Shown here: positions 1 through 64,000 of the stretch, piece by piece
How positions within the stretch are numbered: the first letter of the stretch is position 1
Layout of the letters: each line of letters begins with the position of its first letter
Virus record (IMG/VR): IMGVR_UViG_3300048838_001273
Location: 1-64,000 of that record
Source: a virus
Strand: one strand, 5' to 3'
Length of the DNA: 64,000 bases
The notes under the pieces: generated by a model
What the model was told of the DNA's origin: nothing
The model's database searches: none
The model's input: only the letters and a program-made list of their open reading frames with translations
Translations under genes and position numbers: made by a program

Positions 1-17
1 AAGTTCCTATTGCCATT

Positions 18-665
18 TTATGTGTTGTTTGCTATTTTAAAATAATTACCACCCGCATATGATTGTAATTCTGCTAAATTTTTCACGTATTCTAATCTAT
101 AATTTTTTTCAAATGCAGATAATTCTTGTCTTATTATAAATACATCATCATCAATTTTGGGATTACTTATAATATTTTCTTTTTTAGGGTCTTTGTAATA
201 TGCCCCATTGATAAAATTAAGACTATTCGTGCCAGATGTAATAAAAACAAATGTTGTTGTTGTTCCTGTAACATCTGTATTATCAACATACTTAATGCCT
301 CCGATGTAATATGTGACACTGACACCGGAAACCGAATTTAAAAAATCAACACCATCAACACTATACGACCCATCACCAATATATTGTTGATTAAATGGGA
401 CATTCACTGCGTACTTTTTTAGTTCACTTAGTCTACTACTTGATGTTCCTCTGACAATATTTATTGAACCTACACCACTTTGTGTTTCAGCATCAGGCGA
501 TGCGTCAAAGAATCCCATATCTTTATGAATTCCAGTTAAATTTATTTTGAAATTATAGGTTACACCAGTATCAGGAATAATTACAATGCAACTACCAGCA
601 GTGCCCGTACATGCAGTCACTCCGGTAGTCATTATCATATGCACCTTTTTTTTTATTATTTCCAT
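18..665 (-). CDS. Putative virion/baseplate-associated protein
   Basis: 215-aa ORF translationally coupled to the baseplate wedge gene; Thr/Gly-rich like the other structural genes. Confidence 0.55.
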   Translation of the reverse strand: MEIIKKKVHMIMTTGVTACTGTAGSCIVIIPDTGVTYNFKINLTGIHKDMGFFDASPDAETQSGVGSINIVRGTSSSRLSELKKYAVNVPFNQQYIGDGSYSVDGVDFLNSVSGVSVTYYIGGIKYVDNTDVTGTTTTFVFITSGTNSLNFINGAYYKDPKKENIISNPKIDDDVFIIRQELSAFEKNYRLEYVKNLAELQSYAGGNYFKIANNT

Positions 666-2503
666 TAACTAACCTTTTTTCTCAACAAAACTCTAATATC
701 TTTTTCTGGATATTTGATTTCAAACATTGAATCCTGTGTTGAATAAATGGTATTATTAATGGTTTGAATTTCACCCGTGGTAGTATTTGCAAATGCCTGT
801 GAAATAACATTATTTGAATACTGTCCACCCACCTTATTAAATACCTTGATACTTATGACATTAATCACACCATTCGCTTCAAGAATCTGTCTCTGAAGTC
901 TACCAAGAAATACATCCTGATTCATTTGGTAATCATTTATGTCAAAAAAATCTCTCACAAGTGTGATAATATTGTTTGCAATCGTATTATCACTTATATT
1001 TTCAACATATACCTCGACCTCGAAAGCCAAATTAAATATCTTACCATCTTTAATTTCAACATAGTCATTAATCATTCTAAATTGGCTAATATATTCTGCG
1101 ATGTTTTCTTTTAGTAATGTATTGCTGGTATTATTTAATTTTCCGTTATCACTAAGACCCAATATAGAAATTACTACTTTATTATTTTCCTTAAATGCGT
1201 TTGCACGAAATGGCGAACCAAATCTACCGGGCATTTTATATATCTGTAACAAATAATCGGTCAATGTAACATCTCGCATTTGACTTGAGAAGTTATATTT
1301 AATTAACTGTCTGATTTGCTCAACACTTAAACCATCATTACCACCAATTGCAGGAATTGGATTTGTCACCTTCAAACTTCTTTGAACAGCTAAATTAAAA
1401 TCTTGTCTCGAACCATCAACTTTTAAACTATAATTTCCAAGCTGAGTTAAAACTCTTGCACCAACGTTAGAATTACTGCCACCTCCGGTTCTATATCTTA
1501 CAAACAACGTATAATTTGCTTTAAGTCTTTCACCCAATGCAGTATTATTCAAAAAATTATCAAGAAAACCTTTATTTGTTACCCCTTCTTTTAACAAACC
1601 ATCACGAAATGCATTAACATCACTATCACCAGAGCCAAAAGTTAATTTACAATAACCATTTGGTGTATATTCTTTAACAAATTTTTTTGTTATGTCCAGC
1701 CAACGTGCTGCCTTTATTCCGGTTTCATTTACTGAGGAACTATCTGTGTCTTCAACAAAAATTCTCTGTTGTGCAAGATAATCGACCTCATAAAATCGAT
1801 TCTCTTCTTTAAAGAAATCACTTAACGGTGGGTTAGATACATTTGTTCCTTCAACCAAAATAACATTTTGAATTTCAATTACGTCTGAGTCTGGAAGCGT
1901 TATTGTGAAAAAGGGTATTACGTCAGATGAATTAATTACTCTTTTGAATATATTTGTAGAACCATTAACAACCACTTCTCTTTTTGTTACGCTATAATTT
2001 TGTATAATACCATTCGAATCTAAATTAGGAATGATTGAACGATTAGGGTCACCCAAATTACTTACGGGTGAATTCCAGTCAATAATATCTTGTGTTTCAA
2101 AAACTTTTCCAGCACCAACAATTTGCGCACCAACACCGAGAACCGGATAATATGTGGTGTCAGGTCTATCACCAAGAACAGGAATATTAACAGTAAGGTC
2201 AACAACTGTTACAGAAGGTCTTTTTGCAGGGATATTAAATCCCATGTTTTTCGCTATGTTTAGAATAGATGCTCGTTGTTGTGCATACTCTATTTGTGTT
2301 TCCTGAAATGCTCTATCAGTATTGATTGCCAAGTTGTTTGCAACACCAGCATTTAAATCAATAAGCATTGCACCAACACTTGAATCTGTGAAGTCTGATA
2401 ATACTTCTGGATAGGCTTGTCTTATTAAAGCAATTAAATCTGTTCGGATTTCACCGAAAGTTCTGCTTCCATATTGTATTACATTTGTAGTTTCTGTTGC
2501 CAT
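665..2503 (-). CDS. Baseplate wedge protein (T4 gp6 / baseplate J-like)
   Basis: 612 aa; N-terminal 'RTFGEIRTDLI...SDFTDSSVGAMLIDL', 'LTFGSG', 'YRTGGGSNSNV', 'IGGNDGLSVEQIR', 'VTLTDY' motifs typical of gp6-like wedge proteins; adjacent to a gp25-like gene. Confidence 0.85.
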   Translation of the reverse strand: MATETTNVIQYGSRTFGEIRTDLIALIRQAYPEVLSDFTDSSVGAMLIDLNAGVANNLAINTDRAFQETQIEYAQQRASILNIAKNMGFNIPAKRPSVTVVDLTVNIPVLGDRPDTTYYPVLGVGAQIVGAGKVFETQDIIDWNSPVSNLGDPNRSIIPNLDSNGIIQNYSVTKREVVVNGSTNIFKRVINSSDVIPFFTITLPDSDVIEIQNVILVEGTNVSNPPLSDFFKEENRFYEVDYLAQQRIFVEDTDSSSVNETGIKAARWLDITKKFVKEYTPNGYCKLTFGSGDSDVNAFRDGLLKEGVTNKGFLDNFLNNTALGERLKANYTLFVRYRTGGGSNSNVGARVLTQLGNYSLKVDGSRQDFNLAVQRSLKVTNPIPAIGGNDGLSVEQIRQLIKYNFSSQMRDVTLTDYLLQIYKMPGRFGSPFRANAFKENNKVVISILGLSDNGKLNNTSNTLLKENIAEYISQFRMINDYVEIKDGKIFNLAFEVEVYVENISDNTIANNIITLVRDFFDINDYQMNQDVFLGRLQRQILEANGVINVISIKVFNKVGGQYSNNVISQAFANTTTGEIQTINNTIYSTQDSMFEIKYPEKDIRVLLRKKVS

Positions 2504-2513
2504 GTTTTATATC

Positions 2514-2906
2514 TTAAAATTTTAAATCTAATTCACCGCTTTCACTAAAAGCATCTTCACTGTATACGAAGGCAATATTTACACTTAGTTGAGCATCACT
2601 ATCACTATTGCCGTCTTCAATTTTATTAAAATTCACGCTTTTAATTGTTAATGCTGGAATATATAATGAAACAATTTTCTTTATTTCTTGCTCAATGTCG
2701 CTTGCTGTTGAATTATCGTTAGGTTCAAAAATAAACTTTAATAAATTTGTTCCATATTCCGGTTCATAATATCTCTCTCCTTTTTGGGTTAAAAGCAATA
2801 ACAATAGGTCTGAACTAAACGCATCCTTTGTTATTCTGCTCATTTCAAAGAATGTGTTTGTTGTCACATCATCATTAAGCGGAAATTTAATATTATATGA
2901 TACCAT
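2514..2906 (-). CDS. Baseplate gp25/GPW-like protein
   Basis: 'LLLTQKGERYYEPEYGTNL..FIFEP' matches the gp25 family signature. Confidence 0.85.
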   Translation of the reverse strand: MVSYNIKFPLNDDVTTNTFFEMSRITKDAFSSDLLLLLLTQKGERYYEPEYGTNLLKFIFEPNDNSTASDIEQEIKKIVSLYIPALTIKSVNFNKIEDGNSDSDAQLSVNIAFVYSEDAFSESGELDLKF

Positions 2907-2921
2907 TATAATAGATTTTTC

Positions 2922-2930
2922 TATAAATAC
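2922..2930 (-). promoter_or_regulatory. Phage-specific (probably late) promoter motif GTATTTATA
   Basis: One of ~16 intergenic copies, each just upstream of a minus-strand start (see finding). Confidence 0.6.
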
Positions 2931-2938
2931 TTATAAAC

Positions 2939-2969
2939 AAAAAAATCCCGACAGTATATTGCCGGGATT
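2939..2969 (-). terminator. Intrinsic terminator
   Basis: AATCCCG...CGGGATT stem followed by a U-run on the minus strand. Confidence 0.65.
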
Positions 2970-2989
2970 CATATTTTAAATCAGAAGTT

Positions 2990-3457
2990 TTAATTAAAAA
3001 CAGCTTTTTTTCTACCACGCTTACCTTTATTGGCTGCTTTTTCCTCGTCTTCTTTCTGTTTTCTTGCGTCAAAAAGACTCTTTATTGACTCATGTAACAC
3101 AATAACAGAATTGTCACCATACTTCTGCAGCACGCCTGTATATGTGTTGAAATCCGGTTTAACCAGAGATACTGCATCACTTTCGCTAACGCTCACACCT
3201 GCCAGACATTCAACAATTGCCATCTCTTGTAACTCCACAGGAAGTTGTTCAAGAACTTCTTCATTGAAAACCACAGCAAAGTTTACACCATCTGTAAGAA
3301 TTTCTACAATATCGTTTGTCTTTACGATTTTATAGAGTTCTTTTTGTTTGTTATTACACAGTACTTCGAACTGAATCCACTGTGGAATGGATGTTTTTTC
3401 TCTTACTCCATCAAAGAGACTAACTACGTCCTCAGACGCTTTTTCAATTTTTGCCAT
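2990..3457 (-). CDS. Phage metallopeptidase-like protein, probably inactive
   Basis: Layout '...EQLP...QEMAIVECLAGV...LVKPDF...VLQKYG' resembles putative phage metallopeptidases but HExxH is missing. Confidence 0.45.
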   Translation of the reverse strand: MAKIEKASEDVVSLFDGVREKTSIPQWIQFEVLCNNKQKELYKIVKTNDIVEILTDGVNFAVVFNEEVLEQLPVELQEMAIVECLAGVSVSESDAVSLVKPDFNTYTGVLQKYGDNSVIVLHESIKSLFDARKQKEDEEKAANKGKRGRKKAVFN

Positions 3458-3470
3458 AAATTAATTGTTT

Positions 3471-3947
3471 TTAATTGTTAATAATAGAACCATATTTAGA
3501 TGTTATTTCATCTATTTTTTGTGATAATTCTGCATACATTGGGTCTTCGCTCTCAAATTCTTTTTCGAATTTGACTTCCAGTTCATCCATGAATGATGAC
3601 ATGTCTTCGATACTTGCCTTAACCATTTCCTCAATTTCAATTAATGTTTTTAATTGAGTATCAATCATATTGATTAAGTCTGCGATTCGCTTATTTTCTT
3701 GCTCAACCTTCTTAATCTCATTCATTTTCTTTTCATATTCCGAGTTAAGTTCAAGTGCTTCTTCTTCTGTTACGGTTTTTACTCCCGCTTCTTTAAGTCT
3801 TTTTTCAAGATTAGCTTCAGCACCACCAGTTGGTGCTATAATGTCTGCGAGTTTATCGATTTCATTTATTTTTTTTGCTGCATCCGAATTAAATTCACCA
3901 GTATCTACAGCATTCTTTAAGTTTTTTAAAAATTCTGAACCTGCCAT
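3471..3947 (-). CDS. Hypothetical coiled-coil protein
   Basis: 158-aa E/K-rich helical ORF in operon context. Confidence 0.7.
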   Translation of the reverse strand: MAGSEFLKNLKNAVDTGEFNSDAAKKINEIDKLADIIAPTGGAEANLEKRLKEAGVKTVTEEEALELNSEYEKKMNEIKKVEQENKRIADLINMIDTQLKTLIEIEEMVKASIEDMSSFMDELEVKFEKEFESEDPMYAELSQKIDEITSKYGSIINN

Positions 3948-3958
3948 TATTGTTGTTT

Positions 3959-4873
3959 TTAAATTGTACCCATGATTTCCATTTCAATTCCTTGAAATTT
4001 CCAGACCTCATGTGTGTTATTATGATTTATTCTTTTAACGAATTTAGTTATACCAAAACCTATCATTTCCCCGTATTCATTTCTAAGAAAGATTTCTTTT
4101 AAATCAATCAATTCACTGAATATCTTTGAGTTCTCTTCAATCTCATTGGTTTTGAATTTCAAAGGTACAAAAAATTCCAATTGTCTGTGTTCAAAACCAA
4201 TTTTTTTTACGTGTAAAAATTCGGTTAATTGTTCAATCTTATTTAAAGTCTCTGTATTGCTGTGAGTTGCTTGTATTGGAAATTCGAATTGTTTTGATTT
4301 ATTTTCTATGTCCTTGACCTCATACTCGTACCCCAAATCTTCCTTTTGACTTTTTTCAACAACATTAAACACTTTAGCCAGACCAACTTCAACGGGTTTG
4401 TTATTGAAAATCTGCAGTAATTCTAAATCATCGTCAGTAGTTCGTCTTTCCTTGTATTCCATTTCCAGAACCTCGCCAATTGTTTTTCCGGCATGTTTAT
4501 GTTTACCATCAAAAAAACCATAATGCTCATACCTTCTACCATATTGGTCTTTATGACCATAATTCATATGATACTTGTCGGCAGCAACAGCCATTTTATG
4601 CGGTGTTGCTGTTCTGATGAACTTATCAGCTTTCTTTAATAGTTCATAGTAATCCTTCACATACTTTTCATCCCTCTGACCAGCATAAAACCTTTCAAGC
4701 AATGGATTGTGATGCAATTTTCTTGTAGTCTTTTTCTTGCTTTCATCCAAATCATCAGGATTTGCTTTAAGTATTTCGGTTTCGGTATTATATAATGCAA
4801 TGCTGATATTTATCAAAATGCTATGAATTTTGATATATATCCAAAGGATGATTTTCTGGAAAATTTTCTTCAC
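3959..4873 (-). CDS. Hypothetical protein
   Basis: 304-aa ORF, hydrophobic N-terminus, coupled to neighbour. Confidence 0.7.
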   Translation of the reverse strand: MKKIFQKIILWIYIKIHSILINISIALYNTETEILKANPDDLDESKKKTTRKLHHNPLLERFYAGQRDEKYVKDYYELLKKADKFIRTATPHKMAVAADKYHMNYGHKDQYGRRYEHYGFFDGKHKHAGKTIGEVLEMEYKERRTTDDDLELLQIFNNKPVEVGLAKVFNVVEKSQKEDLGYEYEVKDIENKSKQFEFPIQATHSNTETLNKIEQLTEFLHVKKIGFEHRQLEFFVPLKFKTNEIEENSKIFSELIDLKEIFLRNEYGEMIGFGITKFVKRINHNNTHEVWKFQGIEMEIMGTI

Positions 4874-5424
4874 TATACTTGGTTTTGTGCTAATATTTTA
4901 TCAACCCTTGATGATTGTATTTTTCTCATTCTTTTTTGAGCAATCCCCTTTTTCTCTTCAACAATACCAAGAGCAATTGCTCTATCTGCTCTTTCATCAA
5001 GAGTTGTATTTGCCATGTAATCATTGACTTGAGATTCTACCGTGGAAATTTTACCACGCCATTTTTTAAACAATTGAATACTATCATACAGATTTCTATC
5101 AAAAAGATATAGATATGCAGTAGCAATACCATGTTTAATTCTATCCCAAATTTTGTCACCGAATGGTTGAATAATCTCAACTTCGGGTTTATTTCTTTCA
5201 TACTTAATTGCCTTGTAGAAATATTCTTTATATTTTTTTGAGGAAAGCATTGTTATAATTCTTTTACGTTCAGCATTTGCTCTATCAGTCCCATAAGAAA
5301 ATTTATTACTTTCTTTTGCTTCTTTAGTAAATAAACCAAGCAATGTTGAATCTACTGTTGCTAAGTATCTCTTAACAAAAGTATTAAAGAACCATTTTTT
5401 TAGTTTTAATTTAAGTTTTTTCAT
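4873..5424 (-). CDS. Hypothetical protein
   Basis: 183-aa basic ORF in operon context. Confidence 0.65.
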   Translation of the reverse strand: MKKLKLKLKKWFFNTFVKRYLATVDSTLLGLFTKEAKESNKFSYGTDRANAERKRIITMLSSKKYKEYFYKAIKYERNKPEVEIIQPFGDKIWDRIKHGIATAYLYLFDRNLYDSIQLFKKWRGKISTVESQVNDYMANTTLDERADRAIALGIVEEKKGIAQKRMRKIQSSRVDKILAQNQV

Positions 5425-5434
5425 GTGTATATTC

Positions 5435-6817
5435 TTATGCTAACTGTAATGTTTTGGCAACTGCTGCCCTATAAAACTCCACACGCTTTTTCGTAACATT
5501 TGCAAGGTGATATTCTTCTTTAAAATCTTCATATAGTTGTTCACCAAGTTTTTTACGTAAGTCTGCATCGAGAATGAGTCTTTTTAGGTACTTCTTCCAG
5601 TACTTATGTGCATTTTTTTCCGCAGGAATTAATACACAATTTTCCATATGTCTACCATGTACGTTATATGGTGGAATATCTGAACAAACAATTGGAAGTT
5701 TACGTGTCCAGCATTCAACTTGTTTAAGATTAGACTTCATTCTATTGAATTCATTATCTGCGAGTGGTGCAATTACAATATCTGTTTCATCCAACACTTT
5801 CGCATAAGCATTTGCTTTCTGAGTCCAACGTCTTCCAAAATTACCCTCATTATCGTAGCTAACATTTCTTTCAAAATTCATTAACCACTGTAAATAATCC
5901 GGGTTGTCAATCATTTTATGATTATCAGTAAGAATTTTTTCATAGTGCAAATACACACTTTCTTCTGATTTAATGTCTCTTTGTTTTGAACTAAAAATCA
6001 TACCCCTATATTTATTTTTCAGTTCTTCCGGTAAATTAGGAATTTCATCTACATTTCCTCTTGACCTGTTGATTGCTTTAACAATATCGTGTGTCCACAA
6101 TCCCCTCTTTTGAAGTTCAGTACCAAATTCCTGATTAAAAGTAACGTCTGTTGTACTTCCCTCAGTGTCCCATCCAGCAATAATGACTTTAAATTTATCC
6201 TTTAATTGCCAATCACCATATAAGACATTCATTACGCCATCAAGCTGTTCCATGTCACCCATGTGAGAAGAACCTGCCATGTATGTAATTCTTACCTTAC
6301 CATCAGGGTCTGGTTTCCAATTATCTTGAAATTGCTTCATCCATGTGGGGTCGATTGAATTATAGAATACACCAACATTATCTTTACCTGTCACTTTACG
6401 AATTTGTTCAGCAAAAACATCGGTTGTGGTTGTAACATAATCAGCAATTTTCAGGTTCTCCGTTATAGGAATATGCATTTTTTTCTCAAGATTCATTGCA
6501 TAAAAAGGATGTTTCTTATGTAGATACCAATAGTCATCAATATCGACTATTAATATTGTTCCAGACTTCCTAAGTTCAGTCGCAAGTGCAAGCATTTGTT
6601 TTGTATCACCCAAAAATTGACGGTGATAATGAATTATGTGGAATGTTTTTAAATAATCAATTAGTTTCGGGTCATTGAAATCCAACTGTGGATTTATCTC
6701 AACATAAAATTCGTCTGAATGATTTCTTTCAATTTCAGTGGCTGGTGTAAGTGTTCTAAAATAATTAACCCCCGCACCATCAACGTTATAGAATAAAATT
6801 CTTATTTTTCCGTCCAT
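5435..6817 (-). CDS. GT-B fold glycosyltransferase (GT4-like)
   Basis: 'VDIDDYW', 'ADYVTTTT', 'DIVIAPLADNEFNRMKSNLKQVE', 'PIVCSDIPPY' donor-binding motifs. Confidence 0.8.
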   Translation of the reverse strand: MDGKIRILFYNVDGAGVNYFRTLTPATEIERNHSDEFYVEINPQLDFNDPKLIDYLKTFHIIHYHRQFLGDTKQMLALATELRKSGTILIVDIDDYWYLHKKHPFYAMNLEKKMHIPITENLKIADYVTTTTDVFAEQIRKVTGKDNVGVFYNSIDPTWMKQFQDNWKPDPDGKVRITYMAGSSHMGDMEQLDGVMNVLYGDWQLKDKFKVIIAGWDTEGSTTDVTFNQEFGTELQKRGLWTHDIVKAINRSRGNVDEIPNLPEELKNKYRGMIFSSKQRDIKSEESVYLHYEKILTDNHKMIDNPDYLQWLMNFERNVSYDNEGNFGRRWTQKANAYAKVLDETDIVIAPLADNEFNRMKSNLKQVECWTRKLPIVCSDIPPYNVHGRHMENCVLIPAEKNAHKYWKKYLKRLILDADLRKKLGEQLYEDFKEEYHLANVTKKRVEFYRAAVAKTLQLA

Positions 6818-6907
6818 ATTTTGTCTTTATAAAATATTATAATTTAATGTAATTTATTATAAATACGAAGATAAGTGGAAAATCTTGAAAATGACAGAGT
6901 TTTTTAT

Positions 6908-6936
6908 AAAAAAAGCCAACAAAATTTGTTGGCTTT
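6908..6936 (-). terminator. Intrinsic terminator
   Basis: AAAGCCAACAAA/TTTGTTGGCTTT inverted repeat with U-run. Confidence 0.7.
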
Positions 6937-6956
6937 GATATCAATGTTATTAGTGG

Positions 6957-7364
6957 TTAGTCTTGTTTACCATCATTAGTTTCTTCCTCACTATCCTTTT
7001 TGGTATATTTTTTCTTGCCAGATGATAACTCTTTGACCTCAGATGATTTTTCTTCTTTATGTGCTACCTTCTTTTTTTCTTCTTTTTTGGGTGCAGCTTT
7101 CTTTTCGGTTTTTGGTTTTGAATTTTCTAACGCATTTGCTAATTCAACAGCACTTACTTCGACAACTGTTATTAAACCCTTAACTCTTAGTCTGTGTACT
7201 GAAAGTGGTAACGAACTTGTTGTTAAAAACATGCTATCGCCCGGTTTAACTTTAACAATTTTTTTTGTCATATCGTCCACATATTCAATATCAAGTATTG
7301 AATTATGTTTGAAATCACGTTTACCTGCCGTATTCGTTATATTTGTAATTCTGTATGTACTCAT
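6957..7364 (-). CDS. Hypothetical protein with Lys/Glu-rich tail
   Basis: 135-aa ORF. Confidence 0.7.
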   Translation of the reverse strand: MSTYRITNITNTAGKRDFKHNSILDIEYVDDMTKKIVKVKPGDSMFLTTSSLPLSVHRLRVKGLITVVEVSAVELANALENSKPKTEKKAAPKKEEKKKVAHKEEKSSEVKELSSGKKKYTKKDSEEETNDGKQD

Positions 7365-7372
7365 AGCTTTAA

Positions 7373-8206
7373 TTATTTTAGTCCTTGTATTAATGTATCA
7401 CCATATTTAATTCCATCATATCCCATTTTCATTGCTTTCTCAGCAATTGCCTTATTTTTTAAGTTAGATGATGTGGTGTTATGTTTTTTACTTAATTCTT
7501 CAAAATTGACATTTGGAAACCAAATTTTTGCCATAATATCTGCAGGTTCTTGGCTGTCTTTATATGTTACACCCAATGCATTTGTATCTAAAAGATTGTC
7601 GAATTCAATCTGATATTTACTAAATCCGGCAAGCGGTTTTAACGTAAAGAAATTACCAACCACAGAATTTTCTTTTATCGGGTCTTTTCTGTATGCAATA
7701 ATTGTTTGTTGATTACTGTTTGAGTTTTCGGTTTGAATGCTGGCATTATCTTCTTCCAATGTAGATAAGAATTCACTTCTGTCAGTGTAGTTATTATCAA
7801 TATCGTTTTCGTCATTAATGATATCATTATTTACAACTTCCTCCATGCCACTTGCTTGCTCATAATCATAAATATCCTGAATTTTATTTAAAATTCTACA
7901 AGCATCTTTCTCATTTGCCTTGATTTTGACTGCTTTAATTCGAACATTATCGAGCAAAGCACGAACCATTCTATGATGACCATCCAAAACTTTTAAATCA
8001 TCGCTAATCCAAATGGGTTTCATATCATCGAGAGAGATATTTCCAACATCATCACTAAATGTAATGCCCTGTAATGGTTGTAATTCGTTAGCATCGACTT
8101 CAACCATTTCATAATCCACACCCTCATCACCAAGTTTTTGTAATACAACACTAAATGGTGCACTAACTTGTGGAAGAAAACGTGGTTTATATCTCATGTC
8201 AATCAT
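7373..8206 (-). CDS. ParB/Srx-like domain protein
   Basis: 'LQPLQ...KPIWISDDLKVLDGHHRMVRAL' ParB-N motif. Confidence 0.7.
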   Translation of the reverse strand: MIDMRYKPRFLPQVSAPFSVVLQKLGDEGVDYEMVEVDANELQPLQGITFSDDVGNISLDDMKPIWISDDLKVLDGHHRMVRALLDNVRIKAVKIKANEKDACRILNKIQDIYDYEQASGMEEVVNNDIINDENDIDNNYTDRSEFLSTLEEDNASIQTENSNSNQQTIIAYRKDPIKENSVVGNFFTLKPLAGFSKYQIEFDNLLDTNALGVTYKDSQEPADIMAKIWFPNVNFEELSKKHNTTSSNLKNKAIAEKAMKMGYDGIKYGDTLIQGLK

Positions 8207-8230
8207 TATAATTATTTTTCTATAAATACA

Positions 8231-8800
8231 TTAAATTATAATTTTTTTTATTTCTTCCTGAATTATACACAATAAATTACGAGCACGACTTGATTCTGTC
8301 AATGCTAATGTTCCATTATTGGCAACATAAATATTGAATTCAATACCCTCCGGTATTTGACTTCTAATTGCTTCATATGCCTCAAGGTCTGTATCACGGT
8401 CTTCAAATACATCAATTATTTTTAAATCTGGAAATTGTTGAAGATACCTGAGAACCTTAACACCCTTATTGCCTTCAGCACGTTTCATATCAAGTTTATC
8501 TACCTTAATGTTATTTATATCAAGTACTGCCTGAACTTGTGGACGTAATTTTTCCATACGTGATGTCAATATTATCACATAAGAATTTGGTAATACAATT
8601 TCCTTTTTTAATTGCATTAACACACTTGGAAACGGTTTGATATCAAACACATTTAAATCCAAACTTTCAGGTCTTCCCCACCAACCTTGATACGGATATG
8701 GAGTGCCAGTCTTTTCAGACCACTGCGGTTTTCCGGTTTCTGGTTCAGGAGAATCCATTAATGTTCCATCAAAATCAAATACTGCCAATTTTGTAATCAT
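8231..8800 (-). CDS. HAD-family phosphatase (RNA-repair 'Swiss army knife' HAD-like)
   Basis: Motif I 'VFDFDGTL', 'GWW', motif II 'ILTSR', motif IV 'FEDR'. Confidence 0.8.
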   Translation of the reverse strand: MITKLAVFDFDGTLMDSPEPETGKPQWSEKTGTPYPYQGWWGRPESLDLNVFDIKPFPSVLMQLKKEIVLPNSYVIILTSRMEKLRPQVQAVLDINNIKVDKLDMKRAEGNKGVKVLRYLQQFPDLKIIDVFEDRDTDLEAYEAIRSQIPEGIEFNIYVANNGTLALTESSRARNLLCIIQEEIKKIII

Positions 8801-8807
8801 AACAACT

Positions 8808-9191
8808 TTATTTATATTCTACTTCAACTACTTTTCCAGATATTAATAATGGTCTCTTTAATTTTTGCCAATCAGTTAATTTGTTTGACATCATTGGCTT
8901 ACCACCATTTGCCCGATTTACTGCCAAGGTGATGTGTGGTTTAACATTTTTACTTTCAAATCCACTGACTCCAACAGCGATTACCTTATCGTCCATTGCA
9001 ATATCATCAACACTTAAACGCACTGGCATACCCAGAAATTTTTGAAATTCGGGGTCTAATTCACCCAAATTAATAGTCATGTGGTGTGCAATAATTTCAA
9101 ATTCAGATGGTATTATTGTTTTAAATCGATTTATTAGTCTCGTTCTGGATTGCTCATCCAGCACAACAGCACTATATGATACATTACTCAT
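8808..9191 (-). CDS. 2H phosphoesterase (2',3'-cyclic phosphodiesterase-like)
   Basis: Two HxT motifs 'HHMTINLG' and 'PHITLAV'; ATG at 9191 preferred over the longer ORF-track start. Confidence 0.75.
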   Translation of the reverse strand: MSNVSYSAVVLDEQSRTRLINRFKTIIPSEFEIIAHHMTINLGELDPEFQKFLGMPVRLSVDDIAMDDKVIAVGVSGFESKNVKPHITLAVNRANGGKPMMSNKLTDWQKLKRPLLISGKVVEVEYK

Positions 9192-9195
9192 TTGT

Positions 9196-9408
9196 TTATT
9201 TTTTATTCCATTTCCAAATATAACCACCTGCAGTCTTTCTCAAACCATTACACACTTCAGATATATGTAGAATGCCAGTTTTATTAGTTGCTTCGGTATA
9301 TGAAGAAAATTTATTTATTATTTCATTATTTTTATTCAGCATTATAACGGGTTTTGATAGCAATACACCAATTATTGGTTTTTTTTGACCTTTTAATGAT
9401 TTCGACAT
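9196..9408 (-). CDS. NUMOD1-like DNA-binding fragment (C-terminal part of split homing endonuclease)
   Basis: 'KFSSYTEA..KTG...ISEVCNGLRKTAGGYIWKW' NUMOD1/IENR1 pattern. Confidence 0.7.
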   Translation of the reverse strand: MSKSLKGQKKPIIGVLLSKPVIMLNKNNEIINKFSSYTEATNKTGILHISEVCNGLRKTAGGYIWKWNKK

Positions 9409-9779
9409 TACATCGGATTTCCACCTCCACGTCTCTTTATTTTTGATTCTTCACTCCATTTAGTGCCAAGTCTTGACTTTCCGACAGAGCAGATATTATA
9501 TCCAAAATCACGACAATTTGAATCGTATAATAATATGTATTTTCGCTCTAATTCCAATAATTTATTAATTTCAATATCATCATAAGATTCAATAATATTA
9601 AATGAAAAACCACTTTCTCCATACTTATTCCAAGCATTTTGTAATATTGGATTTTCATGTGTGTTTTTTTGCAATTGTTTCTTATGTGTTTTAAATCTAA
9701 TATCGAATGATTTTAAAGTACTACCAACATAAATTTTATTATTTATGTTATTTTTTATTATATATATTCCCACACACAT
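9408..9779 (-). CDS. GIY-YIG homing endonuclease (N-terminal part; possibly pseudogenised)
   Basis: 'GIYIIKN..NNKIYVGS', 'RFKTH', 'LQNAWNKYG', 'GYNI'; stops at 'GNPM' inside a NUMOD3-like motif. Confidence 0.8.
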   Translation of the reverse strand: MCVGIYIIKNNINNKIYVGSTLKSFDIRFKTHKKQLQKNTHENPILQNAWNKYGESGFSFNIIESYDDIEINKLLELERKYILLYDSNCRDFGYNICSVGKSRLGTKWSEESKIKRRGGGNPM

Positions 9780-9798
9780 CGCTAATTAATTCATAATA

Positions 9799-10104
9799 TT
9801 ACTCATCTTCGTTTTTCCATATTAAAATACCTGACCCATTATCAACAGTTTTTTTTATCAAATCACCATCTTTATGATATTCTATACCACAAAATCTATG
9901 TGATTCGGCAATGTATTCAAAACTAATTTCATCATATCTGTCACTTAAATCAATTACATCCAAAATGTGTTTATGATTTAAATTTCTTAATGCAAAAGAT
10001 AGTAATTCATTTTCGGTATTAACTCTTTCCAAACCGGAATATTTTCCACCATCATGCCTCGGACAATTTGGAAAATATTCAATTGAAAATACAAAGCCAT
10101 TCAT
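9799..10104 (-). CDS. Hypothetical protein
   Basis: 101-aa ORF in operon context. Confidence 0.55.
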   Translation of the reverse strand: MNGFVFSIEYFPNCPRHDGGKYSGLERVNTENELLSFALRNLNHKHILDVIDLSDRYDEISFEYIAESHRFCGIEYHKDGDLIKKTVDNGSGILIWKNEDE

Positions 10105-10118
10105 TTTGCCTCCCGATT

Positions 10119-13100
10119 TTATTGCTTTAAATTAATTCTACCTTCATTTAATATATCTCTATCATTAATAATCCAATACATTTCCTGAATTAATCTTGTG
10201 TCGTGCGAGAAATCCTCGTAGTTATTCTGCAAGAATTCAAGAATTGATGCTTTACTGACATCCCGGTATGCTGGTTTACCATTTTGATTATTCCATTCAT
10301 CATATTTTTCAACAAAAAAATGAATATCTACTTCACGTCCATTAATATTCCAAGTATAGGGTTTTTGAAAATCCCCTCTATACCCCATATATTCTTTTAA
10401 ATAATTATAATAAACGTGACCGCCTTTTAAAAATTGTGGGGCATAATCAAACTTTGGTGAGTCAACAATCTCATCATTAATTTCCTTATTTATAATTCCC
10501 AGATATCCCGTTAACCAGTCTTTTCTGTCTGGACTTAATGGTGTTACTTCAATATGTTTATTCGTTTCTCTATCATACACCCACCAGTGTTCGACAAATG
10601 ATGTGCCATATTGTATCATATATCCACCAACCGGATAATATTTTTCGGGATATGTTTTTACCATATTATAAGCATTTCTTTCACATTGTCCAGCAACACC
10701 CATTGGATTATATGTTACAGAATCTCTATCAAGATATTCAAATCCCTTTGAAATTGCCTTATCAAATATTTCCTGCTTCTGTTGATTGAACTGTAATTCA
10801 GCACTTTCAGTCAATTTTGATTTACTTCCACCCGCCAAACTTAATAATTCTTCTTTATTATTCCTAATTTTACCAGCATAAATCTTCAACAGCATTGATT
10901 TTAATGTATCACCAATCTCTTTACCCTGTAGTCCCAATGCCATTAAATCATTGCCATTAACAGCTAACTCACCCAATGTTTTTGGATATTTACCTTCCAG
11001 TAATTCCTGTGCTGCGGTTTCGATTACAGTAGGTAATATTTTACTCTGCAACGATTGCTGCGAAGTCACATACATGTTGTGCGCAATAGACCTTGCCTCA
11101 ATCGCACTCACGCTTTCAGCACCATCAAATGCCATGTCAAGTGCCTTAATTTCCTTATAGGTATCAATGTCACCCTTTAAATTATTTTTATAATAGTCTG
11201 CAGGATTCGGTAATAACCTAATTAATAAGAAAATAAACTCACCCATTGTCTGAACATCATCAAAGGGACTTCTATCAATGGTTGATTGTTTAATGTCAAA
11301 CCCAAAAATCTGATTGAATAATCCAGTGTTTTTTAATAGTTGAGCACCTGTCAACATATTACCCTTTTTGACAATTTTATCAAATTCTGTCAAAATTCTT
11401 TCAGCAGGTATTTCTTTAATTCTACTTGCGTTCTCCTGAATCATTTTCATTGTAACAGGTTCAATAGTAAAACCAAAACGACTTGCGAATTGAACTGCAC
11501 GCAGCATACGCAACGGGTCATCACTAAACGCTTCCGGGTTGACTATACGAATAATTTTATCCTTTAAATCCTGTTGTCCACCATAAGGGTCAACAATATT
11601 ACCATTAACATCTTTTGCAATAGCATTAATGGTAAAATCTCTGCGTTCCAAATCTTTCTCAATTGGTAATGCATGGTCTGAACTTACTTCAAAACCCTTA
11701 TGACCACCATCTCCGGTAGGTTTTTCGGTTCTTGGAATTGCGATATCAATTTCTTCACTCGAACCCTTTGACTTGAATTTTAATATACCAAACGATTTAC
11801 CGACTGCATCAACACGACCGTATTGACTGAGAATTTGTTCCAGTTCATCCATTGAAATACCAGTGATAAGTACATCCAAATCCTTAGATTCTTTACCCAA
11901 GAATTCATCACGAACAGCACCACCAACGCTGAATATTTTACCCCCACGTTTTTCAACTTCAGGTTTAAATGGTAATTGTTCTAATGACATTATTTGTGCT
12001 TCGTTCATATTTTCTCTATTATTGTGAACTTGTTTCCATATACATCTGTGAAATTCGTCATATCCCAATTCCCCACCTAATTTAATAATTGGGTTTGATT
12101 TTATTTCCAAATTGATTTTCAACGGCAAATTTAATACTTTTGCAGCATAAAACCTATGGTGTCCGTCCTCAATATAGAAATTTTTTCCATCGAAAGACAC
12201 ATCTATCGGTTCTTCGAGACTCACCTTTTCAGCATATTGTCTGTCAGTCAATCCTTTATGCTTAATTTCATATTTAACATTTTCGAAATCATCTTTCCAT
12301 TTAATTGAAAGTTTATCCGGTGTTATAGATTTTAATGTGTCTTCATTAAATCCAAAAGCAGCCATATCCAACATGTCTGTTGGAATTCCACCGCTTCTTA
12401 AAAGTTTTTCATCTGAATCGAAACCAGCAACATAATTTTTTATTTCATCTGTTATTCGTATTTCATGACAAGCTGGTTTCTGATTTTCCGTTAAGTTTTT
12501 TTTCTTTTTAATTAAAATCTCTTTATTATCTACGGTATATTCATATCCATTTGGTATGTTTTTTATCACGTATTGTAGATACAATGAAAACCTTCTTTTA
12601 TCATCAACACTTTTAGTTTTAGTGGGTTCAATAACAACAATATCGGGATTTTTTTCAGCAAAAAACTGCCTGATTAATTTTATTATCGTACCCATTACTT
12701 TATACATTCTGCCTTTATTCACAACAGCAATATAAACCTGTGCTGGATTTTTATAATCCAAAATACCGAAATCTATTCTCCACATATTTTCTGTTTCATC
12801 TCTCACGAATTCCAGAAAATATTCATCATTGTCTTCAGTTGTAAATTTGTATATTTTAACCAATTCATCGTCTCTTTCAGTCGTGACCTGATAATCACCA
12901 ATGTTTCCTTCACCCACCTCATTTATTGATTCAGCGAAGTCTTCATAATCTTCAGGTGATTTTTCTGGTATAACAGGAACTTTACTTCCATACTTTCTAC
13001 GAACATATTCGTCAATTGTTGCTTCTCTATATCCTAACAATCCACCTATTTCTCTTGCTTCTTCAGGAGTTTTATCGCTTAGATACCCACCATGACTTTT

Positions 13101-16100
13101 AGCAATTGCGTATAGTCTTTCACCTTTTACTTTATCTCTGAAAACAACACACATCATTGAAGACCGGGATGCCATTCTTACAGGTAAAATTTGTAATCCG
13201 TGTTTTTGAATTTTACCTGCATTATCTTTATTAACCTCAATAAATGCAACATCTCTTTTACCGGACAATAGTGTTTTTAATGCGCCTTGGTCTGTATATG
13301 CTTCGCTTGCATCGATTTCTTCACTTAACATCGAATTACTCCATTGTTTAGTCAAAATTAGATAACCACCATCACCGTCTTCGCCAATAACTTCACCACT
13401 TATATCAAATTCTTCTATATCTGAAAAATCTGGTTCTTCTGAATATCTTTTAGCGTCTTCAAATGTTTTTGTTACCCAGACTATATCACGAGCATTATAC
13501 TTATCTAACTCCTTGAGCATTTCATCACTTATATGTTCGAAATCCCCAACATTTCCTAACTCATCACGCTCAAATCTCACCACATCACCAGCAGTAGTAC
13601 CACGACTATTGGTATAATTAGAATTAACACGATATCCTTTTCCAGAATATGTTTCTTCATTTAATTTCGTACTTTTTGGTAACCTATACATTAACTGCAT
13701 TGTCTGGAAATCCTTGTTCTTGCCTTTATTCATTACGAACCCCAAAGAACCATACCATGCCTTTAACTTAGCTACGCTTGCACCCCAAACATTATCAGGT
13801 GTTAATGTAATAATTAAATTATTATTATCGGCATATTCCAATATTATATTCATGGCAGCATTGGCGTAACCTTTGCCTCTGAAATTCTTGTCAATTATAA
13901 TCTTATCAATTGCAATATAGTGGTTATTCCCCTGTATGCCTCTATCTACAATACCTACACTACCAACAACCTGACCATCATTTGTTATCTGAAAAGAATC
14001 ATATCCAGAAAGTTTAGTCGGAATGTTAATTTTAACTTCCTCACTAATTGAACCAAATTTCAAATTATTAATATCGCCTTGATTACAAGCAACACTGGTA
14101 TTACCCAGACCACCTAATCTACACTTTTTTTTTACTTCTACAGATTGTGCTCCCGGCATATATGATTTCTTCCTGTCTTCATTATACATTGCAGAATTAG
14201 CACCAACATTATTTTCTATTGATGGTGATGTATCGTTTTGATTATATGCAGGAAATCCATCTTGACCCAAATCGCTGTCTGTTGAGAATTTAGAACTACC
14301 ATCTTCTGTTACTTCTATTTTCTCAAGGTTCTTTGGTTGTAAAAAACCATTTCCAAATCCCACATCAAAGAAACCCAAAGCACCGTTCTTTTTGTAACCT
14401 AAATTGCTGTGATTTAAGTAATCCATGCTTTGTATACCATATGATTTCGTTTCTTCTGCGATTCGAAGTAAACCACCAAAAAACTCAGCATCCTGTGAAT
14501 TCTTTTTAAAGTATGAATCTATTTTGTTTTTATCTACTTTTGGATTATCCCACTCACCGAGATAGTGTTCAATCACATCTGGAATACTAAGACCCAATAT
14601 TTTTTCAAATGCAAAATCTAATCTTTTATATAGTCTTTCAATGTTTGGGTCAGTATCTAACTTCTCCAAGATAATTGCATATGTTTTAGGTATTGTAGTG
14701 TTTGTCTTAGCTTCAATTTCATAGACTTTATATGGCTGCGCAATATATTTTAAAGGTATACCTATAAGCATTAAATTTTCTGCTGCCTCACTATTATCTT
14801 TAGTGATTTTTAGTACTTTATCGTTACCGATATCATAAGCAACACCAAAATTACCACCCTTCATTGGTGTGACGTTTATATTTAACTTAGCTGCAACTTG
14901 ATTGGCAATTCTGTCCGCAAGATTTCTATCATAGTCTTCAGAAATCTGACTCTCTTCTAATCTAATAATATTATCTCCAATGTTTGGTTCTTCTGCCTTA
15001 TAACCACCGATATCGAAATACGTCAATACTCCGTCTTTATATCCAAGATTTCCAATTGTTATATAATCAGTAGACCTTATATCATAATCAAGTAGTTCTT
15101 GTCTTATATTTAATATTCCAAGAAGATAATTAAATGCATATTTTCTATCTATTTCATCTACATTTGCTTTCGGGTTTTCCGTTAACACAAGTTTAGCTAT
15201 CTCCAACGCTTCATCATAATTAAATCTTGTGGCTTTTTTTATATAGATTAATATATCTTCATATGTCATGCCGTTTGGCATTATGTTGGTTATGTCATTC
15301 TGATATTTTCTTATTTTTTCAAGAGGCTTGTCTTTTATATTTTCTTGAATTATTGCATAATATGCAACATTTTTTTCGGTATCGACAACCTTATATATTG
15401 CAAATGTTTGTGCAAGATATTTAGGATTACCACGCATTAGTTTTAACGAAGAATCTGCTTCACTTATGTCTGAAGTTATTTTTATTATTCTTTCATTATC
15501 TAACTCAAACGCAAATCCATATCCACCACCACCCATGTATGTTGGTTTAGGTAATTTTAAATATTCTGCTGCACTATCCGCTAATTCTTGGGCATAGGCT
15601 CTATCGTCCAAACTAAATGGTTTAACGTTTGGGTCGGGTTTTTCTTGTTCAACAATACTATATTCATCTAAATCAATTGGGTCTCTATCATAAACTTTTT
15701 GTTGAATAAGGTATTCTTGTAATTTTAATAGATTTTTATAGAATTTTTTATTATCATCTACACGATTCAACACTTCCTTTAAGTTATTTACTGTATCGTG
15801 GAAATTATCTAAAAGATTCGGAATACCAGAAATCGGTTTTTGTGGATATTTATCCCTGTTTAAGACGAAATTTATAAATTCTTCATTAACCATTCCATCA
15901 CCGTCACCAACACCATAAGGTGTTAATGCCCACATTCCCTGACGAATAACTGTTGTATCTCCTATATCTGAAAGTATGTCATCATTACCATGTAAATTAT
16001 TGTAGATTTCATATACTCTATATTTTTCCTTACGTTGTGGATTATAATGTGTATCATATACCTCATCGTTTAATCCATAGTCAGTAAGAACAATAGTGGG

Positions 16101-16643
16101 TTGACCATTACGTAAAACTTCACCATATGAACTTGGTCTGCCGAAATCTCCGGGTGATTGATTATAGTTATGCATGAGATTTTGTAAATCTTGTGCAAAT
16201 TCATTCTCGTAAAAAAATTCAACGGTTTCAGGTTTTTGTCCAAATATTGCTCTCTTACCTTTATTCTGTTCATAATCATTTCTGAGATAATAGTACAAAT
16301 CGTTTAAACTCGGAATTCCGGTTAACTCTTTAATTCTTTTTTCAGTAACCTTTTTACCTTTTTCCGCAACAATCCAAGCACCATCATTATCAAATTCAAA
16401 TATTTTAGTTACAATATCGTGTGTATCTTGATATCTACCAACATCAGATTCTGCATCATTTTGTGCTGCACCCTTTGTGTTTTTAGCTATTTTAAACACC
16501 TTTTCGCCATCAATGTCATAGACAATTCTACCACTACCACTACCTATTCTCTGTAAATATTGGTCGGCAAATTTAATTTTACCAGCGAAAGATTTGATTT
16601 CTTCGAATTGGTCTAAGAAATTTAAAAACTCATCGTATGTCAT
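10119..16643 (-). CDS. Giant multidomain (polyvalent) protein: three kinase-like domains, GNAT, possible ART-like, ParB-like, CCA-adding/tRNA nucleotidyltransferase, C-terminal Cys-His (transglutaminase-like) domain
   Basis: Kinase-like GxGxxG..K..DxG x3 (~14350-16550); GNAT 'FRGKGYA...WYGSLGF' (~13680-14010); 'IEDGHHR' (~12150); class II nucleotidyltransferase 'VGGAVRD..DLD', 'DLERRDFTINA', 'DDPLRMLRAVQF' (~10840-11995); 'CERNA...HWWV' (~10400-10790). Confidence 0.85.
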   Translation of the reverse strand: MTYDEFLNFLDQFEEIKSFAGKIKFADQYLQRIGSGSGRIVYDIDGEKVFKIAKNTKGAAQNDAESDVGRYQDTHDIVTKIFEFDNDGAWIVAEKGKKVTEKRIKELTGIPSLNDLYYYLRNDYEQNKGKRAIFGQKPETVEFFYENEFAQDLQNLMHNYNQSPGDFGRPSSYGEVLRNGQPTIVLTDYGLNDEVYDTHYNPQRKEKYRVYEIYNNLHGNDDILSDIGDTTVIRQGMWALTPYGVGDGDGMVNEEFINFVLNRDKYPQKPISGIPNLLDNFHDTVNNLKEVLNRVDDNKKFYKNLLKLQEYLIQQKVYDRDPIDLDEYSIVEQEKPDPNVKPFSLDDRAYAQELADSAAEYLKLPKPTYMGGGGYGFAFELDNERIIKITSDISEADSSLKLMRGNPKYLAQTFAIYKVVDTEKNVAYYAIIQENIKDKPLEKIRKYQNDITNIMPNGMTYEDILIYIKKATRFNYDEALEIAKLVLTENPKANVDEIDRKYAFNYLLGILNIRQELLDYDIRSTDYITIGNLGYKDGVLTYFDIGGYKAEEPNIGDNIIRLEESQISEDYDRNLADRIANQVAAKLNINVTPMKGGNFGVAYDIGNDKVLKITKDNSEAAENLMLIGIPLKYIAQPYKVYEIEAKTNTTIPKTYAIILEKLDTDPNIERLYKRLDFAFEKILGLSIPDVIEHYLGEWDNPKVDKNKIDSYFKKNSQDAEFFGGLLRIAEETKSYGIQSMDYLNHSNLGYKKNGALGFFDVGFGNGFLQPKNLEKIEVTEDGSSKFSTDSDLGQDGFPAYNQNDTSPSIENNVGANSAMYNEDRKKSYMPGAQSVEVKKKCRLGGLGNTSVACNQGDINNLKFGSISEEVKINIPTKLSGYDSFQITNDGQVVGSVGIVDRGIQGNNHYIAIDKIIIDKNFRGKGYANAAMNIILEYADNNNLIITLTPDNVWGASVAKLKAWYGSLGFVMNKGKNKDFQTMQLMYRLPKSTKLNEETYSGKGYRVNSNYTNSRGTTAGDVVRFERDELGNVGDFEHISDEMLKELDKYNARDIVWVTKTFEDAKRYSEEPDFSDIEEFDISGEVIGEDGDGGYLILTKQWSNSMLSEEIDASEAYTDQGALKTLLSGKRDVAFIEVNKDNAGKIQKHGLQILPVRMASRSSMMCVVFRDKVKGERLYAIAKSHGGYLSDKTPEEAREIGGLLGYREATIDEYVRRKYGSKVPVIPEKSPEDYEDFAESINEVGEGNIGDYQVTTERDDELVKIYKFTTEDNDEYFLEFVRDETENMWRIDFGILDYKNPAQVYIAVVNKGRMYKVMGTIIKLIRQFFAEKNPDIVVIEPTKTKSVDDKRRFSLYLQYVIKNIPNGYEYTVDNKEILIKKKKNLTENQKPACHEIRITDEIKNYVAGFDSDEKLLRSGGIPTDMLDMAAFGFNEDTLKSITPDKLSIKWKDDFENVKYEIKHKGLTDRQYAEKVSLEEPIDVSFDGKNFYIEDGHHRFYAAKVLNLPLKINLEIKSNPIIKLGGELGYDEFHRCIWKQVHNNRENMNEAQIMSLEQLPFKPEVEKRGGKIFSVGGAVRDEFLGKESKDLDVLITGISMDELEQILSQYGRVDAVGKSFGILKFKSKGSSEEIDIAIPRTEKPTGDGGHKGFEVSSDHALPIEKDLERRDFTINAIAKDVNGNIVDPYGGQQDLKDKIIRIVNPEAFSDDPLRMLRAVQFASRFGFTIEPVTMKMIQENASRIKEIPAERILTEFDKIVKKGNMLTGAQLLKNTGLFNQIFGFDIKQSTIDRSPFDDVQTMGEFIFLLIRLLPNPADYYKNNLKGDIDTYKEIKALDMAFDGAESVSAIEARSIAHNMYVTSQQSLQSKILPTVIETAAQELLEGKYPKTLGELAVNGNDLMALGLQGKEIGDTLKSMLLKIYAGKIRNNKEELLSLAGGSKSKLTESAELQFNQQKQEIFDKAISKGFEYLDRDSVTYNPMGVAGQCERNAYNMVKTYPEKYYPVGGYMIQYGTSFVEHWWVYDRETNKHIEVTPLSPDRKDWLTGYLGIINKEINDEIVDSPKFDYAPQFLKGGHVYYNYLKEYMGYRGDFQKPYTWNINGREVDIHFFVEKYDEWNNQNGKPAYRDVSKASILEFLQNNYEDFSHDTRLIQEMYWIINDRDILNEGRINLKQ

Positions 16644-16696
16644 GTGTTAAATTATAGTATATCCATAAATACAAACTTAGTAATAAAAACATTAAG

Positions 16697-16725
16697 AAAA
16701 AAAGCGCAATTGTTATTGCGCTTTT
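16697..16725 (-). terminator. Intrinsic terminator
   Basis: AAAAGCGCAAT/ATTGCGCTTTT inverted repeat overlapping the stop codon of 16713..17408. Confidence 0.6.
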
Positions 16726-17408
16726 GCTTTGTTTTTTTGCTGTATTTCTCGAATGGTTTCTATAACCACAGTTTTTATCATTTCTCGATTTTCTTTGAGC
16801 ACTTCCTTAATACGCTCAACAGCATACATTTCAATAATAGTGTCTTTAATTGCTTCTTCGAAGATAGGTCCTAAATTTTCACTTAAATAACCATTAACGA
16901 TTTTTTTAACATTCTCAACCAAAACGCCTTCATTGATTGTTGAAAGACCACCAGTAGCTGGAGGTGTGGTTAATAATTTTTGACCATTATAATCAACATA
17001 ATTACCTTGATTTGTTCTTGGCTGTGCACCAGTGAAACCTTCAATAGATTCTGCTAATGTTTGTTTTCTTTTTCTTTCGATATCAACAAATAATTGCTCG
17101 TCTCTTTCCGGTGACATATCAATGGGTTCGGTTCTATGTACTGGTTGTTGCACCGGGGCAACAGGCTTTACATCATGTCTTGCAACCTCACCTTTACGCA
17201 ATGCAGCTTTATTATCAACAGTCTTAACTAAATTGCTTGATGCAGTATCCCTACCAGTATTCAAAGATTCAATCAATCCATTTAAAAATGTATCTCGTGG
17301 TGCAAGATTACCACCAACTTTTTCACCGAATGGTGATTGTACCATATTTTTTTCTCTTTTACGAGATTCAATTTCACTTTTTATTTTACTTAAATCTGGT
17401 TTTGCCAT
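16713..17408 (-). CDS. Hypothetical protein (candidate head/core protein)
   Basis: 231 aa, several L/I-x-E motifs, GTATTTATA upstream. Confidence 0.6.
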   Translation of the reverse strand: MAKPDLSKIKSEIESRKREKNMVQSPFGEKVGGNLAPRDTFLNGLIESLNTGRDTASSNLVKTVDNKAALRKGEVARHDVKPVAPVQQPVHRTEPIDMSPERDEQLFVDIERKRKQTLAESIEGFTGAQPRTNQGNYVDYNGQKLLTTPPATGGLSTINEGVLVENVKKIVNGYLSENLGPIFEEAIKDTIIEMYAVERIKEVLKENREMIKTVVIETIREIQQKNKAKAQ

Positions 17409-17443
17409 TTTTATAAAATTTTATTGTTTTTTATAAATACTTC

Positions 17444-18343
17444 CTATTTAAAAAAAGGTTTCTTTTCTTCTGAGTTTTTTTCGTTTCTTTCTTGTTCAAG
17501 TTTTTCTCTTGTTTGCCTGATGAATCTATCTTCTTCAGGTTTACTGGATTTTGCAGGTGCAACCAATTTATCGTATAAACTACTCAAATTACCAACAATT
17601 GATTCGGGTGGTACTTTATGTTTGTTTGTTGCCGGAATTACTTCAAATTCATTTTTCTTATTGATTGCAACAAGATAATTGTTTGGTTTTTTCTTCCACA
17701 TGCCCTTAACAATATTATGCAATTTCTGAATATCTGCTGCAGTTTCTTTTCTATTTGCCTTATTTGCGTTATAAAACCTCTGCCACTTATCTGTTTGTGT
17801 GTCAAATGCCGAAACCTTCCGTGCAACAACATCTGGTTCACCAGCACCACCTGTTTTGGCTTTCAATGGTGGAGTGGTTCTTGAAACATATGCAATTATA
17901 CCACCACCCATTTGTTTGTCAGAACCTTCTTTATATTTCGCTGGAATTATTACATGACCTTCTTCATCCACAAATTTTCTTCCAGTAGGATATACGTTTG
18001 ATATTCTATCTACACGAAATAATCTCCATCCCGGTTTTTCTTTACCATCCAAATCATCTGTCCAGTACTCATGTTCGTTTCTTCCACCTCCCATTCGATA
18101 AGAAACACTTTTATAATTATCTTGCCATGCCCTTAATACCTTATTGCCTTCACTTGTTGTACCCAAAACATAAGGACGTATTGTTCTATTACCTGCTTGT
18201 ATACCATTATCACCAGTATAGTAGATATTTATATACTCGTGGTTCTGAATGGCATCAATAAGGTCATTATCTCCGACACCTTCTTTTAAAAGGTTACGAA
18301 AATTTTTGATATTATCGAACAATATTTTGGCTTCAGCTAACAT
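17444..18343 (-). CDS. WYL-domain-like protein
   Basis: 'RTIRPYVLG...VLRAWQ...GWRLFRVDRI' WYL signature; no HTH. Confidence 0.7.
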   Translation of the reverse strand: MLAEAKILFDNIKNFRNLLKEGVGDNDLIDAIQNHEYINIYYTGDNGIQAGNRTIRPYVLGTTSEGNKVLRAWQDNYKSVSYRMGGGRNEHEYWTDDLDGKEKPGWRLFRVDRISNVYPTGRKFVDEEGHVIIPAKYKEGSDKQMGGGIIAYVSRTTPPLKAKTGGAGEPDVVARKVSAFDTQTDKWQRFYNANKANRKETAADIQKLHNIVKGMWKKKPNNYLVAINKKNEFEVIPATNKHKVPPESIVGNLSSLYDKLVAPAKSSKPEEDRFIRQTREKLEQERNEKNSEEKKPFFK

Positions 18344-18582
18344 TATGCAGTAGCATCGTTATATTCTCGGTTTTTGTTGTACCTGTTTTTTGTCATCGAA
18401 GTTTCTCTCGACTTAATATCAGTAGTACCACCAACCTGATTTTCTAACTCTCCCTTACCTTTTTCGTCTCCATTTGATAATGCATTTGAGTGACCAACAT
18501 TATATTGGTCATTGTTATCATATGAATTTCTGGCAACATTTTGTTTTCTGAATGCCACGCTTTTTTCTTCTAATCTGCTCAT
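18343..18582 (-). CDS. Small hypothetical protein
   Basis: 79 aa, coupled to the WYL gene, GTATTTATA upstream. Confidence 0.6.
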   Translation of the reverse strand: MSRLEEKSVAFRKQNVARNSYDNNDQYNVGHSNALSNGDEKGKGELENQVGGTTDIKSRETSMTKNRYNKNREYNDATA

Positions 18583-18625
18583 TTTTCTGTTTTTAATTGA
18601 TTATTGTTATTTTTATAAATACAAA

Positions 18626-19408
18626 TTAATCGTATTTTTTAAATGTCAAAGTAATATATTCTATAAGATGCGGAACAATATCAAGAAATTCCATTTCACT
18701 AACATCATACCAGCCATAGTTTGAATTTTCCTCATTTAATGTAATTTCTGTTGACTCACCATCAAATCTGCAAGCAAATATTGTTTCTTCACTATCTTTA
18801 TGTCTTTGAATTGTCAAAATATTTGTGACTTTATTAATTTCCAATCCAGTTTCTTCCATAATCTCACGCTTAACAGCTTCTTCCGGTTTTTCGCCCTTAT
18901 CAATCGCACCACCAACAAGTGCCCATTTATTAGGCATCCACTGGTCTTTAAAATCCGAACGCTTTAATAAAAGAATTTTATTGTCATCATTAACTATAAC
19001 AGCAACAACATTTTGTTTTAATTCCTTTTTTTTCTCACTCTCATTTAAATCTGGTGCAGCACTATATGGTTTTAGTTCTGAATTTGGATTGGTTTTCACA
19101 TCACGCCTTACCTGTTTTGACCTCCGAACACCTGCTCTATCCTGATTCAATGTGGTTTCAATGAATGCTTTCATCGGTTGACCACCAGCAAGTGCGTATT
19201 GCATCTTGTCGTCAGTTTCCGGGTTGAAATAATCAAAGAAATTCTTCAACCTCTTTAGTGCCTGATAGGTCAAATAACCGTTTTTAAGCATGAATTTGGC
19301 TCGTTTAACGCCTTCTCCATGTGGACTGGATACCAAGGTTGCCTGAATACCTCTTAGTACATCTGAAGGTATCTTATACGTTTTATTATATAGTTCTTGA
19401 TTTGCCAT
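18626..19408 (-). CDS. NUDIX hydrolase with uncharacterised N-terminal domain
   Basis: Intact Nudix box 'GAIDKGEKPEEAVKREIMEETGL'. Confidence 0.85.
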   Translation of the reverse strand: MANQELYNKTYKIPSDVLRGIQATLVSSPHGEGVKRAKFMLKNGYLTYQALKRLKNFFDYFNPETDDKMQYALAGGQPMKAFIETTLNQDRAGVRRSKQVRRDVKTNPNSELKPYSAAPDLNESEKKKELKQNVVAVIVNDDNKILLLKRSDFKDQWMPNKWALVGGAIDKGEKPEEAVKREIMEETGLEINKVTNILTIQRHKDSEETIFACRFDGESTEITLNEENSNYGWYDVSEMEFLDIVPHLIEYITLTFKKYD

Positions 19409-20034
19409 TACTTTCTTTCCAAAAGATTAATTAGTTTATCAATGTCCTTCTTTTCTAACTTATTAATTAGACCAGCAATTTTTTCAATTTTCTTTTCTCT
19501 CACCTCATTGCTGTCAGACTTATTTGTAATTTCATCTTCCTTCTTATCAACCAATTTCTCTTCAATCACCTTGGCTTCATCAATATTCTCCGGTTCTTGA
19601 AACGCATTTTCAAAATGTTTTTCAACTGTTTTTACAACCTTTTTCGCCCAATCAAAATCGATTTTCTTTTTATCTTCCGGTTGAGTATTAAAATCATGTT
19701 CATTATGTAATCTAAAATCGGATTTTAATTTATTCGGATTTCTGTAATAGTATTCCAAGGTCTCCATGTATTTGTCATACATGAGTTTTGCCAAATCATT
19801 TAATAATTCAGATTGTCCTTGATTTTCCTTACCTTCGAAAAACGGTAATAATGTGAATCCAAAACGACCAAGCATGTCATACCTAAATGGTTGCGCACCA
19901 ACCTTAACATTATAGTCAGTAGTATTATTTGCTTGTGACTCTAAATCACTTCCAGATGTTGGTGTGTCGTCTTTCCCAATTAATTCTCCATTAGCATCAA
20001 TTATTTCGAAAAGTTCCCTCTTTTTTATTTTCAT
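19408..20034 (-). CDS. Hypothetical protein
   Basis: 208-aa ORF, GTATTTATA upstream. Confidence 0.65.
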   Translation of the reverse strand: MKIKKRELFEIIDANGELIGKDDTPTSGSDLESQANNTTDYNVKVGAQPFRYDMLGRFGFTLLPFFEGKENQGQSELLNDLAKLMYDKYMETLEYYYRNPNKLKSDFRLHNEHDFNTQPEDKKKIDFDWAKKVVKTVEKHFENAFQEPENIDEAKVIEEKLVDKKEDEITNKSDSNEVREKKIEKIAGLINKLEKKDIDKLINLLERK

Positions 20035-20068
20035 GACAATATGTTTTCATATAAATACTAATTCGTTA

Positions 20069-23000
20069 TTAATATTCATCACTGTCATCAAAATCAGCAT
20101 TTAAATATTCACTGGCTTCGCTTTCAATTTCACCTTCTTGTTCATTGACGTAATCTTCAAACGCTTCATCGGAATGTGGAATTTCGGTAAACATTTGTTC
20201 CATAGTTAAACCCGCAGGAATGCCATATTGTTTTTTAAATCCAGAAAAATGTTTCTCTCTTTTTTTAGTTTGTGCATCTAAATACAAGTCAGTCTCGGTC
20301 TTTGTAGTTAGTTCAGACATTTCTAATTGCTTGAGTTTATTTTCTTCTTCTTCACGCTTTCTGTCAAGTTCCAATTCAACCTCACTCTTGGGGATTTCTA
20401 TATTGGCTCTGACAATCTGCATGTACACCCCATTATATGCACCAACATGATATTCGCTACCGTCTTTAATTAAAACTAAATCACCCTCACCATATTCATC
20501 ATTTATTGATTTGATTCTCGGCTTATTGCTTGCAACCATTTTATCGTTAAGGAATTTCAATGCACTATCGTAAATTTCATAGTATATTTTATTATCCTCA
20601 GTCATTTTAAACCCATTCCATATAAGTCTTGGGTCATATCCGGTTTTATTCCAGAAATCTACCTCAAGTTTTTCCAGATGCATTGCTTCATCATAATTAT
20701 CCAAATCAAAATTCTTCAACACCAATTCATCATTTAATGGATTAAAATCACTTTTAATTAAATGACCATCTTTACCGATTTTAACTAAAATCTTGGATTG
20801 TACTTCGGGTGCAAATCCAACCAGTAGTGATTCTACACGCTTATTGAATCCATCAAGATATTTCTCGTAATTATATTCACCAGTCATATTTGGATTTTCC
20901 TGTAAATCTTCATTTGTAATTAAAGATGCACAGAATCTTTCAACACCAGTTTCCTTATCAGTAATTTTACGTGAATCGCCATGAGATTTCTTATAACCAG
21001 TATTGACATAATATACTACACTATCCAATTCAGGTTCTTGTGGCATGTAATTAGCAACAAGTTTCGTTATTTCTTCAATACTTGGATTCTCTTTTAGTTT
21101 TTCGAGATTAAGACTATCTTTATGTTTTTCAAATAATTCCCTTGCAATATTTTCACGTTTTTCAATAAGAAGTTCCATGTGTGCTTGCATACCCTTGTCT
21201 CTGCCGTTCTTATCCTTACCTCTTTTCTTGTATGCGCTTATTGTGGTTTTTATCTTACTTTTACTCGCAATCTTTTTCAAAGGAATTCTCATGTATCTGA
21301 TGTCATCACAATAATCATGGTAATAACTAACAAATTCTTTTCCTTTACCATGTAGAATTAAATCCAGACCCTTATCAATGAATTCCTCAATGTATTCAGG
21401 CATTACTTTGGATTTGATTGTGTTTCCAGTAAGTTTAATTTTTTCTTTTTCCTTACCAGTTTTCTTATCCTTCGACATTGAAAGAGTTGCGTAATTTATT
21501 CTCGAAAGATTTAAACAAGAAATAGAAACACCATCATTATCAACTGCCATGAATGGCTTCGACATTTCTTCATCATTAAACTTCTCAATGAGTGCTTCAA
21601 TTCCGGTTTTACCACCGTATTGCCACATTTCTTCAATTGTACCTTCTACCTCACCATGTACCACGCCTTCATTAGTTACTCTGATTGTTGTTTTTTCGGG
21701 ATAATGGAAGTTAACACCATCAGTAACAGCCAACAATGCCACACAACCGAAATCAGTAAACCAACTGATTGCATGTCTTAATTCAACCCTACCACTACAA
21801 GTAATCCTTGCAGCACAAACATTATCAGACCAGTTAAATGAAACACCTGAACCCAAAGCACCAAACAATGAGTTGTTCAGAATCTTAATAGGTAACTGTT
21901 TGATTTTCGCCATCGCACCTTCTTTCCCGGATATCTCACCATTAATATATTTTTGGTGTATTTCATGGTCGATTTCCTTTAGAAGTGTAACTTCCTCATT
22001 ATTAAGTTTACTACCATTTGCCAACTTTTTGTAAATGTTACGTGTTGTTGTCAAATATAAAAGCATTTTTTTCAAAACACCTGTGATATCAAACATCGGG
22101 AAGATATCATGTGTTAATTGAAGCATCGGGTAAAGAGATGCAAAGTCGATTTTTATAATTCTTTCAGTATAGCCTGATTTAAAACACCTTGCCAATCCAC
22201 CGGAAAATCTTTCGGGTTTATCGCAATGAGGAATAGCCAAATCATTTTCATAACTCCAAGCAGTCATCAATAAGTTCCAAATACCAGCACTACCCATCGT
22301 ACAAATACGCTGATATGTGGTTGGAACTATTTTTGCCAACATGAATGATGACTGATTATAAAGTTCATCGACTTGTTCGGTTTCCCAAAGGTCATCAAGC
22401 AAGTATTGCTTTACAAGTTTTTTACCGCTAATAAATGTTGTAAGTTTTTTCGGTACTGCGACCTCTCTAAACCAACCAACAAATGATTTATTTTCATCCA
22501 AATGCCTTTTCTTATATGAACTATATTCCCCATCAGTTAAATTCGATTTACTGGTTTGCAGAATATATAGTTTTTTGGCAACATCCTGATATTCATCAGG
22601 TATTTGAACATAATTGTTTGTTTCATCAATAAGGAAAATCTTATTTTCGGTGTAAAATCTACCAATTGAATTGTCTTCACCGTCAATATACGTTCTATTG
22701 TCTCTTGCAACCTTTTCAAACTTCGCAATATATTTTAATCCTGTTTCTTTTAAATCAGAGTTTACTGCTGCAGTTCTTTTTGTGGCATGTAATATATCAA
22801 TTACTGAATATCCCCACATTTCGGTTGCGGTATACTTATCAGCAGTGTTACCATATTTAACACTAACATTACCCCTTCTTTTAAGAGGCATTTCCTCTTT
22901 TAATGAGGTGGGTACACCGGATAAATCCATTTTGAGTTCCTTGGCTCTACCCAAAATAAAGTCGAAGTCAAAACCTTCAGAATAATACCCCGAAATAACC

Positions 23001-23734
23001 GCAGGTCTGAGATAATCAATTAAATTAAAAAAGTCTTGAATTAATGCTATTTCTGATTCATCGTCATTAGGTTTTTCTACTTCAAGTATTGTTTCGAAAC
23101 CCCTGTTATCCCGAACACCGATTGCAAATACTCTTGCGACCTGAAATCTTAAACCAGTGGTTTCAATGTCAAAAGTTACTTTATGAACATCCTTGTATTC
23201 TTCAAACCCCTTATATAGTCTGGTCTGATTTGAAATAAAGAATTGTTCGGTTGTTCTTGGTGCATAAAATAAATCACGATAAAGATAAATAGAATCACCC
23301 TTTTTATCCTTTACGTCCTTGCCGTATTCATCCTTCAGCTTTTCAAAAGGATTTAAACCACCTTCTCTGAAATAACCAACGATACTATTATATGATTTGC
23401 TACTTGTTACCTTAAAACAGTAGCCATCGACAAGTCTTTTTTGGTTTCCGGTTTTTAGCTTATGTATTTTAATCCCGAATAGGACTTTCATACTTTCTTT
23501 AAGTTCCTCACTTTTACCGGGATATAAGACACGGTTTAGTTTCTCCAAATCCTTTACATACATGAAAGGTTCGTATTCTATTTTTACAATCTTTTTGTCT
23601 TTGCCGGGTTCATGTATTACACATTCAGCATAATTTGTGTTAGGGTCAGTTTCAACATTTACCAAATACTTTATTTTATCATCGTAGCCTTCAAGAAAAC
23701 TCTTAATTTCGCCAAGTACTTTTAATTTATCCAT
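20069..23734 (-). CDS. Family B DNA polymerase
   Basis: ExoI 'FDIETTG', ExoII 'GFDFDFI', motif A 'DFASLYP', motif B 'KILNNSLFG', motif C 'VTDG'. Confidence 0.9.
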   Translation of the reverse strand: MDKLKVLGEIKSFLEGYDDKIKYLVNVETDPNTNYAECVIHEPGKDKKIVKIEYEPFMYVKDLEKLNRVLYPGKSEELKESMKVLFGIKIHKLKTGNQKRLVDGYCFKVTSSKSYNSIVGYFREGGLNPFEKLKDEYGKDVKDKKGDSIYLYRDLFYAPRTTEQFFISNQTRLYKGFEEYKDVHKVTFDIETTGLRFQVARVFAIGVRDNRGFETILEVEKPNDDESEIALIQDFFNLIDYLRPAVISGYYSEGFDFDFILGRAKELKMDLSGVPTSLKEEMPLKRRGNVSVKYGNTADKYTATEMWGYSVIDILHATKRTAAVNSDLKETGLKYIAKFEKVARDNRTYIDGEDNSIGRFYTENKIFLIDETNNYVQIPDEYQDVAKKLYILQTSKSNLTDGEYSSYKKRHLDENKSFVGWFREVAVPKKLTTFISGKKLVKQYLLDDLWETEQVDELYNQSSFMLAKIVPTTYQRICTMGSAGIWNLLMTAWSYENDLAIPHCDKPERFSGGLARCFKSGYTERIIKIDFASLYPMLQLTHDIFPMFDITGVLKKMLLYLTTTRNIYKKLANGSKLNNEEVTLLKEIDHEIHQKYINGEISGKEGAMAKIKQLPIKILNNSLFGALGSGVSFNWSDNVCAARITCSGRVELRHAISWFTDFGCVALLAVTDGVNFHYPEKTTIRVTNEGVVHGEVEGTIEEMWQYGGKTGIEALIEKFNDEEMSKPFMAVDNDGVSISCLNLSRINYATLSMSKDKKTGKEKEKIKLTGNTIKSKVMPEYIEEFIDKGLDLILHGKGKEFVSYYHDYCDDIRYMRIPLKKIASKSKIKTTISAYKKRGKDKNGRDKGMQAHMELLIEKRENIARELFEKHKDSLNLEKLKENPSIEEITKLVANYMPQEPELDSVVYYVNTGYKKSHGDSRKITDKETGVERFCASLITNEDLQENPNMTGEYNYEKYLDGFNKRVESLLVGFAPEVQSKILVKIGKDGHLIKSDFNPLNDELVLKNFDLDNYDEAMHLEKLEVDFWNKTGYDPRLIWNGFKMTEDNKIYYEIYDSALKFLNDKMVASNKPRIKSINDEYGEGDLVLIKDGSEYHVGAYNGVYMQIVRANIEIPKSEVELELDRKREEEENKLKQLEMSELTTKTETDLYLDAQTKKREKHFSGFKKQYGIPAGLTMEQMFTEIPHSDEAFEDYVNEQEGEIESEASEYLNADFDDSDEY

Positions 23735-23755
23735 TTCCTGTTTTTTATTATAATA

Positions 23756-24577
23756 TTATTTTTCTATTTCCCCTTCATCAGAACTAAAGTTGAACGATAA
23801 CTGATACGGTTCAAATTTTTTTTCTGCAACTCTCCATTTTTCAGCAAAATTTTCACCATTTTTATCAAGAATAGCATATCCGTTTCTCGTTAAATATCTC
23901 GAATGTAATAGTAAGAGGTTTTCATTATATTGTTTAGGGAACTCACCAATCTCATAATAATTACTTGCAAGTATTGTTCTACATGGAGCACATTCGCAAC
24001 AAGCCTCATAATCAATAATTTCAACATCTTTCGACCCAACTATTTTGGCATTCTCACAACTAAAAATCAAATCCAGATATTTTTTTGGCAATTCCTCTGC
24101 CATTTGCCATTTTTTCATTTTAATTATTGGAAACACCAAAGGTTTCACATTATCTAAAATAGGTGTATAGGACTTATATATGTTTTGAATGTCATCGAGA
24201 TATGAAATTGCATCATCATTCATAACATACCCAATTTGAATTTCATCGACATCCAGACTCTGTAGAAACACAACACTTAAAATCCAAATCGGTATTTGTT
24301 TAAAATGTAGACTATTCTCATTTGCTTTAACACCAACATTTAAAGAATATTGAATGTCCTTGAGATGTGAATCATATGAACACCTATCTACATCGAATTC
24401 TTCTTTAAATAATTCATGTAATTTTAAAATTCGATTTTTTTCAAGTATTGTTTTTATCTCATTATTTGTAATCTCAACATATATTGGTGTCACAATATTT
24501 CCTTCTTTTAAATTTTTCCATATAAGATATGTGGAATCAAGTCCACCGGAGAACAAAACTGCAACTTTTTTTGACAT
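23756..24577 (-). CDS. queC: QueC-like PP-loop ATPase (7-cyano-7-deazaguanine synthase family)
   Basis: 'VLFSGGLDST' PP-loop and C-terminal Zn-binding Cys cluster 'FSC...CCECAPC'. Confidence 0.65.
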   Translation of the reverse strand: MSKKVAVLFSGGLDSTYLIWKNLKEGNIVTPIYVEITNNEIKTILEKNRILKLHELFKEEFDVDRCSYDSHLKDIQYSLNVGVKANENSLHFKQIPIWILSVVFLQSLDVDEIQIGYVMNDDAISYLDDIQNIYKSYTPILDNVKPLVFPIIKMKKWQMAEELPKKYLDLIFSCENAKIVGSKDVEIIDYEACCECAPCRTILASNYYEIGEFPKQYNENLLLLHSRYLTRNGYAILDKNGENFAEKWRVAEKKFEPYQLSFNFSSDEGEIEK

Positions 24578-24586
24578 AAAGCAAGA

Positions 24587-27406
24587 CTATTTTCTATGTT
24601 TTTCCTTAATTTTATTTATTACATCACTAAGTACTGATTCACTGACGTTTGAAGTATAATCTTCGTTATCAATAACCTTTACGATTTCTTTTCTTTTACT
24701 CTCAATCGAAGAAAACACATAATCATCAATGGTATCAGGGAAAATCAACACGTAAATATTAACAGCAGATTTTTGTCCAATTCTATGTAAACGGTCACTA
24801 ACTTGGTCATATTCGCCCACACTATATGGTAGTGTCATTATAAATAACTTACTTGCTGCTGTCAGGGTAAGACCATAATTACAGGTTTGAATTGAACCCA
24901 AAAATCCTTTAATTGTGCTATTAATGTCCTGAAATATTTTAACAATTTCTGCACGTTCTTCAACGCTTTGGTCGCCAGTGTGTAAGGCAGCAACATCTCC
25001 AAGTCGTTCCTTTAATTCATATAGGCTTTCCTTGAAGAAATCTACAACCACCACCTTTTCTCCGGTTTCAAATATGTTTTCAATTAATTCAATAACATGC
25101 TTTATCTTCAATTGTGCCAAGTATTGTCTTAAACGAATCATGGTAGTCAATGGATTACCAGTGGGATGAATTACAAATTCATTTGCAACACCTGCTTCAA
25201 TTTCATTATAAATTTTAGCTTCCTCATCAGTCATTTCCAATATAATACGCTGATATGTTTTATCTGGAAGGTCGGTAAGTACTTCGAATTTTCTTTTTCT
25301 ATGTGTATATGGCGCAATTTTATGATAAAGTTCTTCAAGTTTTTGTTCCATACTATCGGTAATATAACCCCAACCACCATACACATCATATGTCATTCCG
25401 CAATAATATTCGTAAAAATATTTCTTTGTTGCGAAGTCAACGGGCGATATTTGATTTAAAACCGTGTATAATTCGTATGCTCTATTCGGTGCAGGAGTAC
25501 CGGATAAGAAAATCTTACTTTCTTTATTGTTCTTAAAAATATCTTTTTTAAAAGTAGATTTGAAGTTTTTAAATGTATTTGCCTTGGTGTTCTTTAATTT
25601 CTGACTTTCATCACAAATAACAGCATCAATCTCACCGATTTTTAACTTTTTCCATTTAGTTAGGAATTTTTCTTTACTTGAGGGATTAAAGAAGTCATAA
25701 TTAAGTATTACATACTTTGCATCTTCAATACCACAAGTATTTTTCTTCCAGTTTACAATATGTGCATTACTATTTGTAAACTTCTGTACCTCATTATAAA
25801 AGTTAAATTTAAGTGAGTTAGGTGTTACTACCACTACTTTCTCAAAACCATTCATTTCAACGTAAAGAATGCTTGAAAGTGTATTGTGTGTTAAAATACA
25901 ATTATTAGTACAATATAAATGGTCATCACTATCAATTAAAATACATTGTGCTTCCATTTTTCCAACATATTTAACATCAACAATTGCTCTGTTCGGTGGA
26001 TATTTTGTTGTAGCAACAAAGGTTTTAATTTTTCTTTCAAGTTTAAATGGAATAAATTGTGCTGGTAATTTTATATGTAATCTATAATATAATCTATTTT
26101 CACCTTTATATTTAACCCATTTTTCTGTTAATCTGCCAATACCACCTAACGATTGTACTATAAATTGCACATCATTAATTAATTGTTTTGATGCCAAGGT
26201 TAGTTCAACTATTGAATCTTTTCTTGAATGTCCGTCTGTATCTAAGATACCTTGTAGTATTTCAAGTCTTTGGTGTATTGATGAAAACTTATAATCATTT
26301 GGGATATATTTTGTATGTGAATTACTACCTTTCAATCCATATTTCTTCAATTCTTGATTTATGAGATTATTTTTACCATCGGCAGTTAAATAATAATCTT
26401 TTACTGACTTACCATTAATTACCATATTATGATTTTCAGGTAACCGCAATGACATTTCATTAATTAATTCTACATCCATAGAAGAAAAACCAATACCATT
26501 CAAAACAGTCAGAGACCCATCACCCAATAAACAACCTAAAATATATGGGTCGATTTTCAACTCTCTTTCTTCAAATTCTATTGGCTTAACAATTGGTATA
26601 TACCACTTATTATTACCATTCTCGAATTGTAAACCTTCATCCATAATTTCTCTGAGAGTTTTCGTCATAAATGGGTTTCCACGCCAATTACGAATATAAG
26701 TATTCACATTCCAAAGATGCTCATCACATGAACGTGCAGTAACACCATCATTAAATGTGATTTCATAAATATCTTTTAATCCCTGTGGATATACACCTAA
26801 AACCTTCTTAGGCTTACCATCGCTACCAATCACGAAATCATCAATTTTGATATCACCCATTCTAACCAAACCATTTGGTGTAACCAATTTAGAATCAAGT
26901 GGTTCGGCTTTACCCAATCCCATTTCATGGGAAATCAGCGTGTTACGGGTAACGTTCATGAACATTCCGGCAACAATTTGATGTGGATAGAGTTTTACAT
27001 CTTCTCTTAATAAAGCATGACATTTTTCAGAGTACTGAACATATGTTTCTTCGAGTTCTTTTTTATATTGTACCCAATGTTCTTTCTTTATGTTAAGGTC
27101 TGCAATAAATTTGCGTTTTTCTTCTTCCCTGACCTCAATTTTCCTGATTTGCTGAATAAAAACTTTACGACTGTCTTCATTGCCGAAATCAAAATGAATT
27201 TTATTTGAACCCTTGTATTTCTTGATTATTGCAAATAAGGAAGGTGTAGTAACTTCCCATGCCATAGCTGCAGGACTCCATTTACGGGTTTCATCCGGGA
27301 GTTCTTTAATGCGTGCAATTAACTGGTCATTGGGTGAAAAACGAACGTAATACGCTAATCTTCTTGGTATTCTTTCGCAATGCACTACAAAAATTGGTTC
27401 AAGCAT
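24587..27406 (-). CDS. SNF2/HARP-like helicase, intein-containing
   Basis: 'HEMGLGK|T' Walker A split by the intein, 'DESQ', 'LSGTP', 'QVSDRLHRIGQ'. Confidence 0.9.
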   Translation of the reverse strand: MLEPIFVVHCERIPRRLAYYVRFSPNDQLIARIKELPDETRKWSPAAMAWEVTTPSLFAIIKKYKGSNKIHFDFGNEDSRKVFIQQIRKIEVREEEKRKFIADLNIKKEHWVQYKKELEETYVQYSEKCHALLREDVKLYPHQIVAGMFMNVTRNTLISHEMGLGKAEPLDSKLVTPNGLVRMGDIKIDDFVIGSDGKPKKVLGVYPQGLKDIYEITFNDGVTARSCDEHLWNVNTYIRNWRGNPFMTKTLREIMDEGLQFENGNNKWYIPIVKPIEFEERELKIDPYILGCLLGDGSLTVLNGIGFSSMDVELINEMSLRLPENHNMVINGKSVKDYYLTADGKNNLINQELKKYGLKGSNSHTKYIPNDYKFSSIHQRLEILQGILDTDGHSRKDSIVELTLASKQLINDVQFIVQSLGGIGRLTEKWVKYKGENRLYYRLHIKLPAQFIPFKLERKIKTFVATTKYPPNRAIVDVKYVGKMEAQCILIDSDDHLYCTNNCILTHNTLSSILYVEMNGFEKVVVVTPNSLKFNFYNEVQKFTNSNAHIVNWKKNTCGIEDAKYVILNYDFFNPSSKEKFLTKWKKLKIGEIDAVICDESQKLKNTKANTFKNFKSTFKKDIFKNNKESKIFLSGTPAPNRAYELYTVLNQISPVDFATKKYFYEYYCGMTYDVYGGWGYITDSMEQKLEELYHKIAPYTHRKRKFEVLTDLPDKTYQRIILEMTDEEAKIYNEIEAGVANEFVIHPTGNPLTTMIRLRQYLAQLKIKHVIELIENIFETGEKVVVVDFFKESLYELKERLGDVAALHTGDQSVEERAEIVKIFQDINSTIKGFLGSIQTCNYGLTLTAASKLFIMTLPYSVGEYDQVSDRLHRIGQKSAVNIYVLIFPDTIDDYVFSSIESKRKEIVKVIDNEDYTSNVSESVLSDVINKIKEKHRK
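25883..26908 (-). mobile_element. 342-aa class 3 intein with LAGLIDADG homing endonuclease
   Basis: Begins Ala (AEPLDS), ends THN before Thr+1; W-C-T triad ('DEHLW', 'AQCI', 'THN'); 'LGCLLGDGS' and 'LQGILDTDG'. Confidence 0.9.
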
Positions 27407-27425
27407 AATAAATTACAATATCATG

Positions 27426-27456
27426 CAAAGATAGTTAAAAAAATATGATTGTCAAG
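27426..27456 (-). promoter_or_regulatory. Bacteroidetes-type housekeeping promoter
   Basis: CTTG-N19-TATCTTTG (-33/-7 consensus TTTG...TAnnTTTG) upstream of the helicase/QueC/PolB block. Confidence 0.7.
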
Positions 27457-27458
27457 GA

Positions 27459-27875
27459 TTATACTACAGTTGTTTTTGTTAAACTGTCAGAAATTATAAT
27501 ATCGATATAACCATTGGTGGGTAATGTAATTTTACCACATTTACCATCACCCAAGAAGTCTACCTTAAATTCACCCTGATATCTGCCGTTCTTTTTTGTG
27601 TCTTTTAATTTAAAACGATATACGAGAGTATATTCTATTTCATCCGGGAATTCCGGTCTATTTTTGTTAATAACAAGATTTGCTGGTGCATTGGCTATAC
27701 GATATAACCCATTATCTACATCAACCATTGAAAAAGTCACGGCACAATTTTCAAGCATGTCCTCAGAAATATCATACATCTCCCTTACCTTTTGAATAAG
27801 TGGATATTTCAATTCGGGAAGTGTGCTATCCTTCTTTATGAAAAATTTGTTTATATTAAATGTTGAGTAATTCAT
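27459..27875 (-). CDS. BppU-like / Ig-like structural protein
   Basis: 'FFIKKDSTLP.L...Y.F...DT...G.YQGEF.V' pattern of baseplate upper-protein N-terminal domains. Confidence 0.55.
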   Translation of the reverse strand: MNYSTFNINKFFIKKDSTLPELKYPLIQKVREMYDISEDMLENCAVTFSMVDVDNGLYRIANAPANLVINKNRPEFPDEIEYTLVYRFKLKDTKKNGRYQGEFKVDFLGDGKCGKITLPTNGYIDIIISDSLTKTTVV

Positions 27876-28261
27876 TATCCCAATTCTTCATTTGGCATGT
27901 GTGACATTAATTTTTCTCTATCAGCTTTGAGTGCATTAACTCTTTTCTTTGCAGTTGCACCAACACCATCCCCAATTAAACCCATCATAAGTGCTTCGAA
28001 ATTCGTAAGTGGATGTCCAACGAATTCAATGTAAAATCTAAAGAAAATATATGTAAATAAAACTGTTGTTAAATATCTTTTCCAGTTATCTCCGAGCCAG
28101 AATTTCCAACTCCATTTTTTTGGTGTATGTGTACTTTGAACATCACGCCCTGTGGTTTCAGTTAAACCATAAATAACATATCCTATGATTAAAAACCACG
28201 CATAACCAAATAGTTCAATCCAAGTATATTCACCAAAAATAATTTTAAAAATTTCATCCAT
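27875..28261 (-). CDS. Membrane protein, holin candidate
   Basis: 128 aa with 2-3 hydrophobic segments and a charged C-terminus. Confidence 0.45.
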   Translation of the reverse strand: MDEIFKIIFGEYTWIELFGYAWFLIIGYVIYGLTETTGRDVQSTHTPKKWSWKFWLGDNWKRYLTTVLFTYIFFRFYIEFVGHPLTNFEALMMGLIGDGVGATAKKRVNALKADREKLMSHMPNEELG

Positions 28262-28286
28262 TGTTTCCGCTTTAATATAAATACAA

Positions 28287-28550
28287 TTATTTTATCTTAT
28301 TGCCACCTTTAATTCTTCCTTTATTTGGAATAATTTTATTTCTATCATCCATATTTAATTCAAAATCATAATTTACATCTATTGATAACTTATAACCATT
28401 ACCACCTGATTTAATATAAACTTCTTTAATTATTGGTTGATAATCAATTTCTTCAATTGTTATTTTAGTGCCGTTATCAAGATACATTTCTTGACCTATA
28501 AGTGTTTCTCTTAACAGAAGTTCTATAAAATTTGTTCTAATCTTTGCCAT
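28287..28550 (-). CDS. Hypothetical protein
   Basis: 87-aa ORF. Confidence 0.6.
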   Translation of the reverse strand: MAKIRTNFIELLLRETLIGQEMYLDNGTKITIEEIDYQPIIKEVYIKSGGNGYKLSIDVNYDFELNMDDRNKIIPNKGRIKGGNKIK

Positions 28551-28555
28551 AAAAA

Positions 28556-29281
28556 TTATAATATAAAGTTTTCATACTTATCATAAACACCCCAAACAAA
28601 CACATTTTTCATTGCAAGAATAAATTCATCCCAAGTTCCTTGTAATAATACATAACTATTTTCCCTTAAACCTTGTCCGGCAAATGCATTTGTCGATTCA
28701 ATATAATCCATGATACCGTCTTTCTTATCACCATAATTAATACCTAATCTACCCATATCATGATATGCGAACACCAGAGGTTCAACAGTATTAAGTAGGT
28801 CTTCCGCATCATCAAAACTCAGGTATTGTGGTACAATGAATTTAACATAAAACCATCTCTGTCTACATGAAGCAGTAATGTTTCCATGATGTTTATGCCA
28901 TTCCAATAATATATAACCCTGTGCTTGTTGCAAAGACATACCTTTGGTTGTCATTAAAAAAATTACTGCACTTGTGGCATCTGGATATGCATAATATTTA
29001 ATACACAAATCTTTTTCTGTGTTTGTTAAACCAGTCCAACCAACTTCCATCGCAATTGTCTTAATTGCACATTTATATGCAAAATAATCGTTGGCGACTA
29101 AACTCCCATATTTATCCCAATTCGCAATTGAACTAATGTCAACATATCCTGTTGGCATCGTGTCACCACTATAAATCATTCTGAATGGTTCGTTGCCGTT
29201 TAGTTGTTCTGATGTCCAACTATCCAAATCAACCCCAATGATTTCATCACCTATTTTATATGCCAATAAATATCTTTTCAT
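28556..29281 (-). CDS. Hypothetical protein (tail region)
   Basis: 241-aa ORF immediately after tail-fibre-like genes. Confidence 0.65.
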   Translation of the reverse strand: MKRYLLAYKIGDEIIGVDLDSWTSEQLNGNEPFRMIYSGDTMPTGYVDISSIANWDKYGSLVANDYFAYKCAIKTIAMEVGWTGLTNTEKDLCIKYYAYPDATSAVIFLMTTKGMSLQQAQGYILLEWHKHHGNITASCRQRWFYVKFIVPQYLSFDDAEDLLNTVEPLVFAYHDMGRLGINYGDKKDGIMDYIESTNAFAGQGLRENSYVLLQGTWDEFILAMKNVFVWGVYDKYENFIL

Positions 29282-29282
29282 G

Positions 29283-30608
29283 TTATATTAATGAACTTGT
29301 TTTTAATAATGTTAAATATCTATTTGTTGATGTTGCAGTACCAGTAGAAGTTCTCCATCTGATTTCAACGGTTGCTGTTGTTCCTAATGTTATTGGATAA
29401 CCAGCAATAACGTGAGTGGCTGCAACATTACCTTGTGTTGCACCTCTTCTAAACATCATTTCACTATTGGTTTGAGCAACACCACCAATATAAATTGTTG
29501 TATAAATTTGAGCATTTGAACTACCATGCTGCACCCAATTACCATAATTAAGTAAATAAGTACCTGCTGGTACATTTGTTATTTGCATGCCGGTTTGTAA
29601 TGTATCTGTTGTGCTTGTTGTTGTTGCTGCACCAGCACTTGTAGCATTTAAAACTACCATTGGGTGTGTATCAACAAATTGTTTATCAACAAGTGTTCTG
29701 TCATCATAACTACCACTTAAATCTGTTGAATATTTCGCCAGTCCTGCCATATTGGTTGCGCCAGCAATACCCACACCACCAGCAACAGTTAAAGCACCTG
29801 TTGTCGGTGATACAGATGCTGTTGTCATTGGTACGATTGCTGTGGTGTCCGTTATTCTTAATTTTTCAACAGTATCAACAGTTCTTCTTCTGATTGAAAA
29901 TGCATCATTTGGTGTTGTATCTCCATCCAAATACATGTCCCACCAAGCATTACCTGCGGTAGTTGGTGTATTACCTGTGCCCCAAACGAATTCAACAGCA
30001 GGGTCTCCACCAACACCACCAACTCTCCAAACACGAATGACGGCATTTGTATCAATTAGCGATAATGTGCGAGGTACGTTCCCCGGTGTGTTTCCCCTTA
30101 ATCTATCTACATTAACTGAATCACCAAAAGCAACTTTACCAAGACCCAACAATCCCAAATTATCGTTCGAAACTAAACCAGTTAATCCGCTTGTATTGAA
30201 GTAAAGAATATTATCAACAGTATTAACAATAAAAACTGGATTAATGCCGTCAACTACATTAAAATTACCTGTCATAGTATCACCACTCCGATTAACCTTA
30301 GTGTTTTCTAAATTAATTATTGCTGTTGTTGTGTTTCCACTGAAATCAGTAAAAATATCATAAGTAACACTATCTTCAGATGTTGGTGGTGGCGAAATTT
30401 CCTTAACATATTCATTAACTGTTTGTTCTGTATTAAAAACAATAGTTCCACCACTCTCTCTATATAAATAAAGAGGTTGAATATCTGGAATAAAGAAATC
30501 GATTAAAATCTCACCAGTATCTGGTGGCAAAGGAGCAAAACTATTATTGCTCCTTGCTACCAAAGTATTATTATATTCAGTATTATATAGAAAATATTCT
30601 AACGCCAT
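29283..30608 (-). CDS. Tail fibre-like protein
   Basis: 'KVNRSGDTMTG', 'TGALTVAGGVGI' fibre motifs; N-terminus paralogous to 30616..33777. Confidence 0.7.
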   Translation of the reverse strand: MALEYFLYNTEYNNTLVARSNNSFAPLPPDTGEILIDFFIPDIQPLYLYRESGGTIVFNTEQTVNEYVKEISPPPTSEDSVTYDIFTDFSGNTTTAIINLENTKVNRSGDTMTGNFNVVDGINPVFIVNTVDNILYFNTSGLTGLVSNDNLGLLGLGKVAFGDSVNVDRLRGNTPGNVPRTLSLIDTNAVIRVWRVGGVGGDPAVEFVWGTGNTPTTAGNAWWDMYLDGDTTPNDAFSIRRRTVDTVEKLRITDTTAIVPMTTASVSPTTGALTVAGGVGIAGATNMAGLAKYSTDLSGSYDDRTLVDKQFVDTHPMVVLNATSAGAATTTSTTDTLQTGMQITNVPAGTYLLNYGNWVQHGSSNAQIYTTIYIGGVAQTNSEMMFRRGATQGNVAATHVIAGYPITLGTTATVEIRWRTSTGTATSTNRYLTLLKTSSLI

Positions 30609-30615
30609 TCATTAA

Positions 30616-33600
30616 TTATTGTAATGTATTTTTCTTTTTAATTGAAATACTACCACTTAATTGTGTTGTTGCCGTACCAGTTTGAGCGGTTCTAAATCCA
30701 CTCAACACAATAATATCATTTGCAGTCAACGTTACAACTGCAGACGCTAAGTTTACACTACCAGCAGCACCAGTTCTATTTGCCATACCCGCAGCAGCAG
30801 TCACATTAAGTGTTGTCGCACCGTTTAATGTGACATTTCCACCAATACTAATATTACTATTAGAATTAATAACAAACGGTATATTGTAACTAATCTCATA
30901 ACTGCCTGTTTCAAGAACTTTTATATTAGTTCCACCTGTCCATTCATATAACGAACCGCTAAGTGTTTGAGAATGCCATATAATTCCTGTTGGAGCGACA
31001 GTATTAATATTTGTTCCACCTGTGTGAACCAAGAATATCTCATTTGCACTTGTGCTTGCTGTGTAACCAGTAAATATTGTTGTATCGAGTTTTGTATCGG
31101 TTACACCTGAAATATAGTCAATATCATCTTCAATACCAGATAATCTTGTTTCGGTATCTCCAGTATAAGTATTAAAATCCGTTATTAATAACCTATTATC
31201 TGTTTCACCACTAATATAATCGATATCATCTTCAATACCGGATAATCTGGTTTCAGTATCTCCAGTATATGTGTTGAATACAGAAACATCAAGTTTTGTT
31301 GCGGTTAAACCAGTAACATCGCTTTCAAGGTTACTAATATCGGTTTCAATACCCTGTAATCTGGTTTCTGTAGTACCCGTATATGAATTGAAAACACTTG
31401 CATTGAGTTTACTATTTAATGCAGTTGCAAGTGTACCACTTGTGATATCAACATTGAATGTATTACCAGTCCAAACAATCGAATTACCAGCAAGACTTGC
31501 ACCATCAACCGCAATTGTCTGACCAGTAATTCCAATACCAACACCTGCCTGTAAATCAAGAGGTGAACTAAATAAGGTAAATGTTAATGGAGTTGTCCCA
31601 ACAATAATTGGATTTGGTGTTACCAGTACCCAAATTGTGTTCTCGTACTCAGTACCATATAAAACAGGTATTAAATTACCATCAGTTACTTCACCATCAG
31701 GATTGCCATTAAAGTCATCTGAACGCACAAAATCATTTGTTGCTAACGTATAAACATATATACCGTTCTCACTTGCAAGTGTTTGCTGTGTAATTAAAAC
31801 TCTATCACCATCAAGTAAAGTGTAACCATCAATGCTACCAGTAAATGTTGCACCTGTAAGGTCAATATTACCATCAACAGTTGTAGTTGCTGCCTTAACA
31901 TTTGCTTTTGGAATCAAACCACTTGCAACACTATCAACATATGCTTTATCAACTAAGGAACGATTTTGGAATGTTCCACTATAATCATCAGCATATTGAA
32001 TACCACGTGGTGTTGCACGGTCATCGGTAATTAATAGTGTAGTTTCGCCAACCTCAATTTTTGTAACAGGTGTTGAAGTACTGTCATTACCCTGTATTTT
32101 AACAACACCACCATCGCTTTCGATATTTATCCCACCCACACCGTTAGCATCAATAAGGTTAATTGCACCTACCGATTGTAAGGTGATATTATCAACATTA
32201 ATTGTAAAATCATGAGTTAAACCACTAATTACAGTATCTTCAGTAAGTGTACCACCAAGTTTAACATCTTTACTTCCAGACTTGCTTAAACCATTGGTTG
32301 CACCTGTAATATTTATAAGACTTTCATTAAATAGTTCAGTAACATCATCTTCAAGGTCACCAATTCTGGTTTCAGTTGCACCAGTATAGATATTAAATGT
32401 ACTTATATCGAGTTTATTTGCTATTTGTGCACTTAAACCCGATGTTAAACCTGTTACATAAGCAGCATCAACAAGCGAACGAGCAACAAAATTTGGACTG
32501 TAATTCGCAAGATATTCAATACCAGCAAATCCACTATCACCATTAGCAATTATTCTACCGTTATTACATATTTGAAGTTGTGCATTATCACCACCAGCAA
32601 TATTGTATGCACATAAACTAATTGTCAGATTAGTTTGAGTAATTAAAGTACCACAAGAATTATTAACAGTGTTTTGATTTAAAGTTAACACACTTGGTTG
32701 TATGTCAATTGAACTATTACCAAATGCATCATTACCCAATGTATATAAACCATCTGAATGTATTACTGTGCTAAAAGTAGTACCAGTATCTTTAAATGTA
32801 AGACTTCTGCTTGGATTTAATGTTATTGTCGTATTTGTATCAATATTTCCACCTAAACCAATATCTGCACCATAAACACTTAAACCACGTGTAGCACCAG
32901 TAATTGTTCCAGCACCACCTGTTTGTCCACTAATAATCAGATTATCAGCATCACCACTAAGACTTAATCCACCTAAAACACTAATTGATTTAAGCGTTAT
33001 GTTTCTTCCCGAAGTACTACCTAAAGTAGTTCCAGTTCCCAAATTGGTTACTCCTGTAAGAGCAGCATCGAGAATTGGCTGAGTATTACCAGTATATGTA
33101 TTGAATACTGATACATCGAGTTTACTTGTAGTTAAACCGGAAGTAACACCACTTAAATAATCAATATCTTCATCAATTGCTTCTAACCATTGTTCAGTAC
33201 TTGCTGTATATCCAGTGAAAACGCTTTCATCGAGTTTGGCATTTAGAGCATTCTGTAAATCTGTTTGATTTGAAAGTGTTCCTGTAATATCACCCCAATT
33301 AACTGTTGTTCCTGATGGAACTACCGAATAAATTGTTATTGTGTTACCGTCTTCAAAAACCTGAGTACCACCACTACCAACAAATGTGAGGTCTGTACCA
33401 CCAGTTAATTGTGCAATGCTGAATCCACTGTCTTCAATATTACCGTCAGCAGTGAAAATAGGTACTTGACCTGTTGCACCAGTAACAGTATCAATTTTAG
33501 TTTCAGTTATACCAGTTACCTGACCATATGTTACCAAATCATCAGGTGATGGTGGTGGTGCAATGTGTTGACTATACGCACTAATGTTTGAATCGGTGTT

Positions 33601-33777
33601 TGGTACTACATCTGTGCCACCAGTTACTCTCCAAAGAAACACTGGTTGAATCTCAGGGATTACGAAATTCGAAAATAATGATGCTTCATTAACTCCGGGA
33701 TTGTTTGTAGCACTTTCTCTTACAATTGTTTCTGCGTAAGTTGTGCCCGTGCTGTAAATTAAATATCTAAATGCCAT
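30616..33777 (-). CDS. Tail fibre-like protein with internal repeats
   Basis: 'WGDITGTLSNQTDLQNAL', 'DGDRVLITQQT.ASENGIY' fibre modules; 34-aa repeats. Confidence 0.75.
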   Translation of the reverse strand: MAFRYLIYSTGTTYAETIVRESATNNPGVNEASLFSNFVIPEIQPVFLWRVTGGTDVVPNTDSNISAYSQHIAPPPSPDDLVTYGQVTGITETKIDTVTGATGQVPIFTADGNIEDSGFSIAQLTGGTDLTFVGSGGTQVFEDGNTITIYSVVPSGTTVNWGDITGTLSNQTDLQNALNAKLDESVFTGYTASTEQWLEAIDEDIDYLSGVTSGLTTSKLDVSVFNTYTGNTQPILDAALTGVTNLGTGTTLGSTSGRNITLKSISVLGGLSLSGDADNLIISGQTGGAGTITGATRGLSVYGADIGLGGNIDTNTTITLNPSRSLTFKDTGTTFSTVIHSDGLYTLGNDAFGNSSIDIQPSVLTLNQNTVNNSCGTLITQTNLTISLCAYNIAGGDNAQLQICNNGRIIANGDSGFAGIEYLANYSPNFVARSLVDAAYVTGLTSGLSAQIANKLDISTFNIYTGATETRIGDLEDDVTELFNESLINITGATNGLSKSGSKDVKLGGTLTEDTVISGLTHDFTINVDNITLQSVGAINLIDANGVGGINIESDGGVVKIQGNDSTSTPVTKIEVGETTLLITDDRATPRGIQYADDYSGTFQNRSLVDKAYVDSVASGLIPKANVKAATTTVDGNIDLTGATFTGSIDGYTLLDGDRVLITQQTLASENGIYVYTLATNDFVRSDDFNGNPDGEVTDGNLIPVLYGTEYENTIWVLVTPNPIIVGTTPLTFTLFSSPLDLQAGVGIGITGQTIAVDGASLAGNSIVWTGNTFNVDITSGTLATALNSKLNASVFNSYTGTTETRLQGIETDISNLESDVTGLTATKLDVSVFNTYTGDTETRLSGIEDDIDYISGETDNRLLITDFNTYTGDTETRLSGIEDDIDYISGVTDTKLDTTIFTGYTASTSANEIFLVHTGGTNINTVAPTGIIWHSQTLSGSLYEWTGGTNIKVLETGSYEISYNIPFVINSNSNISIGGNVTLNGATTLNVTAAAGMANRTGAAGSVNLASAVVTLTANDIIVLSGFRTAQTGTATTQLSGSISIKKKNTLQ
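31105..31400 (-). repeat. Coding tandem repeat (102-nt period; 'FNTYTGDTETRLSGIEDDIDYISG')
   Basis: Near-identical copies at ~31111 and ~31213, a more diverged copy at ~31340-31400. Confidence 0.75.
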
Positions 33778-33792
33778 TTTTTTGTGTTTTTC

Positions 33793-34926
33793 TTATATTA
33801 TTCTGTTTATTTTTATCCATGTTCCATTTCCTAAAGTATATACAGCACCCGAATTTCCAATTCTGAATGCCATTAATTCAAGATAATCACCACTTAATAG
33901 TGCTTCCATATATTCTGGCATTACATTGGTACTTGAATCATTGATATTATTCAAATTGAATGATGCCATACTCATTGGAGTTATATCTGTATTTCCGTTT
34001 TTTCTGATAACAGTACCAATATTTTTTGCACTGCTTGTATCATTATTAACATTTAAAACATATGAAATACCATATAAACCATCTTCTTGTATATAAATAC
34101 GAGAACCACCCGTAAAACTCAAAGAAGTTCCAGTTGTACCCGTTGTCCAGATAATTGCACTTGCCACAATGTTATTTACGTTTACACCACCAACAGTATC
34201 AAGTAATCTTATTGCCTTTGGTAGTTTTACATTGATAGTATTTCCTGTTGTAATTTCAATACCTGTTCCCGGAATCAATAAATCCTGTTTTGCTTGAATT
34301 AAAAGCAAAGTTTGTCCACTATATGTATTAAAATTAGATTTTGCTAAATACGTATTAGGAATTGTTGTGCCAGAAAACGTATTAAAATCAGATTTTGCTA
34401 AATACGTATTAGGTGCAGTTATTCCGGTATATGTATTGAATGCAATTTTTGATGCAAATTGGTTTGGTGCTGTATTGCCCGTATAGTCAGCAAATGCAGA
34501 TATGTCAACTTTAGCACCAATATCACTTAAATAAGCTATTGTGCCATTAGAATTTTGAATCGTTAATTTCCTAAAAGTGTTTGTACTAATACCGGATGTT
34601 GTGAACATCACACCTTTTGTGCTGTCAACACTATCATATATTTGAAAATTATCTGATTTGAAATAATCGGGCGTATCACCAAGAAACCTCCACACACTGC
34701 CTGTTGAGAAGTAAAATCCAGAAGATTTTCTATTTAAAACATAATTACCACTTCCAGAGCGAACAACATAAATTTGACCACTGGCTGAACCTGCTGCTGG
34801 TAATTCCGAAAAAGTATTAACTTGAGGATATGTTGAACCGCTTGTGGGTGTGCTACCACTTCCAGAGAAATCCCCGTTAAATAAATATATGTTACCAGTT
34901 AATAAATCTACTGTAAAGGTTGCCAT
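33793..34926 (-). CDS. Tail fibre-like protein with C1q/BclA-C-like C-terminus
   Basis: 18-aa repeats 'PNTYLAKS.FNT.SG'; C-terminal 'IYIQEDGLYGISY...L.SGDYLEL'. Confidence 0.65.
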   Translation of the reverse strand: MATFTVDLLTGNIYLFNGDFSGSGSTPTSGSTYPQVNTFSELPAAGSASGQIYVVRSGSGNYVLNRKSSGFYFSTGSVWRFLGDTPDYFKSDNFQIYDSVDSTKGVMFTTSGISTNTFRKLTIQNSNGTIAYLSDIGAKVDISAFADYTGNTAPNQFASKIAFNTYTGITAPNTYLAKSDFNTFSGTTIPNTYLAKSNFNTYSGQTLLLIQAKQDLLIPGTGIEITTGNTINVKLPKAIRLLDTVGGVNVNNIVASAIIWTTGTTGTSLSFTGGSRIYIQEDGLYGISYVLNVNNDTSSAKNIGTVIRKNGNTDITPMSMASFNLNNINDSSTNVMPEYMEALLSGDYLELMAFRIGNSGAVYTLGNGTWIKINRII

Positions 34927-34985
34927 TAAATATACTTTTTAATAAATACTTACGAGAAACGTTTTATCGGAAAGCAGATAAAAAT

Positions 34986-35010
34986 AAAAAGGGGAATTTT
35001 TATCCCCCTT
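34986..35010 (-). terminator. Intrinsic terminator
   Basis: GGGGA...TCCCC stem with U-run on the minus strand. Confidence 0.55.
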
Positions 35011-35248
35011 ACATTTTATATGTGTACGATAATCGGTCGTCCCAGACATATTTAAAGTCTTGTTTACCGTCTGGATATCCGAAATGCCAAACACTTCCAA
35101 TTTTCCAAATTCTCCTTATTCTCCAATGTGGTTTGCTTGGGTCTTTGAAATTATTTGAAATTCCAATATAATATTCAGTTGCCGATAATTCGTCAATTAG
35201 CATTATTGGGTCTCTAACCCTATCTTGTACATTAAAATCGTTTAACAT
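35009..35248 (-). CDS. Small hypothetical virion-associated protein
   Basis: 79 aa ('WRIRRI...WDDRLSYTY'); has its own GTATTTATA motif and terminator. Confidence 0.65.
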   Translation of the reverse strand: MLNDFNVQDRVRDPIMLIDELSATEYYIGISNNFKDPSKPHWRIRRIWKIGSVWHFGYPDGKQDFKYVWDDRLSYTYKM

Positions 35249-35280
35249 TTTTTGTTTTACTATAAATACTGAAAATTTTC

Positions 35281-36204
35281 TTATGTATTATAATTTTCAT
35301 ATAATTTATATGCAAGTAATCCACTTGGTTTAACGGCATAAATATATGTACCATCCCCCGTGATTTTATTAATTCCATTATCAACACTCCAAAGATTTGT
35401 ATCTTGTGGCACAACATTAGAATCCTGAGTATAATTCGCTAATCCAAATGTATCTTGAGCAACATATACGTATTTACCATCACCCCAGATACCTAATGGG
35501 TCGCTTGGTGTTGTTCCTTGTGCTCGATTCATAACCAAAGATAATGTCGAACCATTAAAACTAAATACACCAATACCCCTTTCTCCAGTAGCTACATAAA
35601 TATATGAACCACCACTCCACACACCGTTTGAAGGAACACTTGAAGTAATATTAGCTATCTGAGTCCATGTTGTACCATCGAATGTGTGAACATATAAACC
35701 ATTATTTTCTTTTGCACCCAATATATATGTATCATTACACCATATACCAACAAAATAATTACCACTAATAAATCTTACTTTCGCTGTTGAAAACGTAGTT
35801 CCATTAAATGTATATCCAATTATACTTGCTGTCTCAACACCAAAAACTTGCCCAACATTATTAGCAGTAACTAATTGATATGCTTCGCTCCATTGTTGTT
35901 TTAAGGTAATATGTGTTAATACACTACCATTAAAACTATATGCTCTAAGTCCTTCCTGACACGCAGCAAATATATACGTACCATTACCACCAACACCATT
36001 ATATGTTCCACCTTGATAATCAGTATCTATTAACGTAAAAGAAGTTCCATTGAAACTATACACCCTTAATCCAGATGTACCACATGCAACAAAAATATAT
36101 GTACCATCACAATATATATCACTATACACCCCACCTGCCCATGTTTCAGTAAGATATTTTATTTTACCAATGACATTATTTTGTACTGTGAATATTTTAG
36201 ACAT
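35281..36204 (-). CDS. LVIVD-like beta-propeller repeat protein
   Basis: Repeats of 'DGTYIFVA....GLRVYSFNG'; ATG at 36204 overlaps the upstream stop. Confidence 0.7.
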   Translation of the reverse strand: MSKIFTVQNNVIGKIKYLTETWAGGVYSDIYCDGTYIFVACGTSGLRVYSFNGTSFTLIDTDYQGGTYNGVGGNGTYIFAACQEGLRAYSFNGSVLTHITLKQQWSEAYQLVTANNVGQVFGVETASIIGYTFNGTTFSTAKVRFISGNYFVGIWCNDTYILGAKENNGLYVHTFDGTTWTQIANITSSVPSNGVWSGGSYIYVATGERGIGVFSFNGSTLSLVMNRAQGTTPSDPLGIWGDGKYVYVAQDTFGLANYTQDSNVVPQDTNLWSVDNGINKITGDGTYIYAVKPSGLLAYKLYENYNT

Positions 36205-38062
36205 ATGTTGCAATATTAAAATCTGTATTAGTTCCGTCAAAAATCCACGTTAAATGATATGTTCCTGTTGGTATTGCAGTTACACTTCCATTAAGTTTTG
36301 ATGTGGGAAGTGTTATTGTTATAGGTCCTGATGTAACAACAAGTCGTAAATCCCCGGACATGCCATTAACTCGATTAGTTAATGATAAGGTAAAATTACC
36401 AGACGCACTTAATGTTTTATTTAATCCAGTACTTGTATCCCATGTAACAGTTGAACCATATGTTAATGCTGCATATGCATCATATCCACCACCAGCAGCA
36501 CCACAACTTAGATTTCCGGTTGCATCAATATAAACAACATTTGTTTCGCTTGATTTTGCGGGTAATTCTTTTAACATAATTCTACCAGCAGTTCCTGAAG
36601 TAGAAGCACCCGCCTGAATACAAACATCACCACCAGTACCAGTACTTGAATTGCTACCACCACAAATTCTAACTGCTCCCGCTCCCGTTGAAGACGAAGA
36701 AAGTCCTGCCCTTAATGCCACACTACAACAATTACCAGCAGCATAAGAAATAATTCCCCCAATTGTTGTATCAATAATGCCCTTTGAACCAAGACCACCA
36801 ATGGTTAAATATCCACCCGTTGATGCATATGTGTTATTAAGAAGTAGATAGTTAGTATTTGCACATAATCTAACACCAGTTGTTGAATTAAATATACTCT
36901 CACCAGCACTACTACATATACATGTTGAGTCAGACCATTTCAATTTATCACCAGCAGGTAGATAGATATCTTCACCTTCTGCTGGAGATAAACCCGTTGC
37001 ACCACTTGACCAATATGAATCGCCACCACTCGTTGCACCAGAATATAATTTACCAGCACTATCAATATATAGTACATCTGTTTGTGTTGTGCATGTCGGT
37101 AAATTTTTCATATGAATATATGAATTATTACCACCACAAATGTCTATACCCTGACCAACACTAATGATATTTCCATCACAACCACACAGAACCACTTTTC
37201 CCGCAGCAGCATCAACATTAAAATCACTTAATTGGTGAAATGACATTGAGTGTGTATACGAATCACCAGATATTGTTGTACTTTCACTTAAATTACCGCC
37301 TAATTTAACTGTTGTCGTATTTGCACTCAAACCATTACAAGCAACAGTAAATCCACCACCACTACCACCACTTATAAGACCAGCACTTAATTTACCGTTT
37401 GCATCAACATAAATTCCACATGTTTCTGTTGTTTTTGCTGGTAAACTTTTTAAATAAACATCATCGCTTTCAATATACATGTCATCATTATGCATATATA
37501 GGTGTCTGCAACCATTATCACTTAAAAAAGTTATTGTATCAGAATATGTGCCGTCATATCTTCTACCCAGACCAGAATTCGGTTCATCAACAAATCCATA
37601 ACTTACATTACAAGTACCAGTTTGAAATGGGTAAACATTTAATTTAAAATCACCACTAACATTTCTCGTAAAAGAATATTTACTAAATATCCATTCATAT
37701 GAATTATCGTTAGTTCTCATGGCAATTTCACCAGTAGCATCACTACCAAATGCTCTCATATAAAGATTATTATTCCAATATATGCAGCCACTATTTAAAT
37801 CAATATTTTCACCATTAGATGGATATAAACCAGTCGTACCACTTGACCAATAAGCATCTCCACCACCGCCAGTAGCACCACTAATTAATATTTCATTATC
37901 GGTTTGAATTATTTGAATTGATGTTCCGGTTGCAGAAATACTTCTAAATTCCAGATTATTTCCACCAGCTTTACCTTTAAAAACGCAAGCATCACCACCA
38001 CCAAGATTCTGACCCTGTGTTGTATTACCAACTAAACTTATGTTTGACCTATTTCCGCTCAT
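36197..38062 (-). CDS. Tail fibre-like protein
   Basis: Gly/Ser/Thr/Cys-rich; 'NLEFRSI', repeated 'LP.....vYiD..GKL' modules. Confidence 0.65.
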   Translation of the reverse strand: MSGNRSNISLVGNTTQGQNLGGGDACVFKGKAGGNNLEFRSISATGTSIQIIQTDNEILISGATGGGGDAYWSSGTTGLYPSNGENIDLNSGCIYWNNNLYMRAFGSDATGEIAMRTNDNSYEWIFSKYSFTRNVSGDFKLNVYPFQTGTCNVSYGFVDEPNSGLGRRYDGTYSDTITFLSDNGCRHLYMHNDDMYIESDDVYLKSLPAKTTETCGIYVDANGKLSAGLISGGSGGGFTVACNGLSANTTTVKLGGNLSESTTISGDSYTHSMSFHQLSDFNVDAAAGKVVLCGCDGNIISVGQGIDICGGNNSYIHMKNLPTCTTQTDVLYIDSAGKLYSGATSGGDSYWSSGATGLSPAEGEDIYLPAGDKLKWSDSTCICSSAGESIFNSTTGVRLCANTNYLLLNNTYASTGGYLTIGGLGSKGIIDTTIGGIISYAAGNCCSVALRAGLSSSSTGAGAVRICGGSNSSTGTGGDVCIQAGASTSGTAGRIMLKELPAKSSETNVVYIDATGNLSCGAAGGGYDAYAALTYGSTVTWDTSTGLNKTLSASGNFTLSLTNRVNGMSGDLRLVVTSGPITITLPTSKLNGSVTAIPTGTYHLTWIFDGTNTDFNIATYV

Positions 38063-38088
38063 TTTATTATTTTATTATAAATACTGGT

Positions 38089-38642
38089 TTAATTTCTTAT
38101 TTTCTTCCAAATCTTATTATGAAATTTATCATCATCAAGACTAATAAACCTTTCATCTTTTCCAGTATTTTGATTTTCTTCCTCACCGAGAATAATATAC
38201 CCACCTACCTTAATTTCGTCTTCAATTCTTTTTTTCAGCAATTCTTTTAACTCTGGTTTATAAAAAGGTAGCCAATAATAAATAATATCATAATTACAAT
38301 AATTTTTAAAATCCAGACAATCCATTTCGTTAAACTTGATTTCAGGAAACATTTGTTTAGATATTAAAAATAGTGTTGGATTCTTTTCAATACCTTCAGC
38401 AATCATTCCCATCTGTTCGGCAATTCCACACATGTATCCAACACCACTACCAATTTCTAAAAATCTTTTATTGTTAAAATCAAATCCGGTTTTTTTATTA
38501 ATTCCATTAACCCCAAAAAAAAATCAAGATTCAACATAAAATATCTATAACTATCAGTTCCGAGTATCTCATCATGTTTTTCTAACGCAAGATTAAAAAA
38601 ATAATGATTAATTTGTTTCAATAAATATTCACTATAATTCAT
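38089..38642 (-). pseudogene. Class I SAM-dependent methyltransferase split by a -1 frameshift
   Basis: ORF 38457..38642 joins the frame of 38089..38433 across T9/A7 runs to give '...KTGFDFNNKRFLEIGSGVGYMCG...EGIE...YDIIYYW...IKVGGYII'. Confidence 0.7.
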
Positions 38643-38644
38643 AA

Positions 38645-39253
38645 TTATTCAGGTAAAAACCCCGTTCCAGATACTTGACTTGTTGGTGACCCTTTACAAT
38701 ATGTACCAACACATTGTGTTATTGAATCTAAACTAACTCGTGCTGTTGCAATACTCTCACCAAAAATACTAACACATGTCACAATATGTATTAAATCATT
38801 ATAATCCACTTTACGTGCAATTGTTGTCCAAGTACCACTACAATTATATGCTTTTGAACTAACACTACATTGATAAATTCCGACTCCATTACATATAACA
38901 CAAACCAATGCTTGCGATACGTTAATATTATTGGCAGTCATTGCCCACGAATAATTCGGATAATAACAATCGCCAACAGGAACTACACCACTTGGTTGTA
39001 AACATCCACACGTACAACAAACAGTTAATGTAGATTGAGTTGATATTGGTAATATGCTTAATGTTTTTGTCGTTACTGGTGCATATCCATAAAATTCTAA
39101 CATACTATGTGGTGCTGATTTACCTGCACTAACACTTAGTGCAGATAAACTCTTCGGTGGTGTTACATTACCATCAACTGCTTGTGCAATTGATGTACAA
39201 GTACCACCGGGACACGAAATTATCCCTAAACAACCACTTAAAGGCATTGCCAT
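38645..39253 (-). CDS. Cys-rich tail-associated protein
   Basis: N-terminal 'M.MPLSG.L...SL..LS..AG...PHSM.EFYGY' resembles small tail-tip/adhesin N-termini. Confidence 0.55.
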   Translation of the reverse strand: MAMPLSGCLGIISCPGGTCTSIAQAVDGNVTPPKSLSALSVSAGKSAPHSMLEFYGYAPVTTKTLSILPISTQSTLTVCCTCGCLQPSGVVPVGDCYYPNYSWAMTANNINVSQALVCVICNGVGIYQCSVSSKAYNCSGTWTTIARKVDYNDLIHIVTCVSIFGESIATARVSLDSITQCVGTYCKGSPTSQVSGTGFLPE

Positions 39254-39266
39254 AATTCTTAATTTT

Positions 39267-39605
39267 TTAGTCTACAATTATTTGTAATTCGATAATTTCT
39301 TCACCATAATGTTCATTTAAAACATCTCTGACCTTTTCATATAACATTTGTGGTGTTAATGTATAAAATTCTTCTTCATCAATGTTATTTAATGTAATAT
39401 CGTCAGGAAGAACTTCATTAGTAACTTGAATATTAGTATATCCACCTTCAAAAAGTTCTCTGTTTCTCCAAATTTTTGGATAAACCTTTACAACAGTAGT
39501 CCCTATTTTGAATACCGACTCAAACTTAATTGTTGCGCCACTTGCAATAAGACTTCCGTCACTTGCTGTTAACCCTGAAAGGGTTATTAAATCAATTTTT
39601 GCCAT
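39267..39605 (-). CDS. Hypothetical protein
   Basis: 112-aa ORF. Confidence 0.65.
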   Translation of the reverse strand: MAKIDLITLSGLTASDGSLIASGATIKFESVFKIGTTVVKVYPKIWRNRELFEGGYTNIQVTNEVLPDDITLNNIDEEEFYTLTPQMLYEKVRDVLNEHYGEEIIELQIIVD

Positions 39606-39642
39606 ATTTTTTATTTAAATTTTTTATTAAATACTTTAATTA

Positions 39643-40392
39643 TTATCCATAAACATAACTACTTTGATAATATGGGTCTCCAAGTCTATATGAACCAGAA
39701 ACCTGTGTTATTTCACCAATATACATTGATGCATCAGCATATCCGTAAGGACCGTCAATAGAGGCATTTGTACAAAAACATACATTATCTGTTGATTTTA
39801 CAGTAAATGAATAATCTCCTGAATCACTGTTTTCATAAACACTACATCCTAAAATTTGAATGGAATTACATAATATACACATCTCAGCACCTGACATTGA
39901 GTCCCCATATAAATCATAATAAACACAAATAGTTGTACAAGTACTTGGAACACAAACGCCACATAATTTTGAAAGACAATAACTATAATAGCCAGAATCA
40001 TAACTATTTATTGAACTCAAATAAACGGGGTCGGCAGCAAGTTGTGAAATACTAACACATTTGGTTGTTCCAACATTTGGTATAAATTGTATTGTTGCAC
40101 TTCTTGCTGTATCACAATTTTGAGCAATTTCAAGATTTACTGTAGTTCCCGGTGCGGGTGCTGGATATTGTGGAGACGATACTGTAATCCAAGAAACATT
40201 CGGGACTTTTGCCAATGTTGTTTTATTATAAACGTGACCACATAGGCTCACAGAACACGTTCTGCCAGTATTACTGATATTCGTAAATGAAGTTGGTGAT
40301 ATGGTTATATCTGCTGGGTCAATGCATGTAAGATTAATTGCACCAGCACCAAAACTAAGAAGTCTACCATTAACACTTATTGCCTGTCCCAT
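39643..40392 (-). CDS. BACON-domain-like tail-associated protein
   Basis: 'SWITVS...GTTVNLEIAQN..TARSATIQF...VSISQ' BACON pattern. Confidence 0.6.
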   Translation of the reverse strand: MGQAISVNGRLLSFGAGAINLTCIDPADITISPTSFTNISNTGRTCSVSLCGHVYNKTTLAKVPNVSWITVSSPQYPAPAPGTTVNLEIAQNCDTARSATIQFIPNVGTTKCVSISQLAADPVYLSSINSYDSGYYSYCLSKLCGVCVPSTCTTICVYYDLYGDSMSGAEMCILCNSIQILGCSVYENSDSGDYSFTVKSTDNVCFCTNASIDGPYGYADASMYIGEITQVSGSYRLGDPYYQSSYVYG

Positions 40393-40399
40393 GTTATAA

Positions 40400-43177
40400 T
40401 TATCCTTTTAATTTACAGATTTCTGCTTCTAATTTATTAATTTGTAACTGTTGTTCTTTAATTGCTTCAATTAATACCGCAGTTAATTTTCCATATTTAA
40501 GACCTAATTTATCGTCACATATACCATATTCGAAATCATCTTCATTTGGTTGACTATGTGATACAATCTCCGGTAATATTTTTTCAACATCCTGTGCAAT
40601 AAGACCCATATTTCTTTCACGTTTTTCGTCACAGCAAAGATTATAATAAACACCACATAATTGATTTATCTTTGATAAAGCATTCGATATTGGTATTATA
40701 TTTTCTTTTAATCTACAGTCAGAAGTTGCTACCCAATCAGGTGCACTACCACAAGTACTTGCATACACGATACCTGTTACACATACACCATTGGTTAGTG
40801 TTCTAATTTTCTCACTACCGTCATATCTTAATGATACACAGCTATTTGGTGCAACGTATACCTGTAAATCAGTACCTGCATAAAGACGAACATCTCCCGT
40901 ACTAACACCTGCATATGAGCAAATCCATACACTGCCACCACCATATGCACTACCACCACAAATATACACATTACCACCAGTTGCAGTACCAAATGCATCA
41001 CCACCACAAATATATGTGTGTCCACCAGTACCACTGGAACTACCACCACTGCCACCACGAATAGTGACAGCACCACCAGCAGAAGTACTTGCACCCTGAT
41101 TACCATCAATGCTTAATGCAGAGCCAGTAGTTGTTGAAGCCTGATTGAAATATATACATCTTGCTGCACCTGTTTTTAACCTAATATCAGTTGCACCAGT
41201 AATTGTTGAACCATTATAACATAATATATCGTATTGTGCAAGATTTGTTGTAACATCAATAGGTGCACACCATTCGCCAACTCCAGTTGATGTTGAAGTC
41301 AAAACAGAACCTGTTGCTGCACCAGTTGTTAATTGTATTACGGGTGTGATTACACAAGTCGTTACACACGAAATTCCATTTGTATATGTATTACCATAAA
41401 ACACACCCCCCCAACAACCCACAGGTAATGTCGTAGTCCAACCACAACTTGGTGCTATACCAACAATACCTGCACCATCGTTTGTACCTAATAATTGACC
41501 TATTACACCATAATTATATCGGCTGGTTTTACCACCAGCTAATGCCCAAACACCGTGCGAACGACCACTTGAAGAACCAGCAGTATAATATGCATCAATA
41601 TGTGCACCATAGTTTCCACCACCCGTAGTACCACCTTTATTTAAAATTCTTAATCCATAATTTGTTGTAGTGCTACCAGACCAACCATAAATTCTAACCG
41701 CCTCACAGTCGTTTGTTGATTCGAAATGAGCATCGATATTTACATCAGAAACATAATTGGTTTCATTTACTCTTATTTTTGGTGTTTTAACACATGTTGT
41801 TCCACAAGTAATTGGTGCTGCTGCGCAAGTTACCCCACAAACAATAGGACTACAAACATATGTTGTGACATAATGAACACCACTTGTAATTGTTCCTATT
41901 GATGTTGTACTAAATCTAAGGGTCGTACCATAATGTAATGCAACACAACCACAGTCATCATCTCCGACACCACCATATATATTAACAACACCACCACAAA
42001 CTTCATTATAAAATCCGTCACAATAAGAAGCATTTCCACCATAAATATTAACATTACCACCACATGCGGTATCTGCAAAACAAACAATACCAGTTCCTGC
42101 ACAAATATTGACATGACCTCCACAACCACAACCAACCCCACTATCATCTTCATTATATCCAGTACCTGCAATAATGTTAACTGCACCACCAGCAACATAT
42201 CCACTATCATCACAATAATAACTAATATCAGTGCCCCTTAAAGTAATTGGATTTGTTATTGGGGTTGTTAATGCTGCCATACATATCGTTCTTGCAGCAG
42301 TACTTTGAAATACAATATTTCCAGCAACACCCAATACGCTACCATCAAACGTTAAATTAGGCTCTGCACAAATATCACCACTTGCGTTTATATATGTTGT
42401 TATGGCATTATCAGTTGTTCCACTTACAGCAATTCCTCCACCTGCGGGAGTTTGCCATGTTGCATTACCACTTGCATCTGATACTAAAACACAACCAGCA
42501 GCAGCACCTGTTTGAACTTGTAAGGTATCAGTAACTAAATTACCAGTTACATCCACACCAGTTGTGGTTGTTATTAATTTTGGAGAACCATTATATCTCA
42601 ATGATGTTGTACCACTCCTTGTCATTAAAAGTGGTGTTTGATGTGATGAAAAATTGCCTTGAACAGCACCTGTATCAAAATCATATCTTATATCATCGCC
42701 ATCGTAAACGAGTCTAAAATATGTTCCAGCATCACTTTGATGAAATACCATTGGAACAGCAGCACTCGATATTCTCACACAACCACTTGAACAAATAATT
42801 GGCGAACAAACACAAGTACTTGCACAAATATCACCAGTTGCTTTTAATGAAGAACCATTAAAGGTTAGATTTGGTTGTGCACAAATACCACTAACACTCA
42901 TATAAGTACCAATAGCATTAGATGTACTACCACTCCAATTAAGCATACCACTTCCACCACCACTTGTTTTTTCAACAAGACAACCATCAGCAATACCATC
43001 CTTAAACCAGTATTCGACAACACTACCACCAACATTAACACCAACAGTTAAACCAGTTACACGTGTACCTGCTGTATTTGTAAGAGCATCTGCGCAAGAT
43101 GCCCACGGACCGTACCTTGCATCTACATTCGATAATGCATTTATAGGTTGTATTCCAAAAGGAAGATTTAAACTCAT
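40400..43177 (-). CDS. Tail fibre/spike with C-terminal intramolecular chaperone (peptidase S74)
   Basis: 'SDCRLKENI...L.GV.Y...GLIAQDVEKILPEIV...Y.KLTAVLIEAIKE'. Confidence 0.85.
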   Translation of the reverse strand: MSLNLPFGIQPINALSNVDARYGPWASCADALTNTAGTRVTGLTVGVNVGGSVVEYWFKDGIADGCLVEKTSGGGSGMLNWSGSTSNAIGTYMSVSGICAQPNLTFNGSSLKATGDICASTCVCSPIICSSGCVRISSAAVPMVFHQSDAGTYFRLVYDGDDIRYDFDTGAVQGNFSSHQTPLLMTRSGTTSLRYNGSPKLITTTTGVDVTGNLVTDTLQVQTGAAAGCVLVSDASGNATWQTPAGGGIAVSGTTDNAITTYINASGDICAEPNLTFDGSVLGVAGNIVFQSTAARTICMAALTTPITNPITLRGTDISYYCDDSGYVAGGAVNIIAGTGYNEDDSGVGCGCGGHVNICAGTGIVCFADTACGGNVNIYGGNASYCDGFYNEVCGGVVNIYGGVGDDDCGCVALHYGTTLRFSTTSIGTITSGVHYVTTYVCSPIVCGVTCAAAPITCGTTCVKTPKIRVNETNYVSDVNIDAHFESTNDCEAVRIYGWSGSTTTNYGLRILNKGGTTGGGNYGAHIDAYYTAGSSSGRSHGVWALAGGKTSRYNYGVIGQLLGTNDGAGIVGIAPSCGWTTTLPVGCWGGVFYGNTYTNGISCVTTCVITPVIQLTTGAATGSVLTSTSTGVGEWCAPIDVTTNLAQYDILCYNGSTITGATDIRLKTGAARCIYFNQASTTTGSALSIDGNQGASTSAGGAVTIRGGSGGSSSGTGGHTYICGGDAFGTATGGNVYICGGSAYGGGSVWICSYAGVSTGDVRLYAGTDLQVYVAPNSCVSLRYDGSEKIRTLTNGVCVTGIVYASTCGSAPDWVATSDCRLKENIIPISNALSKINQLCGVYYNLCCDEKRERNMGLIAQDVEKILPEIVSHSQPNEDDFEYGICDDKLGLKYGKLTAVLIEAIKEQQLQINKLEAEICKLKG

Positions 43178-43189
43178 ATTATCTATTTT

Positions 43190-44554
43190 TTAACTAACAG
43201 TTATTGCATGCGTTGTTGATGTTGGGTACGGTGTATCGGCTTGCATTGCATATAATTTATATGTTCTATCATTATTTCCAGCATCCTTAACAGTAAAAGA
43301 ACCATTAATTAACGCATATTCACTCGTAATATTTAAATTCAAGTTACCTGTATCTATTACAGATGTTATTGATTTCGTACTTGGTATAGCAACAGCAAAA
43401 ATCTTATTTACAGTACCAGTTGTGAGGTTAAAACTATTTACAGTTGCAAAGTTATTATTACTTAAACTCCTTACATCTGTTGAGGTAGTTGGTACAGCAG
43501 TAGTACTACCCCAGAATTGTTTTAATACTGGTGTGATTGTTCTTGTTGGGGAACTAACAGTACCTGCAACAATTTTACCTGTTGGGTCTGGAATACCAAG
43601 ATTATTATCTTTAGTTACACCACATGCATAACTCACTTTTCCAACATATGATATTGCAGATGTAATGTTGGTATCAGTAACTAAATTATTCATATTATTT
43701 GAATAATTACTACCATTACGACATAATTCATATCCGGTTGCAGTACCTGCATCGTTTTGGGTGAAACTTATGTTTGCAGTCGCATTGGTTACAGTAGCAC
43801 CCATTTCAACTGTCTGAGTTAATCCGGCAGTTAAATTAGCTGTTGGTGCTGTATATACAGGAGGTTCTGCAATAACACCTAATATTTGATTTATAACAAT
43901 TGCAATGGCTTGATTTTGAACTGGATTAGTACTACCAGTATTTAATTCAGTATCAACTACAATGCTTGCAGTATCGCCTGTGGTAATTATGTACCCGGCA
44001 TAAGGTAAAACCCAACCACTTGTGGTTGAATCTGCCAATAACATCGCTTTACTTATGTGAGTATCACCAGTAGGTTCTGTTGCAGTCAATAAACCCGGAG
44101 TACTGTCACTCAAGAAATATGTTGTACTTTGAACCAATGAAGTTAAACCAGTTATATAACCAGCCTGTGTTAATTCGAACGCATTGATATTTGGAACACT
44201 ACTGACTATACCCAGAACTTCACCATCATATGTTCCATCAGCGATTGCTTTATTATATGTGCCACCTGACCAACCTATAACATCCTGAACACTAAACCCA
44301 TGTGAAGATTGGCTAATTTGTTTTTTTATTGCATCACCGGAAGCCGAAACATTTATTTCTTGCCATGTTGCAACACCAGATGCATCGGAAACCAAAACTT
44401 TTCCAACACCAGCACCACCACATATACTTAATGTAGCACCGTTTTCAATATCAAGTTGTCCGTAAATTTGAGTACAACCTGATAAATTCATCACATCACT
44501 AACACATTGCTCAAATTTACAACTATTTAGATTCGGTTTTGTATCTATTGCCAT
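43190..44554 (-). CDS. Tail-associated protein (paralog family A)
   Basis: N-terminus 'TKPNL...FEQ....LSG' shared with 51384..52433 and 53947..55104. Confidence 0.65.
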   Translation of the reverse strand: MAIDTKPNLNSCKFEQCVSDVMNLSGCTQIYGQLDIENGATLSICGGAGVGKVLVSDASGVATWQEINVSASGDAIKKQISQSSHGFSVQDVIGWSGGTYNKAIADGTYDGEVLGIVSSVPNINAFELTQAGYITGLTSLVQSTTYFLSDSTPGLLTATEPTGDTHISKAMLLADSTTSGWVLPYAGYIITTGDTASIVVDTELNTGSTNPVQNQAIAIVINQILGVIAEPPVYTAPTANLTAGLTQTVEMGATVTNATANISFTQNDAGTATGYELCRNGSNYSNNMNNLVTDTNITSAISYVGKVSYACGVTKDNNLGIPDPTGKIVAGTVSSPTRTITPVLKQFWGSTTAVPTTSTDVRSLSNNNFATVNSFNLTTGTVNKIFAVAIPSTKSITSVIDTGNLNLNITSEYALINGSFTVKDAGNNDRTYKLYAMQADTPYPTSTTHAITVS

Positions 44555-44635
44555 TACATTAAAATATTATTTTTGAATTAACATTATTACTTAAAGATAA
44601 ATACTCAAAAACTAATACTTAGTTCGGGTTTACGG

Positions 44636-44672
44636 AAAAAAAATAAACCCGTTGGTATCAATGGGTTTATTT
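44636..44672 (-). terminator. Intrinsic terminator
   Basis: AAATAAACCC...GGGTTTATTT inverted repeat with U-run. Confidence 0.65.
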
Positions 44673-44700
44673 AAACTATAAAAATGGCTTTTTATTTGTT

Positions 44701-45612
44701 CTACTTTTGTTTGTTCACGGCTTCAATGATTTTATTAATATCAAATACGTTAACTGTATCGTAGGGGAACTGCTGTATCTGTCCACTAATGTCGAATTGG
44801 TCTAAATAACTGAACTTATTTAACTCCCGGACATAATTTGCATTGGGTTGAACATTAATATGGTCTGGATATCCAAACACTTCGGGTTTATTTCCAATCC
44901 AAACAACGGTGCTTTGTAAATCCAGTGCAGCAGCAACATGCTGTGCAAAACTATCAATAAATAATCTCTTTGTACTTAATGGGAATACTGCATAAAGTTC
45001 CCTATAAGGAAGCGTTAATTGTTCCACTCCCTGTAACACGGGTTGCTCCGGTGACTTTATATGTAAAATTCTATACGATTTTGCAAAATAACTCACGAGT
45101 TTTTGTGCAATTTCAATTGGCATATCCCTATACCATGATTTCTTTGAATATTGCCCCGTAGGAGACCCACCATGCGTTTGTAATAACATAATTGGTCTGT
45201 TATCCGGTTTTATCTTATCCCTCGCTATTTCGAGTTCTCTGGGGTTTAAATAGATTTTTGGTTTTATGCCATCATGAGGGATACCATACATATCACACCA
45301 AGATTGTGTAAGATGCTTTCTTTGTAAAATATGGTCTTCGGTATGATAAACTTCTTGTCTTAAAATTATTGTATCCTCTTTTACATAATCATCAAAAAAA
45401 TACTGCATTTGACCAAATGTGTAAAATCTATATACATCTGGATTATAAAAGAACGGACCGTCCCATGCCGTTACAACAATCAATTTTCTATCTGGATATT
45501 TTTTCTTTATTGCCCTACAAACTGCAGTAGCCATCACTTGTTTACCATGTCCACCCTCTGTATGAAATATAACAAATTTATCTTCTTTTTTTATTGAACC
45601 ATCATTTTTCAT
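44701..45612 (-). CDS. Glycosyltransferase, GT9 (heptosyltransferase)-like
   Basis: 'EGGHGKQVMATAV.RAIKKKYPD', 'FIDSFAQHVAAAL....VVW' (GT9 D-S/T-x-x-x-H motif). Confidence 0.7.
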   Translation of the reverse strand: MKNDGSIKKEDKFVIFHTEGGHGKQVMATAVCRAIKKKYPDRKLIVVTAWDGPFFYNPDVYRFYTFGQMQYFFDDYVKEDTIILRQEVYHTEDHILQRKHLTQSWCDMYGIPHDGIKPKIYLNPRELEIARDKIKPDNRPIMLLQTHGGSPTGQYSKKSWYRDMPIEIAQKLVSYFAKSYRILHIKSPEQPVLQGVEQLTLPYRELYAVFPLSTKRLFIDSFAQHVAAALDLQSTVVWIGNKPEVFGYPDHINVQPNANYVRELNKFSYLDQFDISGQIQQFPYDTVNVFDINKIIEAVNKQK

Positions 45613-45695
45613 GAACAAAATATTTATTTTATAATTATAATTTTTTATACTTTTTTATAAATACGAAACTAATTCAAAAAATCCCGATTTACAAG

Positions 45696-45731
45696 AAAAA
45701 AAAATGGGAAACTTTTGATTTCCCATTTTTT
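45696..45731 (-). terminator. Intrinsic terminator (possibly bidirectional)
   Basis: AAAATGGGAAA...TTTCCCATTTT inverted repeat flanked by A and T runs. Confidence 0.7.
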
Positions 45732-45747
45732 GTAAAAATTGTCGTTA

Positions 45748-48700
45748 TTAGTTAACGAAAGAGAAGACGTACCATGAACCCAAAGCAGCATTCCAAACAA
45801 TTTCAAGTGCACCACCATCTGTGTTGATTAAAGCTGAGTTTGTGCTATTATCAATCTCATCACCAACAGCAGGTGCAATCTCAATAGGATAACTCATTGC
45901 AGCACTTGCAGCATCTTTAATTCTGAACACCTGTCCATCAGTTATTGTTGAACCGGAAGGTAAGGTAATTGTTATACCACTTGTTGGTGAATTAACTAAC
46001 TGTACGTATGTACTACCAGATGTTAAAGTAACATTGGTAGTTACGACTGTCATTGCGTAGATGTTATTCTTATCACCAAGTTCTGAACCACTAACGGTTC
46101 TTACTTCACCACCACTTGTTCTTACAAGAACACTATCGCTTGTTGAACCAGCAGCAGGTGTTGTTGCTAAACAAACAGAACCATAAATTGTTGTATTTGA
46201 ACCACTTAATGTGATAACACCAGTATCAAATGTTGCGCAAGTATCACTATTAGTAAGTTTAAGAGCACTACCTTGCATATCAACACATGAACTACCGTTT
46301 TCGATTTGAACGCAGTCACTTGCAGGTGTTAATCTAATAAAGTTCGTTGAACAAGCATCTAATGAAATGACATTTGTTGAACCATTGACACTTATAGAAG
46401 AGTTGCTTGCCGAAACATCACCAAGGGTAACGTTTCCACTTGTTGAAATATCCAAACCAAATCCACCTGCACTTTCACAAACTCTAAAGGATTTATCAGC
46501 AACATTAATTGTTGTGTTTTCAGTTAATGTACCACCAAGACAAACAACACCACTGGTATTTGTTAAACCATTTGTGAATGTAACAGCACTCACTGAAATT
46601 TGAGAATCAACATATTCTTTATCAACAAGTGAACGGTCAGTAAATGTTCCATGATAACAAGTAGCATATTCAATACCTGCTTCAGAACCACTTCTACCAT
46701 CAGTCCAAACAGCATTACCACTACCATCAATAGTTAAATTACCAATTGCAGTACCTAATAAGATTTTACATATGCTTGATTGAATATTAATATCACCACT
46801 ATTTGCTGCTGGTGGTGTTGCACCTGCTGTATAAATATTAACATCGGTATTATAACCATACAAACAAATACCATCCATTGGATGGAAAACAATATTTTTA
46901 TCGTTTGTACCAGTATTTTCACCAATAATTACAGTACCATTAGAGCAAACATGTAAACCAGTGTCAACCATACCACCACCAGTGGTTACGTTAAAACTAT
47001 ATGTAGTATCAGTACTAATACCAGTATTTTCAGTTAAATTACCACCAAGACAAACAGCACCACTGGTTAATGTTAAACCATTTGTGAATGTTGCAGCACT
47101 CGCTGAAATTTGTGAATCAACATAACACTTAGAAACGAGCGAATCATCTTGGAAAGTCAAACTATAATCAGCAGCGTATTGAATACCATAACCATTTCCA
47201 CTGTTATCAGTGAAGATATTACCAGCAGCAGTAAGACAAAGCACACCACTATCGCTTGCACCTATTTCAACTTCCTCGCTTGAATTAGCAAAAATGTGTA
47301 TACCATTACCTGCCGTTATATTTGTATTATTTGTTACTATATTAAGAGGATTTGCATTGAATATACCGCCATTCATCGGTCCTAAACAAATATAACCAGA
47401 ACTTTCATCAATATTACCTAAAATCGGCTGACCATCAGCATCAATACATAAACCAGTACCACTACCATTATCAATAGTGAAACCATAAATTCCAGTCATA
47501 TCAATATAGGTATTTTCAGTTAATTGACCACCAAGACAAACAACACCACTGGTATTTGTTAAACCATTTGTGAATGTAACAGCACTCGCTGAAATTTGTG
47601 AATCAACATAACATTTAGAAACAAGTGAATTGCCAACAAATGTTAAGCTATAATCGGCAGCATATTCAATACCCGTAGTACCAAGACTTGTAAATACTGT
47701 ACAGCTACCATCCATAAGTAAAGTATCAGCACCTGATTTAAGTGTAATACATTGGTCATTCTCCAATCTAATACATGTATTGGTTTGACAAAATTCTTGT
47801 ACACCCGAACTGACAAAATTTGATGTGCAACCACTTGTCAATTTAAACGAATTATTACACATGCTTATATTTACACAAGTATTATCAACATCAATCTCAG
47901 AATTACCATTATATAAACTAATTAATTTTGTTGCTGGGTCAATGTATACCTCAGTTGTTCCATCACCAATTGTCAAATTAAATGTACTTGGATTGATTGT
48001 TGTGTTACCTGTTAATGTACCACCAAGTTTAACATCATGTGCACCTGATTTACTTAAACCGTTTGTTGCACCAGTCACATAATCAGCTTCGATTGTATCG
48101 AGTCTTGAATCCAAACCACTCGTTAAACCAGTTACATAACCAGCGTCTACAAGTGAACGTGCAACAAAACTTCCACTATAATTATCACCATAAATAACAC
48201 CTTGTTTTACTGTGGTACTACTATCGATAATTCTTAAATTAGTACCTTCCACAATTGTTATATCTGTTGCTTGACATAATGAACCACCAAGACCAACAAC
48301 ACCTGTGGTATATTCAGTTAAACCATTTGTTACACCTGAAAGTACACCACCTAATTGTGTGTTAATATCACTAACATTTACGTCAATAACACCTGCACTC
48401 CAATCTAAAGCGTTACCTGCAATTGCTGAATTTACTGTTAATCCGGTTGACAATAATTGTAAACCTGAATTATCTGCTAAATCAATTTTTAAATCGCCAC
48501 TACTAAATTCAAGACCTGAGTTACTTGCCAATTCAACATTAATTTCTTTGGTCTCTCCTGTGGTATCAATTCTAATACCATCACCAGCACTTACATCAAG
48601 TAATTGTGAGAATTTAGTAAACACTAAATCTGTTAAACCTAAAGTAATTGGGTCTTTTGAAATAAGTATCCAAGAACTATTAATATTTGTACTACCACTT

Positions 48701-51351
48701 AATACTGGTATTAATGCACCCTCACTTACTTCACCATCAGGACTATCATCAAAATCTGATGAACGTGTCCAAGTACCACCAGAATTAACAATATAAATAC
48801 CGTTTTCAGTTTCATCTGTTTGGTCTTTTACAAGAACCCTTTCACCACCAAGAAGCGATATACCATCAATTGTTTCTGTTCCACTTAAATCTAAGTTAGA
48901 ACCTGTTGTTGCTACCAATACTGCTGATTTTGGGTCTAAACCTGCTGCAACAGTATCTACATATAATTTTGTCACAAGTGAACTATCTTGGAAAGTTGTA
49001 CTATAATCTGTAGTATAACGTAAACCTCTTAAATCACTTGTGGTTATTGTACCACCAGAAAGTGACATTACTAAATTAGCGTCACTTGTAATTTCAACAT
49101 TTCCTGATGTATGAACATCAAGTAAATCTAATTTACTACCTGAAGTACCTAATGATAAGTCAAATGCACCAGTAATTTCAGTATCTTCAGTTAATGCACC
49201 ACCAAGAATAGCATTTTGTCCATCAGTACTTAAACCGTTTGTAGCACCAGTAAGACCACCAAGTGAACTTAAAGTAGTTTTTGAAATCGAACCATCAGAC
49301 GGGTCAAAAGTAAGTACATCACCAGCAAAGTTTGCGGGAGTTGTTTTTAATCTAACCTCACCAGTTAAATTAACGCCTGTACTACCAGTTAAATTAGCCT
49401 GATTAACATTAATATTTAATGTTTGTGAACCGTATATTGTTGTGGTTTCAGTTAAAGCACCACCAAGTTGAACATCAACACCATCAACATTTAAACCATT
49501 ACTTGCGGTTACACCACTTGCAGCAACTAAATCATCAACATATTGCTTTGTAACAAGAGTACGGTCAAGGAAAGTACTTTCATAATCTCCACCATATGTT
49601 AAACCGGAATTGGTTATATTAACACATTTTCCCTGACGATGAACTAATTTAAAATCGTTTCCACTGTTGGTTAAATAAATACAAGAACCATTGAAATTCA
49701 ATATTGTACCTAATGAACTAAATTGACTTGTTGCTGTTCCAGAGTTAAAATTAAGACTTCCAGAATCCAAGCAAATAGTTGTATTAGCAGCTAAAGAACC
49801 ACCAAGACACACATTTCTACCTGTTTTACCTAAACCACTTGTTGCCCCCGTAACTGCAATATCTGTAACTTCTTCAATATCATCAAGTCTTGTATCAGTT
49901 GCACCACTCCATGTTTGAAGGTCATCAATTTCACCTTCAATACCAATCAATCTCGTATTTGTAGTACCTGTATATGAATTGAAAGTAGTTATTGCTAATT
50001 TAGTATCGGTTTGACCACTTAAATAGTCGATGTCATCCTCAATACCTTCAAGTCTTGTATCGGTTGTTGCAGTATATCCAGTGAAAACATCTGCATCGAG
50101 TTTATCATCAATATTTTCAACCTGAATTACTTGTGCATCGGTCAAGTGATTATATTCACCTGCAGTACCACCCTGAATTCCACCTAAATCATTGTGAGTT
50201 GCAACACTCTGTGTTACAAAAACCTGTTCATATGCAGAGTCTACTTCAACAATTGTTGAATTACCTTCTTGTACAATAACTCTTGCACTAAGAGTTGCAT
50301 AACCTGAAACAACTGGAGGTAATGCTGCAGGTGGTGTTGCAAGTTGCGCTTGAGTTAAGCCTGAATACTGATTTGTATCATAAACAACATGAATACTACC
50401 ATCATGAACCACATATACCCAACGAATTGTATAATATCCGGTACTTAAAGAAGTAACAGAAGTACTATTTTGGTTATAATTTGTATTATTTATATTACCA
50501 CTTGTAATATTTGGAGCATTCCAAGTACCTGCAATTCTATACCATTCTCTGAAATCATCGGTTATACTATCAAAATCTTCTGTGGTAAATCTATTAAGAA
50601 CTTCTGCCCATAATACACCTGCACTAACTTGAATAGTTAAACCTGAAACACTTGTTGTAACCAAACCGCTTGCTCTCTGAACACCATAAACTTGGTCACC
50701 ATATAGGTGAAGTCTACGATTAAGATTCCAAAGATTTTGTCCACAAAGTCTAATGATTGTAAGATTCAACGTATCGTCATGAAAAACTCTACCTAAGTTG
50801 AAATTGTCATTACGTTGAATTTGTGCTTCATTTGTACTTGCTTTAATTTGCTTATCAACTGCATCATAATAAATATATGAATATCCATCTGCAATTGCTA
50901 AGTTTGATACAGCATTCCAAGTAACATATCTGTTTTGTGCAGTATCACCAGTACCATCTTTAATCAAACCTGTACCTGCTGCTACGTTTACACTTGCACC
51001 CACTCCTTGTGTTATCGTTCCACCACTGATACGACCTGCTGATTCAACGGTATCATACCATGTTTTTAAATTTAAACCTGTTTCAGTTGTACCTGACATC
51101 CAGACTTTATCATATGTTGCTGTAGCATCAGTTGAATTATCTTTAGGTACGAGGTCACCATTACCTATACCGTCTTTGTACCAGTATTCCTCACCAGCAA
51201 TATTTACTGTTAAGCCAGTATATCTCAAGTTACTTGCTATTGCAGCATTTGCTGTTGAAACATCAGCATATGGTGTTAAATTATTAAGATATCTTGCATC
51301 GGTTGGTTTCCCAGCAAGTACTTGTATGTTATCATTTAAATTAATTGCCAT
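45748..51351 (-). CDS. Very long tail fibre-like protein (paralog family B)
   Basis: 1867 aa; repeated 'NGL.......LGG.LTENT.I' modules, 'ERVLVKDQTDETENGIY'; N-terminus shared with 40400..43177 and 52528..53934. Confidence 0.75.
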   Translation of the reverse strand: MAINLNDNIQVLAGKPTDARYLNNLTPYADVSTANAAIASNLRYTGLTVNIAGEEYWYKDGIGNGDLVPKDNSTDATATYDKVWMSGTTETGLNLKTWYDTVESAGRISGGTITQGVGASVNVAAGTGLIKDGTGDTAQNRYVTWNAVSNLAIADGYSYIYYDAVDKQIKASTNEAQIQRNDNFNLGRVFHDDTLNLTIIRLCGQNLWNLNRRLHLYGDQVYGVQRASGLVTTSVSGLTIQVSAGVLWAEVLNRFTTEDFDSITDDFREWYRIAGTWNAPNITSGNINNTNYNQNSTSVTSLSTGYYTIRWVYVVHDGSIHVVYDTNQYSGLTQAQLATPPAALPPVVSGYATLSARVIVQEGNSTIVEVDSAYEQVFVTQSVATHNDLGGIQGGTAGEYNHLTDAQVIQVENIDDKLDADVFTGYTATTDTRLEGIEDDIDYLSGQTDTKLAITTFNSYTGTTNTRLIGIEGEIDDLQTWSGATDTRLDDIEEVTDIAVTGATSGLGKTGRNVCLGGSLAANTTICLDSGSLNFNSGTATSQFSSLGTILNFNGSCIYLTNSGNDFKLVHRQGKCVNITNSGLTYGGDYESTFLDRTLVTKQYVDDLVAASGVTASNGLNVDGVDVQLGGALTETTTIYGSQTLNINVNQANLTGSTGVNLTGEVRLKTTPANFAGDVLTFDPSDGSISKTTLSSLGGLTGATNGLSTDGQNAILGGALTEDTEITGAFDLSLGTSGSKLDLLDVHTSGNVEITSDANLVMSLSGGTITTSDLRGLRYTTDYSTTFQDSSLVTKLYVDTVAAGLDPKSAVLVATTGSNLDLSGTETIDGISLLGGERVLVKDQTDETENGIYIVNSGGTWTRSSDFDDSPDGEVSEGALIPVLSGSTNINSSWILISKDPITLGLTDLVFTKFSQLLDVSAGDGIRIDTTGETKEINVELASNSGLEFSSGDLKIDLADNSGLQLLSTGLTVNSAIAGNALDWSAGVIDVNVSDINTQLGGVLSGVTNGLTEYTTGVVGLGGSLCQATDITIVEGTNLRIIDSSTTVKQGVIYGDNYSGSFVARSLVDAGYVTGLTSGLDSRLDTIEADYVTGATNGLSKSGAHDVKLGGTLTGNTTINPSTFNLTIGDGTTEVYIDPATKLISLYNGNSEIDVDNTCVNISMCNNSFKLTSGCTSNFVSSGVQEFCQTNTCIRLENDQCITLKSGADTLLMDGSCTVFTSLGTTGIEYAADYSLTFVGNSLVSKCYVDSQISASAVTFTNGLTNTSGVVCLGGQLTENTYIDMTGIYGFTIDNGSGTGLCIDADGQPILGNIDESSGYICLGPMNGGIFNANPLNIVTNNTNITAGNGIHIFANSSEEVEIGASDSGVLCLTAAGNIFTDNSGNGYGIQYAADYSLTFQDDSLVSKCYVDSQISASAATFTNGLTLTSGAVCLGGNLTENTGISTDTTYSFNVTTGGGMVDTGLHVCSNGTVIIGENTGTNDKNIVFHPMDGICLYGYNTDVNIYTAGATPPAANSGDINIQSSICKILLGTAIGNLTIDGSGNAVWTDGRSGSEAGIEYATCYHGTFTDRSLVDKEYVDSQISVSAVTFTNGLTNTSGVVCLGGTLTENTTINVADKSFRVCESAGGFGLDISTSGNVTLGDVSASNSSISVNGSTNVISLDACSTNFIRLTPASDCVQIENGSSCVDMQGSALKLTNSDTCATFDTGVITLSGSNTTIYGSVCLATTPAAGSTSDSVLVRTSGGEVRTVSGSELGDKNNIYAMTVVTTNVTLTSGSTYVQLVNSPTSGITITLPSGSTITDGQVFRIKDAASAAMSYPIEIAPAVGDEIDNSTNSALINTDGGALEIVWNAALGSWYVFSFVN
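46517..47622 (-). repeat. Three dispersed ~100-nt near-identical coding repeats
   Basis: Copies at ~46517-46613, ~47027-47136 and ~47513-47622 encoding 'YVDSQIS.SA.TFTNGLT.TSG.VCLGG.LTENT'. Confidence 0.8.
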
Positions 51352-51383
51352 TTTTTCTTGTTTTTATATTTTCCGTTTTATTA

Positions 51384-52433
51384 TTATTGTTGTGCTGTGT
51401 TTGTCATACAATATGCATTTGCACTGGTATCAGTCGGATAGTTACTTATATATATCTTATAACTCTGACCACTCCAACATGACTCAGGCGAGTTAACGCT
51501 TACAGTACTTGGCGCATCAAATAAATCTGCAGGACTGCCAATGTTACCTTTATTGGTAGGACCTTCATACCAACCTAATTTAGTTGTACTTGCAGCAGGT
51601 GTTGCGAACCATAAATATTTATTAGTTTGTGAACCATATGTGATATTTATTTGTGCTGTACTTGTTGCAACAACCTTACTACCTGTAGCAAGCAATGCTG
51701 AATCTGCTGTTGGTTCGCTTGCGCTCACACCATAAAAATATGGGTATAATCCGGTTAACGAAGCATTACTTGCTGTTGTATTTCCAGCACCCAATGGTGA
51801 ACTAAAATCATTATCTTTATTTGATTTTGGTTGAACACCAGCATCATAGAATGTACATGAACCCCAAGTATTTGCACCAGCACCTACAGTATAACCTGTT
51901 ACTTCTTTAATTACGGGCGATGTTGTACATGAATATGTGCCAGCAACCTGTGTACCACTAAAAACATAACTATTTGCTGCACCACTTCTAAATGGTGAAG
52001 CACTACAACCTTGTGGGTTAATACTACCCCTACTAAATGTACTTGTTACATTAATTGATGGTAATACACAACCAACTTCACGTGTACCAGTTTGAGACAA
52101 CGATGTTGATGTTGAGGGAGCAGTAAGTGTTCCACAAATTTCAGGAAACAATAAATCCTGAATAATTTCATTACTTGTTTTTCCGGTTAACACATAACCA
52201 ACATCAATTCCACCAACAGCAACTGCAGCAGGTGATAATAATGGTGGTAAATATACTGTACTACCAGTAGCTGTAACGATATTATCATCAACATATTTTT
52301 TGTCAACGATTTGTGTATCACCAGTAAATGTTGGATGAGAACCGTATCTTGTATTACCGCTAAGAGTTAGGGTAGTACCAACGCTTTGTTCAACATGTTG
52401 GTCATCTATTTTAATTTTTGTATTAAAAGCCAT
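51384..52433 (-). CDS. Tail-associated protein (paralog family A)
   Basis: 'YPYFYG', 'YLWFATP' motifs; clear paralog of 53947..55104. Confidence 0.7.
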   Translation of the reverse strand: MAFNTKIKIDDQHVEQSVGTTLTLSGNTRYGSHPTFTGDTQIVDKKYVDDNIVTATGSTVYLPPLLSPAAVAVGGIDVGYVLTGKTSNEIIQDLLFPEICGTLTAPSTSTSLSQTGTREVGCVLPSINVTSTFSRGSINPQGCSASPFRSGAANSYVFSGTQVAGTYSCTTSPVIKEVTGYTVGAGANTWGSCTFYDAGVQPKSNKDNDFSSPLGAGNTTASNASLTGLYPYFYGVSASEPTADSALLATGSKVVATSTAQINITYGSQTNKYLWFATPAASTTKLGWYEGPTNKGNIGSPADLFDAPSTVSVNSPESCWSGQSYKIYISNYPTDTSANAYCMTNTAQQ

Positions 52434-52527
52434 AGTTTTTGTTTTTATTTAATCTCTTATTATTATTTTTCTGTTTCTAATAAATAGTTTCAAAACGCAT
52501 TAAGTCTTTTCACAACTGAAAATTTTT

Positions 52528-53934
52528 TTAATTTATAAATGCTGCAGTACTCCAAAAACATTTACTGTTGAAAATAAAGGTAATTGAGCCGTATTCTGTA
52601 TTAATTGTTGCCGTTGAGCCACCTACAATATGTTGTGATGGTACAGTAGAACATATACATATTGAATTACTTAAAGCATTTCCCGCAATATCTGAAACCA
52701 CAATTCTCTGTCCATCTTTTGGAGAAGCGGGTAAAAATATTGTAGTACCACCACTTGCACCAATAAAATCACTTTCAGTTGTTGCCGTATATCCCGTAGT
52801 TGTGAAATCAGCAACATTTAAAGTATTTCCACCCTGACTCTGAATAATTACAGTACTGCCAGATAGTGAAACCGATGTACTTCCACTACCAACAATATTT
52901 CTAAACTCTAATGTTTTATTATTTTTATTATCAAAAATACCAGTACCACCAGTAAATCCAATATTTGTTGCACCAGTTAACTCAACACCGCTACCACCAC
53001 TTGAAGTAGAAAAGAATACCAAAGTATCACCGACTTGAGTGATATTTGTGTCTCCACTTCCAACAAGTGTACGGAATTGTAATGTAGTTCCGGTTCTTTG
53101 TTTAAAAACCTCATTACCTATACCAACGTTCTGTCCAGTTAAAACACTTGAAACACCAGAAAAATGAATGAAATTATCATCAAAAGTAATTCCCATTGTG
53201 TCTGGAGTATCATTAATTATTGTTCTTAAATGTAAATCCTGATTAGTTTTATTTCTATAAATTGGATTTCCTATTGTTAGTGTAGTACCAGTTGTAAGAC
53301 TACCAGTTGGAGTGACTGAATTACTACCATTTGTCGTAAATCCTGTCCACTGTGTATTGGTATATCCAACACCTGCGTAAGATACTGGTACAACTAAATC
53401 ACCAACACTTTCGGCAACATTACCATCCATGAGTGTCCAAGCAGAAGTGTCTTGATAAAATACCCATGACTTATTCTGTAATGGATTATAATAACCACGT
53501 CTTTGTGCTCCATTATATACAGGAGTTCCTATTCTTACTATATCTGAAGAATCTATGTAGTAATTATTATATTGTGAATAGTAAAATCCATCATATCCTG
53601 AAGGAAATGCACTTAATGCAAGTCTCTGCACACCAGTAAATCCACTAAAAAAACCTAAATTTGTTGCACCAGTAATAAAGTCACCAACAATTTGTTCCGA
53701 AGCATACTTCTTTTCAATTAAATCAATGTCAGCTACACCCGCATAATACCAGTATTCGGTATTACTGCTACCAGTATTAATAAGTACAGTTAAACCAATA
53801 TGTCTTTCAGGAATACTTATTGCTGCATTTACTGCTGCAACAGAAACATAAGCGGTATTTCCACTGCTTAAATATTTTGCATTAACAGGTTTACCCGCAT
53901 TTATTCTAATATTATCATTTAAAATTATTGCCAT
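52528..53934 (-). CDS. Tail-associated protein (paralog family B)
   Basis: 'MAIILNDNIRINAGKP..AKY...GLTV...EYWY'; C-terminus similar to that of 45748..51351. Confidence 0.7.
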   Translation of the reverse strand: MAIILNDNIRINAGKPVNAKYLSSGNTAYVSVAAVNAAISIPERHIGLTVLINTGSSNTEYWYYAGVADIDLIEKKYASEQIVGDFITGATNLGFFSGFTGVQRLALSAFPSGYDGFYYSQYNNYYIDSSDIVRIGTPVYNGAQRRGYYNPLQNKSWVFYQDTSAWTLMDGNVAESVGDLVVPVSYAGVGYTNTQWTGFTTNGSNSVTPTGSLTTGTTLTIGNPIYRNKTNQDLHLRTIINDTPDTMGITFDDNFIHFSGVSSVLTGQNVGIGNEVFKQRTGTTLQFRTLVGSGDTNITQVGDTLVFFSTSSGGSGVELTGATNIGFTGGTGIFDNKNNKTLEFRNIVGSGSTSVSLSGSTVIIQSQGGNTLNVADFTTTGYTATTESDFIGASGGTTIFLPASPKDGQRIVVSDIAGNALSNSICICSTVPSQHIVGGSTATINTEYGSITFIFNSKCFWSTAAFIN

Positions 53935-53946
53935 TTTTATATGTTT

Positions 53947-55104
53947 TTAAATATTCCTTAATTGCATTACCGCAGTTGAACATGTTTGATAATTACTAAT
54001 ATATGCTTGATATGTTTGACCACTCCAACATATTGTTGTTATGTCTGTAATATTTGAAGCAGCAGGAAATAAATTACCACCCGGACTCACAGCACCACCA
54101 ATACTTCCTTTATTTGTTGCGTCAACATACCAACAAGTTTTTGGTGTAGATGCGACTGGTATTGCAAACCATATATAATCATCTGGGGTACTACAAAAAT
54201 TAATATTAATGGTGCTATTACTAAATCCCACATTTATGACAGGACCACTATTGACGTTTGAATTTCTACTTAAATCGGCAGCTATTATACAACTACATAT
54301 TGTCGTATCTGTCGGTCTATTAACACCAGCAGGACAACCACCACTTGCAATTTTTCCGAAAAAGTATGGATATATACCACAAACACTTACAACTTGTGGA
54401 GCAGTTACACCCGAAGAAAGTGGTGTATTATACGCAGTACCTTCACTACCTAAAGGTTGAACGCCAGCAGCATATGTTACACATGCAAACGCACTTCTAT
54501 TACCAGCAGCCACAGTATATGAAGGAAACGGTGATACTGATATACTTGATGAACTGGTTACACATGAATGACCACTAAAATAAAAATCATTCCAAGTATA
54601 ACATGTTGCTGCTCCACTTCTTTTATCACTCGCACTACAATATTGAGGATTAATACAACCTCGATTAAATGAAAGTGTTGCAGATAATGAGTTTAAAACA
54701 CATCCAACTTCATATGGATTTGTTACAGGCATTAAGAATGATGGCGAAGGTGCTGTAAGCGTACCAAATAATTCCGGTACTAATATACTTTGAAGTATAT
54801 TTTGGATTGAAGTTCCACTTATTGAAGTTCCGGCAGGTAATCCACCAACAGTACATGTTGTAGGAGAAGCACCATAATAAAATCCACTACCACTACCACC
54901 AGATATTGGTGTTAATTTAATTTTAGTCCCATCGAACACCAACGCATCACCAGCAGCAGTTGTACCGCCAGAAGTAGCATCTATTTCAATACCTTTTGAT
55001 TTTAAAACACCTGTAAAATCAGTCGTACCAGATAACGTCAACGTACTTCCAGTTAACTGCTTAAATTGTTCATCACTTAAATCAGGTCTTGCGAAGAATG
55101 GCAT
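53947..55104 (-). CDS. Tail-associated protein (paralog family A), Cys-rich
   Basis: 'YPYFFG', 'YIWFAIP', 'WSGQTY..YISNY.T'. Confidence 0.7.
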   Translation of the reverse strand: MPFFARPDLSDEQFKQLTGSTLTLSGTTDFTGVLKSKGIEIDATSGGTTAAGDALVFDGTKIKLTPISGGSGSGFYYGASPTTCTVGGLPAGTSISGTSIQNILQSILVPELFGTLTAPSPSFLMPVTNPYEVGCVLNSLSATLSFNRGCINPQYCSASDKRSGAATCYTWNDFYFSGHSCVTSSSSISVSPFPSYTVAAGNRSAFACVTYAAGVQPLGSEGTAYNTPLSSGVTAPQVVSVCGIYPYFFGKIASGGCPAGVNRPTDTTICSCIIAADLSRNSNVNSGPVINVGFSNSTININFCSTPDDYIWFAIPVASTPKTCWYVDATNKGSIGGAVSPGGNLFPAASNITDITTICWSGQTYQAYISNYQTCSTAVMQLRNI

Positions 55105-55244
55105 ATTTTTTAATTTAAATCTTTTATATTATTTTTCAAATTAAGCTAACTTAATGACCGTTCAGTAAGTTACCTAAACCGAAGTTTTCGCTTCGGTTTT
55201 ATTTATAATAAATACAAAAGAAAAGATTAAAAATTGCCGGAAAT

Positions 55245-55277
55245 AAAAAAACCCCGAAAGATTTTTCTTCCGGGGTT
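55245..55277 (-). terminator. Intrinsic terminator of the vWA/ARPP operon
   Basis: AACCCCG...CGGGGTT stem with U-run. Confidence 0.7.
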
Positions 55278-55295
55278 GCTATATTAAAGATTGTC

Positions 55296-56393
55296 TTAAA
55301 GACTAAATCTTTCTTGTTTTCTTGCTTTCTTCCTGAGTTCATTTACCTCACGAAGTGCATTTGGGTCGAACCTGTCACGTTTAACAACACTTACTAAGTG
55401 GTTAAATTCGTTTTCAGTAATTACCTGACCAACGTACCCTTCTGTTTTAAGAACAAAAGACTTTGGTGCAGTTCTTGAAGTTGACTGTCCTTCAGTATCT
55501 GCAGTTGCATTGAATGTAAGTTCAAGAAGTTCCTGAATCTTTTCATGCACGCTTGCGGTCATGGTCTGCTTTACTTTCTTCAAAGATTTTTCAAGCAAAT
55601 CAATGATATTATCCTGATGACTTTTCTTCATTTCATTGTATGTTTCGGTGAAAACATTCATTGAAGTCCTATTCTTTAACTCGCTGATAATTGCAAGTGC
55701 ACCGTAACAATCACGAATCATCAAATCCCAAACCTGTTCAGCGTATGTGAATGAAGGAAATTTATCGACTGCGACAATTTCACCATCAATCAACACAACA
55801 ATACCGATAAGATTTTTTGGACGTTCGAAGTGTGCAATGAACTGTTCGAGTTTCTTGTCATACTTATTAAAGTAAACGTCCAAGTAATTACCGGAATTAC
55901 ACTGAGTATCCTGTCCCAACTTCTGAATAGCAGGATAGATGTTACCGTGACCTGATGTTTGACCAACGGCATCGAATAACATTTCACGCATGGTTACTGG
56001 AATCATACGGAATTCCTGAGTACCACGGAAGTGTCCAGTCTGTCCACCCTGTACACAACCAGCATCATGATATGTAGTTTGTGCTTTAGGTTCAACATAA
56101 CCTGCCTTCACCATACCGTGGTTCTGAGCACTCTGTTTTGTCATAACAGCCATCTGAGCAGGAAGAATAACTTCCTTATTCTCTTTATTGGTGAAACTGA
56201 TTTGACCATATGAACTGTTACCAGCAGTCAATGAAGTCAAAGGATTAGCAAAACGCTCGTCCAATGAGAATTCTTTGTCAGTTGTTAAACACACGATTTG
56301 CATGTTCATAATTGACTGAACGATAATGTTACCTTCACTATCCTTGACAGGACGGCAACCTTTAAGTAATTCTGTGAAATCTCTTGTATTCAT
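55296..56393 (-). CDS. ARPP-1/DUF6569-like protein
   Basis: 'N....VILP...AQN......CVQ' and 'F......GIVVLIDGEIVAVDKF.S......W..MI...Y' match the ARPP pattern as recalled; needs HMM confirmation. Confidence 0.6.
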   Translation of the reverse strand: MNTRDFTELLKGCRPVKDSEGNIIVQSIMNMQIVCLTTDKEFSLDERFANPLTSLTAGNSSYGQISFTNKENKEVILPAQMAVMTKQSAQNHGMVKAGYVEPKAQTTYHDAGCVQGGQTGHFRGTQEFRMIPVTMREMLFDAVGQTSGHGNIYPAIQKLGQDTQCNSGNYLDVYFNKYDKKLEQFIAHFERPKNLIGIVVLIDGEIVAVDKFPSFTYAEQVWDLMIRDCYGALAIISELKNRTSMNVFTETYNEMKKSHQDNIIDLLEKSLKKVKQTMTASVHEKIQELLELTFNATADTEGQSTSRTAPKSFVLKTEGYVGQVITENEFNHLVSVVKRDRFDPNALREVNELRKKARKQERFSL

Positions 56394-56404
56394 GTTTTTA
56401 ATTT

Positions 56405-58039
56405 TTAAGCGTTAACACTAATTTTATTTGACCTCTTAACAGGTGCAGCTTCTAAAGCACGAACCTGATTTTCAAGCCACCTTGGGGTATCGATTTCCAA
56501 TAACCTTGCGTTAATCTGTGGCTGAAGTGCAACTGGATTATTGATTGCCATTGTGACAACACCCGAACCCAATTTACGAACATTAGCACCCATTTCAGCA
56601 CTGGTGATTGGTGAAATCTGGAAAATCGGAATGCTCCTACCAGATTCTGCTTGCCAGATTGAAATAACTTCGTTGGTTAGACCATCGTAAGCATTTTCAT
56701 AACCATCAGTTAAGATGAAAATCGCATCATAAGGACGTGCAGTATTTTCTGATTTAAGCAATTCAATGAATGAACTTGCCAAGTCAGTAATTTCGTCACG
56801 AGTCTTAACAAATGTTGCAACATCTGCTGACCTACCCAATACCTTTGCAGTGAAATCAGCAATTGCCCTTGGAGTGTTCTTTGACTCAGCCTTATGACCA
56901 GTCATTGAAGCACTGTCATCGACAACAATACCAATACTCTGGTAGAAGAAACCTGCAATCTTTTTCTTTTCAGCAAGTTTACTAATTGCAACATTCAATT
57001 CAGGTGTGAAACCATTTTCATAACCTGTCTTGTAAAGTGCCATGAAGTCAGTTGCTTTTTCAAGTTCAACATGCTTTTCAACACCCAACTTCGCAGTACT
57101 TTTGGTCTGACGAACCTGCTGGTTAACCGAAGTTACCTTAACATTCTTACGAACCAAAGCCTTTGTTGCTTCTCTCTGAACAGCAGTTGCCCACATACTG
57201 TGGTACTGTGGGTGAGTTACAGAAGAAATTAAACCGAGCAATACTTCTTCCGGTACATTCTGAACATTGGTGATGTCAGTTTTTGCCTTCTGATATTCAT
57301 TTAAAATACTGAATTCACTGTAGTCAATACCAGTATCTCTTTTGAAGATGAATAACAATAACTTAAATGCACGAGTTGTGTCACCGTTAAAGTATTTCAA
57401 AAGCAAATCATTTGCAATACCCATTTCCTTTTCAGTTCCAATAAGAAGGTTGTTACCATAAGTAACGTACTTCTGTGCAATTGAAAGCAGAATTGAAGTT
57501 CTTTTTGTTCCATAGGTGTGCTTCAAAATATTTGCAAGTTTGTTACGGTACTTCAATGAATAGAATTCAAGGTTTGACTGACCCCAAATGAAGCCGAGTA
57601 CAATTTTCCTTGACCTTTCGTTGTTAATCCTTGATTTTTTCAAATCAATGAAAAGACGTAACGCATAGGTAATACCATTATCAGAACCTGCAAGGTTATT
57701 CAACGCACTAAGAACTGCCTTATCAGATAATCCATTATCATACCAGTCAATTGGATTAACTATATTACAAGCACCACCCCTATAGGTTTCTTTGAATTCG
57801 TTAAGCAATACCTCAGACACAAATCTTCCGGTAGCACCTTTTTGGCTTGCAATAATTAATGGAAGTTCCTTTGAAAGTTTATACATACTCCTAATCTGAG
57901 TCTGTAATGCCTTCATCTGTTCATCCTTTTTGTGGTAGTAAGTTGCTGAACTTTTGCTACCTGATGCAATTGTTAAACCTTCAATTAATGACTGCTTAAC
58001 GCTTGTAAGCATCTTCTGTGTTAATACCAATTTTTCCAT
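56405..58039 (-). CDS. Helical + vWA protein, divergent Ro60/TROVE-like candidate
   Basis: 544 aa; long helical N-terminus then vWA MIDAS 'VVDDSASM' and 'FILTDGYEN'; directly downstream of tRNA-like RNAs. Confidence 0.6.
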   Translation of the reverse strand: MEKLVLTQKMLTSVKQSLIEGLTIASGSKSSATYYHKKDEQMKALQTQIRSMYKLSKELPLIIASQKGATGRFVSEVLLNEFKETYRGGACNIVNPIDWYDNGLSDKAVLSALNNLAGSDNGITYALRLFIDLKKSRINNERSRKIVLGFIWGQSNLEFYSLKYRNKLANILKHTYGTKRTSILLSIAQKYVTYGNNLLIGTEKEMGIANDLLLKYFNGDTTRAFKLLLFIFKRDTGIDYSEFSILNEYQKAKTDITNVQNVPEEVLLGLISSVTHPQYHSMWATAVQREATKALVRKNVKVTSVNQQVRQTKSTAKLGVEKHVELEKATDFMALYKTGYENGFTPELNVAISKLAEKKKIAGFFYQSIGIVVDDSASMTGHKAESKNTPRAIADFTAKVLGRSADVATFVKTRDEITDLASSFIELLKSENTARPYDAIFILTDGYENAYDGLTNEVISIWQAESGRSIPIFQISPITSAEMGANVRKLGSGVVTMAINNPVALQPQINARLLEIDTPRWLENQVRALEAAPVKRSNKISVNA

Positions 58040-58068
58040 AATCTATATGTGTTTAAAATTTCGTTCTG

Positions 58069-58099
58069 CAATAATAACAATTATAATTCAATTTACAAA
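58069..58099 (-). promoter_or_regulatory. Bacteroidetes-type promoter (near consensus) for the vWA/ARPP genes
   Basis: TTTG-N19-TATTATTG. Confidence 0.5.
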
Positions 58100-58106
58100 A
58101 AAAATC

Positions 58107-58160
58107 AAAAAAAAAATGGGTGAGATGAAACATTTCTGCTCCAAGTCCCCACCCATTTTT
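58107..58160 (-). terminator. Terminator ending the ncRNA operon
   Basis: AAAAATGGGTG...CACCCATTTTT stem running into a U10 tract on the minus strand. Confidence 0.6.
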
Positions 58161-58193
58161 CATTTTGGAATACTCTTCTTCTAAAAAAAAAGA

Positions 58194-58284
58194 GAAGAAG
58201 TTCGGTTGTATTTTGGTAAGTTTGTCCCGCCTCTCATGAGCGGGATTACATTTTTCAATTTACTGTAAACACAGCCAGTTCTTC
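58194..58284 (-). ncRNA. Y-RNA-like RNA unit A
   Basis: 5' GAAGAA pairs with 3' UUCUUC; GUGUUUACAGUAA motif opposite CUUAC..AAAUAC; inner UCCCGC/GCGGGA hairpin. Confidence 0.65.
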
Positions 58285-58494
58285 CACCAAATTTCTTGTT
58301 TTTGAAAAACTCAGTACTTCTACTTAGAAAACCATTCTTAACCTCTCGTGCGTTTAAAACGCAAATTCAAATGTTAGGTGGTATGCCCCTTTTTTGTTAA
58401 AAAATTCTGATACCAACAGCCAAAAACTTTAAGCAGTGGGGTTTGCTTAATATTAAATAAATCTTATTTGCTAACCGTCACCACTTAATAACTT

Positions 58495-58634
58495 AGGGAA
58501 CATTTTAAAAGTATTTGTTGTTTTTAATGCAAGTTTAACCGACTTGTGACTTAACCGCTTGTCTAATTTTCAATTTTGGCTGAAAATGAAGGATTCGAAC
58601 CTCCGTATTACTGTAAACACTTTTCGTTTTCCCT
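58495..58634 (-). ncRNA. Y-RNA-like RNA unit B: circularly permuted tRNA mimic
   Basis: AGGGAA/UUCCCU ends; motif; T arm GGAGG-UUCGAAU-CCUUC; closed acceptor AUUUUCA-GCCAAAAU-UGAAAAU; D arm GAC-AAGCGGUUAA-GUC; anticodon arm CAAGU-CGGUUAA-ACUUG. Confidence 0.8.
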
Positions 58635-58700
58635 TTGTACTTTAAAGAACGTTACCCCGAAGTTTGTGTTGCCACAGGGACAACGGGGAATTATAATTTT

Positions 58701-58776
58701 AGAAGAAATTCGTTAGTCTTGTGTTGTAAGTGTCTGATTTACCGTCAAATTTACTGTAAAAACTATCAGTTCTTCT
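58701..58776 (-). ncRNA. Y-RNA-like RNA unit C
   Basis: AGAAGAA/UUCUUCU ends; GUUUUUACAGUAA motif opposite CUUAC; inner UUUGA-CGGUAAA-UCAGA hairpin. Confidence 0.7.
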
Positions 58777-58781
58777 TTTTG

Positions 58782-58854
58782 TAGCGGGAGAGGGATTCGA
58801 ACCCCCGACCTCTTGGTTATGAGCCAAGCGAGATACCACTTCTACCATCCCGCA
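58782..58854 (-). tRNA. tRNA-Met(CAT), initiator-like, CCA not encoded
   Basis: Acceptor UGCGGGA/UCCCGCU (1:72 mismatch), anticodon arm CUUGG-CUCAUAA-CCAAG, T arm GGGGG-UUCGAAU-CCCUC. Confidence 0.85.
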
Positions 58855-58892
58855 ATATAAAGGGTTTTTGTGAAAAACCCTTAAAAACTTTG

Positions 58893-59028
58893 TGGGGAGA
58901 ACAGGACTCGAACCTGTAATCTATTGATTTCAACTCAATTGCTTTACCTTTACTGAAAACACTACGAGTTCTCTCTGTGAAGAGAGCAGTGAGATAGTAT
59001 TTCTTGTTTTTGTTTTTGCTATCTCCCC
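58893..59028 (-). ncRNA. tRNA-like RNA unit D with ~65-nt insertion in the D-loop
   Basis: Acceptor GGGGAGA/UCUCCCC; T arm ACAGG-UUCGAGU-CCUGU; anticodon arm AUUGA-GUUGAAA-UCAAU; insertion carries GUGUUUUCAGUAAA. Confidence 0.75.
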
Positions 59029-59074
59029 ATGTAAAAAAATTCATTTCTTAAAAGAACGTTGTCCAAAGACTCTG

Positions 59075-59106
59075 CAAATATAAAACACCTTTTTTTAATA
59101 TGCAAG
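59075..59106 (-). promoter_or_regulatory. Bacteroidetes-type promoter of the RNA operon
   Basis: CTTG-N20-TATATTTG. Confidence 0.75.
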
Positions 59107-59199
59107 TGTTTTTGAAAAAAAATAAAAATATTTTTATAGACCTCTGGAAAAATAAATACTTGATGTTTTACAAAAAGTTACATTTTTTTATAAAAATTT

Positions 59200-61245
59200 T
59201 CACTCTTTTTTTATAACATTCTGTCTTTTACGTAATTGCGCCAACTTTTCTTTTATAAATTTTTCATTATCTTGTGGTGCATCCGGGTCAATTAACCTGT
59301 CATTAACATCTATTTCAGTATTAATATTTTTTTGAACTGGTGGTAAAATTTCTTTTCTTTCTTGAATTTCGGGTAGTGTTTCAACTGATTCTTGCACAAT
59401 ATTAGGTACGTCTTTTAACTCGACTTCCTTTTCAATGACATTAGTATAAAAGGTTTCACCAGTCCAACTATCCATTATAAAATCAGTATCTGTTGTGTTT
59501 ATTCCCTCATTTACTCCCTCACTTACTCCCTCATTTACACCATCACTTACACCATCAGGTTCGTCAGTAGCTTCTTCATCTATTTCTAATATACTTCCAG
59601 TACTCGGCACTACAATATCTTCTACAGTCTCAGGCACATTATTTCCAGTTTTACCGGACATCAAATCTTCTAAACTATCTTTATACGATTGAATTTTACC
59701 GGGTTTTACAGCATCATTTGGAGTATCATTTACGGCATCATCTTTCAGTTTTCCCTCAATTATATTTCCATAATACTCACTAACAGGTATATGAATAGCA
59801 GTACCTGTCTTATTTGTCTTATCTTCCAATTTGTCAATATCTGGAGTATCGTGGTGCTTGATGTTTTTACTCATCTTGCTATACTTATACCTGTCATCTT
59901 CGATTTTGATTTCCATTGTATCATTATTGAAGATACAGTTCGTAAAAGTCTGACCGTCTTGTGCAAACCTTGCTTTAATAATTCTGATATTAGCAAGATG
60001 TGCTTCTTTTTGTTCAGGAGTTTTTGCCACACTCATGAAAAAGTGTGCTTTTTGTACTCTCTTTATATTACCACCAGTTTGATGAACCTCAACGAATTCA
60101 GAATCGAAACCACTACGGTTTGACTGAATTGCAGTCCATGCAGGAATATTCAAATCTCCGGCAAGTGCTTCGAATGATTTAACAATTACAAGTTCAGCTT
60201 CATTTCTATCTGCAGTTTTTTTATGAGATTCCAAACAATCCAGATAATCCAAAACAATTTCATCAAAAACATATCCATATTTTTTCTGATGCCTTGTAAT
60301 CCAGTTACGAATATCCATCATAGTGGTGTTCTCCTGACTAAATTTCTTAATCATGAGTTTACCTCTACCCCTTTTTCTTAATTCATCGGCTTTTTCATGT
60401 GAAAGTTTAGTTACTCTCTCATTTTCATCATCTTCATTTAACTGGCTCAACTTAGATTTTGTCCAAATTGTAAAGTGCTTTCTCTGAATCTGTTCTACAG
60501 TATCTTCGAAGACGATTTGAAGTACGTTTTTACCAACTTCAAGTCCGGTATTTGCTATTTTTGTTAGTAATGTTGTTTTACCAACACCCGATGGTGTTAA
60601 TATTACACCAATTTCTCCCTTACCTAACCCACCACCAGTAAGTACGTCAATAACTTCAACACCAGTGGGTATTGTTTCTCTGAATTCTTTTCTTAATGCC
60701 TTTTCAATGTTATCTGTAACTTCAGTACCATAATCTTCTTCTTCACCAATATGTGAGATTTTCAAGAATTTTTCTTCAATATAACCAAGAGTGTGTTTAT
60801 GTTTTATTTCACCACTTTTGGTTTTAGCTAAAATATATTCACCTATCTTCCTGTATTCCTGTTGTTTAATGAAATTATTGGTTGCCTTTTGTACAACAAT
60901 ACCGTCATAAAGCATTTCTTTATTTAAAACCCTTTCATTCCATAATTCAACACGTTTAATTACAGCAAATAAGGATTCTTCCTCGATTATGTTGTTCGGA
61001 GTTTTATAAGAATTAATTGCAAGATGTATACTTTTATTTTGAAGATTTGGTACTTTTTCATACTCTTTATAATACTCCAAAATGATGAGAAACAGCCTTT
61101 TTAAATAAGGGTCATCAAAGTATTCTACTTCTAAATTTGGTATTGTTTTTTCTGCAAACTCCGGTTCTACAAGCAATTGCCACATTAGGCTTTGTTGAAA
61201 ATCAGGACCGAGATATGCAGAAAATGTATTTGTACTATCACTCAT
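59200..61245 (-). CDS. dnaB: Replicative DnaB/T4 gp41-like helicase with acidic C-terminal extension
   Basis: 'IPTG', 'GGGL', Walker A 'TPSGVGKT', 'VLDYLD', 'WTAIQSNR', 'KARF'. Confidence 0.9.
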   Translation of the reverse strand: MSDSTNTFSAYLGPDFQQSLMWQLLVEPEFAEKTIPNLEVEYFDDPYLKRLFLIILEYYKEYEKVPNLQNKSIHLAINSYKTPNNIIEEESLFAVIKRVELWNERVLNKEMLYDGIVVQKATNNFIKQQEYRKIGEYILAKTKSGEIKHKHTLGYIEEKFLKISHIGEEEDYGTEVTDNIEKALRKEFRETIPTGVEVIDVLTGGGLGKGEIGVILTPSGVGKTTLLTKIANTGLEVGKNVLQIVFEDTVEQIQRKHFTIWTKSKLSQLNEDDENERVTKLSHEKADELRKRGRGKLMIKKFSQENTTMMDIRNWITRHQKKYGYVFDEIVLDYLDCLESHKKTADRNEAELVIVKSFEALAGDLNIPAWTAIQSNRSGFDSEFVEVHQTGGNIKRVQKAHFFMSVAKTPEQKEAHLANIRIIKARFAQDGQTFTNCIFNNDTMEIKIEDDRYKYSKMSKNIKHHDTPDIDKLEDKTNKTGTAIHIPVSEYYGNIIEGKLKDDAVNDTPNDAVKPGKIQSYKDSLEDLMSGKTGNNVPETVEDIVVPSTGSILEIDEEATDEPDGVSDGVNEGVSEGVNEGINTTDTDFIMDSWTGETFYTNVIEKEVELKDVPNIVQESVETLPEIQERKEILPPVQKNINTEIDVNDRLIDPDAPQDNEKFIKEKLAQLRKRQNVIKKE

Positions 61246-61339
61246 TATTAATATGTGTCAAAAAAAGGGAATAGTTGCAGAAGAAAGAAGAAAACTTATG
61301 AAAAAATATGAAATAGCAACTATTCCCCAATACAGTTAT

Positions 61340-61987
61340 TTAATTTCTGTTGAGTTTCCTCAACATCTCTCCCCTTTTAGCAGGAGAAAGTTCACGAATC
61401 TGATTGATTGACAATCCCCTGATGTTAATCAAATCATAATCGTCCCACATATTACAAATGTCGTTTCTTTTAATTTTATTCTGTATAATATCTGCAGCCT
61501 CAACGATTGCGTCAATTAAATCCACTGACCATCTGGCAACCGGATTAAATCCATCAACGTAAAATAATCTCTCAACAATTGGTTTATCATTAATGTAAAA
61601 ACCCATTTTACATTCAACCCCTCTTATTACCTTTTCTTCAATCTGTTGAGTAATGGAGTTTGGTGAATATCTCATATCCTCTCTCCATTCTTTGGGGTAG
61701 AGACTAATCATTTTTTGGTGATACTGGAATAAATCGTATACTTTGTTTTCAGAATCGGGTGTGGTAGTATCAATTCTACCGACATCTGCAATAACATCAT
61801 AATTTCTTTTAGAAAGTGTCTTTTGTAGTTTAGTGATTGTTTTTGGTAAAACTTCCCGGATATCAATTGAATGTCTGGTGAAGGGATTAAATTGATTTGC
61901 ATCAAAAACTTTCTCTCCCAATAAAACATCTTCTTGGTATACTGAGAATCTAAACTGGTTGGAATAATCCTTCTCTTTCTCGTTCAT
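61340..61987 (-). CDS. Hypothetical protein (replication block)
   Basis: 215-aa ORF; TATATTTG (-7 box) at 62022..62029 upstream. Confidence 0.7.
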   Translation of the reverse strand: MNEKEKDYSNQFRFSVYQEDVLLGEKVFDANQFNPFTRHSIDIREVLPKTITKLQKTLSKRNYDVIADVGRIDTTTPDSENKVYDLFQYHQKMISLYPKEWREDMRYSPNSITQQIEEKVIRGVECKMGFYINDKPIVERLFYVDGFNPVARWSVDLIDAIVEAADIIQNKIKRNDICNMWDDYDLINIRGLSINQIRELSPAKRGEMLRKLNRN

Positions 61988-62059
61988 TTTAATTTATATT
62001 AAAAGGTTAATACTATAGGGACAAATATAACTACAAAACATCAAAAGTAAAAGACTTTT

Positions 62060-63112
62060 TTATAAAGTTCTTGATTTATTTTTTTGATATTCTGTAAGTA
62101 GCTGTTTCTCATTCATGATGACTGAATAAAAAGGTTCGACATAATTCGGAAATGTGCTTGTGTAGACAGTGAGAAACTCATCTTCAAGCATCATTTTATA
62201 TAAATTTTTGCTTCCACGGTCTTCCGGTGAGAGGGGAGCATCTAACTGCAACAACTCTTCTTTGGCATTTTCTGTAAGCATTGGTTGTCTTAAATTAACT
62301 AATTGAAAATTGGTCTTTAGTCTTTCTATATTATTAATTAGGTTTTCCAGTGCTTTTAATGGTTTCTTTTTCTCCAATGCTCGTTGTTTATTTATTTCAT
62401 CGGCTTTGGCACAAATTTCACGAACCGTCAAATGCTTAAAACTCAATTCGGGAAAATATTTTAATAACGTGTCTTCCTTTACACCACCAACACCTTTGAT
62501 GTTGTCAGCAGGGTCACCACAAATAATTTTCAATGCAAGTGCATTTGAATAGTGGTGATTAAAATGCATCATATAATTTATTTTGGTAACTGGTTGTTCT
62601 ATGTTTGCGAACAGGATTGTTATATTTAAATCGAGTAATTGTGCGAAATCCCTATCATTACTATATAAAAAAATCTCTTCTTTATTATTATAATGTAAGC
62701 AATATGCAGCAATTAAATCATCGGCTTCGACATCATCGACCTCAATCTGTCTTATAAATAATTCTTCTGCATATGCTTGAATTCTTTTTCTTTGATTTAA
62801 AATGGATTCCTCTTTTTCTTTCTCCCTGCGAATTTCAGAAGCAGTCATCTCAATTTTTTTGTACCATTCTTTGGTTTTACGGTTTGCTTTATATTCTCTA
62901 TCAATCCGGTGACGCATAACGCCCCCACCTTCACCGTCCCAAACAAGAACAACCTTATTGATTTTATGTTCTTTAATAAGTTTTCGAACCGTAGTCATAA
63001 ATGAATAAAGTCCACCTATATGTCCAAATTTAGACGTATAGGTGTCCTTTGCACCATGAAACGAGCGTTTCAAAAGGAAAGAGGAATCCACTAACAAAGT
63101 TCTGATTTTCAT
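62060..63112 (-). CDS. 5'-3' exonuclease / flap endonuclease (T4 RNase H, PolI N-terminal family)
   Basis: 'LLVD', 'VWDG', 'YKANR', 'EADDLIA', 'SNDRDFAQL', 'GDPADNIKGV.G'. Confidence 0.9.
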   Translation of the reverse strand: MKIRTLLVDSSFLLKRSFHGAKDTYTSKFGHIGGLYSFMTTVRKLIKEHKINKVVLVWDGEGGGVMRHRIDREYKANRKTKEWYKKIEMTASEIRREKEKEESILNQRKRIQAYAEELFIRQIEVDDVEADDLIAAYCLHYNNKEEIFLYSNDRDFAQLLDLNITILFANIEQPVTKINYMMHFNHHYSNALALKIICGDPADNIKGVGGVKEDTLLKYFPELSFKHLTVREICAKADEINKQRALEKKKPLKALENLINNIERLKTNFQLVNLRQPMLTENAKEELLQLDAPLSPEDRGSKNLYKMMLEDEFLTVYTSTFPNYVEPFYSVIMNEKQLLTEYQKNKSRTL

Positions 63113-63999
63113 CCTATTTCTAAGATTTCCCCAGCTTTTATTTCGGTAAATTTATCTTCGATGTCTTCAACATTAACATCTGAACCAAGTGCATTTCTGA
63201 AATACAATAAATTATCTTTTTTGTATTCATCAATGCCTTCAGGTACAATAAATCCATGCGGTGTTGATATGATTTTACCTTCGAATGAAACACCACCAAG
63301 TTCACAGTCAATCTGGTTCTTAGCAACGCTTACGTTGGTTTCAATACCGTATGTAACACTACGTTTTTTACTTGTAGCTTCTACCTTTTTAGTTCCGTGT
63401 GCTGCAACACCACCGAAATGATAAATAAGACGTGAACCATAATAAAATGTCTCACCACCTTTATGTTTTACAACACCCATACCCATGTTATCAATCCAGA
63501 TTTTCTGAACTCCAATAACAGTATTGGTATATGGTTTATTTTCTTTTCTGCTGCTTGGAATTGTATTATTGAGCAGGTATTTGAATTGTTTTTCAAATGC
63601 TCCGGCATTCCACATGTTGTTATCACTTGTGTTATTTTCCTGTGCCATGATTGTTCTGTTGCAATCAAGTGTTCCAAGTGAATCAATTGCAAATAATAAA
63701 TCAAATGGTAGATTTCCGGCATCCTGCTCATCAATAAAATAATCAATAGCATCTTTCAAGTCTTCAATACTTGCTTCTTTTCTTTTGGGGTCTCTTTTCT
63801 TTCCGAAATTATTAAGAAGATAATCATTATTTACCTCATAATAAAAACCACTTTCCCAATCAAATCCCATCTTTGATAAACGTTCTCTACCTAAGTTATT
63901 TTCGGTATCGATTATAATTGGAAGTACGCCCATTTTCTGAGCATTAACAATACCTTCACATATTGCAGTTGATTTACCAGTATTACTGAAACCACGTGC
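63109..63999 (-). CDS. recA: RecA/UvsX-like recombinase (5' end beyond the window)
   Basis: Frame stays open to the window edge and encodes Walker A 'GFSNTGKS', then 'IDTEN', Walker B 'AIDSLG', 'GG..F.Y', 'KNQ'. Confidence 0.8.
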   Translation of the reverse strand, partial: ARGFSNTGKSTAICEGIVNAQKMGVLPIIIDTENNLGRERLSKMGFDWESGFYYEVNNDYLLNNFGKKRDPKRKEASIEDLKDAIDYFIDEQDAGNLPFDLLFAIDSLGTLDCNRTIMAQENNTSDNNMWNAGAFEKQFKYLLNNTIPSSRKENKPYTNTVIGVQKIWIDNMGMGVVKHKGGETFYYGSRLIYHFGGVAAHGTKKVEATSKKRSVTYGIETNVSVAKNQIDCELGGVSFEGKIISTPHGFIVPEGIDEYKKDNLLYFRNALGSDVNVEDIEDKFTEIKAGEILEIG

Positions 64000-64000
64000 A

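What the first reader, a model, noticed from the sequence alone, without database searches (positions are those of the whole stretch)
58530..58776. Anticodon-stem-loop mimics with G at the U33 position: possible decoys for anticodon nucleases
Unit B has CAAGU-CGGUUAA-ACUUG and unit C has UUUGA-CGGUAAA-UCAGA. Both are 5-bp stems with 7-nt C-G-NNN-A-A loops giving GUU (Asn) and GUA (Tyr) triplets, and both have G where tRNAs have an invariant U33. Two different stems with the same deviation suggest selection. Inference: non-decoding baits or inhibitors for tRNA anticodon nucleases, or for enzymes recognising GUN anticodons such as TGT.
Basis: inference. Interest (0 to 1): 0.7.

Follow-up and report, generated by a model that had tools for sequence, protein, structure and literature searches.

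The report
Anticodon-arm mimics on phage Y RNAs
The two hairpins are real, conserved copies of tRNA anticodon arms carried on small RNAs that partner a hidden Ro60-like protein of a huge phage, and across relatives these loops give up the usual U33 whenever the next two bases are G-U, so they never show the U-G-U motif that host tRNA enzymes read.

Summary
Both hairpins exist as described, on the minus strand: CAAGU-CGGUUAA-ACUUG (58530-58546) and UUUGA-CGGUAAA-UCAGA (58733-58749). Both are conserved in relatives.

Unit B is the anticodon arm of a complete tRNA written in rotated order. It hangs by its variable loop on a conserved two-helix handle. Unit C is the same handle carrying only the hairpin.

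The cluster lies directly upstream of a 544-aa protein with no Pfam hit. Its model folds as Ro60 (Z 18.8). These are therefore Y-RNA-like tRNA mimics, not decoding tRNAs.

G33 is not invariant. It is the majority state in unit-C-type RNAs (27/42) and a minority in unit-B-type RNAs (12/69; U33 46/69).

The deviation follows a pattern:
- All 37 distinct loops with G34-U35 lack U33, against 83/120 with U33 among the other loops.
- Canonical Asn, Tyr, His and Lys(UUU) loops are absent.
- A tree-based control agrees in direction but has too few independent pairs.

The decoy or inhibitor reading stays plausible and untested.

Earlier notes of this scan describe the same handle/Ro60-like family on other phage DNA.

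The parts
58530..58546 (-). Unit B anticodon-arm mimic: CAAGU / CGGUUAA / ACUUG. The loop equals a tRNA-Asn loop with U33 changed to G (G33 at 58540).
   Evidence: 4 of 5 stem pairs covary; ARAGORN reads it as anticodon GTT once the RNA is un-permuted
58496..58633 (-). Whole unit B RNA (138 nt). Order: handle P1 (58633-58629 with 58500-58496), P2 (58624-58615 with 58516-58507), ACAGUAA junction (58614-58608), T arm (58604-58588), 7-bp acceptor stem closed by a loop holding G-CCA (58587-58566), D arm (58563-58548), anticodon arm.
   Evidence: RNA-library contigs of 151-155 nt from three studies cover 58485/58490-58626.
58733..58749 (-). Unit C hairpin: UUUGA / CGGUAAA / UCAGA. The loop equals a tRNA-Tyr-type loop with U33 changed to G (G at 58743).
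58701..58776 (-). Whole unit C RNA (76 nt): the handle alone (P1 AGAAGAA/UUCUUCU, P2, ACAGUAA) carrying only the hairpin. It starts 5 nt after tRNA-Met.
   Evidence: 99.3% paired, 4 pairs with compensatory changes
58781..58854 (-). Ordinary tRNA-Met(CAT), lying between the Y-like RNAs
58893..59028 (-). Unit A: normal-order tRNA-like RNA (acceptor GGGGAGA/UCUCCCC, loop GUUGAAA) with the handle, closed by a loop, inserted in the D region
   Evidence: the acceptor stem covaries across 38 homologs
58193..58285 (-). Unit D: the handle carrying a GC-rich hairpin. It is the last RNA of the cluster.
56405..58039 (-). 544-aa divergent Ro60/Rsr homolog (helical ring plus vWA domain with a DxSxS MIDAS motif), directly downstream of the RNA cluster on the same strand
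   Evidence: no Pfam hit; pLDDT 92.6; top 12 Foldseek hits are all Ro60/TROVE; Z 18.8, 404 aa aligned, rmsd 4.0
55296..56393 (-). 365-aa ARPP-1-domain protein, found immediately after the Ro60-like gene in relatives
   Evidence: PF20208, E 1.6e-15; 60 of 72 loci, including every locus of at least 7.2 kb
58634..58652 (-). Promoter-like motif CGUUCUUUAAAGUACAAA just ahead of the GGG start of unit B. A second copy (about 59033-59058) lies ahead of unit A.
   Evidence: This is an inference from conservation; no promoter assay was done.

Best explanation
The two hairpins are anticodon-arm mimics displayed on two Y-RNA-like partner RNAs of a phage Ro60 homolog. Shown: the region 58193-59028 (minus strand) encodes four RNAs that share one handle. 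The handle is helix P1, helix P2 and an invariant ACAGUAA junction. Unit B is a full tRNA in the order T arm, closed acceptor, D arm, anticodon arm. The handle emerges from its variable loop. Unit C is the handle plus the hairpin only. The next gene folds as Ro60. Inferred: the handle docks on the Ro60-like ring, as Y RNA stems do, and the tRNA parts are offered to proteins that read tRNA. The loops do not decode. Position 34 is nearly random among orthologs, U33 is dispensable, and the discriminator base does not follow the 'anticodon'. G33 is one of three non-U states (G, A, C) found whenever positions 34-35 are G-U. The loops therefore copy Asn/Tyr/His-type loops at positions 32 and 34-38 but never show U33-G34-U35. 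My preferred mechanism, which is inference, is that the particle shows near-cognate anticodon loops that host enzymes can bind but cannot process. UGU is the minimal TGT signal, and colicin-E5-type nucleases need a pyrimidine at position 33. The loops would then act as protected baits or competitive inhibitors in the conflict over tRNA cleavage or modification.
For: Structure of unit B: 99.2% paired, 18/35 pairs with compensatory changes, 0/500 shuffles reach this. The acceptor stem covaries in 45 homologs. The tRNA core bases are invariant: U8, A14, G18, G19, A21, C48 and GGUUCRANUCC. An in-silico un-permuted unit B is called tRNA-Asn(GTT), 76 nt, by ARAGORN at default settings. Ro60 identity of the neighbouring gene: AlphaFold model pLDDT 92.6; the top 12 Foldseek hits are all Ro60/Rsr/TROVE; Z 18.8 over 404 residues. 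Known Y RNAs lie within 4 kb of Ro60 on the same strand and have the order Ro stem, T arm, closed acceptor stem, D arm. M. smegmatis YrlA is cut by RNase P and gains CCA (PMC4201824). Loop statistics: position 33 in 157 distinct units is U 83, G 46, A 14, C 14. Of 37 G34-U35 loops, none has U33, against 83/120 among the rest (Fisher 1.4e-15, not corrected for relatedness). The loops CUGUUAA, CUGUAAA, CUGUGAA and CUUUUAA occur 0 times in 115 type a and b units, and the type c loops listed contain none either. Three handle-free tRNA-like genes of relatives with GUN anticodons also have C33. Enzyme rules: E5 needs YGU and TGT needs UGU (PMC1635277). Short contigs from RNA libraries of three studies span unit B with no listed difference in the arm.
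Against: No binding, cleavage or modification data exist for any part of this system. The handle lacks the conserved GNCGAA Ro-binding motif of YrlA. No Rfam Y RNA family matches. The UGU-avoidance statistic counts related sequences. On well-supported tree branches there are only 4 independent pairs (3.4 in the predicted direction, 0 opposite, sign test p 0.125-0.5). C33-G34-U35 loops (7 of 37) would still satisfy the YGU rule of colicin E5, so only the TGT rule fits all cases. U33 is the commonest state in unit B's own orthologs. RNA-library contigs do not prove transcription. No TGT gene was found in five complete relatives, and RtcB was found in one of them, so any enzyme partner would be the host's and the host is unknown.
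Confidence: 0.55

Rival explanations
1. The hairpin is structural filler. It only stabilises the tRNA-like fold or protects the Y-like RNA from nucleases. Loop positions 33-36 drift neutrally. G33 and the absence of UGU reflect shared ancestry and few independent events.
For: Chen et al. proposed that the tRNA fold may simply protect Y RNAs. Positions 33-36 have high entropy. The tree-based test lacks power. Some unit-C-position RNAs in relatives carry quite different inserts.
Against: The 7-nt loop, C32, A37 and A38 are kept. Position 33 takes G, A and C repeatedly in GU loops but never U, although U is the commonest base there otherwise. The same rule holds in three RNA classes and in handle-free tRNA-like genes. 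Units with identical D arm and stem carry different loops in which positions 33 and 34 changed together.
Confidence: 0.22
2. The loop is a second docking site for the Ro60-like protein or its ARPP-1 partner. CAGUAAA, CGGUAAA and CAGUUAA resemble the invariant ACAGUAA of the handle, so the non-U base before GU would be part of a C-R-G-U-A-A protein-binding word and not tRNA mimicry.
For: The handle junction C-A-G-U-A-A is invariant. Loops CAGUAAA and CAGUUAA occur in all three RNA classes. 31 of 36 non-U33 loops of types a and b contain GU at 34-35 or 33-34. The ARPP-1 gene always accompanies the Ro60-like gene.
Against: Most unit-B orthologs have CUCUUAA or CUAUUAA, which lack this word. The arm has exact tRNA geometry and sits in a full tRNA body. 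C33 variants exist.
Confidence: 0.13
3. They are working tRNAs. Unit B would be cut in the acceptor loop by RNase P, trimmed to its encoded CCA, and used as a two-piece tRNA-Asn. G33 would make it resistant to host anticodon nucleases, as proposed for phage tRNAs with anticodon-loop mutations.
For: Unit B has a 7-bp acceptor stem, a G73-CCA in the acceptor loop in most homologs, a full cloverleaf core, and G73 plus GUU, which fit Asn identity (my own knowledge). M. smegmatis YrlA is cut by RNase P and gains CCA. The concept of nuclease-insensitive phage tRNAs is in PMC10264068.
Against: The 'anticodon' differs among near-identical orthologs and includes AUU and AUG, which are not used by normal tRNAs. 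The discriminator does not track the anticodon. Several homologs close the acceptor stem with a 5-nt loop and have no CCA. Non-U33 is rare in decoding tRNAs (my own knowledge). Unit C has no acceptor, D or T arm.
Confidence: 0.05

Closest known systems
YrlA-type Y RNAs bound by bacterial and phage Ro60/Rsr (Chen et al. 2014, PMC4201824; structure bioRxiv 10.1101/312249)
   Same: Encoded just upstream of a Ro60 homolog on the same strand, several per locus and mixed with a tRNA gene. The 5' and 3' ends pair into a stem. The order is T arm, closed acceptor stem, D arm, with the tRNA core bases kept. A 7-bp acceptor stem with CCA matches M. smegmatis YrlA.
   Different: YrlA has no anticodon loop, and its Ro-binding stem takes the place of the anticodon stem. 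Here the anticodon arm is complete and the stem leaves from the variable loop (unit B) or the D region (unit A). The handle sequence (GUGUUU-ACAGUAA ... AAAUAC) is not the GNCGAA motif. No Rfam Y RNA family matches. The protein is too divergent for Pfam TROVE.
D. radiodurans Yrn1/Yrn2 and Thermus phage phiLo Yrl1/Yrl2 with their Ro60 (PMC4201824; PMC12135203)
   Same: Several Y RNAs lie upstream of Ro60 and are co-transcribed with a tRNA. Yrn1 has an anticodon-like arm with a 5-bp stem. The phage Ro60 binds phage-encoded Y-like RNAs and can engage host PNPase.
   Different: The Yrn1 loop has 6 nt. The phiLo RNAs were found through a CGAA bulge and are not described as tRNA-shaped.
Phage tRNAs with anticodon-loop changes predicted to resist host anticodon nucleases (van den Berg et al. 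2023, PMC10264068)
   Same: Phage-encoded tRNA-shaped RNAs whose anticodon loops differ from canonical loops at or next to enzyme recognition sites.
   Different: Those are decoding tRNAs that replace cleaved host tRNAs. The RNAs here are permuted or reduced, carry a Ro60-type handle, and their 'anticodons' are not conserved.
Circularly permuted tRNA genes of Cyanidioschyzon merolae (from my own knowledge)
   Same: The 3' half of the tRNA is encoded ahead of the 5' half.
   Different: Those are matured through a circular intermediate into normal tRNAs. Here the acceptor stem is closed by a loop and the ends pair into a conserved handle, so no re-joining is needed or indicated.

Membership tests
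YrlA-type Y RNA (Ro60 partner RNA) | Encoded within about 4 kb of a Ro60/TROVE gene on the same strand | tested here: met
   The RNAs at 58193-59028 (-) lie 154-989 nt upstream of the 544-aa gene at 56405-58039 (-), whose model matches Ro60 at Z 18.8.
YrlA-type Y RNA (Ro60 partner RNA) | The 5' and 3' ends pair into a stem that carries the Ro-binding site | tested here: met
   P1 and P2 are 98-100% paired. P2 has compensatory changes in unit B and unit C. P1 differs between RNA classes while staying paired.
YrlA-type Y RNA (Ro60 partner RNA) | Conserved GNCGAA(N)G motif near the 5' end | tested here: not met
   The window has AACGAAAAG, but relatives have AACUGAAAG, AACUUAAAG or AACGUAAAG. CGAA is not conserved. 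The conserved words are GUGUUU-ACAGUAA and AAAUAC.
YrlA-type Y RNA (Ro60 partner RNA) | tRNA-like domain in the order T arm, closed acceptor stem, D arm, with tRNA core bases | tested here: met
YrlA-type Y RNA (Ro60 partner RNA) | Match to an Rfam Y RNA covariance model | tested here: not met
   No Y RNA family appears among the matches at E up to 10 on 57900-59300. Only tRNA reaches its threshold.
YrlA-type Y RNA (Ro60 partner RNA) | Physical binding to Ro60 | not testable with these tools
   Needs EMSA or co-immunoprecipitation.
Decoding tRNA | Contiguous cloverleaf with free acceptor ends | tested here: not met
   Unit B is permuted with a closed acceptor stem. ARAGORN finds it only after in-silico rotation. 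Unit C has only the anticodon-like arm.
Decoding tRNA | U33, and an anticodon conserved among orthologs | tested here: not met
   G33 in the window. Among 42 unit-B homologs position 33 is U29 G7 A5 C1, and position 34 has 1.96 bits of entropy.
Ro60/Rsr (TROVE plus vWA) protein | Ring of helical repeats followed by a vWA domain with a MIDAS motif, about 500-540 aa | tested here: met
   Model pLDDT 92.6. Full-length matches to X. laevis, human, D. radiodurans and phage phiLo Ro60. D374, S376, S378 and D445-G446 are conserved.
Ro60/Rsr (TROVE plus vWA) protein | Pfam TROVE (PF05731) sequence match | tested here: not met
   No Pfam hit at E up to 10. No TROVE match in the record. A profile search against PDB sequences finds only weak vWA hits. 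An ESM Atlas feature search lists TROVE clusters at 0.94, which is a lead only.
Substrate of bacterial tRNA-guanine transglycosylase (TGT) | U33-G34-U35 in a 7-nt anticodon loop | tested here: not met
   The window loops are CGGUUAA and CGGUAAA. None of 37 G34-U35 loops in the family has U33. The rule is as cited in PMC1635277.
Substrate of colicin-E5-type anticodon nuclease | Y33-G34-U35-N36 | tested here: not met
   The window loops have G33, and U33 to G or A abolishes cleavage of minihelices (PMC1635277). Seven relatives have C33-G34-U35, which would meet the rule.

The most novel reading that the evidence does not exclude
A phage Ro60 particle acts as a display rack for enzyme-proof anticodon loops. 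It carries near-cognate copies of Asn, Tyr, His and Lys tRNA loops, each altered at the one position that host anticodon nucleases or TGT require. These would bind and block the enzymes as uncleavable substrate analogues. That would be an RNA-based counter-defence class distinct from replacement tRNAs and from RNA repair.
Probability: 0.2. Interest if true: 0.85.

Novelty: new variant of a known kind. Interest (0 to 1): 0.62.

Why it matters
The function of the tRNA-like part of bacterial and phage Y RNAs has been open since it was described in 2014. This family carries a complete anticodon arm, which published YrlA RNAs are said to lack. The arm's loop changes quickly among close relatives but appears to avoid the exact word read by queuosine insertion and by GU-specific anticodon nucleases. 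That gives a concrete, cheap test with minihelix pairs that differ only at position 33. It also links Ro60 particles to the conflict over tRNA cleavage, which is already suggested by the rsr-yrlBA-rtcBA operon being switched on by broken tRNAs (PMC7790460). Finally, it shows that a widespread jumbo-phage protein with no Pfam domain is a Ro60 homolog.

Tried and rejected
- ARAGORN, with introns allowed and at lowered thresholds, and the tmRNA search gave only tRNA-Met plus low-score artefacts.
- Rfam at gathering and at E up to 10 gave only tRNA, one full match and one partial.
- I considered introns, a permuted tRNA matured through a circular intermediate, a hammerhead-like core (CUGAUAG...GAA) and a palindromic DNA operator (UUUACAGUAAA). 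I dropped them because the variable bases covary as helix P2 and the ends pair into P1.
- BLAST of the region against phage records found only tRNA-Met.
- The single-sequence AlphaFold model was useless, with pLDDT 37.6.
- phmmer and a profile search against PDB sequences did not find Ro60.
- Pfam on ten distant homologs gave nothing except weak vWA hits.
- The loose pattern scan of viral contigs returned mostly chance hits, and I did not use it.
- The sequencing-run search found only small shares of the region. Laid contigs cannot show ends, strand or expression level.
- The simple terminator scan found none. The long-loop hairpin with a run of T at about 58110-58160 is outside its rules.
- The tree-based independent-pairs test gave too few supported pairs to reach significance.
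- No TGT gene was found in five complete relatives, and RtcB was found in one of the five.

Full report
**What is in the sequence**

The finding's strand is the minus strand. Read that way, 58546-58530 is CAAGT-CGGTTAA-ACTTG. 58749-58733 is TTTGA-CGGTAAA-TCAGA. Each has a 5-bp stem and a 7-nt loop with G at the second loop position.

The only ordinary tRNA in the 64-kb window is tRNA-Met at 58781-58854. The non-coding stretch 58100-59100 lies between a DnaB-like helicase gene and a 544-aa ORF. All are on the minus strand.

**The RNAs**

The word TTTWCAGTAA occurs seven times in the window against 1.1 expected. Four of these lie in this 1-kb stretch on the minus strand.

I fetched 72 related loci from IMG/VR through the 544-aa protein. 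Their contigs reach 365 kb, so this is a jumbo-phage clade. In all of them the word is part of a longer conserved unit, RAAC-N5-GUK-UUUWCAGUAA. Three classes of RNA share it:

1. **Type a (unit A, 59028-58893).** A normal-order tRNA-like RNA. Its acceptor stem covaries across 38 homologs (GGGGAGA/UCUCCCC, GGGCGAG/CUCGCCC, GAGAGGG/CCCUCUC and others). The shared unit is inserted in the D region.
2. **Type b (unit B, 58633-58496).** The order is leader, T arm, acceptor 3' strand, G-CCA, short linker, acceptor 5' strand, UA, D arm, anticodon arm, trailer.
3. **Type c (unit C, 58776-58701, and unit D, 58285-58193).** The shared unit closes on itself around a small insert.

In unit B the leader pairs with the trailer in two helices: P1 is GGGAA/UUCCC and P2 is AAAAGUGUUU/AAAUACUUUU.

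Covariation counts:
- On a 24-sequence alignment of unit B, the full structure is 99.2% paired. 18 of 35 pairs show compensatory changes and 0 of 500 shuffles reach this. Slid controls pair at 37-54%.
- The anticodon-like stem has compensatory changes in 4 of its 5 pairs.
- The tRNA core bases are invariant or nearly so: U8, A14, G18, G19, A21, C48 and the T-loop GGUUCRANUCC.
- When the pieces are rotated back in a script, ARAGORN calls a 76-nt tRNA-Asn(GTT) at default settings.
- Unit C is 99.3% paired in 21 homologs, with four compensatory pairs. Its hairpin is 98% paired but has only one compensatory pair, so its support is mostly conservation.

**The neighbouring protein**

The 544-aa ORF has no Pfam or PHROG hit, even at E 10. 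Close homologs are all unnamed.

An exhaustive HMMER search gave 306 relatives. An alignment of 103 of them shows a conserved DxSxS...DG pattern. With that alignment AlphaFold gave pLDDT 92.6.

The top twelve Foldseek hits in the PDB are all Ro60, Rsr or TROVE, including the Ro60 of Thermus phage phiLo. VIA-align gives Z 18.8 over 404 residues at rmsd 4.0 for Xenopus Ro60. The vWA-only matches follow at Z 12 or below. The protein is therefore a divergent Ro60.

The lead came from an earlier first-reader note on this window. I tested it as described here.

A 365-aa ARPP-1-domain gene follows the Ro60-like gene. It is present in 60 of 72 loci, including every locus of at least 7.2 kb.

**Comparison with known Y RNAs**

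Chen et al. (PMC4201824) found that:
- bacterial and phage YrlA RNAs lie within 4 kb of Ro60 on the same strand;
- they have a stem formed by the two ends, then the order V, T, closed acceptor stem, D;
- they keep the tRNA tertiary bases;
- in M. smegmatis, which has a 7-bp acceptor stem, YrlA is cut by RNase P and receives CCA;
- D. radiodurans transcribes Yrn2, tRNA-Asp and Yrn1 together.

All of this matches the present cluster.

The differences are clear:
- YrlA "lacks the anticodon loop", and its Ro-binding stem continues the anticodon stem. Here the anticodon arm is complete and the handle leaves from the variable loop.
- The GNCGAA motif is not conserved here.
- No Rfam Y RNA family matches.

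Some jumbo phages are already known to carry a TROVE protein with a tRNA-like partner (PMC7824862). The phiLo Ro60 binds two phage Y-like RNAs (PMC12135203).

**The loops**

I added 73 metagenome loci found with the unit-B leader pattern. From all clade loci I parsed 157 distinct units: 46 type a, 69 type b and 42 type c. The parser looked for 5-bp/7-nt arms, so loop length is not an independent result.

In 42 unit-B homologs:
- C32 occurs in 33, A37 in 36 and A38 in 40.
- Position 33 is U29 G7 A5 C1.
- Position 34 has 1.96 bits of entropy.
- Units with identical D arm and stem carry CUCUUAA, CCGUUAA or CUAUUAA.

So G33 is not a fixed feature of unit B. In unit-C-type RNAs it is the majority state (27/42), and CGGUAAA is the commonest loop (16).

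The deviation from U33 follows a pattern:
- All 37 loops with G34-U35 have G (21), A (9) or C (7) at position 33 and never U.
- Of the other 120 loops, 83 have U33 (Fisher 1.4e-15).
- Of 36 non-U33 loops in types a and b, 31 contain GU at 34-35 or 33-34.
- The canonical loops CUGUUAA, CUGUAAA, CUGUGAA and CUUUUAA occur 0 times in the 115 type a and b units. The type c loops listed contain none of them either. Their one-base neighbours are common.
- Three handle-free cloverleaf genes of relatives with GUC, GUA and GUU anticodons also have C33.

The caveat is relatedness. On a tree of unit-B bodies, the GU state changes 12 times on the best tree. Only four independent pairs lie on supported branches. 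They go 3.4 to 0 in the predicted direction, which cannot reach significance.

**What the rule could mean**

E. coli TGT needs UGU in the anticodon loop. Colicin E5 needs YGU, and changing U33 to A or G abolishes cleavage while C keeps it (PMC1635277).

Avoidance of U before GU therefore fits escape from TGT in all cases. It fits escape from E5-type nucleases for the G and A variants only.

The five complete relatives carry no TGT gene, and one of them carries RtcB. Any enzyme partner would therefore be the host's.

In Salmonella, Ro60, the Y RNAs and the RtcB ligase share an operon that is induced by tRNAs broken in the anticodon loop (PMC7790460). Phage tRNAs with altered anticodon loops have been proposed to resist host tRNases (PMC10264068). 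These give a context, not proof.

**Expression**

In RNA libraries of three studies, contigs of 151-155 nt cover 58485/58490-58626 at about 95% identity. No difference is listed within the anticodon arm. Shorter pieces cover units A and D and a conserved element at 58347-58430. Contigs cannot show ends or strand, and DNA carry-over is possible, so this is only a weak hint.

**Verdict**

The non-decoding mimic reading is supported. The RNAs are best filed as a new variant of Ro60-partner Y RNAs.

The idea that G33 is a selected, shared deviation is refined. What appears to be excluded is U33 before G34-U35, not that G is required.

A decoy or inhibitor role for anticodon nucleases or TGT remains an inference. 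I give it roughly one chance in five in its strong form.

Earlier notes of this scan describe the same handle/Ro60-like family, with displayed anticodon arms, on other phage genomes. I did not see the U33/GU coupling in the notes shown to me.

Noticed in passing
window 58347-58430 (-): A conserved non-coding element lies between units B and D (GGCUGUUGGUAUCAGA ... GGGGCAUACCACCUAACAUUUGA, with UGGUAU/AUACCA able to pair). It recurs after unit B in many relatives and is covered by RNA-library contigs of two studies.
   Followed up: partly
window 58655-58690 (-): A conserved hairpin-like element (UUCCCCGUUGUCCCUGUGGCAAC...CGGGG) lies between unit C and the promoter-like motif of unit B. Variants occur in several relatives (for example in L001, L013, L016 and L026).
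   Followed up: no
window 58634-58652 and about 59033-59058 (-): The motif CGUUCUUUAAA(G/A)UA lies a few bases ahead of the GGG that starts unit B and unit A. It is conserved in relatives and occurs only twice in the window. It is probably a phage promoter.
   Followed up: partly
L050:2331-2403, L250:446-521, L264:510-585: Relatives carry handle-free cloverleaf genes called tRNA-Asn(GTT), tRNA-Tyr(GTA) with a short variable loop and encoded CCA, and tRNA-Asp(GTC). All have C33-G34-U35 and AU-rich acceptor stems.
   Followed up: partly
clade loci L001-L072 and L193-L265: ARAGORN calls seven distinct 'tRNA-SeC' genes with anticodon TCA (loops CUUCAAA, AUUCAAA, CUUCAGA) and two 'tRNA-Stop' genes (loops CUUUAAC, CUUUAAA). 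They could be suppressor tRNAs or further mimics.
   Followed up: no
window 55296-56393 (-): An ARPP-1-domain protein (PF20208) follows the Ro60-like gene in 60 of 72 related loci, including every locus of at least 7.2 kb. The paper I read on ARPP (PMC9503650) does not list this pairing among its contexts.
   Followed up: partly
G004:C1:348880-349941 (complete 357-kb relative): RtcB RNA ligase is present in only one of five complete relatives. No TGT-family gene is present in any of them.
   Followed up: partly
window 58110-58160 (-): A hairpin GGGUG...CACCC followed by ten U closes the RNA cluster. The simple terminator scan missed it because its loop is long.
   Followed up: no

What the first reader, a model, noticed from the sequence alone, without database searches (positions are those of the whole stretch)
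58893..59028. Normal-order tRNA with the shared handle grafted, permuted, into its D-loop
Acceptor, anticodon and T arms are intact. Between UAGC and GGUAAAGC lies a ~65-nt insert: AAAUACUA...CUCUCU-UCAC-AGAGAG-AACUCG-UAGUGUUUUCAGUAAA. This is the same stem as in units A-C but with the 3' half first and closed by a loop. The same handle therefore sits at two different tRNA positions (D-loop here, variable loop in unit B). The anticodon loop GUUGAAA reads UGA (Ser) on a short-variable-loop body, which is not a Ser-type tRNA, so it is probably a mimic rather than a decoder. An excisable intron-like insert is an alternative.
Basis: partly seen in the sequence, partly recalled or inferred. Interest (0 to 1): 0.8.

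Follow-up and report, generated by a model that had tools for sequence, protein, structure and literature searches.

The report
Handle-tagged tRNA mimic beside phage Ro60
A giant phage encodes a small RNA that folds as a complete tRNA with an extra conserved two-helix arm in its D loop; the arm also tags neighbouring RNAs just upstream of a hidden Ro60 relative, so it is most likely an undescribed form of Y RNA, not a broken or spliced tRNA.

Summary
On the minus strand, 59028 to 58893 folds as a full tRNA cloverleaf with a 64-nt insert in the D loop, between nucleotide 15 and G18. The insert is an A-rich linker plus a two-helix "handle": Pb (AAAUACU:AGUGUUU), an internal loop with AACU, and the Pa hairpin.

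In 31 homologues, 96.9% of pair cells are paired and 21 of 31 pairs show compensatory changes. A covariance model finds 76 copies in related jumbo phages. It also finds one in a 60%-GC Myxococcota MAG, where Pb is fully re-paired.

The same handle closes a circularly permuted tRNA mimic and two hairpin RNAs in the same block. The next gene (544 aa, no Pfam hit) is predicted to fold as Ro60 (Z 18.6 over its full length). An ARPP-1 gene follows it in 55 of 55 phage loci and 54 of 61 cellular loci.

Anticodon-loop positions 32-36 are hypervariable among relatives and often lack U33.

Best reading (0.6): a Y-RNA-like tRNA mimic that keeps the insert as a docking arm for the Ro60-like protein. Binding is inferred, and splicing is not excluded.

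The scan reported this kind of RNA before on other DNA (e1-5346390, e1-5935525).

The parts
58893..59028 (-). Whole handle-tagged tRNA-like RNA (class I), 136 nt
   Evidence: CM R1 144 bits; MFE z -3.48; covariation
59022..59028 (-). Acceptor stem, 5' strand (GGGGAGA)
   Evidence: 7 of 7 pairs; 6 pairs have compensatory changes in 31 sequences
58894..58900 (-). Acceptor stem, 3' strand (UCUCCCC); discriminator A at 58893
58950..59013 (-). 64-nt insert in the D loop: A-rich linker, Pb, internal loop, Pa hairpin, UCAGUAA
   Evidence: Alignment A2. Deleting it in silico gives ARAGORN tRNA calls in 31 of 31.
58996..59002 (-). Pb helix, 5' strand (AAAUACU)
   Evidence: 96% paired and 3 pairs compensated. 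Fully re-paired as CCCCUC:GAGGGG in L127 and CCAAUU:AAUUGG in L116.
58957..58963 (-). Pb helix, 3' strand (AGUGUUU), followed by conserved UCAGUAA (58950-58956)
   Evidence: The motif recurs four times in the block.
58971..58986 (-). Pa hairpin (CUCUCU-UCAC-AGAGAG), followed by invariant AACU (58967-58970)
   Evidence: 5 of 5 counted pairs have compensatory changes
58991..58997 (-). Anti-5'-end segment CUAUCUC, complementary to nt 4-10 (GAGAUAG)
   Evidence: A perfect 7-mer complement is present in 34 of 61 unique copies, against 6% for shuffled 7-mers. Five compensated type pairs.
58923..58939 (-). Anticodon arm AUUGA-GUUGAAA-UCAAU; anticodon UGA at 58930-58932
   Evidence: Stem 100% paired. 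Loop positions 32-36 are hypervariable, entropy 1.37 bits.
58901..58917 (-). T arm ACAGG-UUCGAGU-CCUGU
   Evidence: 4 of 5 pairs compensated; T loop conserved
58781..58854 (-). Ordinary tRNA-Met (CAU) in the same RNA block
   Evidence: ARAGORN; Rfam 52.3 bits
58701..58776 (-). Handle-closed small RNA whose cargo is an anticodon-arm-like hairpin (loop CGGUAAA)
   Evidence: Sequence reading; homologues listed
58496..58633 (-). Handle-closed, circularly permuted tRNA mimic. Order: T arm, acceptor 3' strand, G-CCA, linker, acceptor 5' strand, D arm, anticodon arm.
   Evidence: RNAalifold on 33 homologues: 36 pairs, 21 of them compensated
58194..58285 (-). Handle-closed small RNA with a GC hairpin cargo (loop UCAUGAGAG)
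   Evidence: Sequence reading; homologues
56405..58039 (-). 544-aa Ro60-like protein (helical ring plus vWA with a DxSxS MIDAS motif)
   Evidence: AF2 pLDDT 92.2. The top 12 Foldseek matches are all Ro60. VIA Z 18.6 over residues 16-515. D374, S376 and S378 are conserved.
55296..56393 (-). 365-aa ARPP-1 domain protein, the conserved partner gene
   Evidence: PF20208, E 1.6e-15. It lies downstream on the same strand in 55 of 55 phage loci and 54 of 61 cellular loci.

Best explanation
This is a gene for a stable, tRNA-shaped non-coding RNA of the Y-RNA kind.

The body keeps what is needed for the tRNA L-shape:
- a 7-bp acceptor stem;
- U8 and A14;
- G18 and G19 in the D loop;
- a 5-bp anticodon arm and a 5-nt variable loop;
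- the UUCGANU T loop.

A conserved arm (Pb helix, internal loop with AACU, Pa hairpin, flanked by UCAGUAA and an A-rich linker) projects from the size-tolerant part of the D loop.

Inferred steps:
- The arm stays in the mature RNA.
- It is the docking site for the Ro60-like ring protein encoded 854 nt downstream. This protein probably acts with its conserved ARPP-1 partner.
- The exposed tRNA body, with its fast-changing anticodon loop, is the effector module. It would act as a bait, decoy or tether for a tRNA-binding factor, such as a host anticodon nuclease or another tRNA enzyme.

What is shown here: the fold, its conservation and covariation, the shared handle, the Ro60 fold of the neighbouring protein, and the conserved gene order.

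What is inferred: retention of the insert, binding to the Ro60-like protein, and the decoy or tether role.
For: - Fold and covariation.
- Family size: 76 phage copies, clearly separated from ordinary tRNAs.
- Deep conservation: a distant copy beside a homologue of the same protein (29% identical over the aligned part) in a 60%-GC Myxococcota MAG. Both Pb strands are changed there but still pair.
- Shared handle: it closes the termini of three sister RNAs in the block, which is the layout of Y RNAs. One of them is a permuted tRNA mimic like YrlA (PMC4201824; bioRxiv 10.1101/312249).
- Neighbouring protein: it has the Ro60 fold over its full length, Z 18.6 against 12 or less for vWA-only matches.
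- Position: the RNA block lies directly upstream on the same strand. This is the criterion used to find YrlA (PMC4201824) and the phiLo Yrl RNAs (PMC12135203).
- Co-occurrence: the handle motif occurs 2-6 times upstream of the protein gene in 71 of 72 related loci. In the 78.9-kb record it is confined to this block.
- Anticodon loop: positions 32-36 are the most variable functional region, and 17 of 27 near-identical pairs differ there. U33 is absent from 16 of 58 loops.
- Identity rules (established knowledge): bacterial SerRS uses the long variable arm, which this body lacks, so a UGA anticodon on it fits no standard identity set.
- RNA data: one RNA-library contig of a relative spans the insert contiguously. 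This is weak.
Against: - There are no binding or expression data.
- The protein has no sequence-level TROVE match.
- The handle lacks the GNCGAA(N)G motif of bacterial Y RNAs, and nothing here matches an Rfam family other than tRNA.
- Unlike every described Y RNA, this RNA's ends form an acceptor stem, not the Ro-binding stem.
- NGA anticodons dominate the main lineage (26 of 58) and are kept in the Myxococcota copy. That suggests the anticodon matters.
- Some relatives encode CCA after the discriminator.
- All five complete relatives encode an RNA ligase, so ligation after excision is feasible.
Confidence: 0.6

Rival explanations
1. The insert is an excisable intron of a new kind. An endonuclease recognises the handle and cuts on both sides, and a phage or host RNA ligase joins the exons to give a 72-nt tRNA. 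In the neighbouring units, where the handle halves flank the cargo, the same reaction would give circles that RNase P and RNase Z then open.
For: - In-silico deletion gives ARAGORN-positive tRNAs in 31 of 31 cases.
- The U run of Pb could complete a 4-bp D stem (sequence reading).
- A segment of the insert pairs with the end of the 5' exon and covaries with it, like an internal guide sequence.
- RNA ligases are present in 5 of 5 complete relatives.
- Most permuted units encode N73-CCA.
- Permuted pre-tRNAs are processed this way in algae and archaea (cited in bioRxiv 10.1101/312249).
Against: - No EndA-type splicing endonuclease is found in five complete relatives.
- No bulge-helix-bulge motif can be drawn, and 64 nt is far too small for a group I intron. 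No intron family matched in Rfam.
- Many relatives have non-U33 loops, and some permuted units have acceptor stems closed by 3-5 nt without CCA. Such products could not decode.
- Two handle-closed units carry only a hairpin, not a tRNA.
- An RNA-library contig keeps the insert.
Confidence: 0.12
2. The RNA keeps the insert and is still a working, aminoacylated tRNA that reads UCN codons. The extra D-loop arm replaces the long variable arm as the recognition element, or serves another purpose.
For: - The window copy has an open acceptor end, discriminator A, U33 and A37.
- NGA anticodons dominate and are conserved in the Myxococcota copy.
- The commonest anticodon types, Ser and Tyr, are those of class II tRNAs in bacteria (plus established knowledge).
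Against: - All 8 GUA-type loops lack U33.
- Loop positions 32-36 change between near-identical copies.
- A 64-nt arm at the elbow side would have to fit EF-Tu and the ribosome. No precedent is known to me.
Confidence: 0.1
3. The handle is a signal for something other than the Ro60-like protein. It could be a processing site for an RNase III-like or phage endonuclease that releases the RNAs of the operon, or the binding site of the ARPP-1 protein or a host factor.
For: - In the sister units the handle halves flank the cargo, like rRNA processing stems.
- ARPP-1 is as tightly linked to the block as the Ro60-like gene.
- No binding data exist.
Against: - A processing stem inside a D loop would split the tRNA body.
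- Conservation of the internal-loop bases (AACU, UCAGUAA) and of the helix geometry, rather than a long perfect duplex, points to specific protein recognition.
- Ro60 proteins are known to bind such stem-loop-stem RNAs encoded next to them (PMC4201824, PMC12135203).
Confidence: 0.13
4. It is a decayed tRNA pseudogene with a chance insertion.
For: ARAGORN does not call it, and the Rfam tRNA score is borderline.
Against: - 76 conserved copies with compensatory changes in every helix, the insert included.
- A copy in a different phylum-level background.
Confidence: 0.01

Closest known systems
YrlA-type Y RNAs bound by bacterial and phage Rsr/Ro60 (Chen et al. 2014, PMC4201824; structure in bioRxiv 10.1101/312249)
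   Same: - A small RNA encoded next to a Ro60-type gene on the same strand.
- Modular: a protein-binding stem plus a domain that mimics the tRNA elbow, with conserved T and D arms.
- Several paralogues per locus.
- Also present in phages.
   Different: - YrlA is circularly permuted, its acceptor is closed by a loop, it has no anticodon loop, and the Ro-binding stem is made by its 5' and 3' ends.
- This RNA is in normal tRNA order, with an open acceptor end and a full anticodon arm. The handle is an internal hairpin in the D loop.
- The handle sequence (AACU, GUGUUU, ACAGUAA) is unlike GNCGAA(N)G.
- No Rfam family other than tRNA matches.
- The protein is too divergent for the Pfam TROVE model.
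Thermus phage phiLo Ro60 with Yrl1 and Yrl2 (PMC12135203; PDB 9KOP, 9L5Y)
   Same: - A phage Ro60 with partner RNAs encoded just upstream.
- A stem, internal loop, stem design.
- The phiLo protein is among the structural matches of the window's protein (Z 15.3).
   Different: - As described in that paper, the phiLo RNAs are classical end-paired Y RNAs with a CGAA motif and are not reported to contain a tRNA body.
- Binding was shown experimentally there. Here it is inferred.
Non-canonical tRNA introns and circularly permuted tRNA genes of archaea and algae (bulge-helix-bulge splicing)
   Same: - An insert at a non-anticodon position of a tRNA gene.
- A neighbouring permuted tRNA gene whose flanks pair.
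- Removing the insert in silico restores a tRNA.
   Different: - There is no bulge-helix-bulge motif.
- No EndA homologue is found in five complete relatives.
- The same element also flanks non-tRNA hairpins.
- Many copies have loops unfit for decoding.
- Bacterial and phage tRNA introns known so far are group I, which are much larger.
Class II tRNAs (Ser, Leu, bacterial Tyr) with a long extra arm
   Same: - A tRNA with one additional helical arm projecting from the core.
- The commonest anticodon types here are Ser-like and Tyr-like.
   Different: - The extra arm sits in the D loop, not the variable region.
- It is about 60 nt with two helices.
- It is shared with non-tRNA RNAs.

Membership tests
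Y RNA / YrlA (Ro60 partner RNA) | Encoded within about 4 kb of a Ro60 orthologue, on the same strand | tested here: met
   The RNA's 3' end at 58893 lies 854 nt upstream of the start (58039) of the Ro60-fold gene, on the same strand. The same order is seen in 71 of 72 related loci.
Y RNA / YrlA (Ro60 partner RNA) | Physically bound by the Ro60 protein | not testable with these tools
   No protein-RNA binding or co-fold tool is available. This needs EMSA or RIP.
Y RNA / YrlA (Ro60 partner RNA) | Long stem made by the 5' and 3' ends that carries the Ro60-binding site | tested here: not met
   In this RNA the ends form the tRNA acceptor stem and the handle is an internal hairpin. The three sister units do have the end-paired form.
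Y RNA / YrlA (Ro60 partner RNA) | Conserved GNCGAA(N)G motif on the 5' strand (PMC4201824) | tested here: not met
   Alignment A2 shows invariant AACU and no CGAA in this class. CGAA appears in only some of the permuted units.
Y RNA / YrlA (Ro60 partner RNA) | tRNA-like module with conserved T and D arms forming the elbow | tested here: met
   The T loop UUCGANU is conserved, and so are the GG of the D loop, U8 and A14.
Y RNA / YrlA (Ro60 partner RNA) | Match to a curated Rfam Y RNA model | tested here: not met
   Only RF00005 (tRNA) matches at the gathering threshold. No Y-RNA family appears at E up to 10 in 57500-59500.
Canonical decoding tRNA | Cloverleaf with a 7-bp acceptor stem, 5-bp anticodon and T stems, and a 7-nt anticodon loop with U33 | tested here: met
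   Met in the window copy. 16 of 58 7-nt loops aligned by the model lack U33.
Canonical decoding tRNA | D arm of normal size (D loop about 7-11 nt) | tested here: not met
   A 64-nt insert lies between nt 15 and G18. ARAGORN does not call the gene.
Canonical decoding tRNA | Identity elements that fit the anticodon (Ser in bacteria: long variable arm) | tested here: not met
   The variable loop is 5 nt, AGAUU. The SerRS identity rule comes from established knowledge.
Canonical decoding tRNA | Aminoacylation and use on the ribosome | not testable with these tools
   This needs charging assays.
Intron-containing tRNA gene | A recognisable splicing signal (bulge-helix-bulge, or a group I core) | tested here: not met
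   The consensus structure has no 3-nt bulge, 4-bp helix, 3-nt bulge arrangement at the junctions. No intron family matched in Rfam. 64 nt is too short for a group I intron.
Intron-containing tRNA gene | Splicing machinery encoded or available | tested here: inconclusive
   EndA (PF01974) is absent from five complete relatives. RtcB or Rnl2-type ligases are present in all five. Host enzymes are unknown.
Intron-containing tRNA gene | Spliced product observed | tested here: inconclusive
   Only contigs of relatives in RNA libraries were available. One spans the insert and no joint skips it. Contigs cannot show absence.
Ro60/TROVE protein (the neighbouring gene) | Sequence match to the TROVE domain | tested here: not met
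   No Pfam match for the protein or for any of 88 family members. No PDB match by sequence profile.
Ro60/TROVE protein (the neighbouring gene) | Helical-repeat ring followed by a vWA domain with a MIDAS motif | tested here: met
   AF2 pLDDT 92, pTM 0.90. The 12 best Foldseek matches are all Ro60. Z 18.6, 404 residues aligned, model residues 16-515. D374, S376 and S378 are conserved.

The most novel reading that the evidence does not exclude
The Ro60-like and ARPP-1 gene pair, together with its array of handle-tagged tRNA bodies, is a previously unrecognised ribonucleoprotein system shared by jumbo phages and by tRNA-array loci of Planctomycetota, Myxococcota and Bacteroidota. In this reading, the fast-evolving anticodon loops are a changeable set of baits. 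They would capture, sense or neutralise anticodon-targeting nucleases and other tRNA-directed weapons. The D-loop version would present a whole tRNA with a free acceptor end.
Probability: 0.2. Interest if true: 0.9.

Novelty: new variant of a known kind. Interest (0 to 1): 0.68.

Why it matters
Y RNAs and Ro60 are conserved from bacteria to humans, and Ro60 is a major autoantigen. What the tRNA-like module of bacterial Y RNAs does is still unknown.

This locus shows that one protein-docking handle can be joined to a tRNA body at several different permissive sites: the D loop here, the variable loop and the termini next door, and apparently the anticodon loop in Myxococcota. The part that changes fastest is the anticodon loop. 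That makes two questions directly testable: what the tRNA module is for, and whether it meets tRNA-targeting defence nucleases.

It also uncovers a large Ro60-like family that is invisible to Pfam. The family is always paired with an ARPP-1 protein and sits beside tRNA arrays in several phyla.

On the practical side, genome annotators will miss these genes or mis-call them as partial tRNAs.

Tried and rejected
- A blastn search of the whole RNA block against GenBank phages matched only the tRNA-Met.
- PHROGs and Pfam gave nothing for the 544-aa protein. PDB searches by sequence and by profile gave nothing useful.
- Rfam at E up to 10 gave only chance-level sRNA matches besides tRNA.
- The sigma-70 promoter and terminator scan was at chance level.
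- My first scripts for classifying units and finding the 5' handle partner by simple complementarity were too noisy in this AT-rich DNA. I replaced them with covariance-model and RNAalifold analyses.
- Scans of viral contigs with two distant homologues found nothing.
- Sequencing runs held only small shares of the block. Laying four RNA-library runs gave contigs of relatives only. There were no joints across the insert, no circular junctions and no usable ends. DNA carry-over cannot be excluded.
- I considered a hammerhead, hairpin, twister or pistol ribozyme, a CRISPR repeat, and a palindromic operator (TTTACAGTAAA). I rejected these because no Rfam match exists, the motif is part of a covarying helix, and it is read on one strand only.
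- Complex prediction was not used, because it does not take RNA.

Full report
**Setting.** The window is part of a 78.9-kb viral record that CheckV rates 22% complete. Relatives are complete genomes of 320-365 kb with terminal repeats, so this is a jumbo phage. All genes run on the minus strand at about 33% GC. Between a DnaB-like helicase (59200-61245) and a 544-aa ORF (56405-58039) lies a non-coding block of about 1.15 kb. ARAGORN sees only one tRNA-Met there. Rfam adds a borderline partial tRNA match at 58901-58954 (29.4 bits, model positions 9-63).

**The observation.** Read on the minus strand, 59028 to 58893 contains, in order:
- a 7-bp acceptor stem;
- U8 and A9;
- a short D stem;
- a 64-nt insert;
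- a D-loop 3' side that keeps GG;
- a 5-bp anticodon stem with loop GUUGAAA (anticodon UGA);
- a 5-nt variable loop;
- a T arm with UUCGAGU;
- a discriminator A.

The minimum-free-energy fold of the single sequence gives this architecture (z -3.48; 0 of 200 shuffles fold as well).

The insert has four parts:
- an A-rich linker;
- helix Pb (AAAUACU pairing with AGUGUUU);
- an internal loop whose 3' strand begins with invariant AACU;
- hairpin Pa.

Pb is followed by conserved UCAGUAA. In standard tRNA numbering the insert sits between nucleotide 15 and G18. From general tRNA knowledge, that is the part of the D loop that tolerates length variation.

**Is it more than chance?** I fetched homologous loci through the two flanking proteins.
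- Thirty-one homologues align over the full length.
- RNAalifold recovers the acceptor, Pb, Pa, anticodon and T helices.
- On the named structure, 96.9% of cells pair, against 44-53% when partners are slid. Twenty-one of 31 pairs show changes on both sides, and no shuffle out of 500 reaches the observed values.
- A covariance model built from this alignment finds 76 full-length copies at 82-149 bits in related loci. The next matches, ordinary tRNAs, score 43 bits or less. The window has one copy, at 144 bits.
- If alignment columns 14-87 are deleted in a script, ARAGORN of 31 sequences as tRNAs. Unspliced, it makes two partial calls.

The body is therefore a complete tRNA, and the insert is a discrete, conserved, structured module. 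The pseudogene reading is excluded.

**The same handle elsewhere.** The motif GUGUUUACAGUAA, or a one-base variant, occurs four times in the block. It occurs 2-6 times upstream of the 544-aa gene in 71 of 72 related loci.

In the three other units of the window, the 3' half of the handle comes first and the 5' half follows the cargo. Pa is then formed by the RNA's ends. For the unit at 58633-58496, an alignment of 33 homologues gives these helices:
- Pa (GGGAA with UUCCC);
- an extended Pb;
- a T arm;
- an acceptor stem closed by G-CCA plus a linker;
- a D arm;
- an anticodon arm.

That is 36 pairs, 21 of them with compensatory changes. In every unit the cargo is attached at the Pb end. The handle itself is not rearranged. 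Only its distal end is either looped (here) or open.

**The neighbouring genes.**
- The 544-aa protein has no Pfam or PHROG match. It has hundreds of homologues.
- With an 88-sequence alignment, AlphaFold2 gives a confident model (pLDDT 92.2, pTM 0.90) of a helical region followed by a vWA domain.
- The twelve best Foldseek matches in the PDB are all Ro60 proteins, including human, Xenopus, Deinococcus Rsr and Thermus phage phiLo.
- VIA-align gives Z 18.6 over residues 16-515, well above vWA-only matches at Z 12 or less. The MIDAS residues D374, S376 and S378 are conserved.
- The next gene encodes an ARPP-1 domain protein (PF20208, E 1.6e-15). It follows the Ro60-like gene on the same strand in 55 of 55 phage loci with enough DNA, and in 54 of 61 loci from cellular assemblies (Pfam confirmed in two of them).

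**Distant relatives.** Homologues of the Ro60-like protein at 25-31% identity occur in Planctomycetota, Myxococcota, Bacteroidota and others.
- Sixteen such loci hold 124 tRNA matches, all on the protein's strand.
- The covariance model finds a copy of the D-loop-insert RNA in a Myxococcota MAG with 60% GC (L127:2534-2663, 64.7 bits). Pb there reads CCCCUC with GAGGGG, and the anticodon is CGA.
- Another copy is in L116 (72.5 bits), with Pb as CCAAUU with AAUUGG.
- Directly after the L127 copy lies a unit that I read as a permuted tRNA mimic with a closed acceptor stem.

The pairing of this RNA type with this protein family is therefore old, and the helices are kept by structure, not by sequence.

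**Decoder or mimic?** Loop positions 32-36 have a mean entropy of 1.37 bits, against 0.3-0.5 for the flanking stem and the T loop. Seventeen of 27 sequence pairs that are at least 85% identical elsewhere differ in these five bases, often at three or four of them. These loop tallies come from all model matches of 120 nt or more, which include a few long ordinary tRNAs.

Among 58 seven-base loops:
- 25 read UGA and 1 reads CGA;
- 8 read GUA, and none of those has U33;
- 16 loops in total lack U33.

A UGA anticodon on a body with a 5-nt variable loop fits no standard bacterial identity set (established knowledge of SerRS recognition). Some permuted sister units have acceptor stems closed by 3-5 nt without CCA. 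These points favour a non-decoding mimic.

Against that, NGA is kept in the main lineage and in the Myxococcota copy, and some relatives encode CCA after the discriminator.

**Splicing?** No bulge-helix-bulge can be drawn, and no intron or ribozyme family matches. Five complete relatives lack an EndA-type endonuclease. All five do carry an RtcB or Rnl2-type RNA ligase.

A segment of the insert (CUAUCUC) is complementary to nucleotides 4-10. It is perfectly complementary in 34 of 61 unique copies, against 6% for shuffled 7-mers, with five compensated type pairs. This could be a guide-like pairing, or an alternative fold that frees the 3' strand. I cannot decide which.

Metatranscriptome contigs of relatives include one that spans the insert and none that skips it. 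They are contigs, and DNA carry-over is possible.

**Comparison with the literature.**
- Bacterial and phage YrlA RNAs are tRNA mimics encoded beside rsr. Their Ro-binding stem is made by the RNA ends, their acceptor is closed, and they have no anticodon loop (PMC4201824; bioRxiv 10.1101/312249).
- Thermus phage phiLo Ro60 binds two upstream Y-like RNAs (PMC12135203).
- A survey of jumbo phages notes TROVE proteins in a few phages (PMC7824862).
- ARPP has been described in other gene contexts, not with TROVE (PMC9503650).
- My full-text searches found no description of a handle inside the D loop of a normal-order tRNA, or of a Ro60-like and ARPP pair.
- Earlier notes of this scan report the same kind of RNA on other genomes.

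**Verdict.** The most likely reading (0.6) is a Y-RNA-like tRNA mimic that keeps the D-loop arm as a docking handle for the Ro60-like protein. The rivals are splicing (0.12), a working tRNA with an extra arm (0.10), and a handle serving another factor or a processing step (0.13). It is a new variant of a known kind.

Noticed in passing
window 59075-59082 (- strand) and 59047-59058, 58649-58660 (- strand): TATATTTG lies about 47 nt upstream of the RNA's 5' end and fits the Bacteroidota-type -7 promoter consensus TAnnTTTG (recalled from memory). It is conserved in L009, L011 and L021. A second motif, AACGTTCTTTAA, recurs 10-25 nt upstream of the class I and permuted units here and in relatives. 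It may be a promoter element or a processing signal.
   Followed up: no
L114:723-844, L114:852-975, L122:615-739: In Myxococcota tRNA arrays upstream of the Ro60-like gene, some tRNAs have a normal D arm but a conserved insert of about 50 nt in the anticodon-loop region (ACCGUCU...GAUGGUUAUC). This looks like a handle placed at yet another tRNA position.
   Followed up: partly
L009:6362-6477, L011:5923-6040, L021:6265-6338, L008:4425-4539, L014:3675-3748: In relatives, the first RNA of the block is a normal-order tRNA flanked by handle-like halves (GGAAAC...GUUAUUACAGUAA, and a complementary trailer). Its body is conserved, but its anticodon differs between relatives: UAU, UUC, GCU and UCA.
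   Followed up: partly
L010:3632-3723, L011:6084-6172, L015:6517-6608, L019:7207-7293: In several relatives the tRNA-Met of the block is 87-92 nt long, with an extra stretch in the variable region. The window's copy is a normal 74 nt.
   Followed up: no
L094 (JBAZIW010000001.1, 362,763 nt): A contig deposited as a 'Candidatus Paceibacterota bacterium' MAG has the same length as a complete jumbo-phage record of this family (IMG/VR 3300029288_000055) and carries the same locus. It is probably a phage genome binned as a bacterium. L116, labelled Pacearchaeota, may be similar.
   Followed up: no
window 58991-58997 with 59019-59025 (- strand): The insert segment CUAUCUC can pair with nt 4-10 of the RNA in competition with the acceptor stem, and it covaries with them. 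This would free the 3' strand. I have no tested explanation. An alternative conformer that offers a single-stranded 3' end to the Ro ring is one idea.
   Followed up: partly
window 58110-58225 (- strand): Two hairpins followed by U runs sit at the end of the RNA block, just before the Ro60-like gene (CUUCUUCUC...GAAGAAG, and GGGUGGGGA...UCUCACCC followed by U10). The simple terminator scan did not list them.
   Followed up: no
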